NCBI GenBank assembly: GCA_964016885.1
Contig: OZ024766.1
Span: 3,720,001 to 3,784,000, forward strand
Reading direction: 5' to 3'
DNA length: 64,000 nucleotides
Source of the DNA: Eledone cirrhosa
Taxonomy: Eukaryota
Shown here: positions 1-64,000 of the stretch, in pieces
Position numbering within the stretch: position 1 is the first letter of the stretch
Layout: the number at the start of each line of letters is the position of its first letter
Notes under the pieces: generated by a model
What the model was told of the DNA's origin: nothing
Database searches by the model: none
What the model saw: the letters and a program-made list of their open reading frames with translations, nothing else
Made by a program: the position numbers and the translations under genes

Positions 1-27762: not shown

Positions 27763-28609
27763 AATAATAATTGTTTCTACTTTTGGCACAAGGCCAGCAA
27801 TTACCCCAGAGTATTACTGGTACTTTATTTTATCGATCCTGTAAGGCTGTGAGGCAAAGTTAACCTCGGCGGGATTTGAACTCAGACCGTAAAGGGACGT
27901 AACTCTATACCGCAAAGCATGGCGCCCGACCCTCTACGGATACTGCCAATCCACCTATTAATGATAATAATAATAATAATAATAATAATTGTTTCTACTT
28001 TAGGCACAAGGCCAGCAAATACCCCAGTGCATTACTGGTACTTTATTTTAATAATAATAATATTAATAATTGTTTCTAAATTTGGCACAAGGCCAGCAAT
28101 TTTAGGGGACTTGGGAAAGTCGATTAAATCAACCCTAATGTATTACAGGTACTTTATTTCATCAACCCCGCAAGGATAAAAAGCAAAGCTAACCTCGGCA
28201 GGACTGGAACTCACCCCTTTCTGTCATAACTGGTCCCTCTGGTTACGACAATAGTATATAATGCTTAAGGGTTAACCCTTTAGTATTTAAACCGACCAGC
28301 CAGAGTTCTCTCATCCATTTCTGTTCAAACCAGCCACTCATACTGATGTTAGGGTATTGTTCTCTAAACAGATAATAACATCGTAAAAATCTCGTAGATT
28401 TGATATTATATAAGATGACCTGGGATGAGGTGATAAAAGCCGACCTTACCCAATTACACCTCTCAAAGGCAATGACACACGACCGTGACCTCTGGCGTCA
28501 CGCAGTAATACAGAGTACCCGACCTCCCATGGGTACAAGCTGAAGCATATAGACAATATGCCCCCACACCCCCCACCGCAAGGTGGTCGTGGAGGTGCCA
28601 TGGCAAAAA

Positions 28610-29047
28610 AGCACCCAGCCCTCACTGTAAAGTGGACGTGTAGGCGCCACGAAAAAGCACCCAGCCCTCACTGTAAAGTGGACGTGTAGGCGCCACGAAA
28701 AAGCACCCAGCCCTCACTGTAAAGTGGACGTGTAGGCGCCACGAAAAAGCACCCAGCCCTCACTGTAAAGTGGACGTGTAGGCGCCACGAAAAAGCACCC
28801 AGCACTCACTGTAAAGTGGACGTGTAGGCGCCACGAAAAAGCACCCAGCCCTCACTGTAAAGTGGACGTGTAGGTGCCACGAAAAAGCACCCAGCACTCA
28901 CTGTAAAGTGGACGTGTAGGTGCCACGAAAAAGCACCCAGCACTCACTGTAAAGTGGACGTGTAGGTGCCACGAAAAAGCACCCAGCCCTCACTGTAAAG
29001 TGGACGTGTAGGGGCCACGGTAAAAAAGCACCCAGCACTCACTGTAA
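28610..29047. repeat. 46-bp minisatellite inside a SINE/RTE tail
   Basis: Unit cacccagccctcactgtaaagtggacgtgtaggcgccacgaaaaag. Confidence 0.9.
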
Positions 29048-29804
29048 ATGAGGTTGGTGTTAGGAAGGGCATCCAGCTGTAGAAATCAAGCCAAATCAGT
29101 TCCTGTATGAGCATGGCATGGTCAGCCGACCAGACACTGCCCACAACAGGACAACCCGTCTAACCCATGCTAGCGTGGCAGAACGGACGTAAAACGGTGA
29201 CGACGATGAGATATGGAGGGGTGCTTCAGCCAGACTAATCACAGACAAACAACTTAGATATAAACTCTACTGGGTAGGAAATGATGATGGGGTAGGGGGC
29301 ATAGGTATCTTACTAGCTGAGAAATGGACAGATAAGGCGATGGAGGCTGTTAAAGTAAGTAACAGAAGTTTTAAGCTAAATAGCTAGAGGAAATAGCGTG
29401 GAAGAACGGACGTAAAACGGTGATGATGATGATGATGATAAGCTAACTGTGAGATAAGGCCTTTACTGCGAAAATGCAGTAGTAGGGTTAAACAGGACAT
29501 TACAAAATGTAGATACTAAGGATAGATTGACAAGGTAATAATATTATTGTTATTGTTATTATATCATGACTCATACACTGTTTATTTTCCTGACATTTGT
29601 ACATTATTCTATGTACTATACATGCACCTTTGATGAGTTGTAGTGCACCTGAGCACTGTACACAATAATTTCATTATTATTATTATTATTATAACACTAA
29701 GGAAGCAGGTTATAATAGAGGAACTAACGTAAGATATAGCCAAAAGGGGCAAAAATCAAAAGATATGAGAGCATGTTTGACAACGACTAGGGGATGTTAT
29801 GCAA

Positions 29805-30300
29805 ACTGAACAAATTACCTCATTCTGAGAAATGATACGAGCATAAGCTAGAGTCGGTGATAGAAAACTATCAGGTGAAGGTGCTGTGGGATTTCAGGAT
29901 ACAAACAGATAAAGAATTAGAACACAATAGGCCTCACCTGGTCGGTTTTATCAAGGAATAAAAGATCTGGCTTGATTATAGATCCACTATAGATAGACCT
30001 CTTTGACACAAAAGTGCAAGAAAACAAGGAGAAAATTAACCAGTACCAGGATCTAAAGTGGGAACTGAAAAGGATTTGGGACCGTCATGGGATCAAGGAT
30101 GTCCCCCTTTGTCATAGGAGCACAAGGTACTATCTCAAAGAGTTTCCAAGGCTGGTTAAAGAACATTAAACCAACTCCCTTTTCTGAAATACTCAAGATG
30201 CCCTACTGAGAACAGCAAGGACTCTACAATATGTCCTGAATACCTGAGAGTGCAGGGGGCAGCTTCATGTTCATTAGGGCAAGTTTTCCAGTTAAATAAC
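29805..30300 (+). mobile_element. Degenerate RLE-type (R4/Dong-like) non-LTR retrotransposon endonuclease region
   Basis: VKVLWDFRIQTDKELEHNRP...KEKINQYQDLKWELKRIW motif, with stops and frameshifts. Confidence 0.7.
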
Positions 30301-31202
30301 AACAATGACCGAGATATCAAATTTATAAAAATTGTTTCTACTTTAGGCACAAGGCCAGCAATTACTCCAGTGTATTACTGATACTTTATTTTATCGACCC
30401 CGTAAGAACTGTTTCTACTTTTGGCACAAGGCCAGCAATTACCCCAGTGTATTACTGGTACTTTATTTTATCTACCCCGTAATAATTGTTTCTACTTTTG
30501 GGGGCACAAGGCCATCAATTACCCCAGTGTATTACTGGTACTTTATTTTATCGACCCCCGTAATAACTGTTTCTACTTTTGGCACAAGGCCAGCAATTAC
30601 CCCAGTGTATTACTGGTACTTTATTTTATCGACCCAGTAATAATTGTTTCTACTTTTGGCACAAGGCCGGCAATTACCTCAGTGTATTACTGGTACTTTA
30701 TTTTATCTACCTCGTAAGGATGAAAGGCAAAGTTAACCTCGGCGGGATTTGAACTCAGAATGGCAAGGGCCGTAACTCTATGCGTCCGACCCTCTACCGA
30801 TGCTGCCAATTCACAATAATAATAAGGGTTTAAAGTGGGAATTAAAAAGGATTTGGGACCACTATCATGAGATGAAGGCTGTCCTCATTGTCATAGGAAC
30901 ACAAGGGACTAACTCAAAGCCAACCTCGGCGGGATTTGAACTGAGAATGTAAAGGGATGTAACTATATGCTGCAAAGCATGTTGCGCGACACTCTACCGA
31001 TTAATGCCAACAGACTGCCCTTAATTTCTTTAATGACTACAAGTGTTGAAAAAAAAGTGTTGAAAAGTGTAAAAAAAACAACAACAAAACAGGAGGGGGG
31101 GGGTTACGTGGAAAAACAAATAAGTCAACAATTAGCAATAAAATTCTCCAATAATACGGAGAGGGCCGTGGAAGCAGAGTCCTCAAACACTCCTTCCAGT
31201 GG

Positions 31203-31931
31203 GTCCTGTTAGAAGCAACACAATATAGTCTAAAAACCTTAAGGACAGCAATTCCTGTCAGAAGCAACACAATATAGTCTTAAAAACCTTAAGGACAGCG
31301 AGTCCTGTCAGAAGCAACACAATATAGTCTTAAAAACCTTAAGGACAGCAATTCCTGTCAGAAGCAACACAATATAGTCTTAAAAACCTTAAGGACAGCG
31401 AGTCCTGTCAGAAGCAACACAATATAGTCTTAAAAACCTTAAGGACAGCAATTCCTGTCAGAAGCAACACAATATAGTCTTAAAAACCTTAAGGACAGCG
31501 AGTCCTGTTAGAAGCAACACAATATAGTCTTAAAAACCTTAAGGACAGCAAGTCCTGTCAGAAGCAACACAATATAGTCTTAAAAACCTTAAGGACAGCA
31601 AGTCCTGTCAGAAGCAACACAATATAGTCTTAAAAACCTTAAGGACAGCGAGTCCTGTCAGAAGCAACACAATATAGTCTTAAAAACCTTAAGGACAGCG
31701 AGTCCTGTCAGAAGCAACACAATATAGTCTTAAAAACCTTAAGGACAGCGAGTCCTGTCAGAAGCAACACAATATAGTCTTAAAAACCTTAAGGACAGCG
31801 AGTCCTGTCAGAAGCAACACAATATAGTCTTAAAAACCTTAAGGACAGCGAGTCCTGTCAGAAGCAACACAATATAGTCTTAAAAACCTTAAGGACAGCG
31901 AGTCCTGTCAGAAGCAACACAATATAGTCTT
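31203..31931. repeat. 50-bp minisatellite (about 14 copies)
   Basis: Unit gaagcaacacaatatagtcttaaaaaccttaaggacagcgagtcctgtca. Confidence 0.93.
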
Positions 31932-33716
31932 GGACTGGGTACTTTTTGTTGTGACAACTACATGACCACTTTACAATGTGGACTGGGTGCTTTTTGTTGT
32001 GACACCTACATGACCACTTTACAGTGTGGATTGGGTACTTTTTGTTGTGACACCTACATGACCACTTTACAATGTGGACTGGGTGCTTTTTGTTGTGACA
32101 CCTACATGACCACTTTACAGTGTGGATTGGGTGTTTTTTGTTGTGACACCTACAATACCACTTTACAGTGTGGACTGGGTGCTTTTTGTCGTGACACCTA
32201 CATGACCACTTTACAGTGTGGACTGGGTACTTTTTGTTGTGACACCTACATGACCACTTTACTGTGTGGACTGGGTGCTTTTTGTTGTGACACCTATATG
32301 ACCACTTTACAGTGTGGACTGGGTGTTTTTTGTTGTGACACCTACAATACCACTTTACAGTGTTGACTGGGTGCTTTTTGTTGTGACACCTACATGACCA
32401 CTTTACAGTGTGGATTGGGTACTTTTTGTTGTGACACCTATATGACCACTTTACAGTGTGGACTGGGTGCTTTTTGTTGTGACACCTACATGACCACTTT
32501 ACAGTGTGGACTGGGTGCTTTTTGTTGTGACACCTACATGACCACTTTACAGTGTGGACTGGGTGCTTTTTGTCATGACACCTACATGACCACTTTACAG
32601 TGTGGACTGGGTGCTTTTTGTCATGACACCTACATGACCACTTTACAGTGTGGACTGGGTGCTTTTTGTTGTGACACCTACATGACCACTTTACAGTGTG
32701 GACTGGGTGCTTTTTGTCATGACACCTACATGACCACTTTACAGTGTGGACTTGGTGCTTTTTGTTGTGACACCTACATGACCACTTTACAGTGTGGATT
32801 GGGTGTTTTTTGTTGTGACACCTACATGACCACTTTACAGTGTTGACTGGGTGCTTTTTGTTGTGACACCTACATGACCACTTTACAGTGTGGATTGGGT
32901 ACTTTTTGTTGTGACACCTATATGACCACTTTACAGTGTGGACTGGGTGCTTTTTGTTGTGACACCTACATGACCACTTTACAGTGTGGATTGGGTACTT
33001 TTTGTTGTGACACCTACATGACCACTTTACAGTGTGGACTGGGTACTTTTTGTTGTGACACCTACATGACCACTTTACAGTGTGGATTGGGTACTTTTTG
33101 TTGTGACACCTACATGACCACTTTACAGTGTGGACTGGGTGCTTTTTGTTGTGACACCTACATGACCACTTTACAGTGTGGACTGGGTGCTTTTTGTCAT
33201 GACACCTACATGACCACTTTACAGTGTGGACTGGGTGCTTTTTGTTGTGACACCTACATGACCACTTTACAGTGTGGACTGGGTGCTTTTTGTCATGACA
33301 CCTACATGACCACTTTACAGTGTGGACTGGGTGCTTTTTGTTGTGACACCTACATGACCACTTTACAGTGTGGATTGGGTGTTTTTTGTTGTGACACCTA
33401 CATGACCACTTTACAGTGTTGACTGGGTGCTTTTTGTTGTGACACCTACATGACCACTTTACAGTGTGGATTGGGTACTTTTTGTTGTGACACCTATATG
33501 ACCACTTTACAGTGTGGACTGGGTGCTTTTTGTTGTGACACCTACATGACCACTTTACAGTGTGGATTGGGTACTTTTTGTTGTGACACCTACATGACCA
33601 CTTTACAGTGTGGACTGGGTACTTTTTGTTGTGACACCTACATGACCACTTTACAGTGTGGATTGGGTACTTTTTGTTGTGACACCTACATGACCACTTT
33701 ACAGTGTGGGCTGGGT
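31931..33716. repeat. 48-bp minisatellite (about 37 copies)
   Basis: Unit gactgggtgctttttgttgtgacacctacatgaccactttacagtgtg. Confidence 0.95.
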
Positions 33717-33823
33717 GACACACGGACAGACAAACACAAGCTATATATAGAGAGACAGACACAGTTATATACACAAGCTATATATATAGTGAGAAAAAGA
33801 GAGGATAGAGGAGACAAAGTCAC

Positions 33824-33863
<40 letters not shown>

Positions 33864-33868
33864 CACAC

Positions 33869-33911
<43 letters not shown>

Positions 33912-34017
33912 TATAGAGAGAGAGAGAGACAGAAGGAGAGGGGGAAGAGGTATCTATAAATATTTGTGTTGCTTTCCTTAAAACTATATTAATTAGTGTC
34001 AACAACAACTAATGACA

Positions 34018-34932
34018 GTGGGGGTGGTGTAGGTGGTGTAGCTGATAGTGGTAGTGGTGGTGGTGGTATGGTGGTGTAGCTGATAGTGGTGGTGGTGGTG
34101 GTGGTGGTGGTGTAGCTGATAGTGGTAGTAGTGGTGGTGGTGGTGTTGATAGTAGTAATGGTGGTGTAGCTGATAGTGGTGGTGGTGGTGGTAGTGGTGG
34201 TGGAGCTGATAGTGGTAGTAGTGGTGGTGGTGGTGATAGTGGTGGTGGTGTAGTTGATGGTAGTGGTAGTAGTGGTGGTGTTGATAGTAGTAGTAGTGGT
34301 GGTGGTGGTAGTAGTGGTGGTGGTGTAGTTGATAGTAGTAGTGGTAGTAGTGGTGATGTAGCTGATAGTAGTAGTGGTAGTAGTGGTGGTGGTAGTAGTG
34401 GTGGTGTAGTTGATAGTAGTGGTGGTGGTGGTAGTGGTGGTGGTGGTAGTGGTAGTAGTGGTGGTGGTAGTAGTGGTGGTGGTGGTGGTGGTGGTGGTAG
34501 TGGTGGTGTAGTTGATAGTAGTAGTAGTGGTGGTGGTAGTGGTGGTGTAGCTGATAGTAGTAGTAGTGGTGGTGTAGTTGATAGTAGTAGTGGTGGTGGT
34601 AGTGGTAGTGGTGGTGGTGGTGGTAGTGGTAGTAGTGGTGGTGGTGGTGGTGGTAGTAGTGGTGGTGTAGTAGTAGTAGTGGTGGTAGTGGTGGTGTAGT
34701 TGATAGTAGTAGTAGTGGTGGTGGTAGTGGTGGTGTAGCTGATAGTAGTAGTAGTGGTGGTGTAGTTGATAGTAGTAGTGGTGGTGGTAGTGGTAGTGGT
34801 GGTGGTGGTGGTAGTGGTAGTAGTGGTGGTGGTGGTGGTGGTAGTAGTGGTGGTGTAGTAGTAGTAGTAGTGGTGGTGTAGTTGATAGTAGTAGTAGTGG
34901 TGGTGGTAGTGGTAGTGTTGTTGATAGTAGTG

Positions 34933-34964
<32 letters not shown>

Positions 34965-35017
34965 GGTAGTAGTGGTGGTGGTAGTAGTGGTGGTGGTAGT
35001 AGTGGTGGTGTAGTTGA

Positions 35018-35049
<32 letters not shown>

Positions 35050-35430
35050 TAGTTGATAGTAGTAGTGGTGGTGGTAGTAGTAGTGGTGGTGGTGGTGGTA
35101 GTGGTAGTAGTGGTGGTGGTGGTGGTGGTAGTAGTGGTGTAGTAGTAGTAGTAGTAGTGGTGGTGTAGTTGATAGTAGTAGTAGTGGTGGTGGTAGTGGT
35201 AGTGTTGTTGATAGTAGTAGTAGTAGTGGTAGTAGTGGTGGTGGTAGTGGTGGTGGTGTAGTTGATAGTAGTGGTAGTGGTAGTAGTGGTGGTGTAGCTG
35301 ATAGTAGTAGTGGTGGTGGTAGTAGTGGTGGTGTAGTTGATAGTAGTAGTGGTGGTGGTAGTAGTAGTGGTAGTAGTGGTGGTGTAGTTGATAGTAGTAG
35401 TAGTAGTAGTGGTGGTGGTGGTGGTGGTGA
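34018..35430. repeat. (GGT/AGT)n trinucleotide low-complexity tract
   Basis: Direct inspection. Confidence 0.9.
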
Positions 35431-35862
35431 ATGAACACAAATATATGTCAGGTGGAAGGTATTTTTAGAAACACAATATGGACACCCCTTCACTCAATGA
35501 TAATGAAACATTCCACGATATTATATTTATACATGTCTGTGGGTGTGTATATCATTATCATCATCATCATCATCATCATTTTACGTCCGCTCTTCCCTGC
35601 TTATATATATATATAACATCATCATTATATATATACATACATATATAATGGAGGCACTTGGCTTAGTGGTTAGAGCATTGGCCTTGCAATCGAAAGGTTG
35701 TGAGTTCAATTCTCAGACCGGGTGATGTGTTGTGTCCTTGAGCAAGACACTTTATTTCACGTTGCTCCAGTTTACTCAGCTGTAGAAATGAGATGATAGG
35801 GTCTGGGGTCCCTATCATTCCACTGCAAAGTGGTCGTGGAGGTGCCACGGCAAAAAAGAACC

Positions 35863-36705
35863 CAGCCCACACTGTAAAGTGGACGTGTAGGCACCACAGC
35901 CCACACTGTAAAGTGGACGTGTAGGCACCACAGCCCACACTGTAAAGTGGACGTGTAGGCACCACAGCCCACACTGTAAAGTGGACGTGTAGGCACCACA
36001 GCCCACACTGTAAAGTGGACGTGTAGGCACCACAGCCCACACTGTAAAGTGGACGTGTAGGCACCACAGCCCACACTGTAAAGTGGACGTGTAGGCACCA
36101 CAGCCCACACTGTAAAGTGGACGTGTAGGCACCACAGCCCACACTGTAAAGTGGACGTGTAGGCGCCACGGAAAAAAAAAAGCACCCAGCACTCACTGTA
36201 AAGTGGTTGTGGAGGTGCCACGGCAAAGAAAGCACCCAGCACTCACTGTAAAGTGGTTGTGGAGGTGCCACGGCAAAGAAAGCACCCAGCACTCACTGTA
36301 AATGAGGTTGTGGAGGTGCCACGGCAAAGAAAGCACCCAGCACTCACTGTAAATGAGGTTGTGGAGGTGCCACGGCAAACAAGCACCCAGCACTCACTGT
36401 AAAGTGGTCGTGGAGGTGCCACGGCAAAAAAGCACCCAGCACTCACTGTAAAGTGGTCGTGGAGGTGCCACGGCAAAAAAGCACCCAGCACTCACTGTAA
36501 AGTGGTCATGGAGGTGCCACGGCAAAAAAGCACCCAGCACTCACTGTAAATGAGGTTGTGGAGGTGCCACGGCAAAAAAGCACCCAGCACTCACTGTAAA
36601 GTGGTTGTGGAGGTGCCACGGCAAAAAAGCACCCAACACTCACTGTAAATGAGGTTGTGGAGGTGCCACGGCAAAAAAGCACCCAGCACTCACTGTAAAT
36701 GAGGT
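35863..36705. repeat. 34-bp and 49-50-bp tandem arrays inside one SINE
   Basis: cagcccacactgtaaagtggacgtgtaggcacca x9, then agcacccagcactcactgtaaagtggttgtggaggtgccacggcaaaaa x11. Confidence 0.9.
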
Positions 36706-36810
36706 TGGTGTTAGGAAGGGCATCCAGCTGTAGAAATCAAGCCAGAATCAGTTCCCGTCCCACCCTTGCAAGCAGGGAGAAAGTGGACTAATGATGATGA
36801 TGATGATGAT

Positions 36811-36930
36811 GAGCAGAGCAGTGATATTAGAGTTCTTTGAGATACTGGCTGGAGTGCTCCAGGGAGATACATTGGCTCCCTACCTTTTTATCATCGTAGT
36901 GGACTATTGTATGCGCCTTGCACTGGAGAA
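36811..36930 (+). mobile_element. RTE-like LINE reverse-transcriptase fragment
   Basis: FEILAGVLQGDTLAPYLFIIVVDY (RT motif B region). Confidence 0.75.
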
Positions 36931-36932
36931 AC

Positions 36933-37724
36933 TCTATAAGGGTTCCCCGGAGGCACAAACCCCCACTGAAAATGTTTTCCCTTCGATGTATATGAAATTT
37001 AAGCCATAGGTAAATGACAACATATGATGCCTATTCACAAAATTTCAGCAAATATCAATAATATTAAGACACCCTAAATGGGGGTTAAACCCCCTATAGT
37101 GAAAATTTTGGCCAATAAATGGAACAAGATTTCACGAACTCCTTCTATGGTTTTGGAGATAGACCCCCATAACCATATATATTCTGAAACTACATTGCCC
37201 AGGGTACTTGGATAAGTATATTTCATTTTAATCGAAGGGTTCCCTGGGGGCACAAACCCCCGCTGAAAATGTTTTCCCTTTCCATTTATATGACATTTAA
37301 ACCATAGGTAAATGACAACATAAGATGCCTATTCACAAAATTTCAGCAAATTTCAATAATATTAAGACCCTAATGGGGGTTAAACCCCTTATTAGGGTTC
37401 CCCAGAGGCACAAACCCCCACTGAAAATATTTTCCCTTCTATTTATATGACATTTAAGCCATAGGTAAATGACAACATATGATGCATATTCACAAAAGTT
37501 TTGAAAATAACTATTTACAAGAAACAAAATAAGAATAAGATTTAATGTAATTTTGATTTGCTATATTACAAAAAATAATGTTTTCCAGTTTTTCATGCAT
37601 TACATTTTACATTGAGTAATATTGACTTTTTCTCCATAAATTATATCACTGATTTAAAATCAATCATCATTTTCTTACAAAAAATAATGTGTGAAACGCA
37701 ACAAGGCGCGGGTAATTTGGCTAG
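36933..37724 (+). mobile_element. Non-autonomous Helitron (same family as 42878-43894)
   Basis: Shares the internal repeat gggttccccggaggcacaaaccccc... and the 3' end finishing in CTAG|T. Confidence 0.75.
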
Positions 37725-38102
37725 TATATATATATATATATCATCATCATCATCATCATTTCATTTTACGTCCGCTTTTTCCTGCTTGCAAGGGTGGGAC
37801 GGGAACTGATCCTAGCTTGATCTCTACAGCTGGATGCCCTTCCTAACACCAACCTCATTTACAGTGAGTGCTGGGTGCTTTTTTGCCGTGGCACCTCCAC
37901 AACCACTTTACAGTGGAATGATAGGGACCCCAGTCCCTATCATCTCATTTCTACAGCTGAGTAAACTGGAGCAATGTGAAATAAAGTGTCTTGCTCAAGG
38001 AAACAACACATCACCCGGTCTGAGAATTGAACTCACAACCTTTCGATTGCAAGGCCAATGCTCTAACCACTAAGCCATGTGCCTCCATATTATATATATA
38101 TG

Positions 38103-38380
38103 TGGAGGCATGTGGCCTAGTGGTAAGGGTGCTGACCTCGCGATCATAATGTCGTGGGTTTGATTCCTGGGCTGCGTGTTGCGTTCTTGAGCAAGACACT
38201 TCATTTCACGTTGCTCCAGTCTACTCAGCTGGTAATGAGTACCAGTAATAGCTGGGGGTTTAACCCGGTGATGGACTGGCATCCTGTCCAGGGGGGAGTC
38301 TTGTACTCTCAGTCACTTCACGCTATGAAACAGGGATAAACACCGACCAAATGAGCTTTCTGGCTTAAGACAGACTTTAG
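38103..38380 (+). mobile_element. Second tRNA-derived SINE subfamily, head-to-head with the preceding SINE
   Basis: A and B boxes, cttgagcaagacact core and gatggactggcatcctgtccaggg segment. Confidence 0.75.
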
Positions 38381-39463
38381 ATATATATATATATGTATAT
38401 ATATATGTATATATATATGTATATATATATGTATATGTGCGCACATACATGTATACATATACACATACATATAGCTATATATATCCGGATTGCACCAGTT
38501 TTAAACTTGTTCATTATTCAACACATGGTTGAAAATGAACAAACAAAACACGGAAGACAATTGTACACAGGTATATATAAATATGCTTATATATATATAT
38601 ATATGCTTATATATATATATATATATATGCTTATATATGTGTATATACACATATGCTTATATATATATATATATATATGCTTATATATGTGTATATACAC
38701 ATATGCTTATATATATATATATATGCTTATATATGTGTATATACACATATGCTTATATATATATATATATGCTTATATATGTGTATATACACATATGCTT
38801 ATATATATATATATATATATGCTTATATATGTGTATATACACATATGCTTATATATATATATAAATATATAAATATGCTTATATATGTGTATATACACAT
38901 ATATAAGCATATATATATATATAAATATATACATATGCTTATATATATACATATGCTTATATATATACATATGCTTATATATATATATATATGCTTATAT
39001 ATATATATATATGCTTATATACATATATATATGCTTATATACATATATATATATGCTTATATACATATATATATGCTTATATACATATATATATGCTTAT
39101 ATACATATATATATGCTTATATACATATATATATGCTTATATACATATATATATATGCTTATATACATATATATATATGCTTATATACATATATATATAT
39201 GCTTATATACATATATATATATGCTTATATACATATATATATATATACTTATATACATATATATATATATATATGCTTATATACATATATATATATATAT
39301 ATGCTTATATACATATATATATATATATATGCTTATATACATATATATATATATATGCTTATATACATATATATATATATATGCTTATATACATATATAT
39401 ATATATATGCTTATATACATATATATATATATATGCTTATATACATATATATATATATATGCT

Positions 39464-39532
<69 letters not shown>

Positions 39533-39563
39533 TTATATATGTGTATATATATATATATACTTA

Positions 39564-39598
<35 letters not shown>

Positions 39599-39990
39599 GC
39601 TTATATATTTTAGCTAGTTTCCTACAAGGTTGTATCATATAGAAGGTAACACTACTACCAGTACTACCACCACCACCACTACACCACCACCACTACACCA
39701 CCACCACCGCCACTACATCACCATCCTCACTACACCACCGCCACCACCACTACACCACCACCACCACCACTACACCACCACCACCACTCCCAACAGGATA
39801 TATTGTGTTGTCCTTCACAGAAAAAATGTTATCTCTTGTTGAACTTTACAGATGCTGAGAAGACACACCGACAGACAGCTAAAATATAAATATATATATA
39901 TATATATGCATATATATACATACATGTGTGTGTGTGTATATATACATACATACATATACAAAAATACATACACACAGACAGACATTTAAA

Positions 39991-40028
<38 letters not shown>

Positions 40029-40719
40029 GCATATATATACATATGTGTGTGTGTGTATATATGGTGGCTGCCAACTCGTTTTCAAGTACGGCCACTACTT
40101 TATATCCATGTAGGAGAACCCCTACCGATGCGCTGAACGAGTGTGACTTTTTAGTCCAGCCAGCGACTTGAAAACTCTGGTACAAACACTACACCTGTGA
40201 CAATTATTGACACATAGTGCTGGGCCCATGGTACCATGTGACGACAAGTGCAGAGAGATCTCCAGATATAAAGCAATGCCTGTGCCGTGAAGCTTTTATA
40301 GTGAGCAAAGGCACTGCACAAAGCCAGTCCCACTCTCTTAACCAAGATGATATTTACCAAAAAGAAGAACAAGTCAACATCATTGGATACCATCAGGGTT
40401 GCAGGTGTTATATCAGAGTTTTCCTTCTCCTAGAATTCTGCCTTGACAAAGGCTAAGGGGTCATCTCTCCCGGTGATTTTGGATGGCCATTGAATCTTAA
40501 GCTCCTTTGCCCTTTGACAGGTTTTGTTTTTAGTCCTGCAGGATGTCCAAAGTCCCCCTCCTCACCAAGAAACCTTGGTGGGGTTGCCAGTTTAGTCGCC
40601 AACGACTGTGTGTGTATATACAATATACACACACACAAACAGCCACATTTGTGTGTGTGTGTGGTTTACAGTAGATAGAAATACAGTGTATAAATATACA
40701 CACACACACACCCAGTGAG

Positions 40720-40762
<43 letters not shown>

Positions 40763-40874
40763 AGAGTTAAACAAGATTCAATGAGTACATCAAAGAATGA
40801 GTTTTACAGTAGATTGGACTACCTTGATTAAATCTTAACCATCTGACATCTCAGGGTATGTCATGTATCATTTT

Positions 40875-40940
40875 ATTTTATCTGATGAGGACGTACTGTT
40901 GAACCTGATTCAAGTACCTCTGAAATATGTATAATAAAAT
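40875..40940 (+). ncRNA. Hammerhead ribozyme copy with a diverged but still paired stem II
   Basis: AUUUUAU-CUGAUGA-GGA.GUAC..UUGAA/UUCAA-GUAC.UCU-GAAA-UAUGUA-U-A-AUAAAAU. Confidence 0.65.
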
Positions 40941-41243
40941 TTAATTGATCACAAAAACATCTATTTTATTAATATTTGAATCTTAATATATATATATGAT
41001 ATACGATATGAAGGAAGACGTGGTAGAGGTAGACCACGAAAAACATGGGCGGAGGTGGTGAGAACAGACCTCAGATCATTGAAGCTCACGGTGGAGATGA
41101 CGAGGAACCGTGACGAGTGGAGAGATGCTGTGTTGAATAAGACCCGTCCCACCCTTGCAAGCAGGGAAAAGCGACATAAAATGATGATGATGATATATAT
41201 ACGATATATTAACAAATGGAAACTATATTTATAAAACCATATT

Positions 41244-41308
41244 TATTTCATTATACATATTTCAAGGACACCAAGTTAAATTATGGTGTGCTTTCATCAG
41301 ATAAAATA
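41244..41308 (-). ncRNA. Hammerhead ribozyme copy on the minus strand (sense to the PKA-C pre-mRNA)
   Basis: Reverse complement reads UAUUUUAU-CUGAUGA-AAG.ACACCA/UGGUGU.CUU-GAAA-UAUGUA-U-A-AUGAAAUA. Confidence 0.65.
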
Positions 41309-41380
41309 TAATATAGATCAGTTTTATAAATAAATATTGACATACCCTTAACGAATGCAACCATTACTGTTGGAAGCTCC

Positions 41381-41416
<36 letters not shown>

Positions 41417-41422
<6 letters not shown>

Positions 41423-41744
41423 TTAAAACAATGAAATTAAACACAAAACTGTTAATTCATAGTAAAACTCATTATTTTACGATCGTTTCTGGGGGGGTAG
41501 TTCCCTGTATGTTCATTCAATTATTGATCTATGTAAAACATATTACAGAAATAACATTATTTCTGAAGATGGCGGGTAGTAAAGACGTGTGTATCTTTTT
41601 CTTACTCTGATATTTTGTAATATGTTTTACATAGATCAATAATTGAATGAACATACAGAGAACTACCCCCCAGAAACATTCGTAAAATAATGAGTTTTAC
41701 TATGAATTAACAGTTTTGTGTTTAATTTCATTGTTTTAATATTT
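41417..41744. repeat. Long inverted repeat (arms about 130 bp, spacer about 60 bp)
   Basis: aaatattaaaacaatgaaattaaacacaaaac... / ...gttttgtgtttaatttcattgttttaatattt. Confidence 0.9.
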
Positions 41745-42473
41745 CTATTTTGACTCTGTATCCAACTGAATTATATCGTTGGTGAAAATGTTTGTATTTT
41801 AAACTTTGCTTCACGACATCTACGTACGGTTTACATTGAGTTCTTTATACGGTTTAGACCCTAGCATTGAGTGGTAGATTTATCTGCGTGTATATATATA
41901 TATATGTAAAGTTATGTTGGTACCACAACATCCAGTCCGAAACAAATGAGGTCGTGTAGGTGTCAACAAAAAAACACACAGTCCACGCTGTAATGTGGCC
42001 GTGTAGGCAACACGGTAAAAACCTCCCAGTTCCACACTGTAAACGTGGTTGGTGTTAGGATGGGCATCCAGCTGTAGAAAACCCACCACACAGTCCACGC
42101 TGTAATGTGGCCGTGTAGGCAACACGGTAAAAACCTCCCAGTCCACACTGTAAACGTGGTTGGTGTTAGGAAGGGCATCCAGCCGTAGAAAACCCGCCAG
42201 ACAGTCCTATGCGAGCAAGACAACCACTCTTGCCTCAAGTGGGAAAACTCCCGTCCAAACCCATGCAAGCGTGGAAGATGGACGTTAAACGATGATGATG
42301 ATATATATATATATATATAGTTTTGTTGACAAATATATCAATATGTCCAGACATGCAGATATATTGCCCTTGGTATGACAGTGTGGTTGTAGCTCAATGT
42401 AGGATAACTAGTATACTACAGAGCCGTTAGCTAATAAAACAATGGATTTCTAAGCACTCTTTGGTTATTCCTA

Positions 42474-42522
<49 letters not shown>

Positions 42523-42534
42523 ATACATCAGAAA

Positions 42535-42583
42535 GCTTTCTGATGATTTCTTTTGAATGAAACAGTTCTAGTCCTGTAGATGC
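42535..42583 (+). ncRNA. Hammerhead-like motif with weak stem II; truncated minus-strand copy at about 6366-6410
   Basis: GCUUU-CUGAUGA-UUUC(UUUU)GAAU-GAAA-CAG(UUCUAGUC)CUG-U-A-GAUGC. Confidence 0.45.
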
Positions 42584-42877
42584 CATTTCTATATTAACCC
42601 TTTAATGTTCAAACCGGCCAAAACTGGCCAGAATTCTCTACCTCTTTCTGTTGAAACTGGCTGTAACTGGTCACTCAAACTGATGTTAAGGTATTGTTCT
42701 CAAAATAAATACTTTCAAAATCTCATAGATTCGAAATTATGTGAGGTATTATGTGAGGTAAAGCCTTTACTGTGAAAATATAATAGTATATATAGAGTAA
42801 TGTAAATGTTATGTGAGGTATTATGTGAGGTAAAGCCTTTACTGTGAAAATACAATAGTATATATAGAGTAATGTAA

Positions 42878-43894
42878 AATTTTTTCCCTTCGATTTATAT
42901 GAAATTTAAACCATAGGTAAATGACAACATATGATGCCTATTCACAATATTTCAGCAAATTTCAATAATATTAAGACACCCTAATAGGTTAAACCCCCTA
43001 TTAGGGTTCCCCGGAGGCACAAACCCCCGTTGAAAATTTTTTTCCCTTCGATTTATATGAAATTTAAACCATAGGTAAATGACAACATATGATGCCTATT
43101 CACAAAATTTCAGCAAATTTCAATAATATTAAGACACCCTAAAAGGGTTAAACCCCTATAGTGAAATTTTTGGCCAATAAATGGAACAAGATGTGTTGTA
43201 ACAAGATTGCATGAGAACTTGATTGAAGCAACCATTATATTCGGGCCTTACAAAGGTCAAGCTCTTCTCATTCCAAGAATTCCACTTATACCAAGTGATA
43301 GCGAATTGCCTTTTACATTTAAGAGGCTGCAATCCCCAGTGAGGCCATGCTTTGCCATGAGCATCAATAAGAGTCAAGGTTAAACTTTCAAAACTATTGG
43401 TATAGATCTGATAAACCCAGGTTTCAGTCATGGCATGTTTTATGTGGCCGTTTCAAGGACTGGAACTTGAAAAAAAAAAATCTCTACATTTTAGCCAACC
43501 AAAGAAAGCCAAGAAATGTTGTTTACCCTGAAGTTCTTCATTAGGACAAAGTATGAAATATATTTATTATGTTAAAAAAATAAAAAAATAAAACTTTGAA
43601 TTTCTAATTTGAAAAATAATGCTTTACACAACAATGAAATGATCAAGTTTTGAATTGATATTTAAAAAAAAATTATTTACAAGAAACAAAACATGAATAA
43701 GATTTAATGTAATTTTGATTTGATATATTACAAAAAATAATGTTTTCCAATTTTTTCATGCATTACATTTTACATTGAGTAATATTGAAATGCAGAGTTT
43801 TTCTCCATAAATTATATCACCGATTTAAAATCAATCATCAGTTTCTTACAAAAGAAATGTGTGAAACGCAGCAAGGCGCGGGTAATTTGGCTAG
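42878..43894 (+). mobile_element. Helitron 3' fragment with PIF1-helicase remnant and an internal minisatellite
   Basis: 43195-43470 translates as ..[52 protein letters not shown]. The element ends ...ggcgcgggtaatttggCTAG|T. Confidence 0.88.
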
Positions 43895-43926
<32 letters not shown>

Positions 43927-43969
43927 ATGGTTAACATTCCAGAATGACCAATTCTACTCAGTGGTAAAC

Positions 43970-44000
<31 letters not shown>

Positions 44001-44244
44001 GAGGTCGTGTAGGTGTCACGATTAAAAGAAACACACGGTCCACGCTGTAATGTGGCCGTGTAGGTAACACGGTAAAGACCTCCCAGTCCACACTGTAAAC
44101 GTGGTTGGTGTTAGGAAGGGCATCCAGCCATAGAAAACCCGCCAGACAGTCCTATATGAGCAAGACAACCACTCTTGCCTCAAGTGGGAAAATTCCCGTC
44201 CAAACCCATGCTAGCGTGGGAGATGGACGTTAAAACGATGATGA

Positions 44245-44293
<49 letters not shown>

Positions 44294-45044
44294 TATATAA
44301 TGTATTACCTGCTTGTGTGTTGTATGTATTACCTGCTATATTTATATATATATATATATATGGAGGCACATGGCTTAGTGGTTAGAGCATTGGCCTTGCA
44401 ATCGAAAGGTTGTGAGTTCAATTCTCAGACTGGGTGATGTGTTGTTTCCTTGAGCAAGACACTTTATTTCAGCATATGACCATCCCTAAATATGGCCACC
44501 CCCAAATATAACAATACACACACATATATAGTTTATATAGCAACAGGATTATATGGAGAAGTATTTGCCACGCTCTATTTCTCTCCTATTGCTCGAGATT
44601 TAAAAGTATTAAACACAATAACCTGGCTGCATGACAGGTTATTGTGTATATATATAAATAAATATATATATATATAGAAGTGGTTACATAATAGTTAGTT
44701 CACCATAACCTAACTGTTGTGTAACCACTTCTACCTTACTCGTCCCATGAACTGAGTGCTCTACCACTACGGATATTACCTTCCAGTGTTCTACCACTAT
44801 ATATATAGGGAGGTACATGGCTTAGTGGTTAGAGCATTGGCCTTGCAATCAAAAGGTTGTGAGTTCAATTCTCAGACCGGGTGATGTGTTGTTTCCTTGA
44901 GCAAGACACTTTATTTCACATTGCTCCAGTTTACTCAGCTGTAGAAATGAGATGATAGGGACTGGGGTCCCTATCATTCCACTGCAAAGTGGTCGTGGAG
45001 GTGCCACGGCAAAAAACAGCACCCAGCACCTTACCCCTCTTATA

Positions 45045-45855
45045 CACATATCGACTGTGTATAAGAGGGGTAAGCTGTAGTGTGCAGGAGAGAAGACTGC
45101 GTTGGTATGGACATGTGGTGTACATGGAGGATGACCGCTGAGTAAAGAAGTGCCAAGAAATCCCAGTATAAGGAAGAAGCAGTTGAGGTAGACCACGTAA
45201 AACATGGGCGGAGGTGGTGAGAGAGAGAAGCTGTGTATAAAAGGGATAAGTTGTGGTGTGTGGGAGAGAAGACTGTGTTGGTATGGACATGTGATGTGTT
45301 GAGAGAGAAACTGTGTATAAGATGGATAAATTGTGATGTGTAGGAGAGAAGACTGTGTTGGTATGGACATGTGATGTGTTGAGAGAGAAACTGTGTATAA
45401 GATGGATAAGTTGTGATGTGTAGGAGAGAAGACTGTGTTGGTATGGACATGTGATGTGTTGAGAGAGAAACTGTGTATAAGATGGATAAGTTGTGGTGTG
45501 TGGGAGAGAAGACTGAGGTGGTATAGACATGTGATGTGTTGAGAGAGAAACTGTGTATAAGATGGATAAGTTGTGGTGTGTGGGAGAGAAGACTGCATTG
45601 GTATGGACATGTGATGTGCATGGAAGATGACCGCTGGGTAAAGAAGTGCCAAGAAATCCCAGTAGAAGGAAGACGTGGTAGAGGAAGACCATGAAAAACA
45701 TGGGCGGAGGTGGTGAGAGCTGACCTCAGATCGCTGAAGCTTACGGAGGAGATGACGATGGGCCATGACGAACGGAGGGATGCTGTGCTGAATAGGACCC
45801 ATCCCACCCTTGCAAGCAGGGAAAAGCAGATGTAAAATGATGATGATGATGATGA
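45045..45855 (+). mobile_element. RTE LINE 3' end with five tandem 80-bp internal units
   Basis: RRLHWYGHV..MEDDRWVKKC..VEGRRGRGRP.KTW.EVV..DL, ending in an (ATG)n tail. A second short copy lies at 41005-41193. Confidence 0.8.
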
Positions 45856-46123
45856 TTATTATTATATAAACACATTATATAGATATAATTGATTATACTG
45901 GAGTAATGTGAAATGAAGTGTTTTGCTCAAGAACACAACACACAACCCAGTCGCATGACCTTAGGATCGTGGGTCGAACACCCTTACCGCTGGTATATCA
46001 GTCTAGTGTTTCAAGGGAAATGTGATGCATTAGAAAGGAGCAACTACTAAGGGTATAGAATACATTAGGGAAGCTCTTCAACTTCGCACACTACTATTTT
46101 CAGAGGAGAGTCTTAAAAACCTT

Positions 46124-46870
46124 AAAACCAGCAGGCCCTGTTAGAAGCAACAGTCTTCAACTGATTGGGCTAGATCCCTACTAAGTGAGAACAGCCAAAT
46201 TCATAGATGTAATCCAACCCTTTTTCTCAGGGAAAACCAGCAGGCCCTGTTAGAAGCAACAGTCTTCAACTGATTGGGCTAGATCCCTACTAAGTGAGAA
46301 CAGCCAAATTCATAGATGTAATCCAACCCTTTTTGCTCAGGGAAAACCAGCAGGCCCTGTTAGAAGCAACAGTCTTCAACTGATTGGGCTAGATCCCTAC
46401 TAAGTGAGAACAGCCAAATTCATAGATGTAATCCAACCCTTTTTCTCAGGGAAAACCAGCAGGCCCTGTTAGAAGCAACAGTCTTCAACTGATTGGGCTA
46501 GATCCCTACTAAGTGAGAACAGCCAAATTCATAGATGTAATCCAACCCTTTTTGCTCAGGGAAAACCAGCAGGCCCTGTTAGAAGCAACAGTCTTCAACT
46601 GATTGGGCTAGATCCCTACTAAGTGAGAACAGCCAAATTCATAGATGTAATCCAACCCTTTTTGCTCAGGGAAAACCAGCAGGCCCTGTTAGAGGCAACT
46701 GGTTCCAATTGGTTCATCTAGATCCCCAAATGAGACCAGCCAAGCTCATGGATGTTATCCAACCAGCTTGCTCAGAGAAAACCAGCAGGCCCTGTCAGAA
46801 GCAACTGATCCAGCTGGGTCCCTAAGTGAGAACAGCCAAGCTCATAGATGTTATCCAACCATCTTGCTCA
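46124..46870. repeat. Approximately 110-bp tandem repeat (5 near-identical plus 2 diverged copies)
   Basis: Unit aaaaccagcaggccctgttagaagcaacagtcttcaactgattgggctagatcc... Confidence 0.88.
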
Positions 46871-48369
46871 TGGTTTACCACTTGGGGTCTCCTGCCAGTT
46901 GATTATGCCCATAAAATCTATCCTGGAATATATGATATTACTCAAGGGAAAGGGCTGATATAACTTGGCATCTGTGTCATCGCTATATACATTTCTTGAT
47001 AGACTTATCCCTGGCAGGGTCCTCAAACACACCTTTCAACAGGTCCTGTCAGAAGCAACCATCTCCAACTGATCTGGCTGGATACCCAAGAGAGAGACCA
47101 ACCAAGCTCATGGATGTTATCTAACCATCTTGCTCAAGGTCTACCTCTAGGTCTCCTGCTGGTTGGTTTCGCCCATAAAATCTGTCCAGAGATTCTTTCC
47201 TCAGACATTCTAACCACATGTCTGTAGTATCAGAGCTGTGGTCTCTCAATTCAGAGATTCTTTCCTGAGACATTCTAACCACATGTCTGTAGTATCAGAG
47301 CTGTGGTCTCTCAATTCAGAGATTCTTTCCTGAGACATTCTAACCACATGTCTGTAGTATCAGAGCTGTGATCTCTCAATCCAGAGATTCTTTCCTGAGA
47401 CATTCTAACCACATGTCTGTAGTATCAGAGCTGTGATCTCTCAATCCAGAGATTCTTTCCTGAGACATTCTAACCACATGTCTGTAGTATCAGAGCTGTG
47501 GTCTCTCAATTCAGAGATTCTTTCCTGAGACATTCTAACCACATGTCTGTAGTATCAGAGCTGTGATCTCTCAATTCAGAGATTCTTTCCTGAGACATTC
47601 TAACCACATGTCTGTAGTATCAGAGCTGTGATCTCTCAATTCAGAGATTCTTTCCTGAGACATTCTAACCACATGTCTGTAGTATCAGAGCTGTGATCTC
47701 TCAATTCAGAGATTCTTTCCTGAGACATTCTAACCACATGTCTGTAGTATCAGAGCTGTGATCTCTCAATTCAGAGATTCTTTCCTGAGACATTCTAACC
47801 ACATGTCTGTAGTAACAGAGCTGTCATCTCTCAATTTGAAGTAGTAGCAGCTCTACCTGGAGTGACTCTCTGATTTCTGAGCTACAAATCTGTCCAGTGA
47901 TTCTTTCTTGAGACATTCTAACCCCTAAATATATATATATTTATATACATAAATATATATATATACATAAATATATATAATAATTGTTTCTACTTTTGGC
48001 ACAAGGCCAGCAATTACCCAGTGTATTACTGGTACTTTATTTTATCTACCCCATAAGGATGAAAGGCAAAGTTAACCTCAGCGGGATTTGAACTCAGACC
48101 ATAAAGGGCCGTAACTCTTTGCTGCAAAGCATGGTGTCCTATTATATATAAATATATATAATAATAATACTATTTATAGTTATGTATATAGTATAAACAA
48201 CTATAAACAGGAAGGTCAGTAATTTCCTTATTACCAGTAAGAGAAATAGCTCAATGTAAGAAGATCAGTTGTTTTACAGAGCATATTATATATATATATA
48301 TATATATTAGAAAGTGAGGTTTTTTTTTACAAAATGAAAAATAACCGAGGTGTCCTACACGAGTGAAAG

Positions 48370-48643
48370 TATAAAGAAAAAGAGATGAAATCGAAAATGC
48401 AACTGAAGTCTTATTTTTAAAAAAAATATATATATTTATTTGGTTCCTTTACCGGTTTCGCAGTTCTTCTGCTTTTCAAAAGGTGAGTTGAGATGGAGGG
48501 TCTGTGAGAAAAACCACAGACCCTCCATCTCAACTCTACTTTTGAAAAGCAGAAGAACTGCGAAACCGGTAAAGGAACCAAATAAATATATATATTTAAA
48601 AAAAAAAATAAGACTCCAGTTGCATTTTCGATTTCATCTCTTT

Positions 48644-48650
<7 letters not shown>
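48370..48650. repeat. Long near-perfect inverted repeat (arms about 135 bp, loop about 8 nt)
   Basis: ...gagatggagggtctgtg agaaaaac cacagaccctccatctc... Confidence 0.9.
48446..48483 (-). ncRNA. Variant hammerhead ribozyme with U3-A8 core (UUGAAAA)
   Basis: CCUU-UUGAAAA-GCAG(AAGAA)CUGC-GAAA-CCGG-U-A-AAGG. Mirror copy at 48539-48574 (+) and a decayed copy at about 2772-2807 (+). Confidence 0.6.
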
Positions 48651-48683
<33 letters not shown>

Positions 48684-48786
48684 TAATGCGATGAAATACC
48701 AATGATGGTTGGCAAATCACTGATGAGGGACTAATTTTATAATATGTAATCCATGTGCAACCATGCAGTATTCTTCTCCCCTTGTT

Positions 48787-48824
<38 letters not shown>

Positions 48825-48959
48825 GTTTACATGCCAACATAAGAGCAAGAATGGGGAACTCATTCTACTGACATGGCTTTCAAAATGGAGGCTCGAATCG
48901 AATATTATTAATATTCGAAAAACTCAGATTATATTTATATATACACTCATATACATATT

Positions 48960-49040
<81 letters not shown>

Positions 49041-49215
49041 CAAAGGAATTGTGGTAAGGAATCAGATGGACCATAACGCACCAGAGTACTCAATACTTAG
49101 GGTAGTAGAGTGGGAAATAGGAAAAAGTATGACCCCGACGGTAGAGCTCAAGCCGTTTTTTGACTCCAGAAATAGCCGTCAAAACGTCTTGAGCTCTGCC
49201 GTCGGGGCCATACTT

Positions 49216-49272
<57 letters not shown>

Positions 49273-49799
49273 CGTGTACGGGAACCTTATAGGCACCCGT
49301 TTTACGTGTGTTGTGTTAAGGCAACTAACTGTGTGTATACTCTGGTAATGTATCTTACATTGCCCATTGAGTGCGCTGAGATACAACCGGTACTGGCACT
49401 GATAAATATGCTGGGTCCGTCAACCCTTATTATATAAGGCTCTGTTTAACTACATTGAGCTATACCTTTTACTGTCATTTCTATAATACGAAGAGGGTGT
49501 TTACCTCCAACACACTCCAGTATTTTAACCCTTATATATATATATATATTGTTAAACAATATCGGTTTCAACACACGATTTCAGATAAAGAATCTTGCCA
49601 AACAAATTCAGAAACGAAATATATATATATATATATATATATATAGTCCAGAATTAGCCGTCGAAACGGCTTGAGCTCAGCTGTCGGGGTCTTACTGGTT
49701 CCTATTACCCACTCTACTACCTCAAGTATTGAGTACTTTGGTGCGTTATGGTCCACCTGGTTCCTTACCACATTTCCTTCGTTATATATATATATATAT

Positions 49800-49927
49800 A
49801 TAGGAACGAGTAGGACCCCGACGGCTGAGCTCAAGCCGTTTCGACGGTTAATTCTGGACTAAATTTAGTCCAGAATTAGCCGTCGAAACGGCTCGAGCTC
49901 AGCCGTCGGGGTCCTACTCGTTCCTAT
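49800..49927. repeat. Spacer-less palindrome with 64-bp arms
   Basis: Centred on ggactaaa|tttagtcc, with two mismatches. Confidence 0.9.
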
Positions 49928-50002
49928 TACCCACTCTACTACCCTAAGTATTGAGTACTTTGGTGCGTTATGGTCCACCTGGTTCCTTACCACATTTCCT
50001 TC

Positions 50003-50087
<85 letters not shown>

Positions 50088-50195
50088 TCTTTTTAAGCAT
50101 GACCATTACGAGCTGATGATCCGCTAAGGTGAACAAACTGTTGTGTGTTACCACTTCTATATATATATATATACGATACGTTTTGATTCATCATT

Positions 50196-50226
<31 letters not shown>

Positions 50227-50729
50227 GCATACACGAATAATGAATCAAAACGTATCAAATAAGTTTAGAATTTAGTGTTTCTCAATAAGTAAGCTTAATA
50301 GATTAGCGCCATAATAAACCAAATTAAAAGATATATGTGTACTCGTAGAGAGAGCCATATATCGGAAAAGTAACACGCTATTTTGTATATATACTAAACA
50401 CATATTCTATACAAGAATATGTATACAGGTGGAAATATATATCTATATTATATACGAGAGATGGAGACAAACGTACGTGTTAGACATGTGACTCGTAACA
50501 CAGGTATGTGTATATATAATATATATATATATATATACATACATACACACCACCCTTATCCAGTCAACACAGGATTTAGATCTTTATATTTATTACTACT
50601 ATATTATTTATATATATATATATATATATATAACAAAACAAGTGTGTGGGTGGGTGTATATATCACAAAAAAAGCGTGTGTGTGTGTGCGTATATATATA
50701 CACACACATACATATGTGTATATACATAT

Positions 50730-51365
50730 ATGTACGGTAGAGGATGACAAAATGGAGGAGGATGCTGGAAAAGGAGGAAGAAGGTCGGAAAAAAGAGCGA
50801 ATGCAAGGGGGAGATAACCTATTCGCCGTTCGTTGCCGGAAGTTTGTGTTGAGACAGGAAGACGACAGCGGAAGCAGACGTAACTGTCATTAACATAATA
50901 TATACATCATTATACACACACACATTCCTATATATGCTTGTGTGTGTGTATATATATATATTTCTATAGATACATACACAAATAAATATCTATACGCATA
51001 TATATATATATATATAAACGTACAAACATATATTCCCTTTCACTCAGTACTAATGTACTAAATTGTTCTCTATGTGTGTGTATATATATATATATACATA
51101 CATTTATGTATAGTAATAATAAATGTGAAGACTAAATTCGGAAGGGCTCGATAAGGATTATATATACACACATATATATATATATAAACCCGTAGAGCAA
51201 ATATATATATACATATACACAAGTATACAGGGTGTCCCAAGGAATATATATATACACACTCACACTGTTGAAGTGTGTATACACTGTGGAAGCGTGTATA
51301 CACTGTTGAAGAAGCGTGTATACATTTGTTGGGGGGAGGCGGGAGGCGGGAAGGGGAGAGATACC
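50730..51365. promoter_or_regulatory. Possible promoter-like region: ETS motif CCGGAAGT (50836-50843) and tandem GC boxes GGCGGG (about 51338-51350)
   Basis: Motifs are seen directly in CpG-retaining unique sequence next to the candidate first exon. Confidence 0.3.
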
Positions 51366-51433
51366 CTGTGTATGTGTATATATAAACATATATATACATA
51401 TATAAACATATATATATATATATATATACGCAC

Positions 51434-51764
51434 AATCAAAGTCTGGTTCGCTTGCTTCTTCTTCTTCTGTTGCTTCTTCTTCTTCTGTTGCTTCTTCTTC
51501 TTCTGTTGCTGCTTCTTCTTCTGTTGCTGCTTCATCATCAACTTCATCATCAACTTCAACTTCATCTTCAACTTCAACTTCATCTTCAACTTCTTCCTCC
51601 AGCAAGCGACGTCTTGATCGGACATTCTTCATACATTTCCAGAGAAATAGGAAAACTAACATTACAAGCAATGATAAAAAGAGCCACAATAATGCTGGTA
51701 CTACATAGCTGGAGAAGTAGCTGTAAAACATGTCAACGGTCTTGGCAGTGCTATACGCGTCCAT
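51434..51764 (-). CDS. Candidate first coding exon (110 aa + 1 nt): short N-terminus, transmembrane helix, KCMKNVRSRRR, acidic E/D/A/T repeat; probably spliced to PKA-C exon 2
   Basis: Strong Kozak context aagATGG with an in-frame TAG upstream. Hydrophobic run VVPALLWLFLSLLVMLVFLFLW. Ends GAT T|gtgcgt (phase 1), matching the phase-1 start of exon 2. The link to PKA is inferred. Confidence 0.6.
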
Positions 51765-51904
51765 CTTGAGAAAATTCAAAACCTAAGCCAAGCCAAACCA
51801 AACGAGATGGACTCATGAACATCATTTGATATGAAAGAGAATACTCTCAAAGCGAATGTAAAAAGCAACGAGAAAACTCGGATCTTCATCTATCTATCTA
51901 TCTA

Positions 51905-52822
51905 CTGGCAGGCGGACCCGGCGATCAGTGGAGACTCCACTTCGTCATTCTATAGAGGGTTGATCGGCAGCAAGTGCGACGACGCGCTCGGTGAAACTCT
52001 AGGCGTAGAGGAAGATGAACTGGCCAGTCTGTTCGGTAGGACCTTCCGCCCGGGACCGATGGACACCTTCCAAAAGTCCCTGGCCTGGCAGTGCTACCGA
52101 GGAGCTCTACCAGTTCGAGACAAGCTCTACAGACATGGGCGCCCGGGCAGGGACCCTGCAAAAAAGATCTGTCCGAGGTGCGTGCGTAACGAAGAAACCG
52201 TCGCGCACGCATTCATACACTGCCCGGGCGTCACTGACCTGTGGGTCTATGTAGAACGACTATTGTTGCGGGTGGGACCAATCCGGTTGACCACCGAGTC
52301 CATTGTCATGATCAAACCGCCACCCTCCTTCAAAAACGAAGGAGAGGCGGTTTTCCTTTGTGTGATAGCTATGGCGAAAGAGGTTGTATGGTGGACAAGG
52401 TTGAAAGGGCTGAGGTCAGACACCTTTCTCTCCGGCGAGCAACTGATTCTTTTTTTCAAATACCACTTTGGAAGAAGAGTCAGGATGGAGAGAGAGGTGC
52501 TGTACCCCAGCAAGTTTTATGAAAGGTGGGTGAAAGTGGCGAGAATGTCCCGAGTGAATGGGCCTTCTCTCTATATCAGCCTGTAGGTTGAGGAAAAGGA
52601 GGAGAGGAAAGGAGTACAAACTCTTCGTACTCCTGGAGATGAGGGTTTCACATTTTTTCAGGGGTATGTGTTACCCATATGTAATGTCTTCCCCTATTGG
52701 GGAAAATCGACTAATTTTTTAAATTGCATTTATGATAACATTTTACACGTTTTTATTGTATGTAAACTTCCCCCTTTGTATTTGTCCCCTTCTTTTGTGC
52801 CCCTGTGGCTAATAAAGAAACA
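51905..52822 (+). mobile_element. 5'-truncated Tx1/L1-clade non-LTR retrotransposon (ORF2 C-terminal zf-RVT region and 3' UTR)
   Basis: ORF with ...AWQCYRGALPVRDKL...CPRC..EETVAHAFIHCP (CCHC zinc finger), open to the stop at 52586. AATAAA near 52811. Sits in a (TATC)n tract. Confidence 0.85.
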
Positions 52823-53443
52823 TATCTATGTATCTCTCTCTATATATATACCTATGTTAAGTGATTCCGAAGAAAAGCAAAGGAAAAAAAGACTGCTCCA
52901 TGTATAAAACAGAACCATTCAATTAGAAAGGTTATCACAACCTTTCTAATCTTTAATCTGTTATTTTAATAAATAAATATATATATATATATATATATAG
53001 GAAAAAGTATGACCCCGACGGCAGAGCTCAAGCCGTTTCAACGGCTATTTCTGGACTAGTCCATGGCGGAACAGTCAGATCTGCACATTAGCAGATCTAC
53101 TGATCCATTTTTTTAATTTTATTTATTCGAATGTAGCAAAGCCAGCCATTTATCGCTCGTATACAGGAAACTGACTCTCAGCCAGTCTGCTTAAATGCAA
53201 ATCAGGCCGATCACTCACTGTATATTTTAGAAAATATCATATATTTTCACTAGCTCTGACAGTTTGGCAGGTGAACAGTGAGCTGTACTGATGAAGGGTG
53301 ATACACAGAAACATTGGTATCTGCAGTTCTGTTCACATGCCAACACAAGAGCAAGAATGAAGGGCTCATTCTACTGACATGGCTATAAAATTGAGGCTTG
53401 TTTGTATAATTGCAAACGAATCGAATGTTATTATTAATATTCG

Positions 53444-53632
53444 GAGGGCGGTGGATTGGCAGTATCGGTAGAGGGCCGGACGCCATGCTTTGACGCATAG
53501 AGTTACGTCCCTTGCCAATCTGAGTTCAAATCCCGCCAAAGTTAACTTTGCCTTTCATCCTTACGGGGTCGATAACATAAAGTACCAGCAATGCACTGGG
53601 TAATTGCTGGCCTTGTGCCTAAAGTAGAAACA
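53444..53632 (+). mobile_element. Full-length SINE with a Nin-like domain and a 14-bp target-site duplication
   Basis: Core gcctttcatccttacggggtcgataa. TSD attattaatattcg at 53430-53443 and 53633-53646, with the empty site at about 48904. Other copies at 26210-26405, 27765-28215, 30330-30815, 47980-48140 and 55548-55645. Confidence 0.8.
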
Positions 53633-53671
53633 ATTATTAATATTCGAAAAACTCAGATTACATTTATTGTA

Positions 53672-53834
53672 TTCAGCCATGGACACACTGGAAGGGGAAG
53701 ACCGAGGTTAACGTATGTTGATGCCCTAAGGAAAGGCACTGGTCTGTTGGAGACGCAGGACATGGCAGCGATAATGAGGAACAGAGACCGCTGGAGAGAA
53801 CTCGTCCATGGATCTCGGGAATTTTACCCGCCCT

Positions 53835-53836
<2 letters not shown>
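53672..53836 (+). mobile_element. RTE-like LINE C-terminal fragment
   Basis: HG..GRGRPRLTYVD.L......M..RDRWR.LV. Confidence 0.65.
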
Positions 53837-53877
<41 letters not shown>

Positions 53878-54020
53878 ATTGATGACGGATGCTGAAAGCG
53901 TCCATAAGCGGTAGGCCGTTTAAGTATGATATCACATAGAAAACGAAGAATCAGTGTTGCGACGAATAAGATTTATTAGACATATTATAATCGTTTGGAA
54001 ACTGCTTCGTAGAAAATCGA

Positions 54021-54115
54021 GACGTATCTGAGGATCTTGCGATTTCAGAGTCAGGTTCGATCATTGCATCGATCGTGCCTCGAGCTGGTCGCCAGAGAAA
54101 CAATTGTAATATGTC
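54021..54115 (+). ncRNA. Type I hammerhead ribozyme with extended stem II
   Basis: Stem I GACGUAU/AUAUGUC, core CUGAGGA, stem II UCUUGCGA/UCGCCAGA, GAAA, palindromic stem III ACAAUUGU, GUA cleavage after 54108. Confidence 0.75.
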
Positions 54116-54158
54116 TAAGAAATGTTAATCGTCGCAACACTGATTCTCCGTTTCTTAT

Positions 54159-54221
<63 letters not shown>

Positions 54222-64000: not shown

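What the first reader, a model, noticed from the sequence alone, without database searches (positions are those of the whole stretch)
48370..48650. U3-A8 variant hammerhead present on both strands of a giant hairpin
Seen: each arm of an inverted repeat with arms of about 135 bp contains (C)CUU-UUGAAAA-GCAG(AAGAA)CUGC-GAAA-CCGG-U-A-AAG(G). A third copy at about 2772-2807 keeps UUGAAAA. Known: positions 3 and 8 of the hammerhead core form a tertiary pair, and C3-G8 can be replaced by U3-A8. Inference: a variant-core family that a CUGANGA search would miss, with a palindromic stem III (ACCGGU) implying dimer cleavage. The minus-strand copy is sense to the PKA-C pre-mRNA but would be sequestered by the long hairpin.
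Basis: partly seen in the sequence, partly recalled or inferred. Interest (0 to 1): 0.7.

Follow-up and report, generated by a model that had tools for sequence, protein, structure and literature searches.

The report
Inverted Penelope stub with variant hammerheads
The hairpin is two back-to-back end pieces of a very abundant Penelope-like jumping gene, each carrying an already described two-base variant of a hammerhead self-cutting RNA, and this copy in a kinase intron is predicted to be locked shut and is likely inert.

Summary
Observation confirmed, novelty low. The inverted repeat and both U3-A8 hammerhead motifs are there. [quoted passage not shown] The 35-base motif has 10,714 exact genomic copies; 44 of the first 100 lie in such head-to-head pairs, and 22 of 22 pairs examined have the PLE 'tail' on one arm only. 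U3-A8 is family-fixed (0 C3-G8 among 99 non-U3 copies), and a sister family shows compensatory stem I/II changes. U3-A8 in PLE hammerheads, opposite-strand pairs and dimer cleavage are published (PMC4209133). The copy sits in PKA-C intron 1; folding the ribozyme there costs 61 kcal/mol and no same-strand partner was found in that intron. Cleavage is untested; copies do not pile up at the cut site. Side results: the sister family (6,212 copies) reads GCAA for the core GAAA, and both families join two ORFs through a U-UUU-UUA heptamer. The scan found this kind of stub before in two other genomes.

The parts
48307..48506 (-). Left arm: 5'-truncated 3' end (pLTR) of the Penelope-like element, long form with tail, abutting (TA)n
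   Evidence: 96% identical over 206 columns to the pLTR of full-length copy L063
48307..48371 (-). PLE tail, about 63-65 nt between the two alternative 3' ends; present on this arm only
   Evidence: 63 nt in L063; one-arm-only in 22 of 22 pairs
48446..48483 (-). Type I hammerhead motif, U3-A8 core, 4-bp stem I, 4-bp stem II, palindromic stem III ACCGGU; predicted cut after 48450; sense to PKA-C pre-mRNA
48503..48506 (.). Inversion junction: 4-nt microhomology (TGTG) shared by both arms
   Evidence: sequence; arm limits
48503..48648 (+). Right arm: 5'-truncated pLTR, short form without tail, abutting (TA)n
   Evidence: 96.7% over 150 columns to L063
48539..48574 (+). Second hammerhead motif, U3 at 48542, 3-bp stem I, predicted cut after 48571; antisense to PKA-C
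2586..2872 (+). Third copy: older subfamily B pLTR stub with degenerate hammerhead (2772-2807), between PKA-C exons 4 and 5, antisense to the gene
   Evidence: 75% to L063; subfamily; exon motifs
26119..26180 (-). PKA-C exon 2 (62 nt); marks the 3' end of the about 59-kb intron 1 that holds the hairpin (exon 1 lies beyond the window, at window-equivalent 85,519-85,474)
   Evidence: exon 3 peptide matches PKA catalytic subunit, E 7e-14

Best explanation
The hairpin is a head-to-head pair of truncated 3' ends of a Penelope-like retrotransposon inserted in a (TA)n tract of PKA-C intron 1, and it is likely inert because each hammerhead is predicted to be locked by the opposite arm. Likely origin: the element's RT-endonuclease cut both strands of AT-rich DNA and began reverse transcription from both ends at the RNA's two start sites (one giving the tail, one not); both cDNAs stopped about 40-50 nt upstream of the hammerhead and were joined at a 4-nt microhomology. 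In the parent element the U3-A8 motif would cleave slowly as a dimer, two pLTR copies pairing through ACCGGU, to process tandem transcripts; the copies that reach the genome are mostly made from uncut RNA. Shown: family, copy number, parent ORFs, pair geometry, tail asymmetry, core fixation, host intron. Inferred: the two-ended insertion route. Untested: any cleavage.
For: Upstream sequence of longer copies leads into GIY-YIG and RT frames; Pfam RVT_1 E 8.7e-07 (just under its cut-off) and GIY-YIG E 9.8e-07; L063 has two direct hammerheads 5,009 bp apart with the ORF starting about 200 nt after the first. 10,714 exact copies. Of the first 100 listed, 22 divergent pairs, 2 direct, 1 convergent within 6 kb. 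Tail on exactly one arm in 22 of 22 pairs (21 of those 22 fetched, plus the window) and 7 of 8 longer pairs. Arms share the same subfamily variant in 20 of 22 pairs against 65% expected, p 0.006. Structure support across families: sister family C (58% amino-acid identity) changes stem I CCUU/AAGG to UUUU/AAAA and stem II GCAG/CUGC to GCAU/AUGC, keeping U3-A8 and ACCGGU; co-folding two family A motifs pairs them through stem III (-22.5 against -7.5 per monomer). Forcing stems I and II in the pre-mRNA strand costs 60.7 kcal/mol and the blocking arm is transcribed first; no other same-strand copy was found in intron 1. Published: PMC4209133, PMC8557442, PMC3846280, PMC11167929.
Against: No cleavage data. 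5' junctions at the predicted cut site are not clearly enriched: 13 of 30 loci (of 294 matches) against 7 of 30 (of 372) at a control position 14 nt upstream, Fisher p 0.17; by the stricter letter test 19 of 100 against 14 of 100, p 0.45. Pairwise mutagenesis of one type III hammerhead found only the G-C swap, not U-A, to rescue the 3-8 pair (PMC9901934), though PMC3088659 cites U3-A8 as active in vitro. Sister family C amplified with GCAA (98 of 100 listed of 6,212) and subfamily B with a weak stem II. The window's own arms carry different variants (one of 2 discordant pairs), so a single template is not certain here. In 3 of the 22 pairs the tail-less arm breaks off before the usual short end. 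PMC3846280 proposes self-priming instead of two-ended priming.
Confidence: 0.9

Rival explanations
1. Same origin as a PLE stub, but in this lineage the hammerhead-shaped motif no longer needs to cut: it is kept as a fold whose palindromic stem III pairs two template RNAs (or binds the protein) for two-ended insertion.
For: Family C keeps both stems by compensatory change and the palindrome but has C at core position 13 in 98 of 100 listed copies of 6,212; no pile-up of copies at the cut site; catalytic mutants of the anole PLE hammerhead did not affect insertion in vitro (PMC11167929).
Against: All other core letters are kept in families A, B and C; two unrelated U3-A8 motifs and many C3-G8 families in the fetched loci keep a matched 3-8 pair, which points to catalysis; the cost of A13C is recalled, not sourced (searches found no paper).
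Confidence: 0.2
2. The hairpin has been co-opted by the host: double-stranded RNA in PKA-C intron 1 that is edited, diced or toggles self-cleavage and so tunes PKA-C.
For: It lies in intron 1, minus copy sense to the pre-mRNA; about -200 kcal/mol duplex.
Against: One of thousands of alike, recent insertions (96% to the parent); ribozyme fold strongly disfavoured; no partner copy found in the intron.
Confidence: 0.04
3. A MITE (fold-back DNA transposon) in TA, the hammerhead likeness being incidental.
For: Near-perfect inverted repeat flanked by TA runs.
Against: Arms are unequal, 5' junctions vary from copy to copy, single-arm copies are common, and the arm continues into RT and GIY-YIG frames.
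Confidence: 0.01

Closest known systems
Hammerheads of metazoan Penelope-like elements, incl. the U3-A8 variant of Schistosoma mansoni Cercyon elements (Cervera and De la Pena 2014, PMC4209133; parts 1-2 of 4 of the text read)
   Same: Type I motif in the pLTR, U3-A8 core (about 1,300 hits reported there), small palindromic helix III, mostly single truncated copies, pairs on opposite strands, dimer mode with low activity
   Different: Stem II is the canonical 4 bp with no extra base before it (7-8 bp with a bulge in S. mansoni); stem III has 2 bp and a 2-nt loop; copy number is far higher; a sister family carries A13C
Neptune/Nematis-type EN+ Penelope-like elements (Craig et al. 2021, PMC8557442; Introduction and passages read)
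   Same: RT, CX2-5CxxC linker, C-terminal GIY-YIG with two cysteines inside, pLTRs in partial tandem, inverted 5'-truncated copies, tail on one end, (TA)n targets
   Different: Tail about 63 nt rather than 30-40; coding region split into two ORFs at a conserved U-UUU-UUA heptamer, whereas the abstract speaks of a single ORF for EN+ PLEs (the Fig. 1 legend allows a frameshifted ORF1 without my being able to see for which clade)
Poseidon element of Anolis (Frangieh et al. 2024, PMC11167929; parts 1-2 of 4 read)
   Same: Both DNA strands cut and extended, two internal RT start sites bounding the tail, uncut RNA as the main template
   Different: Different clade, C3-G8 core, hammerhead overlaps the start codon; here it lies about 200 nt upstream
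Natural U3-A8 hammerheads (Perreault et al. 2011, PMC3088659; section 8 and passages read)
   Same: C3-G8 covaries to U3-A8
   Different: Not tied there to this element family

Membership tests
Type I hammerhead ribozyme | Core 3-U-G-A-N-8-A, GAAA, UH with a Watson-Crick 3-8 pair | tested here: met
   UUGAAAA / GAAA / UA in both arms; 10,714 exact copies
Type I hammerhead ribozyme | Stems I, II, III supported by covariation | tested here: met
   Compensatory changes in stems I and II between families A and C; stem III invariant and so uninformative; subfamily B stem II weakened. Few independent events.
Type I hammerhead ribozyme | Self-cleavage after H17 | not testable with these tools
   Indirect fossil test inconclusive
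Type I hammerhead ribozyme | Loop I - loop II tertiary contact | not tested
   Stem I is 3-4 bp and no loop 1 contact was looked for
Dimer-type PLE hammerhead | Short palindromic stem III and two direct copies on one transcript | tested here: met
   ACCGGU; direct pLTR pairs in L063 (5,009 bp), L202 (4,726 bp), L207 (4,898 bp). Not met by the window hairpin itself, whose copies are on opposite strands.
Penelope-like element, EN+ | RT followed by C-terminal GIY-YIG | tested here: met
   (in the parent copies, not in the window stub)
Penelope-like element, EN+ | pLTRs in tandem or inverted, tail on one end | tested here: met
Neptune (or Nematis) clade | CX2-5CxxC linker between RT and EN | tested here: met
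   CGRSNCGTC upstream of IYAIKCKGCNEDYIG
Neptune (or Nematis) clade | Placement in an RT tree with reference elements | not tested
   No reference set was fetched; Neptune versus Nematis is open
Non-LTR retrozyme | Non-coding tandem units each with a hammerhead | tested here: not met
   Unit is about 5 kb and coding; short copies are single or inverted
MITE | Uniform length with equal terminal inverted repeats | tested here: not met
   Arm spacing 77-4,188 bp, unequal ends

The most novel reading that the evidence does not exclude
This PLE lineage is turning its hammerhead from an enzyme into an RNA-pairing signal: U3-A8 in family A, a weakened stem II in B and A13C in C would be steps of catalytic decay while stems and the ACCGGU palindrome are kept, because the palindrome dimerises two templates for the two-ended insertion, much as a retroviral dimer-initiation site does. 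Three natural variants with thousands of copies make the open question of what PLE hammerheads are for directly testable.
Probability: 0.18. Interest if true: 0.62.

Novelty: new member of a known kind. Interest (0 to 1): 0.24.

Why it matters
As a locus it matters little: one of thousands of transposon stubs. As a family it gives a clean natural series (U3-A8; U3-A8 with weak stem II; U3-A8 with A13C) for asking whether PLE hammerheads must cleave, a point the papers read leave open, and a large count of one-tail inverted pairs that fits two-ended priming. It also shows that C3-G8-only searches miss well over ten thousand motifs in this genome.

Tried and rejected
Rfam scan: no hammerhead family among the 150 rows shown. 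C3-G8 twin with the same stem II: 0 matches. Splicing idea (a GT donor overlapping the cut site and an AG acceptor about 98 nt on): no precisely spliced DNA copy; the 1 match is a microhomology deletion; not decisive, as PLEs retain introns. Cut-site pile-up of 5' ends: looked promising (three loci mis-oriented there, redone) but did not beat the control; denominators of the two patterns were not measured. Expression: no RNA holder listed. Laying four runs' contigs showed only that the repeat is abundant; no piece spans the hairpin. The alignment holds one mis-placed row (L145) and one duplicate (L128), both ignored. NCBIfam gave only a weak group II RT match. Three papers asked for by recalled id were not held, among them Lunse et al. 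2017 on dimeric PLE hammerheads (recalled only). Literature searches for A13C and for a slippery site in PLEs (no hit contained 'slippery') found nothing; the library lacks most subscription papers. No supplements were read; those of PMC4209133 and PMC8557442 may list cephalopod elements or such variants. Sequence look-up in earlier findings: none; frameshift words: none.

Full report
Observation. The stretch 48370-48650 is an inverted repeat whose arms align at 92% over 138 columns. A scan of both strands of the window for hammerhead cores with any paired 3-8 letters returned seven motifs: three U3-A8 (2775 +, 48542 +, 48479 -) and four C3-G8 (6041 +, 40882 +, 41300 -, 54228 +).

Family. A DNA search of the own genome (3.0 Gb) gave 47 matches from 40 scored candidates; their 3' ends abut (TA)n or (TC)n(TA)n and their 5' ends vary, many with an inverted second piece. 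An exact 35-letter pattern has 10,714 matches, the reversed control 0. With the rest of the motif fixed, 99 copies have a letter other than U at position 3 and all 99 keep A8; 47 have U3 with a letter other than A at 8; no C3-G8 motif with the same stem II was found. U3-A8 is thus fixed by descent and the variants look like scattered later mutations.

Parent. Sequence upstream of longer copies runs into a frame with a CX4CxxC linker and a GIY-YIG domain, and further up RT motifs; Pfam gives RVT_1 (E 8.7e-07, 29.3 bits against a cut-off of 29.6) and GIY-YIG (E 9.8e-07); the atlas's nearest clusters are eukaryotic RT/GIY-YIG proteins. Of 17 ten-kb loci fetched, L063 holds a whole unit: hammerhead, ORF start about 200 nt later, body, second hammerhead 5,009 bp after the first. 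Both window arms are 96-97% identical to its pLTR. This is an EN+ Penelope-like element of Neptune/Nematis type by its linker (PMC8557442); no tree was made.

The hairpin. Among the first 100 exact matches (contig C1), neighbours within 6 kb were 22 divergent pairs, 2 direct and 1 convergent; 14 of the 22 lie 77-157 bp apart, as in the window (93). The element has two 3' ends 63 nt apart. In 21 of those 22 pairs (one was not fetched) plus the window pair, exactly one arm has the longer end, 22 of 22; in three the other arm breaks off early. Eight longer pairs gave 7 of 8. Arms carry the same diagnostic variant in 20 of 22 pairs (65% expected; p 0.006), the window being one of the two exceptions. 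Inverted 5'-truncated copies and a tail at one end are described PLE traits (PMC8557442; PMC3846280), and the anole element cuts and extends both strands from two RT start sites that bound the tail (PMC11167929). I infer two-ended priming with joining at the TGTG microhomology (48503-48506); self-priming, proposed in PMC3846280, is not excluded.

Is the motif a real hammerhead fold? The third window copy belongs to an older subfamily B (25 loci, 85-91% to the query apart from itself) with G10.1-U11.1 and a 3-bp stem II; its 38-nt motif matches family A at 35 places. A sister family C (58% amino-acid identity over RT-EN) has at the same pLTR position UUUU/AAAA for stem I and GCAU/AUGC for stem II, the same U3-A8 and ACCGGU, but GCAA for GAAA: 6,212 copies, 98 of 100 listed with C. 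In 864 kb of fetched DNA a generic scan found 55 C3-G8 motifs of many families, nearly all with palindromic stem III, and two further unrelated U3-A8 motifs; the loci overlap and were chosen for family A, so these are not genome rates. Two family A motifs co-fold through stem III. The fold is therefore supported; catalysis is not shown. The literature is mixed: U3-A8 is cited as active in vitro (PMC3088659), but was not a rescue in one pairwise mutagenesis (PMC9901934); PLE dimers cleave weakly (PMC4209133). That A13 is an essential core base is my recall; two searches found no paper.

Fossil test of cleavage. If cut RNA were often copied, 5' ends should pile up at GUA/AAGG. A pattern for copies intact from the cut site but broken just before it had 294 matches, 13 of 30 fetched being junctions, 4 indels or duplications, the rest substitutions; the same design 14 nt upstream had 372 matches, 7 of 30 junctions (one locus flagged by the script in each set was re-classed by eye and not counted). 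Extrapolated 127 against 87, p 0.17. At most about 1% of copies start there; most were made from uncut RNA, as in the anole system.

Host gene. PKA-C exons lie on the minus strand near 26180, 9430, 3610 and 2480 (PDB match E 7e-14). A 46-nt first exon (MGNAATAKKG...) followed by GT lies 21.5 kb beyond the window, so the hairpin is in a 59-kb intron 1 and the minus copy is sense. In that strand the blocking arm is made first, the stem II pair has a probability near 1e-18, and forcing stems I and II costs 60.7 kcal/mol. No other family A, B or C motif on that strand was found in the intron.

Known or new. PMC4209133 reports U3-A8 in PLE hammerheads, pairs on opposite strands and the dimer model; it was the only paper found with the term U3-A8, and a search for octopus, Penelope and hammerhead gave no paper whose title or abstract start describes this family (listing only). 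That the genome is a cephalopod's is my impression from recalled repeats and the scan's notes, not tested. Earlier scan notes describe the same kind of stub in two other genomes and two-armed, two-ended insertions in this one; I had this reading before seeing them (note). Verdict: a new member of a known kind, locally inert. The parts worth a second look are the A13C sister family and the frameshift junction.

Noticed in passing
L202:3125-3140, L232, L061-L063 (parent elements, outside the window): Families A and C both split their coding region at a conserved U-UUU-UUA heptamer. In family C the zero frame is open 442 codons up to it and stops 13 codons later; the -1 frame opens 9 codons before it (no Met) and runs 775 codons through RT and GIY-YIG in L202. 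Family A: up to 387 codons before, stop 23 after, -1 frame opens 6 codons before; 7 of 8 family A copies checked have this phase. Likely programmed -1 frameshifting in an EN+ PLE; a weak hairpin follows in A, none in C.
   Followed up: partly
L179, L182, L202:1633 and 6359; 6,212 genome matches: Sister family C: hammerhead fold kept by compensatory changes, U3-A8, but core GCAA instead of GAAA in 98 of 100 listed copies; its short inverted pairs often have the same 111-bp spacing.
   Followed up: partly
L006 and L022: Two unrelated U3-A8 hammerhead motifs with other stems and UC cut triplets, suggesting the swap arose more than once in this genome.
   Followed up: no
window 6041 (+), 40882 (+), 41300 (-), 54228 (+): Canonical C3-G8 hammerheads of other repeat families, with palindromic stem III in most.
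   Followed up: no
window 49124-49216 and 49801-49926: Two more fold-back elements of another repeat family beside TA runs; probably inverted stubs of a different element.
   Followed up: no
window 48503 and many copies: 5' ends of short copies cluster about 40-55 nt upstream of the hammerhead core, at a small self-complementary stretch; possible transcript start or fold-back hot spot. The sample was biased by the query.
   Followed up: no
G000:C1:348.86-348.95 Mb (L110-L116): A C3-A8 variant copy repeated at about 9.6-kb spacing, i.e. carried in a tandem segmental array.
   Followed up: no
window 47502-47836: Near-perfect 65-bp tandem repeat just upstream of the finding.
   Followed up: no
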